Assembly (NCBI GenBank): GCA_965112155.1
Contig: OZ218114.1
Reading direction: 5' to 3' (one strand)
Source of the DNA: Podarcis liolepis
Taxonomy: Eukaryota
Length of the DNA stretch: 64,000 nt
Shown here: one piece after another, positions 1-64,000 of the stretch
Position numbering within the stretch: position 1 is the first letter of the stretch
Layout of the letters: each line of letters starts with the position of its first letter
Position numbers and translations under genes: made by a program
Notes under the pieces: model-generated
The model's database searches: none
Told to the model about the DNA's origin: nothing
The model's input: the letters and a program-made list of their open reading frames with translations, nothing else

Positions 1-40
1 CTATTTGCCGATTTCACAAGACATAATTTTTATCAACTAG
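1..40 (+). CDS. MSI2: MSI2 alternative last exon (short isoform), coding part; 5' end cut by window edge
   Basis: From base 2: TAT TTG CCG ATT TCA CAA GAC ATA ATT TTT ATC AAC TAG = (D)YLPISQDIIFIN*, matching the C-terminus I recall for the short human MSI2 isoform (DYLPVSQDIIFIN). It lies upstream of the GFPAAAYGP exon, as expected. Confidence 0.9.
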   Translation, partial: YLPISQDIIFIN

Positions 41-87
41 TTCTTAAAGATGCATAACAAATTAATCGGGGTTTACTGCAGTGCTAA

Positions 88-117
88 TGAGAGAGAGTGA
101 GAGAGAGTGAGAGAGAG
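88..117. repeat. (GA)n-type microsatellite
   Basis: gagagagagtgagagagagtgagagagaga. Confidence 0.9.
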
Positions 118-1722
118 AAAGCCTGGGTGGTCTGTACATTAATATCAGTATCCACTGGAAAAAAATAAGCTGCTCTTACTGACTCCTTTGGCTGACTGGA
201 CTCTATTTTTTTTAAAAAGAAAATCTCCATATCTTTTTCCTGTTTTTTGATTTTTCCTTCTTTTTGTTCCCCCACCCCCTGCTTTGTATGAGTTTGTTTT
301 TTTTAATACCCACATGGAATGTAACTCACATCAGGGTTGGCTGCGGGTGAAGGCATTACAATTTCTCACAAACTTTTAGGGACAATTCTCTTGTCTTCAC
401 TGAGATGTGCTGTTTGACCCACCTTAAAAAGTCCGGAAGGAGATTTCGGCTGGCATTTATGGCTATACATCACCTCTGAGACGCAACAGCAGCTATCCCT
501 TGTTGGCGTTCAGAATGGTGGTTGCTACAGCTATTGGACAAATGAGGAGGATGAATCTGATTAAAATTAATCTGGTTGGTGGAGGTCACTTTTGGTTTGG
601 GATGGATCTTTCAGTAGCCACTATGCTGTGGCCTGCTCCACACCACCACAAAAACCATAAACGCTGGTTCAAATAACTGACCAAGAGCTCTGCTTAGAGA
701 ACTCAGTTGTGCTCCCTCTTAAATGTGAAGCTGCCTTGCCAATCAACTCATGGACCTTGGTGTTCATCGTACGACTGACACTGATTTGCTGCCAAAAGCA
801 GAATCCCTGATGCCAGGTCATGGTGTGGTATCATCATGACACGTTTCCTGGTTAGCAACAGCCCAGCCCTTCCCAGGCTTAATTGAGTGAACTGCTGGCA
901 GCCAATTTGGCAGACTAATCTCAGTTGTTGTGATGAGGCCTGGTTGGTCCTTGAGGTGGGTGGTCCATCTGTGCAAGGGGCTTACCACCTTCAGACATTA
1001 GGTCAGGGCTGCCGTGATAGAATCCTTTGCACAGGGGCATTCCCTGCTCATAGAAACCTGGATGTCTGAGTTCCAACCTAGCCTTCCTCCTGACATGCTA
1101 GCTCTCTGTGTCCAGAGACTGAAGGAGCATTCTGTTTTGTGAGCCGCTGCCTGCAGCTCAGACAGCTGGGCCTCACTGTCACTGCTCTGTGGCTTTGAGA
1201 CTTCCATGGGAATTGGCTTTCCAGCTGTATGACAAGTCTGGGCACCCTCCTATATTGATAATGCAACAAAGAAAACAGGCCCTTCTACTTATTTCCTAAG
1301 TTTGTGAGAAATTGGCTGCATGCTTACAGTAGGACTGTGATGCATTTTTAAATATATGTTTAATTCACTTGTTTAAAATGTCAAAGTCACTGCAATCGGA
1401 GTTGTGCTGTTCATTTAATAATGGTGCTTGATGTAATAACTGTTTAGTTTTTCTCTTTTTTACCTTTTTTGCAAGCTATGGCTTTTGAAACCTGTATGGC
1501 TTTTTTAATTATTATTTTGCGGGGGAGGTTTTTTTTTGCTATTATTTGCTTTGCATTTGTGATCTTGTCCTAGAATGCATGATTTTGCAGACATTTAACT
1601 GTTGTATGATTTTTTTTTTTCTTAATTCCTTTGGTTTCTTTTGTAAGTAGTTCATCTGTGCTTTTCTTTGCTTTTCTTTTTTGGTAAAAAAAAATCCTTG
1701 TAGAAAAGGTAGAAAAAGTGAT

Positions 1723-1728
1723 AATAAA
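1723..1728 (+). terminator. Polyadenylation signal AATAAA of the short isoform
   Basis: AATAAA followed ~20 nt later by CTGTGTTTTTGCTCT (GU/U-rich element); U-rich sequence upstream. Confidence 0.6.
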
Positions 1729-3103
1729 TTGTTACAATAGACAAGCTGTGTTTTTGCTCTCTTAGCTTGCACTTTCAATTCGGTTGCACCAAATAACCAG
1801 TACCAATAACAATGTAATGAAATAATACATAAGTTAGTAAAAAGCATGGCACCTCTTTTCAACATGCTTCAAAGTTTTGCTGCAGATTAAATGTTGCATT
1901 TTAGTTCAATATATTTAAATGAAAGTATAAAAGCAATGGGAATATGTAGATTACTGGTGGGTTGTATCTTTTTTGTTATGACAGCACAAAGAATGGGCCA
2001 TGCTGACCTCTGAGCATCCTTGCTGTCCATGTTATACAAAAATAGGCTTCATGGGCACAGGAATATTTTAGAGCAGCAGCAGCTAACTTTTTCAGACTGA
2101 AAATGGGCCACGTTGACTCATAGTAAACCCATACTGAGAGTCACACATCAAAGTGGGGGTGGTCAAAAGTTTTTGTGTCGTTTTGTTATTAAGGTCAGTT
2201 GGTTGGGGGGCAGTGCCACAAAACCTTTTGGCATCACAGCAGGGGACTGGAAGTATAGTTTTTATTTTATTTTTAAAAGATAATGGTAACATTTCAATGA
2301 ACAAATTGGTGGTCTGGGTCCTTGGAGAGCCATAATGAAGGTTTTGCATCACAGAATCACAGCAGGGGATGGAGCAGTTAGTGAAAAAGGACTATCTGGG
2401 GAAAGGAGGTCTAAGGGGCACCAAAGAACCTCTTTTGGGCTGGATACGTCCTGCAGTCCATGGGTTAACCATCCCTGTTTTAGAGACTGGGATGACGAAA
2501 AACCCACTGAATTAATAAATAAAGAAATACGCAGAAGGAAGCTCAGATCAATCGTGGACAAGCTCTTGGTTTCCAGGTCTATTCTGGAAGGTATTTGAAA
2601 AGTCTTTTTCGATGAGTTGTTGGGGTTGTTTGTTTTTTAACACATGGGAGTGAGTAGCACTCTACTGTAAAATAAATGCAATTTGTCCATCCACTGCAGT
2701 TTGCCACCTGTCTCTCTAAAAAAGAATGACACGCAAATCACATTAACGCAAATCACATGCAAGAATAAGAGTACAACATTGCTGAGGCCTTCCTTCACTT
2801 CATGCCTAATTTTGCAGGGTTCTGACCATAAAATTATTTAGGTGCTAATTTTTCTCAGCTCATGAAATCTGCCCTGGTTTGGCCAAGCTAGACCTGTCTG
2901 CAGTGTTGGGGTGTCCATGCATGAATGTGCACGCACATAAAATGAGTAAATGAAGAGGGTGATCAAATGGAGTTTTTACATCCTGACCTAGCTGTGTTCA
3001 ACCCTGGGTAGGACCCCAAAAACTTATTTAGTTCTGAAAGTTGCAGGTTTCATCAAAATTTGTGAAATGTGTCAGACTGCAGTTCCAATAAGACTTTCAT
3101 CTA

Positions 3104-3148
<45 letters not shown>
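3104..3148. repeat. (TTAC)n tetranucleotide microsatellite
   Basis: About 11 perfect TTAC units. Confidence 0.95.
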
Positions 3149-4349
3149 GAATCATTATGGTCCACGACAGAGAACATTCTTGGTTGTATTGGTGTACAGC
3201 TCAAACCCCACAATTGAATGACACCCCACCTTAGCTGGGTCACATCAGTGGCACCACTGTTATTTTATTCCGCAAATAAAAAATTGAAAAGGGAATTTTA
3301 AGTCTATACCAGGGTGGTGGAAAGTATTTTTAACTCAACCACAGTTAGTTTGACTTGTTTTAGAAACATGGCTTTAATCTGAGCTTAAAGGCACTTTGCA
3401 AAAATGGAAAGGTTCAACTGGATTTGTGCATACAGTTTACCACTGCTTTCAGTTTGTGTCACGTTCCCCCACCATGCAGACAGGTATGACAGGTAAAATG
3501 TGTGTATTTTCACTAACATGATCCCTGGATTCCATGCAAGCAAAATGAAATGGCAGCACAAACAGACTGAAAGACGCATCCATCGCACAGATGAAGAATA
3601 ATTAAAATTCACAAGACAAAAACCACCTTGAACACGCATTTCTTTTAAAGGTCATAGCTTGGGCAAAACAGTGACCTTGCTTCTGTTTTTGTGTTGAACT
3701 TTGGGAGAGCAGGAGCCTTTCCAGATAATGAAAAAAGTAATACATTTTAGTGCTTTAATAACATTGGTGATGACTGTGGCCCAAATTTCCATCCCCTTGG
3801 AATGCTTTTTGGGGTGTGGGGGAGGAGGAGTAGATACTCTTGTTTTTGTTTTAAAGGGCCACACCTGAGCTCCAGCACTTGATCATGGAAGAGTTTGGCC
3901 TTTACATTTTGCTTTAAAAAAAGATCATGGGTGGAATTTAAAAAATCGTAAGTTAACAAAGTAACAAGGAAAACAATTCAACTTGTCATTGATAATTGTA
4001 TTAACATCAGTCTTCAGATGCATCCTTAGTCCTTTTCCCCCTAAGCTAAAGTCCTCAAATGATTTAGCCCAATCTTCCCCAACCTAGCACTCTCCAGATG
4101 CTACAAGCCTACAAGAGACCCATCATGGCTGAACATGATAGGGGCTGATGGAAATTGTAGTCCAAGAACATCTGAATTGCACCCACTTGATTGTTTTGGT
4201 TGGCCTTTGCCAGCTGTGGTATATCCCTTTTGAGATGGGGCGACCAGGACTACATGCAGCATTTATTTTTACTTGGAATGGTAGATAAAATGTTATTGCA
4301 TAGGTATCTGCTGGACAGTGTTTCTGACCTTTCTGGTATAAACATCACA

Positions 4350-4520
4350 TTCTCCTTGTCTTAGAATACTAGAACAGGAGGTCATCAAATGGAACTAACT
4401 GGCAGTAGGGTCAGGACAGACACAAGGGAGACTTTCTTCACACAGGGCATCATTCCCTTAGGGAATTCACTAATGCAAGACAGGACATCACCCACTAGCT
4501 TAGATAGTTTTAAAAGAGAA
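4350..4520 (+). mobile_element. Old CR1 LINE 3' fragment
   Basis: ggtcatcaaatggaactaactggcagtagggtcaggacagacacaagggagactttcttcacacag resembles the CR1 ORF2 C-terminus (TRGH..KL..FRTD.RK.FFTQ). Confidence 0.6.
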
Positions 4521-5454
4521 ATTTGACCACTATTTGAATTATTAGTCTACATGTGTCTACTCAGATTCAGAGCTTCATGGCTCCTTCATGTTTAATGGCA
4601 CAAAAAGGGAAATGTTTAGTGGCACGGACAGCTATTTCCTTATTGGCATGTTAGTGGGCTTCCCAGAAGCATCTGGGTTTGGTGATCTGATCCAGCAGGG
4701 CTCTTCGTTTGCTTTTAAATCTCCCAGCTATACGTTTTCCCAGGGACAAGATTCTGCATCTGGACCATTGGGGTGATGTGCTTTCCACATAGTGGAAGCA
4801 CTCCCTTAGGAAAAGATGTCTGAGTCCTACACACCCGGGACAAAGGTCTCCTGCACAAGCATCACTGAAATTTGTGGCAGTAGCACAAAGAGCACGACCA
4901 TCTATGTTGATTTCAGTTGGGCTGGCTTGCAAAGGGCAACTTCCCTGGGGATTCTGACCTTATTGTGATCTGCAGCCTTTCCTCTGGCTAGCAAACAATG
5001 GCAGTCTGCTTTGGTTTGCAGCACTTGATCTGTTCCTTCCCCCTTCCCCCCAGCTCATGCTTAGCTCTTCAAATTGTGACCTAATCCTTCCAGCTCTGTA
5101 CCCACTTTGTTTACCCAAAAGGTGCCGGCAACATCTGCATGGCATAAAACATCCCCCCCTTCCAAAGTGCATATTAAATCAGCCAGAGTGAGTTTAATTA
5201 TCATTCGCCAAGCCCTTCCATTTTAATTTTCATCAGTGTGAAATGATATGGCACAGCCTGGATGCCCTCCATAAACATGCGCGCGCGCACACACACACAC
5301 ACACACTTCTACCCGCCTCCTGTTCTTTAATCAGTTCAAAAACTTTTGTTTCTCTTTGGCACAAATTTGTGAAAACAGAACATGGTGGGCATTCAAGAAG
5401 TTGTTTGCAAACCATGATGGCAGGAGGAGGGAGGGACCAGCTGCTGCCATTTCT

Positions 5455-6600
5455 CTTTATTTATTTAAATTTGTAAGTCTTCCCTTCATTGTACCAGGAC
5501 AGGTTACAGCAGAACATCAAACATCAAACAATATAAACTTAAAATAGCCACTCAAGCCATCCTTAGTACAGCATACAATACTAGTGTAGCAGGTGAGCAT
5601 ACAAATAGCAGCTGGCCACATTGCCTAACCTCCTCCAAAAGCCTGGATAAAAAAAAAAAAGATTCCTCTTTAACAGGCACTGAAACTCAAGTAGGTTCAA
5701 TACCAGAATCCTCTCTAAATGGTCTTTCTTGTGCCAACATGCCATGCACTTTCCCTTATGGTGGAACTACGAGAAGAACCTCTCAATCTGCTCTCAGTAC
5801 ATGAGCAGGTTGACAGAAAGGTGATCCTTCAGGAATTTGGGTTTTAAGGTAAAAGGCTTTATTATATGGCAAGGTTAACATGTTGAATTAGTTTAGAGAA
5901 GAAAAGACTGAGAGGGGATATGATAGCCTTCTTCGGATCTCTTAAGGGTTGTCATGTGGACAATGGAGCAAGCTACTCCAGAGGGTAGGACCTGATGCAA
6001 TGGATTCAAATTACAACAAAGGAGATTCTGGCTAAACACTAGGAAGAACTTTCTGATGTTAAGACCTGTTCAGCAGTAGAATGGACTACCTATGAAGGAC
6101 TCTGCTTCCTTGAAGGTTTTTAAGCAGAGATTGGATGGCTACCTGTCAGGAATTCTTTAGCTGTGATTGCAGGGGTTTGGACGACCCTTGGGGTTCCTTC
6201 CAAGTCTCTGAATTAGGATCAGAAGCATATAGACAACTAGTACAGGTTCTTTAGGACTTACATTCTATGGTTCTGCCTATTGGTAGTAGTCAGCAGTCTT
6301 ACAGCTGCATTCTGGACTAGTTGGCAGCTTCTGGACAATCTTCAAGGGTAGCCTTACATAGAGCACATCACAGTCCTCCAGTCAGGAGGCTATTAAGAGT
6401 GAGGATTACTATCTAGGAACAGCCAAAGCTAATAGTAGGCACTCCTTGCACAAAGGTCACTCAGGCTTCCAGTTAAAAGAGTTGGCTCCAGGAGCACCTC
6501 TAGACTACAAATCTGTTCTTTCAAGTTAGGTGCGACTCTATCCAGAACATGCCATCTATTTAATTCCTGGACCAGAGAACTACCAATCCACATCGCTCTG
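5455..6600 (-). mobile_element. Degenerate L2 LINE 3' portion, interrupted by a CR1 fragment
   Basis: tttatttattt tail at ~5457; cagctgcattctggactagttg (~6302) reads QLVQNAA on the minus strand, a typical L2 ORF2 motif. Confidence 0.6.
5880..6210 (+). mobile_element. CR1 LINE 3' fragment
   Basis: gtttagagaagaaaagactgagaggggatatgatagcc ([12 protein letters not shown]), aatggattcaaattacaa, aggaagaactttctg, then a CR1-type 3'UTR (gggttccttccaag). Confidence 0.8.
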
Positions 6601-6654
6601 TTATGCAGGATAGATTAGGCTGGTCTTCATCTTCCTGTCTCCATGCAGTGTGGG

Positions 6655-6780
6655 CATCATAGGAATTCAGGAAGCTGTCTTCTAGCAAGTCAGATCATTG
6701 GTCCATCCAGCTCAGTATTACCTACACTGACCGGCAGCAGCTCTTCTGGGTTTCAGACAGAAGATCTTCCCCAGCCGTTT
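6655..6780 (-). mobile_element. tRNA-derived squamate SINE fragment (Squam3-like)
   Basis: aggaagctgtctt..gtcagatcattggtccatccagctcagtatt..ctacactgaccggcagcagctc; same family as 62589-62777. Confidence 0.6.
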
Positions 6781-9242
6781 TTCAGTCCATAGGCAGCATC
6801 CTCCACAAGCGTAGCAGTGGGGAAAGTCTGTCTCTCCTGAGCCTTGTAACGATAAGGCTTCCCCACTCAGCTGGTCATTCATGAATAAAAATTAAAACAC
6901 TTAAAAATACACACATTTGAATATTTCCCTCTCCCTCTTTCACCCTGCCGTGACAAGGGGAGGATTTTATGTTGTCACATGACTGGCTTCAGGCTGTCCT
7001 GAAATGCCCTGGATTAGCCCGGTCACATTTGCTGGTATTTTGACTTAGAGTATTGTATACCAGGTTGAACAGATGTTTAACCAGTTACTTCCAAGGCGTG
7101 ACAGCAACATTATTAAATGCTGAGCTATTGAAATGGTTGGGAAGAAGTTTGGTTGCCCTACTAAAATCTCACGGGTAGTCACTGGGACTCACTGGGAAGA
7201 GGGGGAGGTTGGGACCTCCCACCAACTCAGGGATGTTCCAGGTCCCCTTGTGGAGTTTTTAGCTTTAAGTTTAAAAGCAAAAAACCCCAAAAAACTTCCA
7301 GGACTTGATCCCCTCCCTTAGCATCTTCAGTGCTGATTGCTCCCTTAAGGCCACTGTAATTGTCTCTGCTGCGCCCATTGTGCAGCTGGGCTCATCAGGA
7401 ACAGTGCTGAGGTACCAGTGACAGATCCAACAGCAGACAGTAAGGGTGTCTCTCACACACCAGTCTGGTGGACAGATGGGAGCACAGCTGACATGCATGA
7501 GCCCAATGAAGGGCAGGTACACGAAGCAGACTTAAATGGCCCTAAGCTTGGGGGGGGAACGGACCTATGGGTGGAAGAGGAAAGGTTGGGCTGAGAAACA
7601 CAAGACTCACCACTAGGTTCTTTCCCAAGGGAGGAGCCCCTCACTCCCACTAACCCAGCCACCAGGGGTCCTTGACTTTAAGCCTTGTGGTGCCAAGGCT
7701 GAGGAGAGACTGCAGCTACCCAAAAGCCTCATAGTGTGAGTACCCCCTCAGGAGCTCCAGCTTCCAGGTAAAGATTCCTAAGGAGTTAACAGCCACCATC
7801 TTTCTGCAGAGACAGACATTCAGACGGTCTCACAGTCACCACAAGGGGGAACAAAAACCCACCAATAGGGCAGCCTGCCTGGACCCTGAGGAGCCACCCT
7901 GCGGTTCCGTCACGTGGAAGGTTGCTGAACCAAGCCACAAAGTGGGAGGGATTTGGTGCGAAGACAGGGAAGCGGGAGCTGCGGGTGCCATGGACTTTTT
8001 AGGCAGGGGCAGCTATGTTGGTGTTTTGGTGAAGCTGCCAGTTTAATTTTTCTGTGCCCTTGAAGACTGGGGTGGGAAGGGACATTACAGATATTCAGGT
8101 AAATGGAAATGCAGCTGGTGGGGCTAAAGGGGCAGGATTCAGCGTCATCCACTGAGTGGGCGTTCCATCTAGTCAGGATTTGGTTAAAGAGTGCTTTACT
8201 TGTAGCAGTAGAGAAACTAATGGGTGATTTCAAATGAGATTTGCACAACCCTGAGCAATTTTGAAAATCCTCCTCCTTATTGGTTCTGATTAGTTTTCTG
8301 TGCTGTTCTTCAACTACCCATGTAAGTGCTTGTTAAGTTTTCCCTAAATGCCCAGGATTGGTGGTAATAAGAGGTTTTACAAGCATTTTCTGCTTAAGCC
8401 TTTTATAGCTGCCTGGCAGCTTGATAGGAAATTTCCCGTAGCTGTAAATGCAACATCATTAAAAGCTCATAATATAAAGGGTTATCATGAAATAAAAGGT
8501 GGTAGTAAATCTCTGCACTAAATCAAACTGTTGTGTGGCAGGCTTTGATCTTAGACGCCTGGCTGTTCTGGGCCCTAAATCAGCCTAGTTAGCATCAAGC
8601 ATTTGTTGCTGGTTGTGTGTCATAGGCTGGCTCTTACAGTTCTCTTTGGCCAGAGCTGTATGTCTGTGACCACAAAATGTGAAACATGAATTCATTGTGG
8701 CCGGTTTCCCCACTTGCCCCACTTCTCATTGACAGTCTCGGTGATTGGGAAGAGAGATGAGGAGATGTGGGCCTTCGCTCCTTTGCAGCAGCTGCACATC
8801 ATTTCTCTATCCACTCAGGGTCTGATCCTGAGGGTCTTCTACTGATCTGCAAATCAAATCAGGAAATGTCCTACAAACGACATCTAGAAATTTGCAATGT
8901 CTCCAGATTTTGTATTACCTGGCTTGGAACTTCAGTATTAGGAGGCCAGCAATCTGAGTCCTGAAAGTTCATCTTCAGTTTGGTTAAAAATCTGCACCAG
9001 GGAAGAATTTCAAGTTCTTCTTTCCTAACCCATTCACTCACTTTTCTTCCTCGATGCTCCAGGTGTGATGGAATGAAGGGAGGGAGTTCCTTCTAGCAAG
9101 TGGGATGTTGCCAATGGCTGCATGCCAGGCACTGGGAAATCTTGTCCCTTTCCCCATAAGCCCTTGCTGCCTCCTTCGTACCCCCTTTCATAATGTTGCC
9201 CAGACAAGGAAGGGCTGCAGCTATCATCCCAAGAGTGTAGAG

Positions 9243-9378
9243 CAGGCTTCCTCAAACTCGCCCCTCCAGGTGTTTTTGGCCTACAACTCCCATGATCTCT
9301 AGCTAGCAGGACCAGTCGTCAGGGATGATGGGAGTTGTAGTCTCAAAACATCTGGAGGGCTGAGTTTGAGGAAGCCTG
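9243..9378. mobile_element. hAT-type MITE, nearly palindromic
   Basis: TIR CAGGCTTCCTCAAACTC / GAGTTTGAGGAAGCCTG; perfect 8-bp TSD GTGTAGAG at 9235-9242 and 9379-9386. Confidence 0.92.
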
Positions 9379-11371
9379 GTGTAGAGGCTATTAGGTGTGT
9401 GGCTCCTTTGAATCTGAAGCAGGGTCAGAATTTTAAAGGGATGCATTTATATACATTTTTGGACTTTATTTCTAAATTTATGTTTTTTAATCTGGCCCAT
9501 TCCAAATGGGGCCAGGAACAGTCCACCCCTCATTTCTTCTCACAGTTCCTTTGGAGGGACCCACAGGTGCAGCTGCTGGGAGACTTTCCATGAACTATGA
9601 TTCACAGAAGCCAAGCAGCACAAATGGAGCACAGGGGCATGGCGAGTGGAAAGAGGGTTGTCCCACTGGAGGACTGGGGTCAAATGAATCACATGGCCAG
9701 CCTGTTTTGCTTCCAAGGCATCTCAGTGACTCTGAGTGTTTGCTGTTGCCTGGTGTGTATGTATAGAGCAATTTCCAAGAGCATTGCAAGTTGGGCAAAA
9801 TCTATCAACAAAGTGCCAGTGACCCTTTGCTAAGTGGCAACCTGTTATGGGGAACCATAAAAAGCTGGTCAGGGAAATGGTCCAAAATGTGTGGTGGTGG
9901 TGTTTTAGGCTGCAAATATCTGATATAGGCAACTGCGAGCCAGTGGGCTAGTAATGTTAATGGCAGCAGCAGATAACTTTTCTATCCAGCTGTTCACCAC
10001 AAAACAATGTTAAATAATATTTAGGCTACCTGTACTATTTATGCTCTGGCAGTTGTGCATTGATTTCCCCACCCGTTAGGAATTTTCACCTTTTTGGCTA
10101 CAGTTCTTCATAGTCTGAACCTCCACATGCTTCCCAATTGTTTTCTCCCTCAAACCTGGAAAACCTGGGCAACTACTTTTCAGTCCCCATGGGCCATCTA
10201 CCAGTGAGAGGGTGAGAGGGTAAGAGAAAAGGATGTGGAGGCTGGGAAGAAAACCCCCCAACCCAACCAGACCCCAGGGGATTCTTGCTTGCACACTCCC
10301 TTCTTTTGAGGCCTCTGTTCTTGTCAGCCCCTGTGCCTGGAATACCGGAGTAGGCTCTCTAATGATGACCTCATTATGCGTGCCACTACTGAGCCCAAAA
10401 CGCACTAATTTCCTGACCCGGTGAAATATATTTTAATAAGCTTGATCTAGAGCAGCGTTTAAAGACAAAGGGAAACACTTAACGTGGCTGTCAAAATAAA
10501 GCACTCTTGGGCAGATGTTAAAAATGTTAATAGGATTACTCCATCAGAAGCACCCAGGAGAGCCTGCCCTGTTTGTATACCTCTATTTGGCATTTTAAAG
10601 CACAGGGTTAAACTATTTCTTTGGAGAGAGAAAGAGAGGGGGAAATGGATTAAATTTTGAGGTCGTGCAATTTTTCTTAAATTAGTTTATAGCTTGCTGT
10701 GCTGCCCAGTAATGCCTATATTTGATTCTATGGATTTTTAGTGCTTACCGTGGGATCTTCAATCAAACCCAGTTACCCAGGCAAGTTCATTACACTTAAA
10801 AGTTTTTAAACCACCTCTTCCTCCCCCCCTCCCCCCGAACTTTTTAGTAGAATTCTGTCTCTCTTGATGCAACGATGGTGGACATCTCTGTTGTGCTTTT
10901 AATCATCTCTGTAAAACATTCCTGGCTTTGTGTACTTCTGTTTCAATGGGAAATGGAACAAATACTCACCAGGGCACTAGGAAGATTTGCGTTGACAGCA
11001 TCCTTTTTTGGGTTGTGACCAAAGTGAGACTTGCCACGGGGTGCATCTGTGACATACAGCCGCAGAACGCAACAAGAAGTTCCATCGTGTCACTCATGGT
11101 ATTTAACATTTCATGAAATGGCTGGATGAGATCATCCAGACGTGCAGTGTCTGGAGTGCGGCGTCATCTGTAGATCAGTCATACCCAATTCTAACTCTCC
11201 CTTTCATCTGACCCTGGGAAGACACTGTGAATTCTAAATAGGGGCCTTAAGTCAGCCATGAATTAGATGAGTGTGAGCAAAATTTGAAAAGACACATGTA
11301 TTGTTAGCTGGGAATCTGGCCGATGCTGGAGATATGTACCTTTATTGGAAAGTCTTGTACTTCCCCTAAAG

Positions 11372-11576
11372 CAGAGCTTCCAAACTTTTCATGTCAGTGA
11401 CATGCTTTTTTAGATATGCATCATTTTGCAACATAGTAATTCCGTTTTACTAGCAAACTGGAGGTTAGCCTAACCTCTTTCCAGCCCTGGGAGGAGCATG
11501 GGGAGCGTTCGCACAACAGGCCTATACAAAGCAACCGGCACACTAATGTGTCACGACACACAGTTTGGAAAGCTTG
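11372..11576. mobile_element. hAT-type non-autonomous element
   Basis: Ends CAGAGCTTCCAAAC / GTTTGGAAAGCTTG; perfect 8-bp TSD CCCTAAAG at 11364-11371 and 11577-11584. Confidence 0.88.
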
Positions 11577-11634
11577 CCCTAAAGACTGGTTTCCAGCTTA
11601 TCTGTGATTTGGGTTTGGCAATGCTCTTTGATGA

Positions 11635-11825
11635 AGGAGCATAAGCTCACAGGTAGGAATATCTGCTTTGTGTGCAAAAAGGTCCCAGGTTCAAAGCATG
11701 GCATCTCAAGGGAAGACTGGGAGAAACCCCACTCTCGTCCTAGAGAGCTGCTGCCAGTCAGTGTCAAAAATAGTGACTTGGTTGGACGCAATGGTCTGAC
11801 TCAGTGTCAGCCATGTTCTTATGCC
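11635..11825 (+). mobile_element. tRNA-derived squamate SINE (Squam3-like)
   Basis: Degenerate A/B boxes (agctcacaggtagg..ggtcccaggttcaaa) followed by gagagctgctgccagtcagtgt..ggtctgactcagt. Confidence 0.65.
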
Positions 11826-11869
11826 AGATGCCCCAGTAGTGACTTTGACCAATATTGAACTCTTTCCCA

Positions 11870-12118
11870 GAGAGGATTGACCTAGAGCCATGGTAATTCA
11901 TGCTTTGGTGACATCCAGATTGGATTTGCAGCATTCTCAGTGTGGGGCTGCTCTTGAAGACTTATCAAGTCTCCAAACTAGTTCAGTATTTAGCTCCCCA
12001 TGTTGACTGGGGAAGGCCCCCGGAGATTGCATTATGCCAGTTTTGAAACAAGTTCATTAACTACTAGTTGGCTTTTTGGCTCAGTGGAAGGTGCTGGGTT
12101 TGAACTTTAAAACCCTAA
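11870..12118 (+). mobile_element. Degenerate L2 LINE ORF2 fragment
   Basis: catgctttggtgacatccagattggat (HALVTSRLD) and caaactagttcag are L2 RT C-terminal motifs. Confidence 0.65.
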
Positions 12119-13920
12119 ACCAGGGGTGGGAAACCCCTTTTCAGCCCAGGGGCTGGATAAAGAACTGGTTCACCCTCCGCAAGCTATTTTTGACTGGGTT
12201 CGGGCTTGAGTATTCATTGATTGCCAAAATGCAGACCTTGCCGGCATCCTCTGACTCTCTAGTTTTAACTTTGCCCCTCCTGGTGCCCATCAGTCCCAGC
12301 GAGCACAGCCATGTTGGCACAGGCTCATGGGATTTGTAGTCCAAAAACATCTGGAGTACACCTAGTCCTGCTTTAGAGGCACCATGATCCAATGAGGATT
12401 TCATTTGTTTATTTACATTTCTGTACCACTCCATAGTGAAGCTCTTCCAGCAACATGTTTGTAGTCAAACCTGAGAAAACCAGATTTTGAATTGTAGCTC
12501 AGCTATGAATTATCTGGAGAGTTTTGATCAAATTCATGCCTTCCTGACCTTTCTTTCCCTTCTCTACCATGTGAACAGCTACCTATCTCTGTAGATGATA
12601 GTTGGCATGGAAGAGGCAAGGGTTCTGTGTGTTAAAGCATAGCCACAGTCCTTGTGTTACATAGGAAACTTCTGTGGGGAGTGCATGCATCACACGCCAT
12701 AGTTATTAGTTATAACTCTTGCAGTGGCAGTTTTAATATTACATCCGCAAAAATTTACAGCTCTTCTGGAGCTGTGTGGATTACTGATCTGGGGGAGAAA
12801 GAAACCAGCAGTGGTATTTCATGTTCACCCAAGGATTGTAAATCAATATACAAGTTTTTAAAGTAAATTGCTCATAATAATATTGCACCCCAGACATTTC
12901 CTGCCTTTTCCAAACGTAGCCTCAGCCTGGCCCAGTTAAAGGAATCATGAAAGAGAGTCTCTATTTGCAGGAACAGCTGGGAGCCTCTTAACTCTTTTTC
13001 CAGGCTGATCAAAGGGATTGGAAACTATGTTTGGGGGGGGGGAAGGTTATCAAAATTTCCTTTTGCTTTATTTCTCTATGTTCAACCTGAAGACAGTTGT
13101 TGAATTCTTGGCTTTACAATATTTTGACCTAGGTATTGTATGAACCTAACTACAGACTTGTATTTTGAAGACTACATATTGTGCAAAGGGAGGGGAAGTG
13201 CTTTTTAAAAGGATAAAATCAATGATACTGTTGGTGCTTTCCTCATCATTGTGCATCTTCCTTTAGATGAACTTTTAGAACACTTTCCTGAGCGTTGTCT
13301 CTTCTGGTTTCTTTTCATGTGGCACCTATGAAAGGCCTTAGGCTGTGAATTCAGTACATCACTTAGCTTAATTCCCTTCAAGCCTATTGGTCACTAAAGG
13401 TCAATCCGAACTAAGCCACAGACTTGGCACTTAAATTGGGCACGCGTAAAAATGATTTGCTCTTTCCATTTTTCCTCCTGAAGCCCAAGCCGGTCTGAAT
13501 GAAACCTTTGTCATCACATTTAATCCCTGTTTGAGAACATAATGGCAAGGTAAGTTTTAATGCCATACAGGTGTTTTGCCTTTTTGGAGCCAGCAATCTA
13601 GTGCTTTTGTTCAGTCCCCTGTTCATTGGGCTTTTAAAAGAATGGAATTATTAAATTGCCACTCCCTCAAACAAGCTGATAAAAAAGTGACCTCATAACA
13701 CACCTAAAGGGGTGATGGGCTTTCCTTCACTGGAGGTTTCCTAGAGGAGAGCTGTAGCTCTTGACCACCTTCCTCCAGCAGCAGATCAGATTAGATGACC
13801 TGTAAGAACCCCTTCAGCTCAAGAAACACCAGACACCACCCAGCCAAAGTTCAGCACAGTCAGTCTTGGTGGTTTCAATGGCATACTTGAGCATTTGTTT
13901 AAATCAGGGAGTCAGTTAAT

Positions 13921-14530
13921 TTGTTGTTGTTGTTTAGTCGTGTCCGACTCTTCGTGACCCCATGGACCAGAGCACGCCAGACATTCCTGTCTTCCCCTGC
14001 CTCCCGCAGTTTGGTCAAACTCTTGCTGGTAGCTTTGAGAACACTATCCAACCATCTCGTCCTCTGTCATCCCCTTCTCCTTGTGCCCTCCATCTTTCCC
14101 AACATCAGGGTCTTTTCCAGGGAGTCTTCTCTTCTCATGAGGTGGCCAAAGTATTGGAGTCTCAGCTTCAGGATCTGTCCTTCCAGTGAGCACTCAGGGC
14201 TGATTTCCTTCAGAATGGATAGGTTTGATCTTCTTGCAGTCCATGGGACTCTCAAGAGTCTCCTCCAGCACCATAATTCAAAAGTATCAATTCTACAGCG
14301 ATCAGCCTTCTTTATGGTCCAGCTCTCACTTCCATACATCACTACTGATCACTGCCTTCCCGTGGCGAAGGGGCTTGAATAACTCAGAGAAGCTATGAAC
14401 TATGCCGAGCAGGGCACCCAAGATGGATAGGTCATAGTGGAGAGTTTTGACCAAACGTGATCCACCTGGAGCAGGAACCGGCAAGCCACTCCAGTATCCC
14501 TGCCAAGAAAACTCCATGGACAAAGACAAC
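13921..14530 (-). mobile_element. RTE/BovB LINE insertion: 3' end on the minus strand plus an inverted 5' segment
   Basis: ORF 14067-14342(-) YGSESWTIKKADRCRIDTFELWCWRRLLRVPWTARRSN..YFGHLMRREDSLEKTLMLGK is the BovB ORF C-terminus. (CAA)n tail appears as (TTG)n at 13921. 11-bp TSD AGTCAGTTAAT (13910-13920) / AGTCAATTAAT (14531-14541). Confidence 0.92.
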
Positions 14531-17500
14531 AGTCAATTAATAATGTTTATTAAATAGTCCAAAAGAAGATTTTTTTTTTAGTTTTTCTTGAAAAGCAACA
14601 GCATACCACCAGGCAAGCATTACGCTGTTCCAAGTTCTTTTAAACCTGTCAAATTAAATGTGAGGTCAGAAGTGAATTAATAATGTTAATAATAATAATA
14701 ATCTGTCCGAAAGACTGCTTGCCTTCCCCTCATGATGTTGTTTGCGCTGTGGAGAAAGCACTTGCTCGAACAGAGCCTCTCACCAAATTGGGGCCTAAGG
14801 GCTTCTTCGTCAAAACCAGATGCGTCCTTCTCCTCAACATGACTGTTCAAGTAGTTAGGGAACCTATTGATGCAGGAAGCATGGGGGGGGTAGAATATTA
14901 TCTGTGAAAAATTGAACTCTAAATGCCGGCTTTAGCTCTCGCTGACAAATAAAGGCAGCATGAAATTGATCGGAATCCTGGGGGCTTTCTTGGGCAGCGC
15001 TGGAGCCCATTCAAAACATTAATTGTAAAATATCCGCTAATTGGAATGCCTAAATCCACTTTAGTGCTTTTGAATGGCTCTGGCGTCTTGTTTTTCTCTA
15101 GGCAATTAGAAGTGCAACACAGACAAAGGAGCTTGAGAGATCTGTTCAGCAGGGACAGGAGTGTCTGGGCCTTTGGATAACACACCAGGTTGCAATGGAG
15201 TCTCAGGTGTCCTCCTTCAAACTTTAATAAGCTGGCACAGCACAGGATCTGTAGGAGGGAAGTTCTTGATCAGTACTGGCTCTGCTTCCCATCCTTTGAG
15301 GGCCAGCCTTGAAGTGACAGCAGCAACATTTACACATGTCGCATCTGGGGGAGAGGTATATTTTCCTAGAAACAAGATGCTGTTTTTTGAGTGCTTGGAA
15401 ATTGTGTCCCCCCAAAAAACCTTCTTATGTCCGATAGAGTGTAAAATCTGGTTGTGCCATGCTATGCGTTAGTATTTGGGTGGAAAACTCATAGCATACA
15501 GATGTCGTTGATGTGGGATAGTGGCTTTCAAGTTTGTGGCAAATTTTTTACAAAATTGTCCGAAAGACATATTAAAAAATAAAGTAGCTTCTGAGTTTTT
15601 GAGTGCAGCATTTGAATTGATTTGAGAAGAACATCATGGTTCATAAAAGGAATGCGCTCAAGATGAGGTATGGCTTTAGGGCATGGCATTTTGGGGATAA
15701 AACTTAATTTTTGCAAATTTCTTCAGAGGCGTCTTTAAAATATGTTCTTGGGTGTAAGGAATTAAATTTGTTACTATTTTTGTGATTGGCTAACATTTAG
15801 CTTGGTAGGTCTACATTTGTCAAATAAGCACATAAACTGCGTTCAATAATAATAATAATAATGTCTAACTGCAAGTACTTTGCAATCATTTTTAATGATT
15901 TCTGTGCAATTTTACACACATTTTACTTACCAAGTGGAATTTGAAAGTTGAAAAATTCAACACACCCTAGTACGGCAGCCTGTGCCCCTGGATCCATTGG
16001 GTTAGGGAAGGGAATGTAGCTCAAACCAAATTGTGTCCTTTCTTGCTGTAGGCCCCAGCCTTTCCTGATGACTGCAGTCATAACATTCTTAATTTTATTG
16101 AAAGGAACACCTGAAATCATGCTGAGGGTGGCCTACAAGGTTTCTTTCCTTCCCCAAGTAAAGACAAGAAGCCAGACTTGGGAAAACATTTGACTACCAC
16201 CCTCAAGCCTGATCTCCGAACTATATCTCTGATTTATATTCTTCCAGCCTGTGCCGCAAGAGGAGCAACATGGTGCTATAACTCCCATCAACCCTACCCA
16301 GCATGGCCCAATGGCCAGGGATTTATTTATGGTTTCAAATGTACAATGTCTTCCCAAGGTGAACCCAGGGCGGTTCACAATAATAACATTTGCCATTTGA
16401 AAGATAACTTTAATGTATTGCAAACTGTGGTATAAAAACTCCATAAAGCTATTAGCCAAAAACCTGGATTAACATTGACAATTATAATGAAAGTCTTCTA
16501 TGTGTTTCTGAATGCAGAAAACGCCTTAGGGTGATCCATAGCTGGGGTGCCCCCACTAAGAGTGCCTTATCTTGTGTCCTTGTCCCTCATGCTATTCCTA
16601 TTGATGAGACCACAAGCAGGACCCCCCCCCCCCGTTGAAAATTTTGAAATGGATGGTACTTTGGTCCCAGGTCATTTAGAGCTTTGTACCCTAGTACACA
16701 TTGAACGGAGCCGGGCAGCTCACAGGATGAGAGGAGTTGTCATCCAAAACATCTGGAGGAACCTTCATATTACATATTATGTGCCATATTGTGCCTTGCC
16801 ATTCTATTAAAAGCATGATGCTTCCCTGGTTCTTAAGCAGCATTTAATAAATGTGCTATCCAGCCAAGCACTCCATGATTTTGGAAGGCTAGCACCATAT
16901 TTCATATTAAGCTTTGATGATGGTTTCAGAGTGCCACAAATACCAACAGCTACACTGCTTATTTGGAGAGCATCTAAAGCTTAATTATTTGGTGGGAGTG
17001 CAGATACAGCTGTTATGGGCAGTACCCGTTCACTACACCTCAAGATTTTAACTCCTTGGAGTTGCAAATTGCAGGTGATGGTATCACACTAGGAAATAAT
17101 AATTGAAAGAAGCGTTCTGTAGCGAAGTGGGTGCTATCTACTTTCATAAAAACAGTTTATCTCATAGCAAGAACTGCACAAGGAAGTGTGCAACACATTT
17201 GGAGCAGCTGTATTCTTAGGTGTGCAAGGGTGTACAAAGCAGTGTGTAAAGGCAAGGATAGGGCAATAAATAGACAAGTGAGGCCTGTGTTCAAACCATC
17301 ATTAACTTTACTAAGTGACCTCAGGCAGAGTTTCCATATCTTAGACTAACCTACCTCACAGGGTATAAGTGAAAGGTGTATGGGGACCAAAAGAAGACCC
17401 ATGTCTGCTGCTCTCAGATCCTCAGAGGAAAACATTAAAAAAAAGTAAGAAGTCTATAAATGCAAACTGAAAGGTGTACTCCGTGGCTGGTATCGTAGAG

Positions 17501-19099
17501 GAGTCTTGGGATGTGTTGTGCCTCCTTTTGGGTGATGAAATGTCTATGAGGTCTATGAGGAGCAGAGAATCTGAGTCACTGTTAAAAATAATCAAGGCTC
17601 CCGCCCCCGCCCCGCCCCCAGTCTACCTTTGGCTACACTACACGACCCCAAAATGGCATCATGGCAACTAGGAAGCAGAGCTGTTGTATAGGCAAGCTGA
17701 GGGGCTGGTGCTATGACTGGCCAAGGATTTGTTGGAAGGGACAAGGGAAAACTTCCTTTAGCTTCCAGTTGTTCGGTCCAGAAAGTAATCTGTTAAATTG
17801 CTACACATCTTTGCCTTTCAGTAGCAAACATCCAGACAAATTTCCTTCCTCTTCCATTCCTGCTGTTACTGACACCCATCCTATCCCTCTATTGTTCAGC
17901 CTGATGTTGTACACAAATGTCATAAGAAAACATGATCGCTAGATCTGGGGTGTGGCAGCCTCTGGAAGCAGGTATACTTGATAGGTGACCCGCATGCCCA
18001 TCCCAGCTGACATGGCAGCCAGGTGTGGACATACTGAAAATGATTTAGTTTCTGCACTTGCTTGGGTCTAGTCTCTGCAAGCAGTTTCTCTTTTCTTTCT
18101 TGCCCAGCCACTGCAACCTTGATAACCACTTCAGCACCACAATCGAAGAGCATGCCAATTAACCTCTGCATTTAATGAAAATGGGACCTAGCTTTTCTTT
18201 GAGCAAATGTTTTGTGTATGGGGGATGGGCTCTGAGGACAGCTGCATTTATTTACCTGGAATGTTTTTTTTCCTCCAACAGCCCTATTACCATATTTAAA
18301 TGCAAGTATGTCTCTCTTAATTCATATTTTGCAGTAGTTTAGAGACACTTTAGCCTCTCACTTCTATTCAGTTTTTCCCTGTTAGCAATACATGTAGCTA
18401 CGGTGATAGAACTAGAGCTAGCAGGCTTGTAGTTGGCTGAGTTCTTTGGATCTCTTTTTCTCTCTCTTATCTTTTCCTCTGCTTTCCGAATCCTCTTTTT
18501 ATTTTCTTTGCCTCTGGCCTCCATATGGTTGTCTTCATAATGAGGAACTATGAGCAGCGTAATCACTGGCTAAGAGTGCCTCCTGTCTTTTGTCATCACA
18601 ACCAAAATTGGCAATACAAATTAGAGTTCTCCAAAGCTCACATCAAATTAACTCTGAAATTACTTGAGTTCTTTGGGAAAAAATGGAAGGAACTTGGGTG
18701 ATTTTTTCTGAGCCACTCTGAGGGCTCAGAGAAATTATTGGCCTTTCTGTCTTCTCCTTCCTTTAAAGGTCTCCCCACACGCTCCCAGTTTCATGATCTT
18801 CATTTTGAAGTAATGGTAGCAGCAGTGAAAGCAGACCAACATGTTAGCTAACAACCTACCGGCCCATGGGGAACTGTGACAGATGTAGTTCTCTGAAGAG
18901 CCACTGCCCTGATTTAAGATCAAATATGGGTGGGTATATGGATTCTGTAGGGGCAAGGCAACTACATCTCCTATGCTGTCTTCTTACCCAGAAGGCTGCT
19001 CCAACTGGATGGCAGAAGTAATGAGAGAGGGTGAAAACCCTCTCTTCTCTTCGCTCCATGTACTTGCAACTTTTGCCGCTGCTGCCGCTTCTACAACTT

Positions 19100-19370
19100 C
19101 AGTGGCCAAAGTGGACTTAGGGCAGCACAACCGGTTGCCCCACACAGGGCGCCAAGCTGAGGGGGTGCCTTCCAGCCTCCTTTCCAAAGCCTAGTAAGTG
19201 CTTGCCCAGCTTTGGGAAGGAGACAGGAGGACTCTGGGACCCTGCCAGAACCCTCCTGCCTCCTTCCCAAAGCCAGGCACCTCACCCACCAGATTTTGGG
19301 AAGGTGGCACAAGGGCAGTGTCAAATTTTGGCCTCGCCCAAGGCATCGTATTACCAAGATCCACCCCTGT
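19100..19370. repeat. Dispersed repeat with an internal inverted repeat (probable non-autonomous DNA transposon); related copy at 52570-52880
   Basis: gctttgggaaggag..ctctgggaccctgccagaaccctcctgcctccttcccaaagccaggca is shared with 52640-52810. Confidence 0.6.
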
Positions 19371-19416
19371 CAGTGGAAGGGAAGGGAGGAGAGTATGTTC
19401 TGAGACGGCTGGCAGC

Positions 19417-19882
19417 AATAATAATAGCAGTAATAATAATTTTTATTTATACCCCGCCCTCCCAAGCGAAGGCCAGGCTCAGAGCGGCTTACAAGCAATA
19501 ATAAAAACAAGTTGAATGATTACAACTTAAAAACAAAATTAAAATACAACATTAAAATATTAAAATATTAAAATGTAGCCTCATCGCAGGAGGAGAAGGA
19601 AAGGAAAAAAGAAAGAGAGGGAGGGAATCAAATTGGCTCCAAGCCAAAGGCCCTGGCGGAACAACTCTGTCTTACAGGCCCTGCGGAAAGAAATCAGATC
19701 CTGCAGGGCCCTGGTCTCATGAGGCAGAGCGTTCCACCAGGCCGGAGCCAGTGCTGAAAAGGCCCTGGATCTGGTTGAGGCTAATCTGGCTTCCTTAGGG
19801 CCTGGGACCTCTAGGGTGTTGCTATTTATGGACCTTGAGGCTCTCCGTGGGGCATACCGGGAGAGGCGGTCCCGTAGGTACG
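19417..19882 (-). mobile_element. L2-type LINE 3' end
   Basis: (AAT)n tail, tttatttataccccgccctccc..ctcagagcggcttaca terminus, and cagagcgttccaccag..gaaaaggccctgg motifs (RAFS..AP.WWNALP on the minus strand). Confidence 0.75.
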
Positions 19883-21159
19883 AATAGGCAGGAGAGAAGC
19901 AAGCTCACATTCTGATTAAAGCCAGGGGGGAAATTGAGGGCTTTTAAAAGCTCGCCCCTCATTTGAGCTTGTTTCTGAACCCAAGCTCAGAGGACTGCAG
20001 CAGCATCCCTGGACAAAATTTGACAAAGGGCAGAAAACCCTCCCAGCATCTCCTTGTCCCTGCAGCCCGGGGCATCTTTGATTACCAGCTCCTTATTGCT
20101 TTTGAGAAGCTCCTCCTCCTCAATGGTGGCTGGTCCCTGTCGTGCAGCCCCAACTGCTGTTCTACAGATCCTTGACTTGACTTTCAGCACTTACAGACTC
20201 TTGGCTTGTAGAATTGCCTTCCTCACAACCTTCTGCCCTGCCCTGTCCTGTCTCAGTGGACCTATCTCAGGGTAGCCATATTCAGGAGTCTTCCTCATTC
20301 ACATCTAAGCAGGGCACTGGACCAGCTCTAGGTATGAGAGGAACCCTCAACAATGATGGGCCTTTTGGCCTCCCTCCCACATCAGTGACCTCCCTGTAGC
20401 CTTACCTGGTGGCAGCGACACACAGCAGCAGCACTCTGATGAGTACCAGGCAGTTGTGTCTGGGGGAGCTTCCATTTTTGTTTCCCACAGTGCCCCTTCC
20501 ATAGCCTCCATTCAGAGCATTGTGGAGGGTTAAAAGGATGTCCCTCACTCAGCAGGGTTCCATATATATAGCTGCCAGAGAGTGCTTTGTATTGATGCTG
20601 GACCTGGTGGGGGCTTTGATGTTCATTGCAAAAGAGCGCAGGGCTTGGCAGGAGTTGAAGCTTGCTTCCTCCCCCCCCCCCGGCCACACTCATCCCTTCA
20701 AGCACATTTCTCCTCCAGCCCAAACCACTGGACCTAAGGCTCACCGCCTGCCTTCTGCTTTGACCCGGGAGTTTCATTTTGTGCTGCTTCAATGGAAGAT
20801 CCACTCACATGTTGATTTTGAATTTTTGCACAAAATAGGAAGGAATATAGGCTCTGCTTTGGCAGGACCACTGGCTGCCCATTCACAACTGTGCTGAATT
20901 GCTCTGAATTTCTCCATTATTATGTCCCATGGGCAGCTGCCACTTTTACCTTGCAGGAGAAAGGGAATGGCATCAAAGCGCTTCCCCTCTTAAGACCCAC
21001 CCAAACTCCTCTGCAGTCAATGCTCTCTCATAAATACACACACACAGTTGTTCCCACTCATACTCGCCCTTAACCTGCCTCTTTTGTTGTGGCCGTTGTA
21101 AACACTGGCTGTCCGTTGCACCTTTCCTCTTACCCCTTCTTGTTTTTCCCCACGGCCAG

Positions 21160-21219
21160 GTTTTCCGGCAGCAGCCTACGGACCAGTAGCAGCGGCAGTG
21201 GCAGCAGCAAGAGGATCAG
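21160..21219 (+). CDS. MSI2: MSI2 coding exon (G)FPAAAYGPVAAAVAAARGS
   Basis: Polypyrimidine tract and CAG acceptor at 21157-21159; donor CAG|GTAGGG; phase 1-1; matches the MSI2 C-terminal region, one Ala shorter than the human sequence I recall. Confidence 0.97.
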
Positions 21220-21276
21220 GTAGGGGGGGCCGTGGAAGAGGCGGCTACATGGCATACCTTCAGAATGCAGGGCCAG
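21220..21276 (+). CDS. MSI2: In-frame extension of the exon through an alternative 5' splice site (GRGGRGRGGYMAYLQNAGP)
   Basis: 57 nt open in frame, ending at a second donor CAG|GTAAAA in the same phase (1); RGG-box peptide. Confidence 0.78.
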
Positions 21277-24200
21277 GTAAAAGCTCTGTCGGTATTCTAT
21301 GTGGCTGCAGCTGTCCATCCCTTTCTCTGACTTTTCTCACAGTGATCTGGGGGTGCGGGGATACCCACCAAACAAAACCAAATACTACAAGCAGAGCCCA
21401 TAAGACTCAGAGCAGAGCATAGGCTGTAAGACCAGATGGTCTTTGCGGATCCATCCAGTACAAAGTCCACCCTACTGGGAGCTGTCAACTGGACCTTTTA
21501 TGAAAATGTCAAGGACAACAAAAGTTTTCATTTCTCCACAGTTTGCACTGGGCTAACAACGCAACCACACTCACACCCACATATACACACACCTGTTAAT
21601 TCCTCAACTTGTTAGGGCAGCAACCTGCATCTCCAACTTTAATGTTTGGGATGAATGCAGTGAGTAAGTTACTCTCAGTGGTGGCCCAATCCAAAGAAAG
21701 AAACCACACATCCACTAATATCAGCAAGGATTCCAAATTATGGTGTTTAGGAATGCTCTATCAAACTTTGATCTATGGATCAACCTCCTACAAATCAGCT
21801 TAGCATTCAGCTATTTAGTAAGTTCCGTTTATTCATCTGTCTCTTGAGAAAAGGGACCTATAGTGTGTGTCCCTGCCCTTTGAAATGGTGGCACTCCAGA
21901 TCTGGCCAATGCGAACAGGTCTAGTATCATACAGAATAGGGTGAGCAGTGCAGTTTGCCTTCTCTCGGGCCATTTTTAGGTGCCAAGTCTGGTCAGCTGG
22001 ACCTGGATGCTAGAAAAATAGTTCTCCCCAGTTACTTCGTAGTTCAGACATCTCACTAAAATATGGTTGGGGTGCTTAAGGATGGTTCTGGTGTGATGTT
22101 TGAATTGACAAAACCATAGTTTGCAATTGGCCAACAAACCAGAATCTGATACAATGACAGAAGTTGATTTACAAACTGGATTTTGTGCTAATTCTGGTTT
22201 GGTGTGATATTGATAGCCATTGTTTGACCTCCAGAAGCTGTACCCAAAGGGAGATGAGAGTGATTTGATGGACTTAGGAAGCTGAGTGGCAGAATACAAC
22301 AGCAGACAAGCTGTTCTAAACTATGGTCTGCTAGTATGTTTGGAAGCTCATACCAAGGTTTTGGTTCTAAACTAGGGTTAGCACAAACGGCGACATGGCA
22401 TGATGTCTAAATTGCACCATAGTTTGAAGTCAGTTGCAGTTTTAGGAGTGCAATCTAAATCAGGGGTGTTCCACCTTGGCATAAATTGGAATGGCTCTCT
22501 GAAGAGTATAACCTTTTGCAGACATCTTTAAAAATACTTTTTGCTCTTTGAGCGTGAATATTGTTCCATCTTTTGTTACCTGCTGCAAACTCTGGCTCCA
22601 GTTTCATGAGAAATGTGTGCCCACCTATAAAAAGCTCCACTTCCTTCCACTCTGTTCTCCAGTGCCCCTCCTGCTAGGGGAAGTAGTTAAGCCGCTAGTA
22701 TATCCTAGCATTCCAATTTAGGGGAAAGTGAATTATCCCTTTGGCATAATTGAGTGAAATCATGAGTGGGCTGCTAAGACTTACCAGTGCCTCTCTTTTG
22801 CTGTATTTGCTTGTTGGCTGATACCTTGGTTGTGCCTGAAGCCATTCTGAACCCTAAATACAAAGCAAGGACAAAGGGTAGACTGCTGCTTTCAGTGGGT
22901 TTTATTGCTCCCCAATCTATCTTGCTTGCTCATCTCTGTGTACTGTCTTGTGCGTTTATCCGGCCGTTTGTTCTTGCTAATATTAACTGGGTTATTGCAC
23001 TGGGGGTGGCGGTGGGGGCAATTGGAGACAACACGATTGGGCCCAAATTCCCCAGCCAGATTGTACACGTTGAGACATGTAGCAAACAACTTGGAGGTAA
23101 CTGTTTTATTCAGCTCTCTCATGATGAAGCTTGTTCTTTGACATGAAAATTTCTACACTCATTAGCTATAGGCCTCTTCAAACCGACACAAAACAAAAGG
23201 TCCCAGAGGTGGGGGAAGTGCTGTCAAGCAGCAACACACACAACCGTAATAGACTTTGGCGGGGGTGGGGGGGAGACTGAATTACTTAGGGTCCAAAGTG
23301 GGATGTTTGGAGAACTCCGTTCCATGCAAACTGGCACTGCTTGCGGAGCTACAAAGGATTCATCCATAGCAGTTTATCGTTGTATGTAGGGAAAGTCCAA
23401 GGGTTGGTTTGCTCAAAGATAGCAAAGGGATTTTTTCCCCCCTTTACTTTTTAAAATCCTTTTCTGAAAAGGATTCCATTTATTATTTGAGGAAGAATGG
23501 ACAGATTCCCTCTTCCCTTACCTGCACTTTGGGCCCATTTGGTTCCAGTTTAATTTTAAATAGAGATGATCATTTTTCCCACAGAAAGGACAAGGGTTCT
23601 GCCAGATTAAGTCTGATCTTCACTGTTGTCCTGTTTTAATCAGAGTGTCCCATCACAGCTGAACCTGAGTGTCAGCCAATTTCTCTGCTTGATATCATTT
23701 GGTTGGTTTTTTTTGTTTTTTGTTTTTGTTTTTAATTTTTTTGGATTTTTTTTCTTTTTTAAAGAACAGATTAACTTTGTGATACCAAAAAAGAAAAAAA
23801 AAGAAAATTCTAACCCTGAAATTAACACCAACATATATGGCAAGTTTAAAGAGCAGTATGGTGCCCTGTATATATTTCTTGTCTGTTTTTGAAAAAAAAA
23901 TCTCTTCACTTGCAGATCTACCCTAGTGCTCCCTCAAGGAAACTGTCTGTTGATGTGCAGAAGTGGTTTCCATTGACAAAGAAGCCTTTTCGGCTCAGGG
24001 ACAGCATTCCATTTGCAGCCATTTCCATCAAAGGGAATAGCATTGATAGTGAAGTGTATTTAAGAGCAATGGAGTCAGCTTCATGTTAATGGCACTCAGG
24101 CCTGATTCATTACAGAGGGGGAATGACAAATGGAAGTAATTGGCTTCAATATTTTGATGATTAGAGCAATATCACTCGGGGCACACTTGCAAGATGACTT

Positions 24201-24739
24201 AAGTGACTACTAAAGCGAAGACACACCTGTGTCGTAAGATGTACGAATGTTAAATGTCTAAACCACAAGACATCAGTTCAGTGTATATTTATTGATCTCC
24301 CACTGCTGAACAGATTTGAGGGGGGGAGGTCTGCACCCCTGCGGAAGTTTGTAGTTGGTCCCTGTGATTGCAGCACTGCCGTACACACAATTATTATTAT
24401 TTATTAAAAGAGTATACCACCCTATACTCTCAGGGTGGTTCATAACATAAGAATTTGTGTGTTCATGGATCTTTAAACCACACTTCATAAGGCTGGCTGT
24501 TGGATGTAGAGAACTCTGTCCTTACTGCCCACTCTGGCCTCTTGTGCATCCCTTAAGGGTACTCTACTAATTACAATCCACAGGCAGATGACCCCTCCCT
24601 GGAGCAAGGGCCTATGCTTTCAATTTTGGTGGGGAAACATTTATTTTATTTTTATTTTTTATTTACTAAATTGCTATACTACCTTTCAATCCGAGGATCA
24701 CAGGGCGATATTAGCCTGGGAGTTGGGGCTGTATGTTTC

Positions 24740-25040
24740 TTCGTTCATATTTATAGAAACATTTATATACCTCCTTTCAGCCCTGAAAGGTCCCCCAAGG
24801 CAGGTTACAACAGTGAAAACACTTCTGTAATTACAACTGGAGAGCATTGAGAGAAGCCAAGATAAAGCAAATGAAACCAGCCTCCCAACAGGCCACAACA
24901 CGAACTAAAAGTTTGGCAGGAAAAAGAATGTATTGACCGCCGCCTACCTGAATGGCATTCTAGAAGGGGCCTATCTTATCTCCTTTGGGAGGGAGTTCCG
25001 CAGCTGTGGGACTATCACCAAAGAGGCTCTACCTGGTAAC
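24740..25040 (-). mobile_element. Degenerate L2 3' fragment
   Basis: atttatatacctcctttc..ccccaaggcaggttacaa terminus and gggagggagttccg motif. Confidence 0.55.
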
Positions 25041-26382
25041 CGTCATGGGCAGTGCCCATGTGTCAAACGTTAGCCAGACCGTTATTAAAACCACGCAATT
25101 GTTGAGGACATTGCAACCCTCTATATAAACCAAGCCTTTACCCCCACCTTGACAACATTTCACTTTCTGCTTATTATGTTACTGATGAATCAGGACCTGG
25201 GTCGCATTGGCATGACGGTCTGCATCTTGTAACAAACTCTTCCAATGCACAAGTTTCACTATCAATACCACATTTCTGTTACGATTCCGAGCATGTATGG
25301 ATTTCGTGGGCAGGCTTCCCCATTCAGTTTGATGGAGGTGGCAGCTTTGGGAAATCCACTTATAGGGAAGGGAGCCATTGGGGCAGAGCTTACTGGAAAG
25401 GTATTGATGGTTTGAGGTGATTTTTTTTCCTCTGGCATATTTAAAGCACCAGTGTTTAGGGTGCCCTCTCCCCCCCCCCCCCAGTTCAGACACTCAGCCA
25501 AGCATCGTCAGCAGTCCATGAAGTGGGTGGGTGCCCTTCTCCTCCCCCATGGGGGAGCTCTGTGTATCCAGTGCCCTGATTCATGCAATTCTTCCTGCAT
25601 TAGGCCATCATGCATACAGGCCCCTGCATGGAGCACCCCTCACACGCTTTATTTGGATAGATGGTGGAAGACCACCATGTCCGTTCTTCTACCCTGTTAA
25701 TAGTACACTGAGCCGATTTCACCCTTTTCTGAAAATGCTGTTTGCTTCTTCATTTCACTAAGGTGAAGTTGGGGAGCGGGGTTAATTCAGGGTTTTGCTT
25801 TGTTTTTTAAAGGAATATAAAATTTGGCAATTAAAATGCATGAGCCAGATAGTTCTGTGGCTTTAGTTTCTTCCCTCGTGGCTGGAAAATGAGATGGCCA
25901 GTGATTCTGTTGCTTGGCCGTGGGGAGGCACCAAAGTCTACTTGCTTGACCACTTGTGAGTGACTGCACTAAGAACCAAGTGGTAAAACCCCCGAACAGA
26001 AAGATCCCCCAGAGTTCCTTCTTGCTCCCCTCCACCTTGGCCAGAGTCCTGCTCCTACTTCTGAAATCCTGAGTTCACCAGTTCCTTACTGTCCTTTATA
26101 CTTGCCAGCTATAACCAATCTCATAACATGAGCTACTGACCTTGATGGTGAGTGTGAGCAGTTATGTTCTTGTTGTTTTCTCTCTTGCTTGGTTGGGGCT
26201 GCTGTGAGAGAGGGTGTCTCTGAGGCATTCTTTCCGGCCTCTCTTACACTGGGACGTGCACTCCTCTCAAACACTCTTCTGAGCACGCTCAGCAGGAAGG
26301 TTTGTCCACACCTATTAATCCTCTCTCTGTGTCCAGCTTCTTGTTAGTAGCAGCTGGTTGCATGTTTTTTTTGCTTGTTCAG

Positions 26383-26396
26383 ATGAAACGGTTTAA
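26383..26396 (+). CDS. MSI2: Candidate MSI2 alternative last exon, coding part (D)ETV*
   Basis: Acceptor gttttttttgcttgttcag|; phase-1 reading GAT GAA ACG GTT TAA; AATAAA at 26531-26536. Inferred from signals only. Confidence 0.4.
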
Positions 26397-26530
26397 GAAA
26401 CGACTCATATCCAACTCTTGAAAAATGTCTCTCTCTCTCTCTTTCTCTCTCTTTTTAAAAATATATATTTTTGTTTATTTTAGTACACTTTCTCTCTTTT
26501 GGTTTTTTTAAAAATTACTTTCCCTTACTT

Positions 26531-26536
26531 AATAAA
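26531..26536 (+). terminator. Candidate intronic polyadenylation signal
   Basis: AATAAA with a U-rich upstream region and CTTGTTGTTCGTG downstream. Confidence 0.4.
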
Positions 26537-29500
26537 ACAAAACACTTGTTGTTCGTGAAACATCTCACATCTCCCCTTGCCTGTTCTTAGAGTGTTATGT
26601 ATCTGTGGGACTGAACTAAATGCATGCACTTGTCGTAGTTGTAACCGGTAGCAGTAGACGTAGTTGTAGAACATGCATTGTTGAGTTGATATTATAGGTT
26701 CTTGTCGGCTCGAAAGAGCATGGCAGTTGCAGTGTAGCCGCGGTTTGATTGGAAGTGTAGGTCAACCTGTGTAGAGCAATGCTGAACACCTGGATGCATA
26801 GTACAGTGATCATTATCTCCCAAACTTGGGCCTACCAAATTCAATCAGGACATTTTATTATTCTGCAAGGGCCCTTGGTGGTCTGGCGGGGGGGGGTAGT
26901 CAATTGACCGTTGTAAAAGAAAAAAAGTGACCCTTCTTTTAATTCTAAATACACTTACTTGTGAGTAGTTCCCACTTAAGCCAATGGGAGTTACTCATAT
27001 GTAAGTGCTTTATGATTTGAGGCCAAGTTTAATTTCAGCAAGCATTGTACACTCAAGGCTTCCTACAGAACATTAACCTTCTTAATATTCTGCATTAGCG
27101 CTCCGAATCCTTTTTGGAGGCCTTAAACCAGGCCGGCAGAGCAGGAAAGCCGTCCATTGGAGACCTAAGTTATGGAGAGTATGTACAATGACTAACCGTC
27201 AGAGTATGCAGAGGCACAAGGGAATTGGTTTTAGATCCTAAAGTGCAAATTTGGCTACGCCACAAACTTGCCACTGTTTGTATTCATTCCCACATTGCCA
27301 AGTTTTAGGATAATGTTTTGGTTTTTCCTCCCCTCAAGCACTACTGAACATTTCATGAACAGTCAATATTAGGTGTCCCAAGGCAAGTCTCATCATCTTC
27401 CTCATCAAACCAGCAAAATCGTCTTTTGCTTCTTCTCCCTCCCTGCATTTCTTTCTTTCTTTCTTTTTTGCACCTAGTTTTCTGTACTCAGCTTCTCAAA
27501 ATTGTTTTCCAAATGAGCAGCAGTGGGTAGGGTTGGCAGCTGGTAATTCAAGTCCTGAATGCCACATTACATTTGGTTTGTGGCTGCTACTGTTTTGTCA
27601 GCACATATCCTGCTGAGAGTAGATTGCGTACATCACCGTTCCCCTCCCACCCAGTTCGACATCTTGCCTGAAGATGCACTGCTGGTTTGGAGTGTGTTCA
27701 ATTTACCGAGCATGCTCAGTGTAGACGGTTAAATCCAAGCAGTTAACTCAGCATATGTTACTGGAAGAAATAAGATACGCTAAATATTGTTTCATTGTGC
27801 AGTTAAGAATATTGTTCTAACAGATCATAAAACATACGCCCCTCCACATGTTGTTGACCCAGATGACAAGTACATACCCTTCATTGATTGAAGGTGTCCC
27901 ACTTCCCTTATTGCGCCAGTATAGTTGTAAATCTCACGCACTTGAGGTATGATTATATAACTTGTCTCTTAAACAGCAAATCTACTACAAGGAATGGGGC
28001 CCACTGTTAAATGTGTGATGCAGGAAAATTAGATGGGTAACGTATCTAAAAGTTAGCAAAGCGGAAAATTGCATGGGAAGTAGCAATCCATGTCGTACAC
28101 TTAATTCCAGTACTTTCAAATATTTAGTCTTGTCATTAAGCACCTCTCTTGTTTGCAAATTGCAGTAATAAAAAAAGAAAAAAGATGGGAGCAACAGTTG
28201 GTTTGTGTACACAGAATGATGATGGGGAAATTTGTAGCAACATATTGGAACAGTTTGAATAGCCACTTGTGTTTTCTTCACAGTCCAAGGGATAGACCTT
28301 GAAGCAAGCCCTAGATGCTTAAATGTATATATATTACTGTCTAAAAAGTGTATAACATTTAATCCAAGTCATGTAGTCAGAATGTTAACAAGCACCACCT
28401 GGGGGATAGCAAGTGGTTTTCGAATGTCTTTCTCCTCTGAAAGACCCAATAATTACAACTGGAGCCCTAGACAGCTGATGCAATAGAAAGAGAAAATCTT
28501 AATGCACCTACTAATTTTCACTCTATAGTGTGGTAAAAAGAAGATGCATCTATAAATCTTTCTATTTGCCTAGTCCTATAAATGCTTCTATTTGCCTAGC
28601 CAGCAGAATGAGACTGCAATGATTTGTCCATAAGTTCAGAGCAGGAGGGTTATCCAGTAAACCAAATATTAAGCTAAGGCTTAGAAAGTGTATTTTAATG
28701 TAAAGAATGACACTACAACCTAGTACGCCCTTGCCTGCCTTGTGCTTCCCATAGTAGGTTGTATCCAGAGATAACTGTGTCCATTGGTTTTCTTCATTCC
28801 ACCACTGTATCTATGCTCTCTTTTAAAAGCAAGCACTTGAACTAGCATATATAACTCACAGCACTTTGACATATTTGAATGGCTTTTGTGTCCCCCTGCA
28901 CTTCCATTGCCTAGTTCTACTTGTCCCCTTTTGGACCACCAGGGAAAAAAAGATTATCCTGGTTCCTTAGGCATGGTTCACCCCAGACTGGACGGTCCTC
29001 AGCTCCTGTCAATTTCCCCACATTTAAAAGCTGGTCTGCTAACTTTTAAGTGCCAGCTATCTGGTTCAAATGGAGACGATCCTTTTCATCCTGGCCTGGC
29101 TTGTCCCTAAACATTCCCCAGTGCCTAAGAAACCCAAAGCCCTCTCCCTGATGCCATGGTCTGATCCAGACATTGAGACTCCTCAGCTCAGCCTGCACAC
29201 AGCCTCTTCTTTACCTGTCCCGCAGAGAGTCATGCATGCGACTCAGGTGGCACATCCCATTTCTCCACTTGAGGCATAACGAGAATGCGCTGCCCTGCAA
29301 GCCTTCCTTACTTGTGTGGCATGGTGGCAACCCACAGAGCGCTGGCTTCTGGCAAGGTCTTGCCGAAATCTTAGGAGATCTCATGCTGTCCAAGAGCTAC
29401 CTGCTGAGATCTTGCCAGCTGCCGGTGCTGCTTTTCTGCTGCTTTGGGTGCTGCCTCTTGGGCTTCTACCACTCAAGGCAACTATCTGACTCCAGTCAGT

Positions 29501-29729
29501 CCGGCCCTGATGTGGCTCTTTATGTAGTACGCTGGAAAGCTCTCAAACCCCTGCTGGCTTTCTGCCTGCATGCCTGCTGTTGCTACATATTGAATTTGTT
29601 TACTTGAAAAATTGTGCTTTGATAGATAAAAAGGTGAGACATTTTGCTGCCCTGGTGTTCTCGCCCTGCTGTCAAACTCACTTGTTACCTTGATGCTTTG
29701 TCACTGGGGCTCCTCTCTTGCTCAAAGTG

Positions 29730-29910
29730 CAATGTGGCTCTTTAGTAGAACACAGACTTTGGATGCAGAAGGTCCCAGGTTAAATCCCAGGTAGGACTGG
29801 GAAAAGATGCTCCCCCTCAGTCTGAAACCATGGAGAACCTCTACCAATCAGCATATATAGTCCTGAACTACATAGGCCAATGTGTTGGCGTAAGGCACAT
29901 TTCTATATTC
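29730..29910 (+). mobile_element. tRNA-derived squamate SINE (Squam3-like)
   Basis: gtggctctttagtagaacac..gcagaaggtcccaggttaaatcccaggtagg..tctgaaaccatggagaacc. Confidence 0.6.
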
Positions 29911-31660
29911 TGTGCCTGAAAAAGTGTCATGGGGAGTTTGCTTTGGCTAACTTCATTGAGGATTGCTGCTTGTTTGAGAATTCTTTAAATGCTTCAGGGA
30001 AACCGTCCATGGATCCCATTCCTCAATCAGCCAATCAACCCTCTTTTTAAAAGGGTTGCAGCAAGGCATTGTCAGCCTGGGTGACACATCAGTAGAGAAA
30101 AATAAATTGCAACACGTGCCATCATTAGGCCCCTGAAGGTTCCCTTAAGTAGGTAGAGTGAGAGAGAGAATTCTAGTAACGCTGGTTTGCCCCTCCCTGT
30201 TATACGACAATTACTTTCCTTCAAGTAATGCTTTCCTGCATTATTTTTCAAAAAGAACTTAAAGCAGAATGACTTCCATTCAGCTTCTGGAGGTGCTCAC
30301 TGGAGGAAAACCCCTACCATTATAGAAGTTGGGTACCTGTGAGCCTGTTCTGGGACATCCACCTGCGCCCCATCCATTTATTTTCTTCGTTCAAGGGCAG
30401 AGCATTCTTTCTTAGTGAAGCGCTAACCCTCCTGTACACTGAGGAGTTCTGTGAATGCTGCGGCCAAGTTCTGACTCTGGCTGCAGTAATTTTACTTGAT
30501 TCTATTGTGGGTAAAATGTATTAGCTTTTAATCACTTATTTTGTAATAGAAAATCCAGGGCACTTGATAAATCATCTCCAGCGCAATTAGTGACCAGCTC
30601 AGGAGAGCAGGCTGAAGTACGGTATAAGTTAATCTGTAATGAATGTAGTCACTAACTTTTAATGGTCTTCTCAATCAGTGGAATTATTTTCAATGGGCAA
30701 ACACTCTTCCACGGAACCCGCTCTGACTTGCAGGGTGCCTCACTTCACTCCTGTGATCCAAACAGACTAATCATGTGTTCAGAGGAAAGGGGGCTCTAAA
30801 AGGTTCTTTCGCTCCATGAATGAATTTTACTCTACTCTTGGCAAGCCCTGAAACAGGCACTTCATGTAACTCAATTTTTCCCTGATGGAACAAAGCTGAA
30901 GAGTGAGGTCTTCTCTTTCTCTTTCCTGCAATCATTATCCATTTTCCATTATAATAGTCCCAGGAGGGCTCTGGCAATCTAAAAGCTATTCAGGCACTTC
31001 TTCAGATATAGGCAGAAGCACAATGATGGAGAGCCAGGGTAGACCAAGTGTTGGATCCATACCTCAAAAGACTTGGGTTCAAATCCCTCAGGACATTGGG
31101 GGATCAACTAAGGTAATGTTTGAACTCATGCAAGTTAAAACTTAGCAGGCCACACTTTATAGATTGGAAACCACTAGGGAACCACAGCACAGCTGCCCTG
31201 AATCTTTCTGAGAGAGTGTCAGATACAAATAACTAGGTTTGTGAGATGGCAAACTGCTGTCTCTCAGTCTCAATTTCCTTAGGCTAAGAATAGGGATGCC
31301 TTACCTCATAGAGATGCTATAATAAAGATGAAGATTGGAAGACTCCTTGCACATCCCAACAGTTTTGCATGCACAGTTATTAGTTTAACATGCCTTTTCT
31401 TTGCAGAACGCAATCCTCTGTGCATAAACGTTGCCCATGTGAATATGAGTGCGAGCTCACCTTTTTCCTGCTATTTTTCATATTAGCTCAGCAATGCAAG
31501 AGCTATATATTAGAGCCACAAATAATCTCCCCTCCACTTCCGATGCAGAGTCATCATTTGTCATTGTTCTGCTTATTTCTTCCAGGACCATTGATAGTTC
31601 CTGGGTCCAAACAATGCCTTCATACATTCAGGTTTTATTTATTGTCCACAGCAAAGAGTA

Positions 31661-32028
31661 AAGGTAAAAGGTAAAGGTACCCCTGCCCGTACGGGCCAGT
31701 CGTGTCCGACTCCAGGGTTGTGCGCCCATCTCACTTAAGAGGCCAGGAGCCAGCGCTGTCCGGAGACACTTCCGGGTCACGTGGCCAGTGTGACAAAGCT
31801 GCTCTGGCGAGCCAGCACCAGCGCAGCACACGGAAACGCTGTTTACCTTCCCGCTATAAAGTGGTACCTATTTACCTACTGCACTTAGGGGTGCTTTTGA
31901 ACTGCTAGGTGGGCAGGAGCTGGGTCCGAAAGACGGGAGCTCACCCCGCCACGGGGATTCGGACCGCCGACCATACGATCGGCAAGTCCTAGGCACTGAG
32001 GTTTTACCCACAGTGCCACCCGCATCCC
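31661..32028 (-). mobile_element. Sauria SINE (Squam1-type), full length
   Basis: (ACCTTT)n tail seen as aaggtaaaaggtaaaggt; BovB-like 3' part (gtcgtgtccgactc); tRNA-like head (cccacagtgccacccgcatccc); TSD AAAGAGTA at 31653-31660 and 32029-32036. Confidence 0.92.
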
Positions 32029-32045
32029 AAAGAGTAGCACCCTAT

Positions 32046-32408
32046 TAAAGGTAAAGGTAAAGGACCCCTGACAGTTAAGTCCAGTTGCGAACGACTCTGG
32101 GGTTTCGGCGCTCATCTCGCTTTACTGGCCAAGGGGGCCAACGTTTGTCCGCAGACAGTTTTTCTGGGTCATGCGGCCAGCATGACTAAGCCGCTTCTGA
32201 CGAAACCAGAGCAGCACACAGAAACGCCTTCCCACCAGAGTGGTACCTATTTATCTACTTGCACTTTGACATGCTTTCGAACTGCTAGGTTGGCAGGAGC
32301 AGAGCCCGAACAATGGGAGCTCACCCCATCGTGGGGATTCGAACTGCCGCCCTTCTGATTGGCAAGCCCTAGGCTCATTGGTTTAGACCACAGCGCCACC
32401 CGCATCCC
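32046..32408 (-). mobile_element. Second Sauria SINE, different subfamily
   Basis: taaaggtaaaggtaaagg tail, shared core ggtacctatttatctacttgcact..ctttcgaactgctaggttggcaggagc, head ccacagcgccacccgcatccc. Confidence 0.9.
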
Positions 32409-33400
32409 AACCATAAAAATATTGGGGAAAGTTCAGGATCTTTTTTTAAAAATACTATTTTCAAGTTGTTGCCCTGTTTTTCTATGTAAACCCTTTTTAG
32501 AACTTTTTGCTGAAAAGCAGTATATCTAAATACCCCTAATAAATAATACCTAGTGGACTACAGTGCATTTCAACAAGTGACTTTTCTCTTAAAACCATGC
32601 CTGGACAATGACCATTCTGACTTAAATGTGAGGTTAAGTCCCGGTTTTATTTTAATTTGCCTCTTTTTCATATCTGTAGCTGCACAAAAGGCCTCAATTT
32701 AAAATTAACAGGAACAATAGCCTATTAATGTGTTACAGTGGGAGGCCAGAGTTTCAGTTGCCATAGCAATGGAGTTCGGCTCATTTGTTTTGTAGATGAA
32801 TAATTACTACACAATTAGAGTAGGCTAAAAATAAAGGGTCCCTTTCTTCCCAGTCACTCATTAATATTAATAAAAGGCCTGTCCAGGCTGTGGTAAACAA
32901 TTAATGCAAATCTGGCCACCAGTGGTAAAAAGGTAGCAGTAAAAGACTCATTGCTAAAACGAGAGAGAAAAAGTAAGAGAGATTATTCCATTCCTTCGGA
33001 TAAAAAAGGCAAATGATTTGGAAATTATTCTATATTGACCCAGGTTGAGTTGTTGTATCGCTTATAATGGAATGGCCGCTGGGCTTCTAAATAGAGCTGG
33101 ACAGCAGATCTATGAAGTTTTCAGTGTTAGTTCATATGGAGACAGGTGGCCCTTGAGGTATTTCAGTCCTGGGAAATATAGAATATAGAAAGCACTGTTG
33201 CCATGAAGGGCATTTTACATAGCAATATATAAGAAAAGGCAGCAACCTGCCCTCAGCCACCCTTTCAGCAGCTTCCTCAGTCTCTGCTCTTCTGTTCTCT
33301 CTCCACCATCCTTGTGACTTCGCACTGGAGCATAAAGAACATCCTCTGTGTTGCAGGTTCCAAAATTTCATCATGGTGAATGTCCAGAGCCTTTCTTAGT

Positions 33401-33622
33401 TAGGGCTGCCATATTTCAAAAAGTAAAAATCCGGACACAAAAGTTGTTGAGCAAAATCACAAAAAAGAAAACGTGAGCTATTTTTAAGGAAATTCACCAA
33501 AATCTACGCTTAGGGTGTGGGTTGCCATATGTCTGGATTTTCCCGGACATTACAGCAATTTCCTCCCAGGCACTGTTTACAAGGGCCAAACTCTGGCTAT
33601 GTCCGGACATATGGCAGCCCTA
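33401..33622. mobile_element. hAT (TAGGG-ended) MITE
   Basis: Perfect 14-bp TIR TAGGGCTGCCATAT / ATATGGCAGCCCTA; 8-bp TSD TTCTTAGT / CTCTTAGT; internal repeated TCCGGACA motifs. Confidence 0.9.
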
Positions 33623-36600
33623 CTCTTAGTGAAACTAAGATAGACACTTACCTTGGAGGGCCCATATTTGTCCTCAACACAGCAAGCAAAGCAGGCAAAG
33701 AAAGATGAGGTAGTTGGGTTTCAGATGAGGGATTATATATAGAGTAATGGCAAACAGATACCTGGCAGCAGTAATCAACCATGTGAAGGTCTAGAGCACA
33801 TCAGCTTAGCTTTATTCTGCTGCCTTTTAACCCAGTGAAGGCACTGATTGGGGAGATATTCCTTGGAAGCACCTTGGGCCTCACCTGGCCTGGCACCTTC
33901 TTCCAGAAATCCACTTCACAGTTTTTACCATGCTGTATTCCACTGCATGCCATCACCAGCTCATTCCTGACTTTATCAACTTGTGTTAAAGATCATGTAA
34001 CCTCTTTGTTCTGCCCACTGTTTTCAGTGACTCACGATCAGATAAGACATTCAAAAGATAAGTATTCTGAATATTCCTTTCTCCTCTTTATTCATTGGAC
34101 GAGCTCTTTGGAGTCCAGACTGCTCTTGAATGCAGGTGTGAGATAAGGAGCACATGCTATATATTGTGGCTTCATGAGTAGCTATTTTAGCAATAAAAAT
34201 TCACCATGATAAGAATATGACCAGCAAATCACCAGCTTCCATTGCTGTAGGTGAAGAAGCTACACAGCAAAATGCTTTATGATACAGTGGCATCAGTCGT
34301 CATGCTGGCGAATGGCAAAAAAACTAAAAATGAAAAACAAAAAAGAGAAACAAACAGCTCAAAAGGGGAACAGGAACCAGTGGTTGAAGTTTTTGTCAGA
34401 CATTGACTTCTTCCTTCTATTCCAAGAAACAAAATGGCTGACCAGTTGATTGGCACGGTCAACTATTTTGACAGATTGCCTTGGAATCCCCAGCCTCTGT
34501 GATTGTTGTCTTCTCTCCCCCCCACCCCAAACTCACTCAAAAATAATAATAATCTAGACAAGATGTCAAAATATGGTGCAGGCTTTTCCGAGGGGATGGT
34601 TATCTTCTGCCCTCCAAAACTATGTAACAAAAAGAGAGAGAAATGTAGCACAGCATTTGAAAGGTCGACATTTGTTTGTTGTTAAGGATCTAATTAGAAG
34701 CATGAGAGGGAGCAGACTGGCTGCTTGCTTGGCTAATTAGTGACATGCACGAAGACCACTTTGAACTTCAAGGACACAGAGCTATTAGCACTTACATCAA
34801 AAATGGATTAAACTTCTGTGCTTTTGTAATGATTAAAGATGAGCCCCTCAAGTGGAAACTCTTTTGTCAAATGCTGCAAGAAGAACTGGCGCCCTGATTG
34901 CCGCTTCTCTTGGAGAAGCTTTGCAAGGCCTCGCGTGTGATGGCACTGGCCCCATCTGAAAATGACACTGTGTTTAATTCGCAATATGGGAGATTTTGAT
35001 TAGGTTATAAATATTGATTGCTCATGAAACATCACAGCTAAGATGAGAAATGTATTTATTTGCCTCCATGAGCGAGTGCAGGATTTTATTTTGTGAGGGT
35101 TTTTTTAATATACTTTGCTGTGTGTCAAGTATTTTGTTAATCTGTTCCCAATCACTTGTCGACAATCCTTTATCAGTGTGCAAGTTTAAACTCAGCTAAA
35201 ACAGCTATTAAGGATGCAGTTGTTTCTAATATACTTATGGCTTTGGACGGGTGGCTAACTTAGACGTCAAAGTGCCCCAGCCTATCGCCATTTTAGTGGC
35301 TTTAAAGAAGTTGTCTAAATTCCCCGGTGCCTCATCTGTCTGACACGGCGAAAGAGCAATTCCCCCACACCCTCCCTACACTACAGTTGCTATGTCCCTT
35401 GCAGAACTTTGAGAAAGAGGAAATCCTTCCTATCTTACAACAAACCATCTTGAGGCTAATACTGATGCAAGTTGAGAGGTGCACATCTTTCCTGCTCTCC
35501 TGAGTTCTCATTCTGGCCTCTCTGTAGGCCACAACAGACAAGGCTTGTCAACCTGGAACAGGAGTATTTTTGGCCATTTCTACAATTCAGCACCATGTGA
35601 TCTGTGCAAAACTCTTTGATGCACCATCTCCATATAGAAACCAATTGCAAGAGACAGCTCTTTTCTTAATCGTATTCTCAACCTATCAACAATATTTGCA
35701 AACTACACTTCACTGTATGTATTCTGGATTCAGTCTTTGCCAATGGTCCTCCATTCCTCTGTCCCATGTATCCTCTTGTTGATGCTCCTCTTAAGCTACA
35801 AATGCAACTGGTACCACCACCACCCTTTCTGACCACATTATACAGCAATAGATGTATGGCATTTCTCCTACACCCACTGACCCTTTTGAATTGTATGGAT
35901 TTCAGTGGGATTTGATCTTGCTTAGCTGTCGCTGGCTTGTGTCCATATTCCACAAAGCAGGGTGCTAAAGCCTGGAGATTGCAGCTCTTTTTATACATGC
36001 CATGGGGATTTAGCTTCTACAAATGTATCCGAATATCTTTTGAGCTGTATCATGAACCCAGCTGCACAATGGCTCTTTGAGCTGCATTTAACCTCCCTTG
36101 TGATTATGTTACCCAGTTATGTTACATGAAGCAATCAATATGTTCCAAAGCTTGCAGAGAGGAATGTTCTAACCTTTTGAACAGACTCTAAAATCCAGGT
36201 GGTCTTCATTTTGTACAGGGACACCAAGACTATTTCCTATTTAGAGCAACATTGTGGAAGTGACACCAGTAGCATAGTTAGATAATTTTAGGCTTACTAA
36301 CCTTATACACGGACACACCTCTTAGATCTTAGGTTTAGTCATGTTGCATTTTGTAGCCCTCTTGCTCATTTTGCTGAGTGGGGCTCTGGTCATTTGCCCC
36401 AAAATCCAATTCTGAGACCACCATCATGTAGCAGATGAGAGATTTAAGACTAGAATTTTTACAGGCCCTTGCATCATGATGGATGTTTGCTTTTAGGCAG
36501 TGGGTGGGCAACCTGCAACCAAACCAGCCTTAGGCATGTTGCCCTCCGTCTCATCTCATGGAGCCCTTGGTCTAATGTCATGCTGGTGGGGAAAGTTGGA

Positions 36601-36885
36601 AGAAAGAGGAGGTTTGGAGGAGGAAGAACCAGGGGAGAAAGCAGAGACAGAGGGAGACAAATGAAAGGAGGAGAAGAAAGGGACACTGCAGACCACGGGC
36701 AAGAGTGATCTGCCTCTCCCTGGTTGCCCATCAGGCAGGGGATGAGAAGGGGTGATAGAAAGAGAAAATGAGTGGTCCCTATGCACACACTTTGTATCTA
36801 GCTTCATCCACTGCTCTCTTTTGTTCTGCCACCACTAGCATTCAACACCCTCCCCCAGCTGACCCCCAAAGGAACGCAGCCCTCT

Positions 36886-37529
36886 ATAGAATCATAGAGT
36901 TGGAATAGACCACAAGGGCCATCGAGTCCAACCCCCTGCCAAGCAGGAAACACCATCAGAGCACTCCTGACATATGGTTGTCAAGCCTCTGCTTAAAGAC
37001 CTCCAAAGAAGGAGACTCCACCACACTCCTTGGCAGCAAATTCCACTGTCAAACAGCTCTTACTGTCAGGAAGTTCTTCCTAATGTTTAGGTGGAATCTT
37101 CTTTCTTGTAGTTTGGATCCATTGCTCCGTGTCCGCTTCTCTGGAGCAGCAGAAAACAACCTTTCTCCCTCCTCTATATGACATCCTTTTATATATTTGT
37201 ACATGGCTATCATATCACCCCTTAACCTCCTCTTCTCCAGGCTAAACATGCCCAGCTCCCTTAGCCGTTCCTCATAAGGCATCGTTTCCAGGCCTTTGAC
37301 CATTTTGGTTGCCCTCCTCTGGACACGTTCCAGTTTGTCAGTGTCCTTCTTGAACTGTGGTGCCCAGAACTGGACACAGTACTCCAGGTGAGGTCTGACC
37401 AGAGCAGAATACAGTGGCACTATTACTTCCCTTGATCTAGATGCTATACTCCTACTGATGCAGCCCAGAATTGCATTGGCTTTTTTAGCTGCCGCGTCAC
37501 ACTGTTGGCTCATGTCAAGTTTGTGGTCA
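36886..37529 (-). mobile_element. Young 5'-truncated CR1 LINE
   Basis: Intact ORF 37049-37513(-) [47 protein letters not shown] is the CR1 ORF2 C-terminus; 3' terminal ATTCTAT-type repeat at ~36886-36900. Confidence 0.97.
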
Positions 37530-38339
37530 AGGGCTCCTCACCTTTGTTGAAGGTGAAGAATGTTCCCTGTTTTCTTCAAGTTCTTTCAATGCCCTGCCCT
37601 GCTGCTGCTTAGCTCATACATTTATACAAAGAGAGAACCCAGAGATGAGCAGATTTTTAAGAGTGTGTTCAGGTGGCAAAGTGGTACACAGAGTGCCCCA
37701 TGATATTGCACTTTCCTGATACCTGGGAACCCCTTTTACCATTTTTTCGAATGCCTATGGGCATCAATAGATGCTTAGCAAGGTAAGGGTTCAACTTGAG
37801 TATGTTTCAGGGAGGAAAGTGTTCTCGAGGGATTTATTGTTTATTGTATTAGGGTTTTTATTGTTTGTTGGTTTAGGTTTTCTTCATTTTGCAGTTAACT
37901 AATTCAAAGTATTTGTGGTCAGAAAGAATCACTGCAATTATCCAATTTGATTTATTGTAGCAGGAGTTTCCAAAGCATCCTCCCAATGTTTTTATCCATT
38001 CTTAAGTTGATGAATTCTTGTGGTCAGCGGGTCAGCAGCAGTTCTCAACTTTCTAAGATTTGAAAGCACCACCAAATTTACATAAATGTGCTCTTAGTGG
38101 CATATCATCCTATATAATTTGCTTTCAAAGACACTGAGCCCCATCTGCTTAAGAAAGGCCTTTCTGCCCTGTGATCCAATCCGCATTCCAGTTTTGCAGG
38201 TCACTTGGCTAAAGCTTTAGAGAGTGACCTGCACAATTGGCATGATGACTGGGCAGTCTATAATCCCATGGCAGATTGCACAAACACAATCCCAAATGCC
38301 AGTTTCAACTAGACCTAAAATCTGAAGGCATCTGATGCA

Positions 38340-38450
38340 GCAGCCTTGCTGAAGCTAAGCAGGCCTGGCTCTCATTGGGGCCTGGATGGGAGACTGACTG
38401 GGACCTCAACATAAATCTCATTGAGTTCTATTGAAGAAAGAAAGATTCAG
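38340..38450 (+). mobile_element. 5S rRNA-derived SINE relic (related copy at ~59070-59170)
   Basis: gaagctaagcagg..gcctggatgggagactgactggga resembles the 5S internal control region (GAAGCTAAGCAGGG..TGGATGGGAGACCGCCTGGGA) but is degenerate and incomplete. Confidence 0.6.
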
Positions 38451-39139
38451 ATAAAAAAGAAAATCAGTCAGATCATCTTTGGGTAAAGTCTGACAGTGTG
38501 GTATTATCTCCCCTGGGCAGGCGAGTCTTGTCTGTCTGTCTGTCTTGTATCCCACCTTAAAATGTAAGAAATGGTGCCTGCATGATGTCTTAGAATAAGG
38601 CTTTCCATTGAGTAATGTGTAGAAACGTCTGGGGGTGTGCAGCTAGAATGTTTGCAGCAGGTGTTAGGGGAAATTATGACACGTTCTTCCTAAGTCTGCA
38701 ACAAGGAAACCTTTGGTAAAGTTATTGAGGGCTTGCTTGGCAAAGCAACTTAGTCGATCATGACCACTGCTGAGGAACTAGAGATTTAAGCAGCCATGTA
38801 CTGCACTGACCCTGCACCAGGGATGGGAAACCTACAACAGCTCCCACCTCTGACTTACAACTCCCATCAGTCGCTGAACATTATCCAGGCTGGTTGGGGC
38901 TCATGGGAGTTGAAGTCCAGCAACATCTTGAGAGCCACAGAATCTTTGGTATCACCTGGCTTCCAGGACCAGGAAGACGCCAGTTTGCAGCGTTGTAGCT
39001 TGGCTCAAACTGCCTGCATTTCCCTCTTCCAGCCAGTCAGGGGGCTAGGTACTGGCCACGGGGCTCAAGGCAATACCTGACCCTTGTCAATCACAGAAGG
39101 CACAATGGGACATTTTTTGCCAAAGTATTTTGGCGTTTC

Positions 39140-39730
39140 ACACTTGTCTGTTTTTACTTGTTTACAAGCATTTCTAAACCACTTAATATTTAAAATCTCT
39201 GAACCATGTTGAAAATTGAAAACATAAAAACAGTGAAACTGTATAATAAAAACAGATAAAACCAATTCTAGTAAAAACAGGGTCCAGTCTTATGGGTCAG
39301 GGAAACTCTAGGCAAGAGAAAGTGGCTGAGGCAACGTCTGGCAGAGGAAAGAGCAATCCATAAGGCAGAGGCAACAGTGGAGAACACTTGTTTTTAGCTC
39401 TCACCACCCTATGATATTCTGTAGAGTATGGTGCCACAAGCCATTTCCCTCCAAATTGTCTAAGTGTCCTTACAAGTCTCCATAGCAGCAGTCTTTCAGA
39501 TAACGTGGCTTAGGGTTGTCCAAGTCTTTATATGTTAATAACAAGACTTTGAACATGACACAGACACTAGCTGGCAGCCAGTCCAGGTCCCTCAGCACAG
39601 GTGGAACATGTGTGCGTCCCGGTGCTCCAGTCAACAACCTGGCAGCTGCATTCTGCACTCCCTGCAGCTTCTCCGCCATTCTTGAGGGAAGCCCCACACA
39701 GCGAGCATGTCCTATTGTTGGGTCCTTCCA
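39140..39730 (-). mobile_element. Degenerate L2 LINE 3' portion
   Basis: ORF 39470-39697(-) KLQGVQNAAARLLTG..PVLRDLDWLP..FKVLLLTYK is an L2 ORF2 motif. Confidence 0.85.
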
Positions 39731-41619
39731 GCCTTACAGTTCTGAAGCACGCTTTGGACCCGTTTAGCTCCAACGTTGTACATTGGACCTCTACTAGCAA
39801 CCCAAACTAAGCAACGTCAAAGAACGGCCGCTGGTTTTTGAAGTATAAAAGTAGGAGACGGTAACGGCAGGTTTCCCGTTGGCTTGTATGCCCAGCGCTA
39901 CATGTGCTGAGTGTCGGCGCTCCTTGTTCGACAGCGTCTCCCTGATGTACACATTACTACACGCAGCTTCTGCCTCCACTTTCATCTGTATCGGCAGCAT
40001 TAAATATTATTATATCATTTACTCTCTCGAGCAGGAAAATGATGTTTGGCAGCTTGTTCTATGAATTTTTCATAAAGATAAAAAGCGGCCTAATCTTGTG
40101 AGCTTTAACTCTCAGTAGCAGTAATGGCTTTGATTTAAAGTGTTTTGTCTTAATGATAGTTATATTGAAAATTTCCTGCTGCTTTCAAGCACGCACGGTT
40201 ATTATCATAAACACTGATGGTGCAAACGGCTGCCAAATTGCGTGTGGCTGCTTATGGCAAGAGAGGAGAGAAAAAGAGAGACAGGGAGCTCTGTCGACAG
40301 GTTGCTGTCAGTGAGACCTTTCAATCTGAGAGCATTTTGAGTCTTCCCGAAGTTTTGCTTTGACCTCCAGAAGTGACTTTTGGGGTTCTCGTCACTTCTC
40401 AGCACTGTGGTCCACAGCCAGGCAAGGATAGCAAGATGAAGCAGAATCTCAGGCAGTGTTTGTACAGCTGTTCTCCTGGAAAGCACCCTTAATAAAGGAG
40501 CGTTTACACACGCTGCCATCATTCTGCGCTAAAGTCGGAACACACAGTTGTTAAGTGTCCTCTGGAGGGCCAAGGCCCTCAATAGAGACCAATTATTTAC
40601 ATCCACTTGGGCAGAAATTCCCCATGTTGCACGATCCTGCAGAAAATGGCCTACAAACAGATTTGGGGTCACTTCCCAATGGCTGATGCACTTGGAAAGA
40701 GAAAGAGTTGGAAGCCCAGGGTTTGTCAGTCCTGCAAGGAACACCACACCAAGGGGAATTAGTTGGCATGGAAATTAATTCTGCATGAGTGAGTTCTGCT
40801 TTGAATGTCCTTGTGGGGGAAATCACTTCCCCTCTCATTTTTCTCGGTGTGCACTCTTAAGATGTGTGTTGAGAAACAGAAGAGAGTCAACGTGTATCAT
40901 TCTGTCTAGCTTCTGGGAGATCTGCGATACATGTCTTTGGGACCTAAACAGGTAGCTATCTGACCCTTCACAAGTTACAAAGGCACAAGGCAAGTGTCTG
41001 CTTTGCAGCAGATATTTAAGAGTACTGGTCAAACCTCAAAAAAGAAAGAAACTTAGTAATGCAGGTGCTTTGTGCTACGATCTAATGAGAAAGAAACTAT
41101 CACAAAACTCTGCAAAGATTCATGGAAGTTTGGAGCAGAAAAGTAATTTCCTGAGAGTTATTTATTTTTCCCTGTTCAATTCTTTCCTGAATTCACCATC
41201 TGGAGGCTCTGTTTTCATAATGGGGTGATCTATTTTGGTGATACAGTTGATGCTGAAAGTAAGAAATAAATAAATAAATAAATCTTCCTTTCTGTTTTAT
41301 TTAAGTTCATCTTTTCTGTCTTGCAAGTTCAGACCTGCTCTTGCCTTTTGCTGGAAGGCAATTATGAATGTGGAAGAGCAAAATTCTTCCTGATGCTGGG
41401 GGGGGGGGGTGTTCTTTGTTGTTACCAGTGGCTTACAACACAGATATTAAAATGTACCTCTAGCCCACTTGGCTTGGGAGAATAAATGTGTAGACTGGTT
41501 TGTTAAAATGCATGCAGACATTTTTGCACCAACCAGTTTGAGAATTGCTGTCCTTTAAAGGATGCCCATGATGTGAAATAAGAACAAGCTTAATATCCCA
41601 AATCCCAACCAACTGTGGA

Positions 41620-41860
41620 GTTCACTCTCTGCTTTGGTCAAACTTGGCTACTAGCCATGATGGCTATGCTCTGCCTCCACTATTTGGAGATAGTATACTT
41701 TGGAATACCAGTTGCCGGAAACCACAGGAAGGGAGAGTGTTGTTGCACTCAGCTCCTGCTTGCAGGCTCCCCATTGAAGCATCTGGTGGCCACTGGGAGA
41801 ACAGGATGCTAAACAAGGCGGGCCATTGCCCTGATTGAGCAGGGCTCTTAGTTCTTTTGA
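41620..41860 (+). mobile_element. Old LINE 3'UTR / SINE-like relic
   Basis: ggctactagccatgatggcta..gcatctggtggccactgggagaacaggatgct..agcagggctctta; similar text at ~4560-4710. Confidence 0.45.
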
Positions 41861-42783
41861 GATTCCCCCTGCTTAGCTAGGTTAAATGTGGAGTAGATCA
41901 ACTCTTTGTGATACCTGCCTATTAATTAATTTTTGTTACTTATGCTAGTTCTCAATCTGAAGGTTGTGACGAGGTTTAATGGAAATCAGCTTCTGTTTAC
42001 TTCCTACTGGGACCCAAACCAACTGAAATCCACAAACTGCCTTATTAAAGCCATAACTTTGTATGGTGTGAGACTCACTCATCTTATCTGGGGCTCTGTG
42101 GAGTTCAATTTTTATGGCCAGGGCATTAACACAAACTCCAAACCTTGCACTATGCAGTACTAAAATGGAGGTGGGGGTGGGAGTGATCTTGTAGGATCCA
42201 GTACAACAGGAAATCCAGGTAAGATCAAATAAGGAACATTTCTCAATAAATACATAGATATACTTTGGTACAAATAGTTATGCACACGCACACACACACA
42301 CTTTGTATACATTGCACCTGGTGGTTGGGGATTTTTTTGCTTTTTATGAGTTTGGGGAAAGGGACTTCATGTGGATGAACCCCTGTAGCTTTGCAAGGTT
42401 AGGCCCAGTCAGCTTGGTTCGGCTTTTCTCTACACTTCTCAGTATGTATTGCATTGGTTGTCATTTTAATCAGTTGGGGTTCTGTGTTTGCATACTTCTG
42501 TTCTTGTGCCTGTTTTGGAAAAGAATATATAGTACATCAGATGGTGAGTTTATGTTTTTTTGTTTTTTTACAAAATCCAGGCTCAATGCCTCTGAACCTA
42601 TGAGTCTGAGTAAGGACGCATGATCAAGCTGTGGTCCACTTGCTCCTCAAAATCCTACATACATATATTTTTGCTCTTGTTTCCGTGATTTGTAACTGTA
42701 AAAAAATAATAATAAAGTACAATTTAATATTGAAAATAAGAACCAATCCAGTATCCACAATGATAGAGTCACTGTATCTCCAG

Positions 42784-42960
42784 GGATCCCCGATTACGGT
42801 TTCTATTCTCCGCCCGGTGACCAACGGGCTCAATTATCGTACGCGGACTATGGTTCCATGGGGCCTCGGGTGGCTCAGATGCTTCGTAGCGAGCACCCTG
42901 CTTCAGCGAGTAACTCCCCCCTTCACCACCTTCCCAGCCCGGATCAATTTAAAAGCCCAG
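42784..42960 (+). CDS. MSI2: MSI2 cassette exon, 177 nt, (G)IPDYGFYSPPGDQRAQLSYADYGSMGPRVAQMLRSEHPASASNSPLHHLPSPDQFKSP
   Basis: Acceptor tgtatctccag|, donor CAG|GTTTGT, length divisible by 3, phase 1-1 like its neighbours, no stop in the MSI2 frame, sharp GC/CpG rise confined to the exon, and Y/G/S/P composition like the Musashi C-terminal region. Confidence 0.85.
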
Positions 42961-44660
42961 GTTTGTATAGAATTTCATTCATTTGGGGAAGCAAAAGAAA
43001 AGGAAAATGGCAATAGCATCACATATTTAGCGATGCACAGAAAGAGATCTGCATGCTATGTATGCCACTTAATGGTTGGCAATCAAACTTCACTCCATCC
43101 TTTTACTCAGTTCTAGAATTTTTGTCGACTTTGCTTCAGTTGTGAAGGGCACAGTTTTCTTTTAGGGGCTGTTCCAGATCTGATCAAATGTCAATCAAAA
43201 CCTTTTGTAGAGGCATGACAGCAGAGAGTGAAGTAGCTCATTAGATGTGCAGGGCAACCTTATTCATGTCTACTTGGAAGTAAGTCTTGAGCTTAAAAAG
43301 TGCATTCCCTCTTCAGATGGGTGTGAATCAAAATGTAACTGTATTCTTTAAAGATTATATAAAGGACCCTAATAATTTGTGTTGATTTTTTCAAGATTCT
43401 TCTTAACCCCAGAGATTTTGATGCAAAAGGTTTCAAACTGCATATTCTGTTGAAAGTTATTCTTAGCTAGGTATTTGACCTGAAAGAGATGCTTAGAATA
43501 AGGTGTGTGCGCTTGTGTATGAATGATACTTCATCCTCCTGAGAATCTTTTACTTTGCTTCTTCCAGAAATTTGCTTCTGACATTTGATGAGCTCTTTCA
43601 TTAGCAATCTGATCCTAAATACCTCTTCAGTGCACCTATCTTACGCTGCATAAGCTTCATGTAGTTTATCATTTCAACTGAACTGGGAACTATTGTTAGA
43701 TTTAACTATGGTTTCTCCAAACAATCCAAGATCAAATTGTGTTTTCTGATCCTGACTTGTTTGGATAAAACCATTGTTGAAATTAAATGAAAATCCTGGT
43801 TTGGATGAAACAATAAACAGTGGTTAGTTGAAAATGCTTTTGATTTGTTCTTTGTGGCTATAACAGGAAGAGAGGGGAGAGCAGACCAAGTCAGGCCACT
43901 AAATTACAACTTAGTGTTATGTCCAAACCTGGTCATTGTTTTCTACAAGGATTCCACAAATGTATCCATGACTTAGATTTTTAGCACACTCTTTCTTGAA
44001 ACAGACAGTCTTCTCAGGGCCCCTTCACACCTGTTTGTGAATCATCACCAAATCCAGATTCGCAAATTCTGCATTCCACCTAGAATGAACTCTCGCAATG
44101 AAACCTTGGTTTACATTATGTGTTGAAAGAGTTCCTACTGGTCTTAATGTTTAAATAAGAGGAGGAATGTCTTGCTGTTGCTCATAGGCATGTGGTGGCT
44201 TCTAAATATATACTTACATAGAGTTCACCACTTGAATGAGTCAGCCATCATCTCTCCCCTCCCCACCTTGGAAAATCCTACGTAACTAGATGGCCTAAAT
44301 ACCTGTACATGGGGTTGATTTTTTGACACTCTTGTAAAATTGCTGAAGTGCTTTTGCCTTGAAAATAGGAAGCCATCATTTCCTCCTCACTTTGTGAATC
44401 CACCTCAGTATAATGCGCCATATGCTAAGGCAGATGTCATAATGAATCATGGCTGGAAATTCCTCCCCATTTTATCAAAGAGAGTTTATCTTTCAGTGGT
44501 GACCTTTCTTGTCCAGAACTGGAGTAATTTGTGTGCAGGCTTTGTGTTAACATGCCAGTTCATAGGACAAAGTGCCTGATAAGCCAGCCTTAGCTCTCAC
44601 TTGTCAGCAGTGCCAGCAAAATCATGCTCTGGGCTCTCGCCACACAAGCACTCCTTAAAG

Positions 44661-44797
44661 CAGCCTTCCCCAACCTGGTGCCCTCCATATGTTTTTGACT
44701 ACAGCTCCCATCAGCCCCAGTCAGCACAGTCATGGGGCCTGCGGCTGATGGGAGCCGTAGTCAAAAACATATGGAGGGCACCAAATTGGGGGAGGTG
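44661..44797. mobile_element. hAT-type palindromic MITE
   Basis: ggtgccctccatatgtttttgactacagctcccatcagcc pairs with ggctgatgggagccgtagtcaaaaacatatggagggcacc; degenerate TSD CCTTAAAG / CTTTAAGA. Confidence 0.8.
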
Positions 44798-45054
44798 CTT
44801 TAAGATTTCACCATTTAAGCTCCTCACCTTGCTTCCAAATCATGCAGTAAGCAGAATAGTAGATTCCCCTTTGTCTCAGGAGAGAAAGTCCTGTTTCCCA
44901 TTTGCATATGTTAATTCATCAAATCATGAATTAAAAATTGGCCAGCATTGAGGCGCACCTAAAACTGTTTTAGATACAATAGTTTAAAATCAGCAAGTAG
45001 GAACACTCAAGCCAGGATCAAAACAAATGGTGGGACTAGTTTGCCTGGTATTTT

Positions 45055-45202
45055 GGATAGCTCAGTTGATTAGAGTTTGGTACTGATAATGCCAAGGTCA
45101 CAGTTTTATCCCCATACAGGAAAGTTGCATATTCCTGCATTGAAGGGGGTTGGACTATATGATCCCCGGAGTCCCTTCCAACTCTACAATTCTGCTATTC
45201 TA
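45055..45202 (+). mobile_element. SINE with tRNA-like head and CR1-derived tail
   Basis: gatagctcagttgattagag..tgataatgccaaggtc head, then ggttggactatatgatcccc..cccttccaactctacaattct..attcta (CR1 3' end). Confidence 0.75.
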
Positions 45203-45959
45203 AGTGAGCATGCAAAAGTGCTTTGAACAGTGAGGGGGCTCTAAGGATCATTGCAGAACAGCCAGAATGTACATGCAGGTAGCCTTTTATGTTTAAAGGT
45301 ATTTAATTGCATTATGTCCTGGTGAGCCATCAGGTAGAATTCTGCCTGTATTCTTTTCATTATATCACCACAATGGCTGATTCAGATATCTGAACAGCCA
45401 AAGTTTGCCCACTTCCTTACTCAGTTGTGTTTTGCTGGTCCGCAACAGCCATCTTCAGTGGAAACCACAGAGGAAGGGTGAGATACCAGAAAAATCAGAA
45501 AGCAGGAAAGATTGGACAAATCAGTTATTCCTTCTTTGGCTTTTGCTGATTGGCTGCAGGCAGAAAGCATGAAGGGAGAAAGCATGCATTAGACATGTTC
45601 CCACAGGAAATAATGGATATGAGCATCTCGTTTTGTGAATACTCGCCAGACAATATATTTTCTGGGAATGAATCCTGTTCGGAAGGCGAGACCTATGTGT
45701 ACATGTTACGTTGCACCTTGTTTTACCGAAGAGATGCTACAGAAATAAAGCTTAAAATCTATAGGTAGGAATGTATAGGTTTAGGGTGCAGAAGTGTGCG
45801 AATTTTTAACACATATATTGAAACAGTTATGTCCCTAATGAAGTTTGGAAATGAAGTCCTCAGAGAAGGAGGATGCTGAATATGAAGGAGATGAGATCCA
45901 AAAGAGAAAAGCAGGAGGGATTTATATTAAATGCCACATTCTGTAGCAAGGACCTTTTT

Positions 45960-46068
45960 AAAAATGTTTTTTAAATGTTTGATGTTATATTATGTTTTTA
46001 TATGTGTTGGAAGCCGCCCAGAGTGGCTAGGGCAACCCAGCCAGACGGGCGGGGTATAAATAATAACA
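45960..46068 (+). mobile_element. L2-type LINE extreme 3' end
   Basis: ggaagccgcccagagtggctagggcaacccagccagacgggcggggtataaataataa. Confidence 0.65.
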
Positions 46069-49000
46069 TTAGTAGTAGCATGAGTCCCCTCCCTCCCCAG
46101 CCAAATTTGATACTGCAGTGAACAGTCCCAATCCACAGCAACATATGGCACCTTCAGTGTGCTGTGGGAAGAGTAACTTTTCATATGTCTCAGTCTTCTT
46201 TCATACCCACCTAACTTCCTCCTGTCTCAGAAGAAAAGAAAAGGAGGGATTAGAACTTGGATTCAATATGTGCCTGGTGAGGAAGAACAGAGTGAGTTTT
46301 CTTGGTGCCGGTGCTTTTCTTCTAGAAAAAAAGGTGTCGGTAGTACTGCGTAGCCTTGAGTACTCCCAGAAAAAAGCGCTTGTCTTGGCATCAGCTCTGC
46401 CTTCTGTACTCCCTTCTCCAAAGCTCTCCCCCACTTGAGCTCTTTTACTTATTTGCCCTTTGGGTGATAATTTCCCCGTTTTTGAAAACCAGGGCTCAGT
46501 GTGTTGTAATGTTGGATAAAGACTGGGGACTCAGGTTCCACTTGCCCCCAACTGAGCCATGGGCCTCACTGGGTGACCTTAGGCCAGTCACCACCTCAGG
46601 CTATGCTGCCTTACAGGGGTAGAAATGAGACAGGATGATAGATGCCACCTGCAGCTCCTTGGAGAAAACACGCGTTACAGATATTTTTATAGAAACATAA
46701 AAATGAGCTTGCAGTAAAAAAGATGGAGCAGGGGTGTCACAGCGTTCCTTTACTGACAGTCTCCTGAGCACCTTTTAGTACTCCCTGAAATAATAGGGTA
46801 GTCACCAGCTCATCCAGAATCATTTCATTCAGCCTGCTGGTTGTTTTGCTAGCTTGCTTAAACAAACCTGTTAAGTGAGTGGTCTCTGTTTTCCCTGCGA
46901 TGTGGAAGGTGGTATCTTAGATTTCTACAAGCTAAATCTCTTGCCATTTCTTAGGGCTACTCTGCCTGCTATTTGTTTTAGGTGCACATCAAAAAATGTA
47001 ATGTGCAAGTGAAGCAAACACGTGTACTATTCAGGTACGGCGACTGGCTGTGGTCTGTAGTTAAAAGCTCACAGTGCCAGACTCAGGTTTGTCTTGGTTT
47101 AATGTGCAAAATGGCCTTAAATGATTCTGGGAATAGTTCTCTCTTTATGGCAGTCCCAATATTTACCAGCCCCGCTCCCAATCTTCTTTTCTCCGGGTGC
47201 AGCAAAAAGCTATCCCTTCAGTTTCTCCCCTTCACTTACATCTTAAAACATTCCATTTCCGCTTTGATCCTCTCGATCCTATTTCCTCCCACCTCTTGTT
47301 TTAAATTATGGTAGCCCAACTGGACAAAATTGGTCATCGGAGACTCGATCAGCGTGATGCTGTTGTTTTCCATTGCTTGGATACATCGCTTTCTCTAATG
47401 TGCCCCCCCCCCAGGGGCTGCGTTTTAGGTTGTAGGGCTTTTCCCCCTAGTTTGCTTTTGAACAATGCATTATTGCTGACTCACACTCATCTTGTTCTCT
47501 CTATTAAGCAGCCGGAGGAACCGAGTCTGCGACGTGAAGTGCGTGATTGCGAGTCCATGTCATTATTTTTAGCTCCTAATTGAATGTGAACTTGCTGGAC
47601 CTCAGTGTGTAATCTAGGTTAATGGGCACACAATGTGGCATTAGAGCTTCCCACACTCATTCCTGTTTGTGGCCCAGTTCCGTTTTCTGAAGGGGAAGGT
47701 GGGAAACAGACTTTTACTACTTTATTAGTTTCTCACCAGAGACTCATTTGGGAGCTGCAGGCTGGCGTTGACAGGAAGGTTAGATCCACTGTCCAATAAA
47801 CCTGGAGATTACAGCTGCTTTTACCACTATATTCCCCCTCCCATTGCAGTCATCAACCTGCATGACCCCAATTTAAAAAGAGCCCAAAATAGTAATCCAT
47901 CACTTTTTGTTTGTGCATTTTTGTTTTTACTTGTTTCAAAAATATTGCTTTGCCCTGTACTTCATAAAACTTCATGACCGCGAAATGGAATTGACTTATT
48001 CCATAGCTTTTCAGTGCAGAGATCATGTTTTCATCTCAAGTTGAATGGCAAGGATTTTACCGCTCAAATTGCTCATTTGCACAAGATACTGGGCAACCTG
48101 AAAATTAAGAGGATGAAGAGAAAACATTGTGCAATCACCATCCATCTGTAGAAGAGTATTCCTTTTTATTCTTTCCTGCCTCCCACCCCAGAACTGCTCA
48201 CTACAGCATCTTCTGCCCAGCATTGAAAATAGAACCCATAAACTAAACTCATAAGGGTCAACTTTAGGGATGGAATTTTCTGAAAATCACAGTGTTGATT
48301 ATCAACACACTTTTTTTTTCCTCATTCCAGCCTCAGTCCTGAAGGGAAGCAACTTATTTTTTACTGGTTCTGCTTAAACTACAGATAATTGCCACATATT
48401 ATATGCATAATTATAGGTATAATATTAAACACATATTACATATGAATACATTCCAGGTTTCCCAAGATAACAGATGCATACAACAAGGCATGAATTTAAA
48501 AAAATGTATCTAGTTTTATATGTTTCATATTTATAAAATCACACTAGCAAAGCATCAGCTTGCTTTTCCATCCTCCCTCCCGTTCCTTTTAACTCATGTG
48601 ATGCCTTTTTTCAGATTGCGAGATGCTTTTTGTAAGCTGCTCAGAGCCTTTTTGGTTAAAGGACTGAATATAAATACAAAATATATAAATGCTGTGTAAA
48701 TGAATAATGCAGTGGCAAGAGGAAACCAATCCCTGGCTCCAGACCTGGGGAGCCAACACCAGATCTAAGGCCAGTCTGGCAAGGGTGTCCTCCTCAGGCA
48801 GAGAGTTGTTTGGAGATCCCCCAGACAGTGTTAGTGAAGACAAAGTACAAAAAGAAGTCTTTGCCCACCACTCAGGGGAAAAAGAGGTGTCTGTTTAAAG
48901 AAACATTGTCTTCTCACTCCAAGACTAGCTCTCCCTTCAAGTTGCACACCTAGAGACCCCAAGCCCAGATAGCCACAGCCCTCAAAACATCAACCCAAGC

Positions 49001-50693
49001 CTGGACCCTGACATCTGGCAAGAATCTTCCAGGGGTAGAAGCAGTGTGAGAAGGCTGCACACTGGAATTCCAAGTGATCCCAAGGGACAGGTTTGTGCAG
49101 ATCCAGTCCTCAAAGAACCCCACCAGACACCCAAAGACCCCAGGCAGTCAGCCTCTTCAGATCAAGGCCATTGCACCCGTTTCTCACAGGGATTCTCTTT
49201 CGCATCTCTCTTTGTGCTGCTGCCTCCCCCCTCGGCCTGGTTTCAAAACTCCTTAATTTTATTTTCAGTGTTCTTCTGAACAAAACAGCAGCAGGTTCCC
49301 ACTTTTTGTTGTCCAGTCTAAATAAGAAAGTTTGAGCTAAAAAATTACACCCTGCAAGTTATACATTCTCTCTGGCACTTCAAATAGGTTTTTAAGCTTT
49401 TAGATTTGGCATGTTCTCTGATTTTCCCATCACCTCCCATGCTTATTTAAGATTTGTTTCTGAAATACATTATCAGATGACTACTCCCTTCCTTTTTGAT
49501 ACTTCACGTCTAACTTGCAGTATTTTTTAAGTCTTACAAGGATGCTTGTATTGGAAAAGTATATTACAGCAATATATTCTGATTAAAAGCCAGTCTCTGC
49601 AAGGTGCTTTTTCTCTGTGGCAGTTCCAAGACCTGTCTTCTCTAATGTGTTGGGTCTACTGCAGACTGCCAGCTCTGTAACAGCTTTTCCAAATGCTCCT
49701 CTGAAGTTTTTGCAACTCGCTGTTTTGTAGGTCATGAACACAAAAGGAGCCGAGACATCTTCTACTCCTCTAGTGTATTTGCAAGATAATGTCCCAGTGG
49801 GCGTGCTTTTTATGCTTTGCATTTCTCCTGTAGTCAATTCTGCGATCACAGCGAACTATCAAAATGATGTTCAAACAATGGGAAATTACCCTTGACTTTG
49901 TATAGTCAACAGTCTTTGTTCAGACTTCACAAGCAAATCCTGAATGTACAAACAGTATCATTCATATGTGTGTGTGTTTAACAACTGTGAAAAGATACAT
50001 TTCAATATGTTCTGGTGAATTCAGTTGGTTGGTTGCAAGGCTACTTGGAGGGGGCAAGTGTCCCTGAAGGTGTAGGGGCACTGCGGGGGCTTGCTCCTGT
50101 TCCCTAAGTTCCTGCAGTCTAAAACAATTAGGCCCAAAATTGTTGGGCAGAACACTGAGAAAAAGTCCCCAACCTCTGGAATCTGATAAGTTTGCTCACA
50201 CTTTCTTGCAAATTGTCCGTTTTGCAGTTGTTGTTCCCATTAAGAAGGACATTTCCCCCTATCGATATCTTCCAGAATTCCCCTGGCAGAGTGAGCTTAC
50301 TTGGCTCTTTCCACTAGCACAGCAGAGACCAGTTAAATGCTCTCCCTAGGTAGGAGTGCAGGCAGTGGATGTCATTTTGGAGAAGGAAAAAATACTGCTC
50401 CAAGCAACTTGGCCTTGTGTGCAGTTGTACATCTCTACTGGTGTTCAATCAGTTGAGGCTAAACTGTTGACATGGCCCTGTGGGCTTGGTGCACTGTATT
50501 CAGGCTCACCCTGGGGATGGGTGGGTGATGCAACACCCCCTTTCCCCTGAGTAGTGTTGAACGTTTGACTGATCAGAGAAGATTTGGTTAACTGTCACAC
50601 AACAGTCAATAATTTTTAAAGCATTAACTTTTATGATGACAACAAAAGCAATAATCATTAGATCACTGTTATAGGGAAACAAGGCTGATATTT

Positions 50694-50723
50694 ATTACTA
50701 CTACTACTACTATTATTATTATT
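50694..50723. repeat. Compound (TAC)n(TAT)n microsatellite
   Basis: tactactactactactattattattatta. Confidence 0.9.
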
Positions 50724-51056
50724 AAAATCTAATTTTGTTAGGATACCTGGCAAGGCATCTATAAATGCAAACAGTTCACAGGTCCTAAAATCTTTTGGTC
50801 CCAGGCAGGATTCCTATGAACTTTAGGAAGCTTCTGAGAGTGGAAACAGAGATCTCATTTTTGGATTCCCCCTTCCTGCTGTGGAAACTCTGGCGGCCTT
50901 TGCACTACCAATATGGCAGCCCAGACATCAATAGGGCTGAGAAGGTCTGTAGACCTGGGGAAGGCTTGGATCTAAAGCCTTCCCAGTCCTCTGACACACC
51001 CCAAACTGAAGATTAAATCCAAACAATGGAAACAATGCTAGGGAAATAATTTAAAT

Positions 51057-51536
51057 TAGAGGTTTTCAAGCTCTGATTTTGAGGTTTTGAATCCATGGCT
51101 CCCTTAACCGACTACATTCTTTCTGTGGCACCCCTGTTGGGCTGAGGAACCCAGTTATGTCACCCCCTGACTGCAGAGTTGGCAGCCTCTCATCCTTTTG
51201 TGAACACCCTTGTGGAGGGTTCCCTCAGCCTCCTCTCCTCTCCCCTCTCTACTTGGGAGTCCTCTGAGCAGCTGCTGCTGCTGCTGCCGCCCCCGGTCTC
51301 TGAGCCACCCCCCACACCAAAGAGAGGGGCCTCCAAGAGGCACCATTCACCTGCAGAGTTTATAGTCAGGGCTGCTGCAATAAACAGTTGTGCAAGCCTT
51401 TGGGAGGCAGAGACTTGAGAGGGCATCAGAGGAGGGAGGGAAGGAAAGAGGGATGGAGGCCTGTGTTGTCCGTGGCACCTCTAACCATCACTCAAGGCAC
51501 CCCAGGGAGCCACAGCACCCTGGCTGAAAATCACTG
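51057..51536. mobile_element. hAT-type non-autonomous DNA transposon
   Basis: Ends tagaggttttcaa / gctgaaaatcactg; 8-bp TSD ATTTAAAT / ATTTAAAC; subterminal ggcacccc repeats. Confidence 0.7.
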
Positions 51537-52569
51537 ATTTAAACAAATGTTTAAAACCCTAGCCAAGGACATAGGCGAGCAAGAGTGAACCTGCACCCTC
51601 ATTCCTTCCCTGCTGGCAAGAGCCCAACAGGTTGTTGGATGAGGTATATAAGCTGCCTTTGGCCCCCACCACCTTCCCCTCCCCAGTTTTAAGATTTCAG
51701 CCTTGGTATTCTATTTGGATTGTATCCTAGAACTGGAGGGTGGGCCTTCAGTTGCAAAACCGCATGAAAATGAAAACAGAAAGAAAGCAAAGTACAGTAC
51801 AGTTAAAAAGCCAAAGCTCCCTTTTTAAATGCAGTAGTGCTAGGTAAGCAGTGTTCCCTCCAACAGCAGCTGCTTTCTTCTTTTCCTCCACCATCATCAT
51901 TATGGAATCTTAACCACTATAGGGAAAGGGAGTAAGAAGCCCTTCTTCCTATCGTTGCTAAGAAAGGAAGCATCATAAAATAAATCAGGCATTCCTGGAA
52001 TATTTATTCAAGCAGTTGAGACAAAAACAGTCCTTGAAACCTCCTACTTCGCAATACGTTTACAGTATTGGACCACCATTAAAGAATAGGTGGTCAGGCT
52101 GTCAAATCTGACAGATCAGTTGACTGGTGTGTCAATCCTCCCTCAGCGCTTTGGGCCCCCACAGACAGGTTTACTTATACCTGAGTGGAGATGGAGGGGC
52201 TTGTCTTTTATCTATTGAGAATGCTGTCTGTATATTAGCTTTGCATCCGTTTTTCAGAAATGCACTCATTTTGGTATCTAGCCATGAATCCTGAGCCAGC
52301 AGGAAACACACACAAAAAGGAGCAATGGAGATAACCGTGGGCAACCAGGAACACAGTCAGAAGAGGTCAGGGAGCCATCTTGCTCAAGGCAGAACCATCT
52401 CTTCCATCAGTTGCCTCTTCCCAAACACATGGCAGCTCCTTTGGTGCACAATCCTGAGACAACTAAAAATTATTATATCCCTTCAAGTTCCCTGCGCTTC
52501 TTTGTAAACACATTGAAATAAGGAGACCCCTTTGCTATCTGGGCAGCTCCCCAGCAATGACCTCTATAT

Positions 52570-52880
52570 CAGAGGCGGATTTAGTTCAGTGTGAGCATTG
52601 CAGCCACACAAGGCATGCAAGCCAAGGAGGGCGCCTTTTCAAAGCCAGGCAAGCGCTTGGCCGGCTTCAGGAAGGAGGTAGGAGGGCTCTGGCAGGGTCC
52701 TAGGGTCCTCCTTCCCAAAGCCAGGCAAGCGCTTACTGGGCTTTGGGAAGGTAGGAGCACTCTGGGACCTTGCCAGAGCCCTCGTTACCTCCTTTCCCAA
52801 GCCCAGCATAAGTCGGCACCGCGAAGGCTGTAAGGAAGGCGTCCACTGGCCTCGCACAGGGCGTCCTATTACCAAGGCCT
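52570..52880. repeat. Dispersed repeat related to 19100-19370, with a duplicated internal hairpin unit
   Basis: caaagccaggcaagcgctt occurs twice; ctttgggaagg / cttcccaaag inverted arms. Confidence 0.6.
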
Positions 52881-54627
52881 GCCCATGTCTGCATGGTGGC
52901 CATTTTGAGCTTCCCTTGGATGCACCCATCCTGCCAGGACTCCTCACCTTACCAGGACAGCCACCTCTGGCTCACACTAAGGCAGCCTCCATCTGGCGTG
53001 ATTTAAAGCCACTTCCATGTGGAGGCTCTGCATCACTCACTTCAGAAGCCTAAGCATTTATTTGCCTGGGTAAGGGAGGCTTTCTGGTGAGCTGTCAGCA
53101 AGGCCTGTATCCACTTTACTGAACTGGAAAAGAAAAGTCTGCTCTAGCAAGTTAATAAAGGGCCTCTGAATATCTCAGCTGGATGTTTTTCTCCATGAGT
53201 GAGAACGCCAAATGTTAGCTTGACATTTAATCTTTAATATTTTTTTAAGTACGTTGTTTTGCCATTTCAGTCCAGCACAATGCAGTTACTTTCCTAGATC
53301 TTTCTCCCCAACCTCAGTGCTGATTGTGGTCACCTGTCCCCCTGCCAAACACTAGGGATACTGCTTCATGCATTCTCTCCATGCACACAGACCCCATTTT
53401 ATCTCTGCCAGGTTAATACTTATAATATTTTGCTATGGGAGGGGCTGCACATTTACAGCTGGCCTTTATTTTAGGACTTTGCAGATCTGTGTTGCTCAAG
53501 ATGTACCAGATTTGTTTTTCAATTTATCTATTTTTTTAAGTATGGGTGTTCGTTAGAGGTGGAAAGATTCCCTTTTGGTGTGTGAGGCTTTGGGGAAAGC
53601 CCCTCTTTTCCAGGAAATGTTGTGGAGTTTTCTGTAAGTAGACAAACAGCTGTTTTCCTCAAAAGTGTGGAATCTAGCAAGATGCAGAAAGAAAACTAAT
53701 GTGAAATGCCCAGGGGCATATTACTCCCAGATAGTTTTTTTCTCCCAGCTTGGGAAAGGGGAGGCAGGATTCCCAACTATACCTCCAGGCAACATGGCAT
53801 TTTGACCTCTGGGGAAACTTACAAGCTTGCATCTTTGGTGGGCTGAAAGATTCAAAGCTATGGTAAAGGCTTTGCAACCTCCCATTTCACTCTGCCTAGA
53901 TGTATAGAGGGAACGGTGCTCTGTAGTCTGTTGTCAGAGAGGGCAGGCCCTGTGTCTTTTTGCTATTTAATCCTGTTTCTTTCTCTTTTTTTCTTTAAAA
54001 GCATTTTTCAGATACTTCCACCAATTATTTTACATATCAAACATCTCTAGACAATGCAAATAGACCAATAACAGCAAAGGTTTATTTAATAACAGCGTTC
54101 CTGGAACATCATTTTCTAGGTTTGCATTATAGTCGGAGCTATTTGAGAGCATCTTGTTCAGTATAATTAAGCAATAGATTTTAAAAGGTCAATAATGATC
54201 AGCTCAAGAAATAGCACTGCTTGCCTTGATATAGTCATGAAGGCAAGTGGATGGTCTCAAAGCATAAAGCTGGCAGTTTTCTCTCTTTGTAGCATACTAC
54301 TTATGGTTCGGTCTTCCTCCTCCACTAAATCTGCTAATTTCACTTTTTCTACCAAATAGTTGACAAAAAGAGATGCATCGTGCTTTCAGCTAAAGGAGCT
54401 GACTTCCCTATTACTATTTACATTTTTTTCCTCCCTACTTCCCTCTCTGGAAATAATTAAGATTATAGGATTGTTTCTGCTTCTAGCTACTCATTTCTTT
54501 GTGCATTCCGGTAGTGCCCAAATAATAGTTTTGGAGATGGAGACAGACACTTATTATTAGGGGAGGAGGAAAGGGAAACCAACCCTCCTCTGGTACCGAA
54601 AACACCCCAAATGTTCCATTGCATATC

Positions 54628-54670
54628 ATTTGTTTGTTTGTTTGTTTGTTTGTTTGTTTGTTTGTTTGTT
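54628..54670. repeat. (TTTG)n microsatellite
   Basis: About 10 TTTG units. Confidence 0.95.
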
Positions 54671-55251
54671 TTAAAGAAAAGCATTTCAAACCTCCCAATC
54701 TTCATGTACCTTGAGAGCTAAAAAGTGGGTGGGTGGACAGGACATATATTTCATCTGAAAGTTTTCAGTGGATCCAAAAAACGGTTTTCTTTCTTTGCTT
54801 ATCAACATTTAATATCAATATTAACACAATGTGTAGTCTAAAACTAGTTCCTTTGTAGTTTGCATGGGATGTGAATGCTGTCTCGACGTGCCCAGATCTA
54901 GAAAACTCGTTTTACTACTGCATGAGCATCAAATCAGATGTTGAAAAATATATATTTTTGTGATAATTTGGTGAAACTGAGCACCTACCGTCTCTGGTTG
55001 CAGTAGTGTGTTGAATGGTGTTTTTTTTTTCCTTCTCTCTTTATACATATTTCTATATATTTGGAGCTCCAAGCTTCTTAGTAGTATGGGCTGACTATTA
55101 TTGAGTACTTGCTCTCCTATCGCATGGCCTTGGTTAAGTGTTAGAAGTTGGACCTAGGCTGTTTTCTTTTCTTTTTTTAGTGTTTGGCTTTGTAATAACT
55201 GTGCATGCTCGGCTTCTGGCCTCATACCCAGCTTTATTCTCTGCACACCAG

Positions 55252-55460
55252 TCTTGAATAGCTACAGTGCTCAACCGAATTTTGGCGCACCCGCTTCCCC
55301 GGCAGGCTCCAACCCAGCCCGGCCCGGAGGATTCCCAGGGGCGAACAGCCCGGGTCCCGTTGCAGACCTCTACGGTACAGCCAGTCAAGACTCCGGTGTT
55401 GGTAACTACATAAGTGCTGCCAGCCCCCAGCCTGGCTCCGGCTTTGGGCATGGAATTGCT
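55252..55460 (+). CDS. MSI2: MSI2 coding exon with two acceptors (55252 long, 55306 short)
   Basis: (V)[17 protein letters not shown]|[52 protein letters not shown]; CAG acceptors at 55249-55251 and 55303-55305 (54 nt apart); donor GCT|GTAAGT. Confidence 0.97.
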
Positions 55461-56230
55461 GTAAGTAGTCCTCTTTGTTTCCCCGTTTCTCCTCCTAGCG
55501 TGTCCTGGGCTCTGAAATGAGCAGAGTTAGCTGCCAACGAGTGCAATCCCTCCCACCGCTGTCAGGGTAGGCTCCTGTTAGAGAAGCTACTACACTTTCT
55601 AAATAGGCCTTCAAAGCCAGGACTCTTGCCTGTCACGTGTATTAGAAGCTAAATTGAATCTATTTGTGTGGCTCTGCCTTTGCCCCGGCATCCTCTATGG
55701 ATTCCATATACCTGAAGCTTCACTTTCTTTTGATTGTAACAGCAAACCGTTACACTTCCCTTGCAAGGTACAATCAGACTTCCTTCAGCCAGACCACATA
55801 TTCAGATCTTTTGCCAGATACTGGACTTGCATTGTGCTCCGTTATTCCAGATAAATGTCAGCTGCTGAGAGGTGTCCATTTGACAGAAGTTGCACTGTGT
55901 ATTTATTTCTGTAAGGGGGGGGCAGAGATTTCCTCTGATCCATCAACCTGCACAGCACACCAAGTATGTCTTTTTTTTAATTTTAGCAATGTGTGTGCGC
56001 TTCTGTTTAAGGAAACCTGTTAAGTTTTTTTCATAGCAATCTTACCCAGGTGAGAGATCTCACTTTAGTGCTCCCACTCGAGCAGCTGAAAGATAACAAA
56101 TGCCACAATCCTACAAAAACAGGAGTGCTTAATTTCCAAAGGTGTGCTTAAGTTTTTTTTCTGGCTATAAGCCACCCCACCCCACCCCCACAAAAATGCT
56201 TACATGAGCTAATTTTGAGATCCTAAAGTA

Positions 56231-56567
56231 CAGGTAGATCTCCACTTACATGTTACATTCCGGCTATTGTGCATATAAGGGAAATTGCACAAAGGCAGAA
56301 CGATCCCCGGAACAGCTCTTCACAACCATCCCTCCCTGTCTAAAGTCGTCACTGCGTGGGCCTTGCCCCCCCCAACCCACTTTGCTTATTGGGCTCTGGA
56401 AGGCCCTGGAGGGCTCCCGTGAGATCTCACAGGAGCCATTGCATAACCTTAGACGGCCTTCCTGGGGGTTTTCCCTGATCTCCCACTCCTCATTTTAATT
56501 TTTTTTCTGTGGTCTGTGTAACGCTGGAATCACGTATGTAAAATCAGTGTAAGATGAGATCTATCTG
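56231..56567. mobile_element. Tc1/mariner-pogo type MITE
   Basis: TIR CAGGTAGATCTC..CTTACA / TGTAAG..GAGATCTATCTG flanked by TA on both sides. Confidence 0.8.
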
Positions 56568-58014
56568 TACTCCTCCAAGCAACTTCCATATCCCAAAAGT
56601 TTTAAAGGTTGATAACTCTGCTCATGCTCCCAATAATCTGGGAGCAGCTCCTTGCACCCTAACCCTTTGTCAAAAGTAGATGTATGAATATGCATAGGAG
56701 CAATTTGCAGGAACACTCCTATAACCTTAAAACAGGAAGCAAGGAATGGCCTGTATCACTTTTTTAAATTTTAGCTGGGCTAGAAATGAAGTACTGATAT
56801 AATAACACTTAGCATGGAAAGTTGCCTTGCTCTGCACCTTACCAGCTACCCATGAGTGAATGGATTCACATCACCAGAACAGGGGCTTCTTTCTGTGCCA
56901 TTATTTCGTATTCAGTTTTAAGATCTAATCCATTTTTGGAAGGTGGAAAAAGGTTGCATAGTGTGTGGGTGGAGGAATGGTTATGTGAATCCAATTTATA
57001 AAGAACTGAAGTTGTTGCTTTAAATCTGTTCATCTGCAAAAAAGTTTTTAACGTATTTTTTTTCTCAAGCCAATACAAGATGTTTTAGTATTAATGTGGT
57101 GTGATTATTAATTTGGAAGCGGAAAATTACTAATTTTCAAGTGGAAATTTTGCTCAACAAATTTGCATGCAAGTCCCCCCCCCCCATCTCAATTCTACTG
57201 TGTTCAATTGTGTGTGTTAGCATGAATGTCTGATGCTGTTTAGTGGCCAGTTAACCAAATTATTTTAAGCCAAACGGATTATTCCTGTCCATTTTCTTGT
57301 ATCTGGAGCTATACCCTAATTAACCCAAAGTGCAGACAAAGTTCCAAAAGTGTTTTACTGCGTTAAAAATGTTAACACCCGGACATGTATGGTTTTTGTT
57401 TTAATTCCATTCCCCTTGTAATGTCAGCTGGGTAACTTGCAAAATCCCATTGGATCAGCTGTACAGTGAAAGACAGATTATTATTCTGTTAAGACCTACA
57501 TCAATCTAAACTGCCATCTATCGCCACTTTGCAACACCCCTCATTTCCATTTTTCGCCTAAAGAAAGAAAAGATCGGGTTGTTCTTGAAAACGTGTGCGC
57601 TGTTGACCTTTTGCAGCAGCCTGGCTTCCAAAGAATAATACAGCACTCAGCATTGTGCTTTGTCTGCACTAATGTGGCCTTTAAAATTATTTTGTGTGTG
57701 CCTGCACACAGCTGGCTCTTTAATTTTACGTTCAATAACATTCTACAGAAAGTAGCTGCCTTTTTAATACCTTTCACGCCATCCATTTACTAACAGCAGC
57801 TTAAGAAATTTACTTTTCAGATGTGATCTTGGAAAAATATCCCTAGAATTGAATCTACAGAGATGTTAGCAGGACTAGATTGCAGCTTTTCTAAATATTC
57901 ATGCTGGCACCACACACACTTGAGACTTTTGATAAATCCATGCAAAAAATAAATAAAAATCACAATCTCTTCCCATGTATCACACTGATGACATTAACAA
58001 TTGTACAATTTTAG

Positions 58015-58056
58015 GGGCCTTTGATTGCAACGGCTTTTACAAATGGATACCATTGA
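58015..58056 (+). CDS. MSI2: MSI2 last coding exon GPLIATAFTNGYH* (exon continues as UTR to 58092)
   Basis: ttttag| GGG CCT TTG ATT GCA ACG GCT TTT ACA AAT GGA TAC CAT TGA is the conserved Musashi C-terminus; donor GAG|GTATTC at 58092/58093. Confidence 0.97.
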   Translation, partial: GPLIATAFTNGYH

Positions 58057-58206
58057 AACGTTACACAGGGTTGGTTGCCATCTCACTTGGAGGTATTCCA
58101 GTATATAGCATTTATATTTTCAACTATGTCCCTTATATTTTGTCATTTTTTTTTTACATTCTTACACTCTTCTTTCTTCCTGTCTTTAAATCCTTTTTTC
58201 CTTGTA

Positions 58207-58207
58207 A

Positions 58208-58247
<40 letters not shown>
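58207..58247. repeat. (ATT)n microsatellite
   Basis: About 13 ATT units; source of the poly-I/L/N pseudo-ORFs. Confidence 0.95.
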
Positions 58248-58250
<3 letters not shown>

Positions 58251-59222
58251 TTTTCTGGGATGGAAAGCGGAAAGGGATCCTGAGCAAATTTTGCTAAGTG
58301 TCTTTACATTTATTTCATTTTTATGCAATCGATTTGATTATTCAGATACAAAGAGCTGTTGAGGAATCCTCAACCTTCTCTGAGCATTTTTTTAAATAAG
58401 TACCATTAATGTGGACTAGAGACTTGTGGAAAAAGCAGCATTCAAAAGTGCAATGCTTTACTGCTTCAAATCCACCTCTAAGTGCTATGTCAAATCCTGT
58501 AGCACAAGAAGGACTGTTAGTACTTTCAGAACAGCTACCTCAAATTAAAACTATACACTTACTAATGTCCTATCTGGATCTCTGCCTGTTTCCTACCCTT
58601 CAACTGACCACCCCAATGTGGGGTCTTTGCATATCAAATTATAAATATTCAGTCTAAAGAGTAAAAACAACTCCTAGAAAACAGTCCATGACCAGATTAT
58701 ATACACATATATCTAAATGTGGTGAATGCTTTATTTTGCTGCTAATTGCATGCCTTCTAAATTCCAAATCAGCGCATGGAATTAAAATAATGATTGCTGA
58801 AATTAGGAGAATTTGGCATGATGCTTGTGAAATGCTTTAGGAATGTCAGAGGGGTGAATAAGTATATGGTGGTGTGGTTTAAGTGACCCAAGGTTTTTCG
58901 ACCATGAACAAATGAGTTTTTAAAAAGGTTCTCAAGGATGCTAAGGCATTTGAGTTGCATCTGTTCAACACCTCACCCCCTTGCAAAACACATAACAATG
59001 CTCCATGATTCTCATCAGGCACATGCTCTGCATCATACCCAGAGTGTGACTTGAGGGCACGCGATAAAGATACCTTGCTGAAACTAAGCAGGTCTGAGTC
59101 TGGTTAGTGCCTGAGAATCCCATATATGCCAGCTTGAGCTCTATGGTGGAAGAAAGACAGGGTATTACATGTAGTGAAATAAATAAATTCTGTACTCGTC
59201 ACTAACCTTTAGAACATGCAGT

Positions 59223-59390
59223 TGGGGAAGGGCCATAATTCAGTGGTCAAGCATCTGCCCTGCAAGCAAATGGTCCCTGGTTCAATCTCCAGGTAGGGCT
59301 GGGAAATATTTGCCCACCTAAAATCCTGGGGAGCTGCTGCCTGAGGTGGATGCACCAATGGTCTGACTCAGTATAAGTATATGTTTCTGT
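59223..59390 (+). mobile_element. tRNA-derived squamate SINE (Squam3-like)
   Basis: gggccataattcagtggtcaagcatctg..ggtccctggttcaatctcc..gagctgctgcc..ggtctgactcagtataag. Confidence 0.7.
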
Positions 59391-62300
59391 GGAGTATGAT
59401 CTAAGTGACTGGCAGTGAGATACAACAAAAAGAAAACCAGGACACCATTCTAGGTGAATCAGGGTCTCAAACTGGTGCCATTAACGGTTGCTTGCTTATT
59501 ATGTTCAAGTTACTAATAGCAACCAGGTTCACAGAAAAAAACACTACATGAGCAATTAAAAATGGTGTTTTGGTGCTAACAAGTGTTAACCAGGTAACCA
59601 TACGGCATTAATTCACCCAGTACCCACATGAGCGCTGTAACCGCCATTAACAAGGCAATAAGCAGTGGCTGAAATAAGCCCATTTCAAATGAAGAGCATC
59701 TCTGTAATTTGTGCGCCATGTTTTCTTCACTCCACTAGGTATCTTCTGCTGTAGCTTCAGAGACATCTAGTCCTCTGTGAGCCTTGTTGAGAATACCTTT
59801 TGCGGCAATCCTTGTTTCTTCTTGACAACCACACAAACACACATCTTCAGGCATTAACGGACCCTGGATAGCCTTTCCTAACCTGTTCCCAGTTACAGAA
59901 AGGTTGTACCATTTGGTCCACATACTTCTGCCAATCATTATTTTTATGCTTAACATTGGAGTCCAGTGAAGTCCTTCGCACACAACATTTCAGTAATTCT
60001 CACAACAGCACTGCATGGTAGGTAGGTAGGAAGAGCTGCAGATTGGAGTTGAGGCAGAGGTACTAGCATAGCTCAGTTCATGGCTGAGCTAAGCTTTGAA
60101 CCAAGATTTACTGGTTCATAGCTTCCTCTCCAACCTGTATTTTTCACGTCTCCCCCTAAACACCAAGACAACCAAGCAGGAAAGAAGCTTGGGGATCAGA
60201 AGCTCAGAGGTGTCAGGCTGTGCTACCTCCATCCACTGCAGCTGCCTTGTCTGACAGCTTCCCATAAGCCTATTGGAAAAGCCAAGCTACTCAAGAGGTT
60301 TCCAGAGAGAGGCCTTGCTTGAAACAGACCCAGAGCCTGATAGCTGAGTGGGCACAAACTGGCAAAAAAACCTAGCCATGGCTAATTCCTACTGACACCA
60401 GCATGATTTGAGTTAGCTGTGACTCAAGTTTTGCTCTGTTGTTTTCAAGTAGGACTTTGCCACAAATGACTTTTGCTGCCTTGCCTTAAACCCAGGGCCT
60501 TGCTCTGAGAACGTCTTCTAGGGAACTTCTTGATATGTGAGGCCTGATTTCAGGTGTGTTGGGAGAAGGTATCCCTTCTGGCACCAGGCCAAGTAGAATG
60601 AATAAAGAACTTGGTGGATAGAAACATGAAGTTAATTTTTAGAGAGGCAGTGTGAACACGCGTTATTTAGTTGTCTCATTCTCACTGATTATATTGTCTG
60701 AAGCCAGTAAGAAAAATAAAAAAATTAGGTACCAGTGGGATTCAATAACAATCACTTCCATATCCAAGTCATTATTACAAATGCAGCATGCCTCTTTCTT
60801 AACTCCACCAGGGCGCTTAGTTACACGCCACTCTCTCTTCCCTTGTCATGTCACGCTCTTTATTTTTGCCCTTCAATGCACCCACCACCACCTCCATCAA
60901 AGAGCACAGGTTCACCTTCATACTTGGTTTTGAAGTCCTGTGAAGAGGGCCTGTTTCAGAAAAAGGAAGACTTTACATCAACTGTTGGCATGCTTTTTAT
61001 CCAAGTTGTTTGCCAACAACATCTCTTACTTTTCTAAAAAATGTGTAAATGAAGTTCCCCCACAGGTTCCTGGAGCGCAGCCATGTGTCTGGGATGGCTC
61101 CTCCCTCTGGCTGGATCCAATTATGGTCCCAAGTAGATGAGACTACCCAGGGGGAGGGAACATCCTTCTCACCAGACCACCCTGCCTCATGAGCTGGATG
61201 GTTGGGATCAACTTGAGCTCCTAGCTTGTCTTCTGTATTTTCTTCTTCTGTGTGTTTCTCTCTCTCCCTGCCTCCCCTTTCATTCCCCACCTGCTGTTAG
61301 GAACTGGGGGCATTTGGGAGGCTGCTCCTGTAGCACAGGAGGTTTGTGGTTCACACTGGCACAATTGCACAGAAGAGGAGGAGGCAGAGAAAGAGAGGAG
61401 CCCCAAGTGGGACGGTGGAGAACATTGTGCCCAGATGGCTGAGAGGGTTGGCACAATTGCTCATCACAGCAAGCAGGCACCATGAGATTCACTGAGGTGA
61501 TGGAGAAGCCTGCAGAGCCCATTTGGATCTCTCCCCACCCGCATCTCAGCCTTGGCTGGCATCAGCAGCCAAACACTATGCCCCGCAGCAGGGCAAAGTC
61601 ACCCTCAAAGGGAAACGTGTTTTAAGAACCAGAGGCCTCTGAAGCAGGTGAACAGGATAGCCCTCCAAGCCACGTCCAAGGAAGGCTAAAGCCCTGGGCT
61701 GCAAGTGAACTGTCAGTGGAGGGGGTTAAGTCCTCTCAATACTGCGTTTGTCTGGGGAAAAGGAATTCTGCCAGGTCCACACCAGCAACAGGCCCTTCCC
61801 TACCATTGCAGTCCCCCTGTCCAGGACTGGAAAGGGGTAAATAAGTACACAAGTCCCATTGAAGGAAGAATGATGCATTAAGTCAGCATTCCTTCTGCCC
61901 TCTTCCTCTTCTCCCTCCTCTTTCCTATTCTCCATCTTCTGGACACAAGTGGTCCATCTTAGTGGCACATTCCATAAGGCATGGAACCAGCAAGGCCAGC
62001 CTGTTCAAGAAGGCATACAGCAGGAAGTTAGAATGCCTAGGGCTGAAGCTCTCTTCAGTGCTCCCTCTCCAGAGAGGTCAAAGCAAGGAGGCTCCTGGAA
62101 CTGCTGTAAGCCAAAAGCTGCCTTTCCAGACCAGCGGCACTGCATGGCCATGCATCACTCTCCATGTTCAAGAGTTATGAAAAGCTGAATGGGGCATACC
62201 AGGAAACATAAACCATCACACAAACTAGTCAACAAGCGACACTACTTCCTGCCTAAGGTGATGGGAAAGCTGAATGCACCAGCAGTAGATTCCCCCAGGA

Positions 62301-62588
62301 ATCCATGATAAACATGCAGGGGCAGGTTGTGGGTGGAGGAGCTGGCCAACAGGGATGATGTCTCCAAAGCCCATAAGGATGGTATGAAGAAAAACTCTTT
62401 TGGGGCAACACGCAGTAGGAGGGGCCATCTCAGACACATGACTTCCTTCCAAGAACCCCAAGGAAACAGAAGTTCTTCTCACTCACAAGTAACTCCAACC
62501 TATAAAAATTTTAAAGGGTTTGTCTCTAATTTTGAGGACCTTGTGGCTCCACAGTGCACGGCCTTAAAAGGAAGACAACACTTGGAAC

Positions 62589-62777
62589 ATAGGAAGGTGC
62601 CTTATACTGAGTCAGACACATTGGACCATGTAAATGGCTCGGTGCTATCTACACGGGTTGGCAGCAGTTTTTCAGGGTTTCAGACGGGGTCTCTCCCAGC
62701 TGTACCTGGAGATATCAGAACTTGAACCTGAGACCTTTTGCATATAAAGCATGTGTTCTGCCACTGAGCTATGGCCC
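62589..62777 (-). mobile_element. tRNA-derived squamate SINE (Squam3-like)
   Basis: ataggaaggtgccttatactgagtcagac..gaacctgagaccttttgcat..ccactgagctatggccc (reverse complement of the A/B-box head). Confidence 0.75.
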
Positions 62778-63635
62778 TGGGACCAAGTTATTGTCAATAT
62801 TAACATCCCTGGCACTTAACAGAACCCTGATTTTCTTGCATGGACCTAGAAGCAGAGAGTCCCTGTTTGCAGCATTAGCTCCCTGCCTGTTTCTGTTTTA
62901 AGGGTAATTCATATTATGTGTAAGTTACCATCTAAGCGCCCCTTGTAGGTCATTTGCCTAAGAGTCTCAATCACCCCAGTTCTTCTTTCCCTATCACATT
63001 TCTCGGCAGATAGGTGCAGTTACCACATGAATAATAGACTCTGTGTGTATGCTGCGGTGCCATTAGAGCGGCAGAAAGCTGGAGAATTTGATATTAGCCA
63101 CCGAAATCAGATTCCCTAAGAATTTTAAAAAAGAAAAACAAAAAAGATTAAATTCTGACCTTATACCTGGAAGCTGCGCCCACTAACATTTCAGAAGTTG
63201 GGAGTGGGGAGGCTAAATCTGCTTTCCACCAGTCAGGGGAGGGGACTTGTGCGCGCCGAATAGCTCCCTGTGAATCACAGAATAAGGAGGCATACAACAT
63301 AATTGCATAGTGTATTTAAGCACCAGAATCCACTTCCCCTGTTTCTGAACTTGAGCTGATGTGGTGCAGCATTTTGATATTCTTAACCTGGTTGGTTAGA
63401 CACAGCTCTGGATATCAACATGCATAAGTCCCTCGCCCTTTAAGACAAATGTATGGTGGCCTGTTGGGAAACAAATGACATCCCAGGTTCACCACCTTCA
63501 AAGTGTGACCATAAAACCCATAAAAAGGCCCCTAGAACTAGTAACATGTCTCTGAAGTGTTGGCTATAATTGTTGTTGTTTTTATCTATTCACACACTTT
63601 CTCTCTTTTTTTCCTTTTCCAAAAACGCGCTGTAG

Positions 63636-64000
63636 AGTATATCTGGATGTCCAGGCAAGACAGGGCGAAGTTTCTGAATGGTTCCATGTTTAGGTGATAC
63701 ATCATCAATCAGACTTTGAGCATTGCATCATCACCAATAACCCACACAAACTGGAGGTGGCATTCAGCGGACTTGGGTTGTCCACAATCTCTATCATCTC
63801 ACAAACCTGCTGTACTATATAGAACAACAGCTTTTTAAAGAAAAGAATATGTGTATATATATATAATCCATTTTGTTCATTTTATTATTTTTCTTGATGT
63901 TTTTCCCCCTTTGAAATCTATTTTAATCACTCTTTTGTAGTATTTTGACATAGGCTTGTAGTCACGTAGACCTACTACTTTGTGTATTTAGAAAAAGCCT
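63636..64000 (+). other. MSI2: MSI2 non-coding terminal exon (start of the long 3'UTR; runs off the window)
   Basis: Long pyrimidine tract and TAG acceptor at 63633-63635; agtatatctggatgtccaggcaagacagggcgaagtttctga closely matches the human MSI2 3'UTR start as I recall it. Confidence 0.85.

What the first reader, a model, noticed from the sequence alone, without database searches (positions are those of the whole stretch)
21220..21276. Alternative donor adds a di-RGG box to Musashi-2
Seen: reading through the first donor (GTAGGG) adds 19 codons, GRGGRGRGGYMAYLQNAGP, up to a second same-phase donor CAG|GTAAAA. Known: RGG/RG boxes bind RNA and G-quadruplexes, are PRMT substrates and drive condensation with Tyr-rich regions; canonical MSI2 has two RRMs and no such box at this position. 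Inference: a splice-switchable third RNA-binding/methylation module. It may be co-included with the Tyr-rich 177-nt exon, giving a 78-aa Arg+Tyr insert. The G-run that encodes the RGG could itself be an hnRNP H/F site controlling donor choice.
Basis: partly seen in the sequence, partly recalled or inferred. Interest (0 to 1): 0.8.

Follow-up and report, generated by a model that had tools for sequence, protein, structure and literature searches.

The report
Known alternative splice extension of Musashi-2
The 57 bases are a real, very old alternative splice-site extension of the lizard Musashi-2 gene that adds a 19-residue Arg/Gly/Tyr stretch; public gene models already carry it, so it is ordinary, though its RNA is unusually conserved.

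Summary
Exon 21160-21219 of a wall-lizard (Podarcis) MSI2 gene has a second, same-phase donor at 21276|21277. Using it adds 19 stop-free codons, GRGGRGRGGYMAYLQNAGP.

It is neither chance nor new. The identical peptide is in RefSeq-predicted Podarcis muralis MSI2 isoforms. A 19-residue counterpart is in MSI2 models of other lizards, turtles, crocodilians, marsupials, platypus, lungfish, bichir, many teleosts, sharks and a chimaera. Cloned Xenopus Msi-2 is 406 aa, which equals 328 + 78 (19 + the 59-codon exon at 42784-42960).

All four combinations of the extension and that exon are annotated, so co-inclusion is common but not obligatory.

The "di-RGG" is lineage-specific. The ancestral form is RGxRGRGG; marsupials and platypus keep one RGG. 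The constant core is GRGGYxAYPQ. RNA binding, methylation and condensation remain untested.

My reads were too sparse (5 RNA reads, none entering the extension) to show use in this lizard.

One extra point: against a teleost copy, the extension is frozen at synonymous sites (14 of 15 codons) and 30 of the next 36 intron bases match. A predicted hairpin puts the distal donor in its loop. This suggests an RNA-level switch but rests on two species.

The parts
21160..21219 (+). Constitutive part of the MSI2 exon, encoding (G)FPAAAYGPVAAAVAAARGS(G).
   Evidence: RNA reads and contigs cover it, and the junction to the upstream exon (...TATCAGTTC|CCAG G) was seen. It matches P. muralis MSI2 isoforms X2/X5 (P0183, P0182) at 100%.
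21217..21225 (+). Proximal (major) donor, CAG|GTAGGG, phase 1.
   Evidence: In run X10 the exon contig ends exactly at 21219, and RNA reads leave the stretch there.
21220..21276 (+). 57-nt alternative exon extension. It adds 19 codons; the resulting protein reads G-RGGRGRGGYMAYLQNAGP-G.
   Evidence: The identical peptide is in Podarcis, Lacerta and Zootoca models. A 19-residue ortholog runs from sharks to marsupials. 49 of 57 nt are identical to a teleost.
21223..21229 (+). Run of seven G at +4 to +10 of the proximal donor. It encodes part of R-G-G.
   Evidence: A teleost has six G at the same place. Binding by hnRNP H/F is only inferred.
21274..21282 (+). Distal donor, CAG|GTAAAA, phase 1.
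   Evidence: The teleost has CAG|GTAAAC. Read-through ORFs of other species nearly all translate G-K after the extension, that is GGT AAR.
21277..21312 (+). Deeply conserved intron flank downstream of the distal donor.
   Evidence: 30 of 36 nt are identical between lizard and teleost, and similarity then decays. The intron upstream of the exon is not alignable. Its in-frame translation, K[RS]SV[GH][IV]LCG, recurs in ORF calls from many species.
21241..21308 (+). Predicted RNA hairpin. Outer stem 21241-21248 / 21301-21308. Apical stem 21267-21273 / 21283-21289. The 9-nt loop is the distal donor.
   Evidence: -48 kcal/mol, z -2.53. One search gives the pair map. (two-species RNAalifold): 32 pairs, 1 compensatory, 6 one-sided, none broken. 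The fish sequence alone gives z -0.26. This is a prediction only.
42784..42960 (+). 177-nt alternative exon (IPDYGFY...DQFKSP), phase 1-1. It is the usual partner of the extension.
   Evidence: Annotated after the extension in many species.
55252..55460 (+). Next exon. It has two acceptors, 55252 (adds [18 protein letters not shown]) and 55306. The distal donor is also joined to it in some models.
   Evidence: Lacerta X12, Rhineura X10, Sceloporus X9, Anolis, Pogona and Gavialis/Alligator models join the extension directly to VLNSY.

Best explanation
The 57 bases are the alternative part of an MSI2 exon that has two competing 5' splice sites in the same phase.

The proximal site (21219|21220) gives the canonical junction. 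The distal site (21276|21277) inserts 19 residues into the disordered C-terminal half of Musashi-2. The insert sits just after the Ala-rich tract and before the optional Tyr-rich exon.

The arrangement dates at least to the common ancestor of jawed vertebrates and is already present in public gene models, including those of this lizard genus.

The insert is an RG/RGG-plus-tyrosine element with conserved core G-R-G-x-x-G-R-G-G-Y-x-A-Y-P-Q-N-x-G. It resembles the RGG boxes that follow the two RRMs of hnRNP A/B-type proteins. I infer that it adds non-specific RNA affinity and Arg-Tyr contacts, and possibly arginine-methylation sites, to the tail. This would tune the protein's interactions, alone or together with the Tyr-rich exon.

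Donor choice is probably set at RNA level. The extension is frozen at synonymous sites. A G-run sits on the proximal donor. The next 36 intron bases are conserved and can pair with the extension, leaving the distal donor in a hairpin loop.

Shown: the anatomy, the conservation, the annotation, predicted disorder and RNA-level conservation in two species.

Inferred: the insert's biochemical role, the regulators of donor choice, and use of the distal donor in this particular lizard.
For: - Anatomy and donor strength.
- tblastn of P. muralis isoforms X5/X2 (P0182, P0183) maps every exon of the window, including the extension, at 100% identity.
- The 38-residue query found 23 representatives over its full length.
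- Named full-length models carry the extension in lizards, lungfish, bichir, more than 100 teleost entries, sharks, rays and a chimaera. It is also in turtles, crocodilians, marsupials and platypus.
- The length is 19 residues in 125 of the 132 sequences that the pattern matched.
- In 21 taxa, 7 of 19 columns are invariant and 4 more nearly so.
- Mean identity to Podarcis is 0.80, about the same as the neighbouring alternative exon at 0.79.
- Transcript-level support elsewhere: Xenopus Msi-2 (xrp-1) cDNA is 406 aa, and its phosphosites are shifted by 78 relative to mammals (PMC5835034; PMC5599597). A 2.4-kb Logan contig encodes a full 407-aa teleost protein that scores like the other teleost proteins over the extension region (P0077); I did not read its sequence individually.
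- Disorder: AlphaFold2 pLDDT is about 25-29 across residues 284-302 and below 50 across almost all of residues 187-426.
- RNA-level constraint, lizard versus teleost (L001): 14 of 15 same-residue codons are identical in the extension, against 5-7 of 18 in the constitutive part of the exon (Fisher p 0.0002-0.003). 30 of 36 intron bases are identical.
- Hairpin prediction.
Against: - Use in this species was not shown. Three bulk RNA runs gave only 5 reads on the exon, and none entered the extension.
- In run X10 (a close relative) the only contig covering the extension runs on through the distal donor into the intron, at about a sixth of exon depth. That looks like unspliced RNA and shows no branch at 21276.
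- Gene models are predictions and may combine exons freely.
- The number of RG/RGG units is not conserved. The middle Arg is lost in turtles and crocodilians. Marsupials and platypus keep one RGG. One gecko has GRGACGKGG. This weakens a multi-RGG mechanism.
- The first Arg may be held by the proximal donor (GT-AGG) rather than by protein function.
- The hairpin rests on two sequences with one compensatory pair, and the teleost sequence alone folds no better than shuffles.
- I found no paper that tests the insert's function.
Confidence: 0.85

Rival explanations
1. The in-frame read-through is a coincidence. The distal GT is not used, and the 57 bases are plain intron.
For: No RNA read or contig in my single read-laying run uses the distal donor. 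About 1% of mock donors show such an arrangement by chance.
Against: The 19-residue length and sequence are kept from sharks to marsupials, and the extension is spliced to downstream exons in hundreds of models. Xenopus cDNA is 406 aa. A full-length transcript contig exists in a teleost (P0077).
Confidence: 0.03
2. The block is conserved mainly as an RNA element: a splicing enhancer or silencer with a structure that governs the proximal donor or downstream exon choice. The peptide is then a tolerated minor by-product with little function of its own.
For: Synonymous sites are frozen (14 of 15 codons), and conservation runs 36 nt past the distal donor into the intron. The G-run is kept at nucleotide level. 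A hairpin is predicted. The proximal donor dominates in the reads I saw.
Against: An RNA element alone would not need an open frame of fixed length in every lineage. Where the protein does change (A/G, M/L/T, P/L, N/S), the changes are conservative. The long form is the cloned, functional Xenopus protein.
Confidence: 0.15
3. The insert works through its constant core GRGGYxAYPQ as a short linear motif, for example an import-receptor or partner-binding site or a Tyr-modification site. It is then not a multi-RGG RNA-binding or methylation box.
For: The invariant or near-invariant residues are G6, R7, G8, Y10, A12, Y13 and Q15, whereas R5 and the RG count vary. A neighbouring 18-residue splice insert of human MSI2 acts as a localisation signal (PMC13228403).
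Against: No known motif was matched here, and Pfam finds only the RRMs. The tri-RG pattern is kept in all the sharks, lungfish, bichir and most teleost msi2b models inspected.
Confidence: 0.3

Closest known systems
RefSeq-predicted MSI2 isoforms of Podarcis muralis (X1, X2, X3, X5; e.g. XP_028563837.1), Lacerta agilis and Zootoca vivipara
   Same: They carry an identical 19-residue insert at the identical exon junction. All exons of the window map at 100% to P0182 and P0183.
   Different: Nothing structural. They are computed models, and I could not see their RNA support.
Xenopus Msi-2 / xrp-1 (Good et al. 1993), 406 aa
   Same: It is 78 residues longer than the mammalian 328-aa MSI2, and its phosphosites are shifted by 78. 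That equals 19 + 59, so it should hold the extension plus the Tyr-rich exon. It is functional in oocyte maturation assays (PMC5599597, PMC5835034).
   Different: I did not see its sequence, so the 19 + 59 assignment is arithmetic inference.
RGG boxes of hnRNP A/B-type 2xRRM proteins (hnRNP A1/A2; from general knowledge)
   Same: An Arg-Gly repeat with flanking Tyr, lying in a disordered tail just after two RRMs.
   Different: It is much shorter (three RG units here), splice-optional, and its RG count is not conserved among orthologs. Methylation and RNA binding are untested.
hnRNPDL isoforms (PMC6996132, title and abstract seen)
   Same: Alternative splicing includes or omits disordered domains of a 2xRRM protein and thereby controls its phase separation. 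That the two domains are an Arg-rich and a Tyr-rich one is from my memory, not from what I read.
   Different: hnRNPDL uses whole cassette exons rather than a 5' splice-site extension, and it is a different gene. The analogy is functional only.
18-residue alternative 3' acceptor insert of human MSI2-324 (PMC13228403)
   Same: It is a small in-frame splice insert in the same tail of the same gene. It is present in this window at 55252-55305. In human cells it redirects the protein to the nucleus and changes translation output.
   Different: It is a different insert, made by an alternative acceptor. It has been functionally tested, whereas the 19-residue insert has not.
Stem-loops at regulated 5' splice sites (e.g. 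MAPT exon 10; from general knowledge)
   Same: The predicted local RNA structure includes the alternative donor.
   Different: Here the donor lies in the loop rather than the stem. The support is two species and one compensatory pair.

Membership tests
MSI2 (Musashi homolog 2) gene | Exons encode the MSI2 C-terminal region in order and in frame. | tested here: met
   tblastn of P0182 and P0183 against the window gives blocks of 98.4-100% identity at 18281-18307, 42780-42965, 55245/55305-55460, 58015-58053 and 63636-63674. At 21162-21293 the reported block is 90.9% only because it runs past the distal donor; 21162-21275 is identical. Pfam finds two RRMs in P0182.
Conserved alternative 5' splice site (exon extension) | A second GT donor in the same phase, with an open frame between the two donors. 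| tested here: met
Conserved alternative 5' splice site (exon extension) | The extension keeps its length and sequence in orthologs. | tested here: met
   It is 19 residues in 125 of 132 pattern-matched sequences. 7 columns are invariant across 21 taxa.
Conserved alternative 5' splice site (exon extension) | Both junctions are observed in RNA of this organism. | tested here: inconclusive
   Only 5 RNA reads were laid. All are consistent with the proximal donor and none uses the distal donor. The X10 contig reads through.
Conserved alternative 5' splice site (exon extension) | Flanking intron conservation, typical of regulated events. | tested here: met
   30 of 36 nt after the distal donor are identical to a teleost, and the upstream intron is unalignable.
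Di-RGG / tri-RG motif (RGG-X0-4-RGG; RG-X0-4-RG-X0-4-RG; definitions from memory of Thandapani et al. 2013) | The motif pattern is present in the peptide. | tested here: met
   The window encodes RGG-RG-RGG.
Di-RGG / tri-RG motif | The pattern is conserved among orthologs. | tested here: not met
   The di-RGG is found only in lacertids and Sceloporus. The ancestral form is RGxRGRGG (tri-RG with one RGG). Turtles and crocodilians have RG plus RGG. Marsupials and platypus have one RGG.
Di-RGG / tri-RG motif | The motif lies in a disordered region. | tested here: met
   pLDDT is about 25-29 over residues 284-302 of P0182.
Di-RGG / tri-RG motif | It binds RNA or G-quadruplexes and is methylated by PRMTs. 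| not testable with these tools
   No paper in the held library addresses this insert.
hnRNP H/F-responsive G-run at a 5' splice site | A run of three or more G just downstream of the donor. | tested here: met
   G7 lies at 21223-21229 and GGG at 21270-21272. A teleost has G6 at the same place.
hnRNP H/F-responsive G-run at a 5' splice site | The protein binds the run and shifts donor choice. | not testable with these tools
   This needs CLIP data or a minigene.
Conserved RNA hairpin at the distal donor | Stability beyond shuffled controls, and covariation. | tested here: inconclusive
   Lizard z is -2.53 and teleost z is -0.26. There is one compensatory pair and no broken pair, but only two sequences.

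The most novel reading that the evidence does not exclude
The extension plus the next 36 intron bases form a block of about 95 nt with two functions, frozen at synonymous sites since before fish and tetrapods split. It encodes the RG-Tyr insert. As RNA, it would act as the switch that sets how often the insert is made. The switch would consist of a G-run on the proximal donor and a hairpin that holds the distal donor in a 9-nt loop, perhaps read by hnRNP H/F or by Musashi itself. Squamates have strengthened the box to a di-RGG, and mammals have let it decay.
Probability: 0.3. Interest if true: 0.5.

Novelty: already known. Interest (0 to 1): 0.2.

Why it matters
For the scan, this is an ordinary annotated feature. 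Gene models of the same genus, and of vertebrates from sharks to marsupials, already contain the 19-residue insert.

The residual value is modest but real:
- MSI2 is a heavily studied stem-cell and cancer RNA-binding protein.
- A neighbouring 18-residue splice insert was recently shown to switch its localisation and activity (PMC13228403).
- In the held library I found no functional study of the 19-residue RG-Tyr insert or of the 78-residue long form. That long form is the standard frog and fish protein.
- The frozen synonymous sites and the conserved intron flank indicate that donor choice is under old, strong control, which could be tested in a minigene.

Tried and rejected
- **Reads.** Three bulk RNA runs of the species gave 0, 2 and 3 reads on the exon, too few to measure donor use. 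X10 contigs show the upstream splice junction and a read-through contig only.
- **Word search from the window.** The open frame around the exon is only 106 aa. The length rule therefore excludes full-length MSI2, so I used the single full-library search with the 38-aa exon plus extension by reference.
- **Spliced model.** Exons were searched or compared singly by reference, and database proteins were laid on the window with tblastn.
- **The look-up of encoding contigs.** One metagenome pattern scan gave a single teleost contig.
- **Papers not held.** PMC3901373 (zebrafish msi2b splice variants) and PMC309235, my guess at a truncated id for the 1993 xrp-1 paper, could not be read.
- **Literature.** Searches for RGG or methylation of MSI2 found nothing on this insert.
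- **Upstream exon.** It is not in the window.
- **Placental mammals, birds, snakes and amphibian sequences.** None was among the proteins shown to me. I did not look up human sequence, so their status is open. Absence from the listed hits is not evidence of loss.
- **Obligatory coupling with the 177-nt exon.** Rejected, because all four combinations are annotated.

Full report
**What is there**

The window holds the 3' half of a Musashi-2 (MSI2) gene on the + strand. The exon at 21160-21219 encodes (G)FPAAAYGPVAAAVAAARGS(G) and ends at CAG|GTAGGG. Reading on in frame gives RGGRGRGGYMAYLQNAGP with no stop, up to a second donor, CAG|GTAAAA, at 21276|21277.

Both donors split a Gly codon after its first base, so either can join the same downstream exons. 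With a simple donor matrix (frequencies from memory), the two sites score in the top 0.6% and 2.2% of all GT sites in the window. The distal site scores above the accepted donor of exon 42784-42960. About 1% of mock strong donors in the window have such an in-phase, open, second strong donor by chance.

**Identity of the locus**

The exon plus extension was searched by reference (window:21162-21275). Database proteins were then laid back on the window.

tblastn of two Podarcis muralis MSI2 isoforms (X5 = P0182, X2 = P0183) matches at 98.4-100% identity, and over 21162-21275 exactly (the reported block there is 90.9% because it runs past the distal donor). Splice boundaries come:

| Element | Coordinates | Encodes or role |
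|---|---|---|
| Micro-exon | 10742-10780 | VLTVGSSIKPSYP |
| Micro-exon | 18282-18305 | ALLPYLNA |
| Exon plus extension | 21160-21276 | FPAAAY... plus the 19-residue insert |
| Tyr-rich exon | 42784-42960 | IPDYGFY...DQFKSP |
| Next exon | 55252 or 55306 to 55460 | two acceptors |
| Last exon, option 1 | 58015-58056 | GPLIATAFTNGYH* |
| Last exon, option 2 | 63636-63677 | SISGCPGKTGRSF* |

The window is therefore a wall lizard (Podarcis), and its 19-residue insert is already in the RefSeq models of that genus.

**Is it used, and how old is it**

The 38-residue query hit 23 cluster representatives over its whole length, at 78-97% identity and E-values from 4e-10 to 1e-4. Many of these are ORF calls on genomic contigs that read through the distal donor. 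Several are spliced.

Three word searches seeded with full-length hits, and two cluster look-ups, show the insert in named MSI2 models of:
- lizards (Podarcis, Lacerta, Zootoca, Anolis, Pogona, Sceloporus, Rhineura, two geckos);
- turtles and crocodilians;
- marsupials and platypus;
- lungfish, bichir and more than 100 teleost msi2a/msi2b entries;
- sharks, rays and a chimaera.

Its length is 19 residues in 125 of the 132 sequences that the pattern matched. Across 21 taxa, positions 1, 2, 6, 10, 12 and 15 among others are invariant, and 7, 8, 13 and 18 nearly so. Mean identity to Podarcis is 0.80. That compares with 0.79 for the neighbouring alternative exon and 0.92-0.98 for constitutive parts.

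Transcript-level support comes from elsewhere:
- Cloned Xenopus Msi-2 (xrp-1) is 406 aa (PMC5835034).
- Its two regulatory serines are numbered 78 higher than in the 328-aa mammalian protein (PMC5599597). 78 equals 19 + 59. I did not see the frog sequence, so this assignment is inference.
- A 2.4-kb Logan contig encodes a complete 407-aa teleost protein that scores like the other teleost proteins over the extension region (P0077). I did not read its sequence individually.

In this lizard my one read-laying run was underpowered:
- Only 5 RNA reads lay on the exon, and none entered the extension.
- In run X10, from a close relative, the exon contig stops at 21219.
- The only contig over the extension runs on into the intron, at about a sixth of the exon's depth, with no break at 21276.
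- The proximal donor is therefore clearly the major one in those samples. Use of the distal donor in Podarcis rests on the gene models and on conservation.

**Coupling with the 177-nt exon**

All four combinations are annotated:
- both present (many species);
- extension without the exon (Lacerta X12, Rhineura, Sceloporus, Anolis, Pogona, Gavialis/Alligator, Chrysemys, marsupials, platypus);
- the exon without the extension (cyprinid msi2a, turtles, a gecko, lungfish X5);
- neither.

One teleost model joins the extension to an alternative terminal exon (P0009). Co-inclusion is common but not obligatory. Every alternative module I checked in the tail (the two micro-exons, the extension, the 177-nt exon and the 54-nt acceptor extension) keeps the reading frame, so they can be combined freely. 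Four of them, and the constitutive exon, end on CAG with a split codon after its first base; micro-exon 18282-18305 ends on GCAA.

**What the insert is**

AlphaFold2 on a 21-sequence alignment models the two RRMs with moderate to good confidence (block means mostly pLDDT 70-86). It leaves almost all of residues 187-426 below pLDDT 50, and the insert scores about 25-29. Pfam sees only the RRMs. The insert is therefore a piece of a disordered tail.

The RG and RGG content varies by lineage:

| Lineage | Sequence at the Arg-Gly positions | RG/RGG content |
|---|---|---|
| Lacertids, Sceloporus | RGGRGRGG | di-RGG |
| Anolis, Pogona, Rhineura | RGGRGRGS | one RGG plus two RG |
| Sharks, chimaera, bichir, lungfish, one gecko, most teleost msi2b (ancestral) | RG[AT]RGRGG | three RG units, one RGG |
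| Turtles | RGAGGRGG (typical form) | middle Arg lost |
| Crocodilians | RGACGRGG | middle Arg lost |
| Marsupials, platypus | REVYGRGG | one RGG |

The constant part is GRGGYxAYPQ. The first Arg (AGG) overlaps the proximal donor, GT-AGG. The last codon is NCA or similar, which keeps CAG|GT at the distal donor.

My reading is that the insert is an RG/RGG-plus-Tyr element like the RGG boxes that follow the RRMs of hnRNP A/B-type proteins. It would add RNA affinity and Arg-Tyr contacts, and possibly methylation sites. This is inference. A linear-motif role for the constant core is a serious rival.

The closest tested analogies are:
- hnRNPDL, where alternative splicing of disordered domains controls phase separation (PMC6996132, title and abstract only);
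- the 18-residue acceptor insert of human MSI2-324, which redirects the protein to the nucleus (PMC13228403). That insert is also present here, at 55252-55305.

**An RNA-level layer**

One metagenome contig (L001, MDSQ01247453.1) carries the teleost msi2b version of this exon. I take it for fish DNA, because its peptide equals that of 49 teleost proteins. Comparing lizard with teleost:
- 49 of 57 bases of the extension are identical.
- 14 of 15 codons for the same residue are the identical codon. In the constitutive part of the same exon the figure is 5-7 of 18 (Fisher p 0.0002-0.003).
- 30 of the first 36 intron bases after the distal donor are identical. Similarity then decays.
- The upstream intron is unalignable.
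- The G-run on the proximal donor is kept (G7 against G6).

The lizard RNA 21205-21325 folds to -48 kcal/mol, with z -2.53. In that hairpin the extension (21241-21258, 21267-21273) pairs with the conserved flank (21283-21308). The 9-nt loop is exactly the distal donor, CAGGUAAAA.

A two-species consensus fold keeps this architecture: 32 pairs, one compensatory change (U-A to C-G), six one-sided changes and none broken. However, the teleost sequence alone is no more stable than shuffles, with z -0.26. Two sequences cannot establish a structure. I report it as a lead.

**Verdict**

There is a real splice-switchable insert, often paired with the Tyr-rich exon. The di-RGG is not the conserved feature, and its biochemistry is untested.
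- Novelty: already known, because it is annotated in this genus and across jawed vertebrates.
My protein hits agree for lizards, turtles and fishes. I did not see snakes or amphibian sequences.
- No human sequence was looked up, and the state of the insert in placental mammals is left open.

Noticed in passing
window 10742-10780: A 39-nt alternative micro-exon (VLTVGSSIKPSYP) of MSI2. Its donor appears to be a GC donor (CCAG|GCAAGT). It is present in Podarcis, Lacerta, Zootoca and Euleptes models.
   Followed up: partly
window 18282-18305: A 24-nt alternative micro-exon (ALLPYLNA). When it is included, the junction codon with exon 21160 reads Ser instead of Gly.
   Followed up: partly
window 10742-55460: Every alternative module checked in the MSI2 tail (two micro-exons, the 57-nt extension, the 177-nt exon and the 54-nt acceptor extension) keeps the reading frame, so they combine freely. 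Four of them, and the constitutive exon, end on CAG with a split codon after its first base; micro-exon 18282-18305 ends on GCAA. This explains the many X-numbered isoforms.
   Followed up: partly
window 26383-26397: A tiny alternative terminal exon that reads DETV* after a phase-1 junction, with an AATAAA-like signal about 150 nt downstream. Another note of the scan (s1-844374) covers it. Alligator and marsupial models instead carry a different alternative end (E[YH][IT]WMSRQD...).
   Followed up: partly
window 55252-55305: The alternative 3' acceptor adds [18 protein letters not shown]. This corresponds to the 18-residue alternative-acceptor insert of human MSI2-324 that drives nuclear localisation (PMC13228403); I matched it by position and from memory of the human and mouse sequence, not by a sequence comparison here.
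   Followed up: partly
window 58015-58056 and 63636-63677: Two alternative last coding exons, GPLIATAFTNGYH* and SISGCPGKTGRSF*. These fit the alternatively spliced residues 394-406 (two 13-residue endings) described for Xenopus Msi-2 (PMC5835034); I did not see the frog residues.
   Followed up: partly
window 21277-21312 and L001 475-440 (minus strand): The intron flank after the distal donor is 83% identical between a lizard and a teleost. Its in-frame pseudo-translation, K[RS]SV[GH][IV]LCG, recurs in ORF calls from many species.
   Followed up: yes
run X10 (organism B), window 21156-21189: A run labelled only 'RNA? (a guess)' holds a contig that joins the upstream exon to 21160, so it does contain spliced RNA. 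Its read-through contig has no difference from the window over 21191-21372 but 8 listed differences (10 counted for that contig) beyond that.
   Followed up: partly
proteins P0023, P0018, P0180 (fish): In a few fish copies the residue after the insert reads D-K instead of G-K. This would change the distal GT to AT. In P0023 the RG units are also decayed (GRGAHGGAGHMAYSQTAGA). This may be loss of the distal donor in some paralogs.
   Followed up: no

Follow-up and report, generated by a model that had tools for sequence, protein, structure and literature searches.

MSI2 Gene Structure in the Analyzed Window

We analyzed a stretch of 64,000 nt (referred to here as the window), which was identified by tblastn matches to squamate MSI2 proteins as the MSI2 gene of a lacertid, Podarcis-like lizard, in agreement with the gene assignment made in an earlier sequence-only reading. 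The Podarcis protein P0224 matches the window at 100%, out-of-frame pieces included. Exon 11, which encodes (G)FPAAAYGPVAAAVAAARGS and was placed at 21160..21219 on the plus strand by the same tblastn comparison, has a phase-1 end (TCA G|gt) whose G begins the first codon read from the alternative last exon described below. The three-Ala form of exon 11 found in the window is common to P0224 and Salvator P0207. An alternative donor extends this exon by (G)RGGRGRGGYMAYLQNAGP (21220..21276, plus strand), and annotated isoforms of fishes, P0066 among them, have the same extension; it ends in phase 1 and is therefore compatible with an alternative last exon used after exon 11. The two conserved Ser-Pro phosphosites of the protein (..ANSPGP.. 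and ..AASPQP..; site assignment from PMC5599597) are encoded in exon 12 (55251..55460, plus strand). At the start of the window, positions 1..40 of the plus strand (the orthologue itself at 2-40, cut by the window start) hold the exon orthologous to human variant-2 exon "11b", ending in ..YLPISQDIIFIN-stop, and C-termini of the YLPISQDIIFIN-stop type are also present in P0296, P0237, and P0291. Between 20 and 90% of the words in 26200-27000 are present in runs of about 100 million letters from several organisms; these runs may be target-capture data of a conserved element, an explanation that was given no weight.

A Probable Conserved Alternative Last Exon

A 3′ splice site is found at 26563..26590 on the plus strand, consisting of a branch-point-like CTCAC (A at 26567), a pyrimidine tract (14 of 16 positions), and the AG at 26589-90. 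From 26591 onward the sequence is in phase with exon 11 and reads (G)AG TGT TAT GTA TCT GTG GGA CTG AAC TAA, giving ECYVSVGLN followed by a stop (coding part 26591..26619, plus strand; TAA at 26617-19). When a degenerate pattern for ECYVSVGLN was searched, it matched at one place in the window and in none of 100 shuffles. These nine residues are, letter for letter, the C-terminus of P0286 (XP_062816222.1, Anolis carolinensis X27), and they also end P0320, which comprises XP_060613065.1 (Anolis sagrei X17) as well as XP_062816219.1 and the older XP_016852748.1 (both A. carolinensis). The same end is found, altogether, in two Anolis species and in two isoform contexts, and it recurs across two annotation releases. 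These isoforms, ending ...AARGSECYVSVGLN, agree fully with the window in the junction that follows exon 11, in the nine residues, and in the stop, which marks the exon as orthologous, although the comparison is between an anole and a member of the lacertid family and Anolis exon 11 has one Ala fewer. Being common to the Anolis models and the Podarcis-like window, the exon is conserved across Lacertidae and Iguania. All of the Anolis entries are gene models made by computation (XP_), without a published description; they were compared at the protein level, and the likeness concerns the proteins.

The list of tetrapod MSI2 proteins used here came from a search with the frog fragment P0174 as query, and the human-labelled proteins P0344 and P0350 were excluded from every comparison. 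When an eel protein was used as the MSI2 query, the matches were all from fishes, none of them truncated after exon 11. No lacertid protein with the ECYVSVGLN end was present among the best 120 of 891 matches; since this was a subset of the matches and clusters hide isoforms, its absence is weak evidence. Neither ECYVSVGLN nor RGSDETV was found in a full-text literature search. Our first idea, that the site might be the orthologue of human variant-2 exon 11b, was ruled out once that exon was located at 2-40 of the window: it lies upstream of exon 11, whereas the ECYVSVGLN exon lies one intron later and encodes a different peptide.

Judged by homology, a truncated MSI2 isoform that ends in this intron and lacks the two Ser-Pro sites is real. 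This part of the sequence-only reading stands, but the exon itself had been placed 208 nt too far upstream, at AG 26381-2 rather than AG 26589-90. Exon 11 would be spliced to 26591 from the donor at either 21219 or 21276 (both phase 1), and the new exon would add nine residues before the stop. The in-frame TAA removes phosphosite exon 12 from the isoform, and the predicted protein would contain the two RRMs and the linker up to and including exon 11, without the exon 12 phosphoserines and the remaining C-terminus. It would represent a second route, beside the variant-2 exon at 2-40, to a Musashi-2 that is not switchable by phosphorylation.

The Upstream Acceptor and Its AATAAA

The last exon originally proposed for this intron begins at 26383. 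Its acceptor, AG 26381-26382, is preceded by a T8-containing pyrimidine tract (13 of 16 positions), a quality equaled by 3.6% of the AGs in the window, and the frame that begins with the phase-1 G of exon 11 (21219) is GAT GAA ACG GTT TAA, D-E-T-V-stop (26381..26396, plus strand; stop at 26394-6). AATAAA (26531-26536) and the GU-rich TTGTTGTTCGTG (26548-26559) follow within 26531..26560 of the plus strand. These elements, as well as the TAG trinucleotides and the two TGCATG hexamers, are all present at the positions given for them previously; what changes is how they are to be read. The DETV frame has no annotated protein support, as a DETV end was found in none of about 390 MSI2 proteins, including an Anolis cluster that holds other short isoforms. 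The AATAAA at 26531, which had been taken as the poly(A) signal of the exon, lies 55 nt upstream of the supported acceptor and is intronic in the revised model. A strong acceptor paired with both AATAAA and GU-rich sequence occurs twice on the plus strand versus 1.5 expected, which is chance level. The DETV exon and its AATAAA are most likely part of the intron upstream of the real acceptor.

The CU/U-rich tract at 26425..26515 (plus strand), which includes (TC)12, likewise belongs to the upstream intron rather than to a UTR in the revised model, and would be of the kind that PTB proteins bind. The RBFOX-type hexamer TGCATG at 26359..26364 (plus strand) is intronic and precedes the supported acceptor by about 227 nt. 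It had further been suggested that the new C-terminus fits a class III PDZ-ligand pattern. E-T-V does match that pattern (X-[D/E]-X-hydrophobic-COOH), whereas the supported end, G-L-N-COOH, does not, and the idea is left without a basis because no DETV end occurs among the MSI2 proteins compared.

A GUAG/UAG Cluster Behind the Stop Codon

Eleven TAG trinucleotides are found in 26588-26801 (at 26588, 26636, 26649, 26655, 26661, 26667, 26695, 26735, 26758, 26772, and 26799) versus a single CTA (26616), and five of them fall within 26636-26669, so that the counts first reported for this region were reproduced. The first TAG, at 26588, is the acceptor of the ECYVSVGLN exon. The remaining 10, of which eight are GTAG, lie with a second TGCATG (26621) in the untranslated start of that exon (26620..26801, plus strand), a candidate Musashi-binding cluster. 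Since the exon opens at 26591, the cluster makes up the first ~200 nt behind its stop and is not situated in the downstream intron, as had been supposed. The eight GUAGs are located in 26635-26774 with AUAG flanks at 26694 and 26798, at spacings of 6-40 nt; GTAGT occurs at 26635 and 26660, ATAGT at 26798, and GUAGUU twice. The published Musashi motif layout, in which GUAG and UAG are separated by short linkers (1-50 nt, PMC3326303), is therefore present. Beyond 26820, TAG density is at background (about 1 per 100 nt).

We compared these counts with chance levels. The window mean for TAG is 2.5 per 214 nt and the mean of a local dinucleotide shuffle is 6.3, with P(≥11) = 0.0066. Two other plus-strand loci also have 11 TAGs and three minus-strand loci have 10-12 CTAs, so the TAG count alone is moderately unusual. 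GTAG is more strongly enriched than the UAG excess that had been reported, with eight in 214 nt versus 0.62 expected (local shuffle P = 0.0006). Elsewhere in the window its maximum is four on the plus strand and five on the minus strand, and it never exceeded five in 60 whole-window shuffles. The core of the cluster (26634..26670, plus strand) is a degenerate 12-nt repeat present three times (CGTAGTTGTAGA-like), which holds five GTAGs and both copies of GUAGUU; as they belong to a small local repeat, five of the eight GTAGs are not independent events. The 177 nt outside this core have six TAGs and three GTAGs, and GTAG is still enriched 3- to 6-fold. Statistically, the UAG cluster is a true outlier, and it fits the motifs published for Musashi.

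CpGs are retained in this region, as had been noticed before: the observed/expected ratio is 0.5-0.83 across 26351-26700 versus a window median of 0.20 (95th percentile 0.54), which suggests constraint. A cassette exon at 42784-42960 also has a CpG ratio in the top 5% of the window. Folding of the cluster gave no RNA structure (z = 0.01), and no Rfam family was matched. A minus-strand ORF of 65 aa over the cluster had no protein match in a word search, and metagenome scans for the degenerate coding pattern and for the core of the repeat returned zero matches; neither result carries weight.

The 3′ End of the Exon

There is no AATAAA or ATTAAA in 26620-28166. The nearest canonical AATAAA after the stop, together with a GU-rich run (GTTGGTTTGTGT), constitutes a candidate poly(A) site at 28167..28210 on the plus strand. 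The transcript would be expected to end further downstream, with the best poly(A) candidate near 28190, and cleavage there would produce a 3′ UTR of about 1.6 kb. Two good donor-like sites occur at 26961 (ctt|GTGAGT) and 27001 (tat|GTAAGT), 340-380 nt after the stop, leaving room for an internal exon.

Discussion

The reading that we favor, to which we assign a probability of roughly 0.55, is that a conserved alternative last exon begins at 26591 and that its GUAG-rich tail is a candidate Musashi-binding 3′ UTR cluster. In Msi1, RRM1 recognizes GUAG, its minimal site, and RRM2 recognizes UAG; linkers of 1-50 nt separate the two in target 3′ UTRs, and GUAGUU was among the binders tested (PMC3326303). 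The motif obtained by eCLIP in retina is BUAG, found in introns as well as 3′ UTRs (PMC9509328). The 180 nt behind the stop, as the densest GUAG cluster in the window, may thus function as Musashi-binding elements in the 3′ UTR of the isoform, through which MSI1/MSI2 would control the translation or stability of the truncated mRNA, or help to define the terminal exon. Given that the cluster lies inside the exon and after the stop, the mechanism put forward originally, in which Musashi acts on a downstream intronic enhancer, does not apply as stated, and binding in the 3′ UTR is the more natural reading.

Proteins of the hnRNP A/B type also bind UAG and GUAG, and motif density therefore does not identify the binder. 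It is conceivable, if less probable, that the exon is real and the cluster has no Musashi-specific role, being either the by-product of a small local duplication where the sequence is rich in G+T and poor in C, or a platform on which other UAG readers (hnRNP A1/A2B1, DAZAP1) would silence or modulate the exon. The repeat make-up of the core, which can be described as a 12-nt repeat present three times or an 18-nt repeat present twice, speaks for this reading, as do the base composition of the region (32 C of 214, with CTA depleted by composition alone), the equal TAG counts at two unremarkable plus-strand loci, and the lack of a predicted structure or an Rfam family. Against it stands a GTAG density that is unmatched on both strands of the 64 kb and in all shuffles, and whose enrichment persists outside the repeat core; the cluster also lies directly behind the stop of an isoform of a GUAG-reading protein itself, and the CpG retention again suggests constraint.

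Two further readings concern the boundaries of the exon rather than its motifs. The ECYVSVGLN exon might be an internal poison exon, with a donor near 26961 or 27001, whose inclusion leads to nonsense-mediated decay and in which the GUAG cluster would be an exonic regulatory element for MSI2 dosage control. The two donor-like sites after the premature stop and the 1.5 kb without a canonical poly(A) signal fit this possibility, autoregulatory poison exons are common in genes for RNA-binding proteins (PMC11791180, PMC12632421), and a list of the non-TF genes with the most ultraconserved elements includes MSI2 (PMC13513235). We nevertheless regard it as unlikely. The donor evidence consists of two GT[AG]AG matches in ~1 kb scanned, and the donor region lies within a 34-nt inverted repeat that resembles dispersed-repeat sequence. 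Moreover, the NCBI pipeline usually issues no protein for decay candidates in which the stop is far upstream of the last junction, whereas the Anolis models were issued as proteins (XP_). Still less credible, and in our view very improbable, is a tiny last exon running from 26383 (DETV-stop) and cleaved near 26550, with the UAG cluster as a downstream intronic MSI enhancer. Such an exon would have a strong acceptor (with CAG), an immediate in-frame stop, and an AATAAA followed by a GU-rich run at a normal distance, and Msi1 is known to favor the inclusion of exons from sites in the near part of the downstream intron (PMC4991804, PMC13175383). However, it has to contend with the lack of any DETV end among MSI2 proteins, with acceptor/poly(A)-signal pairs of this quality occurring at chance frequency, and with a documented acceptor 208 nt downstream in the same intron whose nine-residue product is conserved; the proposed cleavage site would also overlap with that acceptor's branch point and pyrimidine tract.

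Musashi-2 controls stem-cell and tumour programmes, and the truncated human isoform, which escapes the phosphorylation switch, promoted anchorage-independent growth, a sign of transformation, of NIH3T3 cells (MacNicol et al., 2017, PMC5599597). Lizards appear, from the gene sequence, to have two separate exons able to give a truncated Musashi-2, and directly behind the stop of the second, Musashi recognition motifs form their strongest cluster in the 64 kb. If Musashi binds there, the locus would offer a compact and testable example in which an RNA-binding protein tunes its own isoform balance. A more speculative extension, which we hold to be improbable, is that Musashi-2 senses its own level via the eight-GUAG cluster and shifts output between the full-length form, switchable by phosphorylation, and a truncated form that remains a repressor. 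Such feedback would operate through definition of the terminal exon or control of the mRNA of the truncated isoform and, if true, would be an isoform-choice loop of a kind not known to be described for the Musashi family, possibly common to squamates or wider.

Known systems resemble the site in part. In photoreceptor exons (Murphy et al., 2016, PMC4991804; PMC9509328), UAG clusters are likewise found near a regulated alternative exon and read by MSI1/2, but those sites lie in the near part of the intron that follows internal (micro)exons, while the lizard cluster is inside the exon, after the stop. In Xenopus oocytes, Musashi1 acts through an element located in the 3′ UTR of its own message (Arumugam et al., 2012, as summarized in PMC6884704); UAG-type 3′ UTR elements of a Musashi mRNA are involved, as would be the case here. 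The oocyte case concerns the paralogue MSI1, the main 3′ UTR, and one element, with positive feedback via cytoplasmic polyadenylation shown experimentally, whereas in the window a candidate cluster of eight GUAGs lies behind the stop of a truncated MSI2 isoform. The closest counterpart is human MSI2 variant 2 (NM_170721, "11b", ending in DYLPVSQDIIFIN), which is likewise truncated before the phosphosite exon and which cannot be switched from repressor to activator although RNA binding is kept (MacNicol et al., 2017, PMC5599597). Judged by predicted exon structure, the lizard site is a further alternative last exon for truncated MSI2, distinct from the human variant-2 exon: variant 2 branches after exon 10, one exon earlier than the ECYVSVGLN form, its terminal peptide differs, and the lizard orthologue of 11b lies 26.5 kb upstream of the ECYVSVGLN exon.

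A Predicted, Conserved Alternative Last Exon Downstream of MSI2 Exon 11

As judged from protein and genomic sequence, the exon opening at 26591 (+) is most likely a conserved alternative last exon of MSI2, one that predicted Anolis isoforms already contain. We identified it by seeking annotated isoforms truncated beyond exon 11, with residues 1-65 of the frog MSI2 fragment P0174 as query; tetrapod isoforms were listed, ties being ordered shorter first. Isoform X27 of Anolis carolinensis (P0286, XP_062816222.1, 272 aa) ends in ...AAVAAARGS-ECYVSVGLN, and the same tail and stop are encoded in the window when the phase-1 G of exon 11 is joined to AG TGT TAT GTA TCT GTG GGA CTG AAC TAA. The acceptor, cctgttcttAG (AG at 26589-90), has 14 pyrimidines in 16 positions and a branch-like CTCAC 23 nt upstream. 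A degenerate pattern combining acceptor, nine codons and stop occurred once in the window and in none of 100 shuffles. The same end is found in P0320 (293 aa), a protein representing Anolis sagrei X17 and a pair of A. carolinensis accessions that belong to separate annotation releases. The comparisons exclude two cluster members labelled Homo sapiens. Because anole and lacertid are identical in the nine-residue tail, the splice phase and the stop, the comparison points to a conserved exon. These lineages split well over 100 million years ago. Exon 12, with its two Ser-Pro sites, lies downstream of the ECYVSVGLN stop. The predicted Anolis isoforms bear out the proposal, made in the sequence-only reading, that this intron yields a truncated isoform lacking the phosphosite exon.

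The exon drawn in that reading was a different one. All of its elements are present: an AG at 26381-2 behind a T-rich tract, a D-E-T-V-stop frame (G|AT GAA ACG GTT TAA), AATAAA at 26531 followed by TTGTTGTTCGTG, and TGCATG at 26359 and 26621. However, the supported exon starts 208 nt further downstream, and a DETV end was found in none of the ~390 MSI2 proteins fetched, nor in the Anolis cluster that gathers short MSI2 isoforms. The class III PDZ ligand suggested for E-T-V is therefore unsupported, and the G-L-N-COOH end does not fit that pattern. The revised model would place the AATAAA (26531) in the intron, upstream of the acceptor, along with the CU-rich tract that was earlier taken for untranslated region. 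The observation is confirmed and its interpretation partly supported. The combination of a strong acceptor, AATAAA and a GU-rich run is unremarkable, with two pairs on the + strand where 1.5 would be expected. The other pair (AG 43566, AATAAA 43812 and a GU-rich run, within 43566-43830) lies 600 nt past a cassette exon and may be chance or a further alternative end.

No AATAAA or ATTAAA occurs in 26620-28166; the best candidate poly(A) signal for the exon is AATAAA at 28167, which a GU-rich run follows some 30 nt later. Donor-like GTGAGT (26961) and GTAAGT (27001) would instead allow a poison exon that is spliced onward, but this seems less likely since the Anolis models were issued by NCBI as proteins. 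Both donor-like sites lie in a 34-nt inverted repeat (26941-27018, 74% complementary), which appears to belong to a dispersed repeat.

MSI2 Exon Map and Relation to Human Variant 2

Exons were placed, one by one and all on the + strand, by searching the window locally with squamate Musashi-2 proteins (tblastn). Exon 11 lies at 21160-21219 and has three Ala, as in Podarcis and Salvator; an alternative donor lies at 21276. Further on come a 59-codon cassette (42784-42960), confirmed independently here, exon 12 (55251-55460), the normal end GPLIATAFTNGYH-stop (58015-58053) and another alternative end (63636-63674). The extension created by the alternative donor, 21220-21276 (+), reads GRGGRGRGGYMAYLQNAGP; the same insert is present in annotated fish MSI2 isoforms (e.g., GRGARGRGGYMAYPQNAGA in Polypterus P0066), so it is not restricted to lizards. 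Podarcis lilfordi isoform X2 (P0224) matches the window at 100%, including pieces that are out of frame across exons 12-14 (55430-55459, 58017-58091 and 63635-63694, +), and this entry looks like a frame-shifted model. Together with the three-Ala exon 11, this match marks the window as coming from a Podarcis-like lacertid.

In the truncated human MSI2 described by MacNicol et al. (2017, PMC5599597), exon 10 is followed by an alternative exon "11b"; the protein ends in DYLPVSQDIIFIN and is missing both regulatory phosphoserines. We ruled out orthology of the ECYVSVGLN exon to 11b: in a six-frame scan of the window, supported by tblastn, the 11b peptide matched YLPISQDIIFIN-stop at 2-40 (+; ..C TAT TTG CCG ATT TCA CAA GAC ATA ATT TTT ATC AAC TAG), in an exon (1-40) cut by the window start. 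Annotated Anolis (P0296), turtle (P0237) and caecilian (P0291) proteins have this same end. Since the 11b orthologue lies upstream of exon 11 and the ECYVSVGLN exon one intron further down, these are different exons; human variant 2 branches after exon 10, whereas the lizard exon follows exon 11. Between 11b and exon 11, VLTVGSSIKPSYP (~10729-10779, +) is a micro-exon-like match to A. sagrei isoform X13 (VLSVGSSIKPSYPALLPYLNAS).

A GUAG-Rich Cluster Behind the Stop Codon

The TAG-dense stretch at 26588-26801 had been rightly singled out: it holds 11 TAG against one CTA, with five TAG in 26636-26669, GTAGT twice and ATAGT once. It had been placed in a downstream intron, but its first TAG (26588) is the supported acceptor and the other ten are exonic, the first of them 17 nt past the ECYVSVGLN stop. 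TAG density does exceed a local dinucleotide shuffle (P = 0.0066), although a count of 11 is attained at two further loci on the + strand, and the TAG count by itself is moderately unusual. GTAG density is exceptional, with eight in 214 nt against 0.62 expected (P = 0.0006 by local shuffling); elsewhere on the two strands no 214-nt segment held more than five, nor did any in 60 whole-window shuffles.

This cluster agrees well with what has been published on Musashi specificity. RRM1 of Msi1 reads GUAG and RRM2 reads UAG, the linkers between them spanning 1-50 nt in the 3′ UTRs of targets, and GUAGUU, which occurs twice here, is among the binding oligomers tested (PMC3326303); the retinal eCLIP motif is BUAG, in introns and 3′ UTRs (PMC9509328). 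Xenopus Msi1 is known to act on its own 3′ UTR (PMC6884704). Given this match and this precedent, we take 26620-26801, which would belong to the truncated isoform's untranslated tail, to be a candidate Musashi-binding cluster. Alternatively, UAG readers of the hnRNP A/B type could use the cluster, or it could have arisen as a side effect of local duplication where C is scarce: five of the eight GTAG fall in a weak 12-nt, three-copy repeat (26634-26670), and outside it enrichment is still three- to six-fold. We found no RNA structure or RNA family accounting for the cluster. Statistically, the GUAG cluster does stand out, and it makes a reasonable candidate for a putative site of Musashi auto- or cross-regulation. 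It would most likely act on translation or stability of the truncated-isoform mRNA, and might also influence terminal-exon use. The truncated protein itself would be expected to retain RNA binding without being convertible from repressor to activator, by analogy with human variant 2, which keeps the former and has lost the latter (PMC5599597).

CpG retention in this region was also confirmed (observed/expected 0.5-0.83; the median for the window is 0.20). The highest ratios in the window, up to 1.0 with 15-16 CpG per 214 nt, are at 39650-39960 and 31700-32160, distant from all mapped MSI2 exons. At 62707-62778 (-), a tRNA-like match at the Rfam gathering score (29.7 vs. 29 bits) is perhaps a tRNA-derived SINE.

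What the first reader, a model, noticed from the sequence alone, without database searches (positions are those of the whole stretch)
42784..42960. Hidden 59-codon MSI2 cassette exon absent from the canonical mammalian protein
Seen: deep in the intron is a CpG-rich 177-nt block with AG/GT ends, phase 1-1 and open in the MSI2 frame. It encodes a Tyr/Gly/Ser/Pro low-complexity peptide with DYG twice and four Ser-Pro motifs (YSPP, NSPL, PSPD, KSP). The ORF track misses it because that frame has no long start-initiated ORF. Known: the human/mouse MSI2 proteins I recall go straight from ARGS to (VLNSY..)GSNPAR, and Musashi activity is controlled by proline-directed phosphorylation of its C-terminus. 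Inference: this is an ancestral or non-mammalian module that adds kinase sites and aromatic 'stickers' to the disordered region. I vaguely recall similar text in predicted fish msi2 isoforms but cannot verify that.
Basis: partly seen in the sequence, partly recalled or inferred. Interest (0 to 1): 0.85.

Follow-up and report, generated by a model that had tools for sequence, protein, structure and literature searches.

The report
Known, ancient MSI2 alternative exon
The 177-base block is a real, expressed coding exon of the lizard Musashi-2 gene. It is already in the predicted MSI2 proteins of lizards, snakes, turtles, amphibians and fishes, so it is an ordinary annotated feature and not a hidden one.

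Summary
Window 42784-42960 (+) is 177 nt, has AG/GT ends, is open in phase 1-1, and encodes the 58-residue peptide IPDYGFY...SPDQFKSP. It has 13 CpG, against about 2 per 177 nt on average in the window.

It is a genuine MSI2 exon:
- **Splicing:** an RNA-like run of the same organism has a contig that joins the upstream donor (21219) to 42784. Exon depth there is about 89, against 8-10 in the flanking introns. A DNA run is flat across the stretch.
- **Lizard annotation:** the peptide is 58/58 identical to RefSeq MSI2 isoforms of Podarcis muralis, Lacerta agilis and Zootoca vivipara.
- **Wider annotation:** it is also present in snakes, Varanus, turtles, frogs, salamanders, a caecilian, lungfish, bichir, sturgeon, teleosts, chimaera, sharks and rays. 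The residue numbering of the Xenopus Msi2 cDNA used in published work implies that it carries the exon.

No mammal or bird protein with the exon turned up. That is a statement about annotation only.

The exon is therefore not hidden or new. Only two of the four Ser-Pro motifs are conserved, while the aromatic residues are nearly invariant. Its function is untested; the likely role is an insert of short motifs in the disordered C-terminal region. Novelty: already known. Interest: low.

The parts
42784..42960 (+). MSI2 alternative coding exon, 177 nt, phase 1-1. It encodes G|IPDYGFY...SPDQFKSP|(G/V).
   Evidence: Sequence and translation. Contig at 42781-42960 with depth 89 against 8-10 in the introns, in RNA-like run X1. 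58/58 identity to lacertid RefSeq MSI2 isoforms.
42764..42783 (+). 3' splice site region (tagagtcactgtatctccAG) with only a moderate pyrimidine tract.
   Evidence: In run X1 the contig graph branches at 42781, where the intron path and the junction path merge.
42961..42966 (+). 5' splice site GTTTGT, a moderate match to GTRAGT.
   Evidence: The exon contig of X1 ends exactly at 42960, and the intron contig starts 30 nt before that. The DNA run X15 spans the site without a break.
21160..21219 (+). Upstream MSI2 exon (G)FPAAAYGPVAAAVAAARGS, whose donor at 21219 is joined to 42784.
   Evidence: The 26 loose letters of the X1 junction contig map uniquely to 21191-21216, directly before CAG at 21217-19.
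21220..21276 (+). Alternative-donor extension GRGGRGRGGYMAYLQNAGP(G). It precedes the exon in several annotated isoforms.
   Evidence: The identical segment sits directly before the exon in P0195-P0199.
55252..55460 (+). Downstream MSI2 exon with two acceptors, 55252 (VLNSY...) and 55306 (GSNPAR...). It holds the ANSPGP and ASPQPG Ser-Pro sites that match the published regulatory serines.
   Evidence: RefSeq isoforms join the exon to either acceptor. Regulatory serines: PMC5599597.
42961..43016 (+). Read-through tail GLYRISFIWGSKRKGKWQ*, produced if the donor is not used.
   Evidence: ORF 42858-43016. Lacerta agilis isoform X14 (P0195) ends ...KSPGLYRISFIWGSKRKEKWQ.

Best explanation
Window 42784-42960 is a genuine protein-coding exon of the Musashi-2 (MSI2) gene of a lacertid-type lizard, and it is alternatively used. 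It is spliced between the ...AAARGS exon (donor 21219 or 21276) and the next exon (acceptor 55252 or 55306). It inserts 59 residues into the disordered C-terminal region, just upstream of the 18-residue VLNSY segment and the two regulatory Ser-Pro sites. The exon dates to the common ancestor of jawed vertebrates and is routinely annotated outside mammals and birds. Shown here: the splice sites, the frame, the upstream junction in RNA-like data, and orthologous peptides in annotated MSI2 isoforms. Inferred: the insert works as a set of short linear motifs (PDYGFY, S-[FY]-ADY, QML-x-SEH, NSP, SPDQFK) that change partner binding, localisation or condensation of MSI2, possibly tuned by phosphorylation at the two conserved Ser-Pro sites.
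For: Splice sites and frame are as described. In run X1 a 56-nt contig (depth 66) joins window 21191-21219 to 42784-42810. The exon contig has depth 89, against 8-10 in the introns, and ends exactly at 42960. DNA run X15 is flat at 14.7 and unbroken. A HMMER search of 1.84 billion representatives gave 39 hits, 31 below 1e-10; 38 carry the exon peptide, inside MSI2-like sequence or as genomic reading-frame fragments (the weakest, P0038, is an unrelated repeat). Eel isoform X1 has the identical exon order, and X14 lacks the exon, which shows alternative use. There are 215 fish hits and 118 hits among tetrapods, lungfish, non-teleost ray-finned fishes (bichir, sturgeon) and cartilaginous fishes, which include 11 squamate species. 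The peptide is 58/58 identical to Podarcis, Lacerta and Zootoca isoforms. Across 75 distinct exon peptides, 21 positions are at least 95% conserved. The Xenopus Msi2 numbering S356/S381 against human S278/S303 equals +59 +18 +1. The whole C-terminal region, exon included, has pLDDT below 50.
Against: The downstream junction (42960 to 55252 or 55306) was not seen directly. It rests on the contig break at 42960 and on RefSeq models. Run X1 is only guessed to be RNA, and two raw RNA-seq runs gave no reads at all, which is no test. Exon skipping was not shown in the lizard itself. No codon-level selection test could be run. The functional part is pure inference.
Confidence: 0.9

Rival explanations
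1. In lizards the exon is the default, mostly constitutive form, not a rarely included cassette. The short mammal-like protein would then be the minor isoform.
For: In run X1 the 21219->42784 junction contig has depth 66 and the exon body 89, which is high for an MSI2 exon relative to intron signal. The isoform clusters carrying the exon are large, for example 133 members for P0198. The cloned Xenopus cDNA contains it.
Against: No skipping junction could be counted, so no inclusion level is known. Eel has isoforms with and without the exon. The 3' and 5' splice sites are only moderate.
Confidence: 0.3
2. It is a conserved non-coding element, such as an enhancer or ultraconserved element, that happens to be open in the MSI2 frame. 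Gene predictors would then have included it wrongly.
For: Many small runs from other organisms hold 73-80% of its 31-mers, as capture data sets for conserved elements would. Open AG..GT blocks are common by chance.
Against: An exon-exon junction contig exists. Conservation follows amino acids over about 450 million years. Substitutions are conservative and every length change seen preserves the frame, while both boundaries stay fixed. The exon sits in a cloned Xenopus cDNA by numbering.
Confidence: 0.02
3. It is a splicing-noise or regulatory (unproductive) exon with no protein function.
For: It lies deep in a 34-kb intron, and its splice sites are moderate.
Against: It preserves the frame and has no stop. 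21 of its 58 positions are at least 95% conserved across jawed vertebrates. Its depth is about nine times the intron depth.
Confidence: 0.03

Closest known systems
RefSeq predicted MSI2 isoforms of lacertid lizards: Podarcis muralis X2/X5 (P0198, P0197), Lacerta agilis X5/X14 (P0196, P0195), Zootoca vivipara X3 (P0199)
   Same: The exon peptide is identical (58/58). So are the preceding GRGGRGRGGYMAYLQNAGPG segment and the two downstream acceptor choices.
   Different: Nothing in the exon differs. The window's read-through tail differs from the L. agilis X14 tail by one residue (G against E).
Xenopus Msi2 (xrp1 cDNA; Good, Rebbert and Dawid 1993), used in PMC5599597
   Same: The regulatory serines are numbered S356/S381 against S278/S303 in human. 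That offset equals this exon (59) plus the VLNSY segment (18) plus one extra Xenopus residue. X. laevis isoform X2 (P0184) carries the exon, 52/58 identical to the lizard's.
   Different: Presence in the cloned cDNA is inferred from arithmetic.
Teleost msi2a/msi2b and eel MSI2 isoform X1 (P0041, 425 aa)
   Same: The exon order is the same...AAARGS + GRG extension + this exon + VLNSY segment + GPNPPRPGG... There are 215 fish hits.
   Different: Identity is about 70%. Eel also uses an internal donor after AQMLH that keeps only the first half of the exon (P0039, P0044).
Human MSI2-324 18-residue segment from the alternative 3' acceptor of exon 12 (PMC13228403)
   Same: It is another small, alternatively spliced insert in the same disordered region, directly next to this exon (window 55252-55305). 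In human cells it switches localisation and translational activity.
   Different: It is a different sequence and a different splicing mechanism (alternative acceptor, not a separate exon). No functional data exist for the 59-residue exon.
Human MSI2 variant 2, with alternative exon 11b (PMC5599597)
   Same: It is also an alternative exon taken from intron sequence in the C-terminal part of the gene.
   Different: Exon 11b truncates the protein and removes the regulatory serines. The lizard exon is in frame and keeps them.

Membership tests
Coding exon of MSI2 | Lies inside the MSI2 gene, on the same strand, between known MSI2 exons | tested here: met
   The flanking exons ...AAARGS (21160-21219) and VLNSY/GSNPAR (55252/55306-55460) were read directly.
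Coding exon of MSI2 | Canonical AG/GT splice sites and a frame compatible with both neighbouring exons | tested here: met
   It is phase 1-1, and the boundary codons become G, then G or V.
Coding exon of MSI2 | Joined to the upstream exon in RNA | tested here: met
   A contig in run X1 carries window 21191-21219 followed by 42784-42810. The DNA run X15 shows no such join. Caveat: X1 is RNA only by inference, from its contig total of 98 Mb and the exon/intron depth contrast.
Coding exon of MSI2 | Joined to the downstream exon in RNA | tested here: inconclusive
   The X1 exon contig stops exactly at 42960 with a graph branch, and X15 does not branch. The junction itself lies outside the stretch laid, and only one call was allowed. 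RefSeq isoforms show both downstream joins.
Coding exon of MSI2 | Orthologous peptide at the same position in MSI2 proteins of other species | tested here: met
   272 proteins fetched here contain it, from chimaera and sharks to squamates.
Coding exon of MSI2 | Codon-level purifying selection (dN/dS below 1) | not testable with these tools
Only protein-level conservation was measured.
Cassette (skippable) exon | Isoforms with and without the exon in the same species | tested here: inconclusive
   Met in eel: X1 has it and X14 lacks it. Not tested in the lizard itself.
Proline-directed phospho-regulatory module of Musashi | Conserved Ser/Thr-Pro sites | tested here: inconclusive
   S44-P45 is conserved at 85% (shifted by one residue in cartilaginous fishes). 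S51 is at 88% and P52 at 99%. The other two sites are not conserved. The known regulatory serines lie in the next exon.
Proline-directed phospho-regulatory module of Musashi | Demonstrated phosphorylation with a functional effect | not testable with these tools
   This needs experiments.

The most novel reading that the evidence does not exclude
The exon is an ancestral jawed-vertebrate module of MSI2 that was lost or silenced independently in mammals and in birds, while turtles, squamates, amphibians and fishes kept it almost unchanged. Its invariant motifs (PDYGFY, S-[FY]-ADY, SPDQFK) would bind a specific partner or set localisation, so that MSI2 regulation differs in a systematic way between these lineages.
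Probability: 0.3. Interest if true: 0.35.

Novelty: already known. Interest (0 to 1): 0.12.

Why it matters
It matters little as a discovery, because the exon is already in public annotation for the same lizard family and for most non-mammalian vertebrates. Two points have modest value. First, almost all functional work on the MSI2 C-terminus uses the mammalian protein without this insert, whereas the Xenopus protein used in oocyte assays carries it. Differences seen between frog and mouse Msi2 in those assays could partly come from this exon. Second, its apparent absence from mammalian and avian annotation, if it also holds at the genome level, would be a clean case of lineage-specific loss of a conserved disordered-region module.

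Tried and rejected
- **Orthologous DNA:** I therefore had no orthologous DNA, no dN/dS and no comparison of exon against intron conservation.
- **Raw RNA-seq runs:** X24 and X21 gave 0 reads on the stretch. This is no test, not evidence of silence.
- **Family and fold:** Pfam finds no family in the exon peptide. AlphaFold2 on a 16-sequence alignment gives pLDDT below 50 for the whole C-terminal region. The helix drawn at residues 322-336 of P0198 has low confidence and is not used as evidence.
- **Papers:** the zebrafish msi2b splice-variant paper (PMC3901373) and the 1993 Xenopus xrp1 paper (PMC309235) are not held. PMC11986153 had nothing on this region.
- **Joined model:** The exon was searched alone by reference.
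- **Rejected readings:** a chance ORF, because conservation and the junction rule it out; a hidden or unannotated exon, because of the 58/58 match to RefSeq; and a four-site kinase module, because only two Ser-Pro sites are conserved.

Full report
**Observation.** Window 42784-42960 (+) is 177 nt. It is preceded by ...tatctccAG and followed by GTttgt. In the frame set by the MSI2 exon that ends at 21219 (phase 1) it has no stop. It encodes IPDYGFYSPPGDQRAQLSYADYGSMGPRVAQMLRSEHPASASNSPLHHLPSPDQFKSP, and the boundary codons become Gly, then Gly or Val.

- ...GFPAAAYGPVAAAVAAARGS ends at 21219, with an alternative donor at 21276.
- The two acceptors are at 55252 (VLNSY...) and 55306 (GSNPAR...).

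An open frame with AG/GT ends is not informative alone. The same intron holds 142 open, phase-compatible AG..GT blocks of 177-300 nt. Composition does set the block apart. It has 13 CpG (observed/expected 0.91, GC 58%), against 0.12-0.27 in the flanks. Only 0.14% of 177-nt windows in the 64 kb reach that count.

**Is it spliced?** One reads call was allowed, and I laid four runs on 42400-43350.
- Run X15 has 1.26 Gb of contigs, so it is genomic DNA. It covers the stretch in one piece at a flat depth of 14.7.
- Run X1 is from the same organism and has 98 Mb of contigs, so it looks like a transcriptome. Its intron contigs have depth 8-10. A separate 180-nt contig of depth 89 covers exactly 42781-42960.
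- A 56-nt contig of depth 66 in X1 has its last 30 letters on 42781-42810. Its first 26 letters are AGCGGCAGTGGCAGCAGCAAGAGGAT.
- That string occurs once in the window, at 21191-21216, directly before the CAG that ends the upstream exon at 21219.

This contig is the 21219->42784 exon-exon junction. Contig overlaps of 30 nt at both exon ends (k-1 for 31-mers, on my assumption that Logan builds its contigs with k=31) show graph branches at 42781 and 42960 in X1 that are absent from the DNA run. That is the signature of splicing at both boundaries. The downstream junction itself lies outside the stretch, so it was not seen. Two raw RNA-seq runs gave no reads at all and are no test.

**Is it conserved and annotated?**
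- A HMMER search of the exon peptide against 1.84 billion representative proteins gave 39 hits, 31 of them below 1e-10.
- The sequences and source names show the exon inside MSI2 of Ascaphus truei, a shark (Mustelus), and several teleosts and eels.
- Eel isoform X1 (425 aa) has exactly the predicted order...AAARGS, GRG extension, this exon, VLNSY segment, GPNPPRPGG... Isoform X14 lacks the exon, so it is alternative there.
- A search with the eel exon gave 215 hits. The 120 hits listed are all teleost msi2, msi2a or msi2b proteins.
- Two searches with frog exons gave amphibian, turtle and squamate isoforms. The squamates are Podarcis muralis, Lacerta agilis, Zootoca vivipara, Pogona, Euleptes, Thamnophis, Erythrolamprus, Varanus, Elgaria, Salvator and Hemicordylus.
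- The same searches also returned a caecilian, lungfish, bichir, sturgeon, chimaera, sharks and rays.

The window's peptide is 58/58 identical to the Podarcis, Lacerta and Zootoca isoforms. Those isoforms also carry the window's GRGGRGRGGYMAYLQNAGPG extension and join the exon to either downstream acceptor. The window therefore comes from a lacertid or a close relative, and the exon is part of routine RefSeq annotation of that family.

**Literature.** PMC5599597 numbers the regulatory serines of the Xenopus Msi2 cDNA S356 and S381, equivalent to human S278 and S303. X. laevis isoform X2 (P0184) has the exon but not the VLNSY segment, and has these serines at 338 and 363. Adding the 18-residue segment gives 356 and 381. 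So the cloned frog cDNA used in oocyte assays must contain this exon. This is an inference from arithmetic, since the 1993 paper is not held. For human MSI2, PMC13228403 describes exon 12 with its two acceptors following directly, with no intervening exon mentioned.

**Mammals and birds.** None of the 118 hits is mammalian or avian. That search covered lengths of 197-628 aa, and its word index would catch PDYGFY, ADYGS and SPDQFK. None of the 39 representatives looks mammalian or avian either. This supports 'not annotated there'. It does not show that the sequence is absent from those genomes, which I could not search.

**What the peptide looks like.** 75 distinct exon peptides were aligned.
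- At least 95% conserved: D3, Y4, G5, F6, Y7, P10, D12, R14, S18, A20, D21, Y22, G26, Q31, L33, E36, H37, S40, H48, P52, D53 and K56.
- Position 19 is always F or Y. F55 is 93% conserved.
- Ser-Pro is conserved at 44-45 (85%, shifted by one residue in cartilaginous fishes). At 51-52, S is 88% and P 99% conserved.
- The lizard's YSPP is Y-[ST]-x-P elsewhere, and KSP is KNP in 40% of the sequences.

Pfam has no family for the peptide. AlphaFold2 leaves the whole C-terminal region below pLDDT 50. The most likely reading is a block of short linear motifs inserted into the disordered region that mediates MSI2 protein contacts and localisation. The insert lies next to an 18-residue segment known to redirect the human protein to the nucleus, and upstream of the two regulatory serines. 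This functional part is inference only.

**Verdict.** It is already known from annotation, and by numbering from a cloned frog cDNA, so the 'hidden exon' claim fails.

**Limits.**

Noticed in passing
window 21220-21276: The alternative-donor extension GRGGRGRGGYMAYLQNAGP(G) is present, letter for letter, in the lacertid RefSeq isoforms. Related forms (GRGARGRGGYMAYPQN.G.G) occur in sharks, chimaera, bichir, lungfish and teleosts. It too is annotated and ancient.
   Followed up: partly
window 63636-63698: An alternative terminal exon is read in two frames. After ...GFGHGIA (exon ending 55460, phase 0) it gives SISGCPGKTGRSF*, the C-terminus of Podarcis isoform X2. Joined directly to the 59-residue exon (phase 1) it would give EYIWMSRQDRAKFLNGSMFR*, which matches the tails of frog X2/X7 and eel X12 isoforms at 70-81% identity.
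   Followed up: partly
window 42961-43016: Read-through of the exon's donor gives GLYRISFIWGSKRKGKWQ*. Lacerta agilis isoform X14 (P0195) is annotated with this ending, differing by one residue.
   Followed up: partly
window 31633-32282 and 39702-40041: These are the only other places in the window with 13 or more CpG per 177 nt. Their nature (CpG island, repeat or further exon) was not examined.
   Followed up: no
P0039, P0044 (Anguilla rostrata isoforms X5, X8): Eel uses an internal donor after ...AQMLH that keeps only the first 36 or so residues of the exon.
   Followed up: no
P0280, P0281 (Hemicordylus capensis): This lizard's exon is unusually divergent. It reads ISEYRFY instead of IPDYGFY and is 6 residues shorter, with most of the otherwise conserved PRVAQMLRS stretch missing (GLRNEH in place of GPRVAQMLRSEH), which suggests relaxed constraint or a model error.
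   Followed up: no
P0223, P0252, P0262 (cartilaginous fishes); P0188, P0190 (salamanders): Further small inserts sit between this exon and the VLNSY segment: GSAPG(L/I)NSHLL(T/S)WPQPLVKMTGKQ in chimaera, sharks and rays (the skate has LSSQ for LNSH), and GS(S/C)LIPSSILCTP in salamanders. No counterpart was found in the window by tblastn.
   Followed up: partly
runs X5-X14 (organisms B-G, seven studies): Small contig sets from six other organisms hold 73-80% of the exon's sampled 31-mers. That implies only one or two base differences over 177 nt.
   Followed up: no
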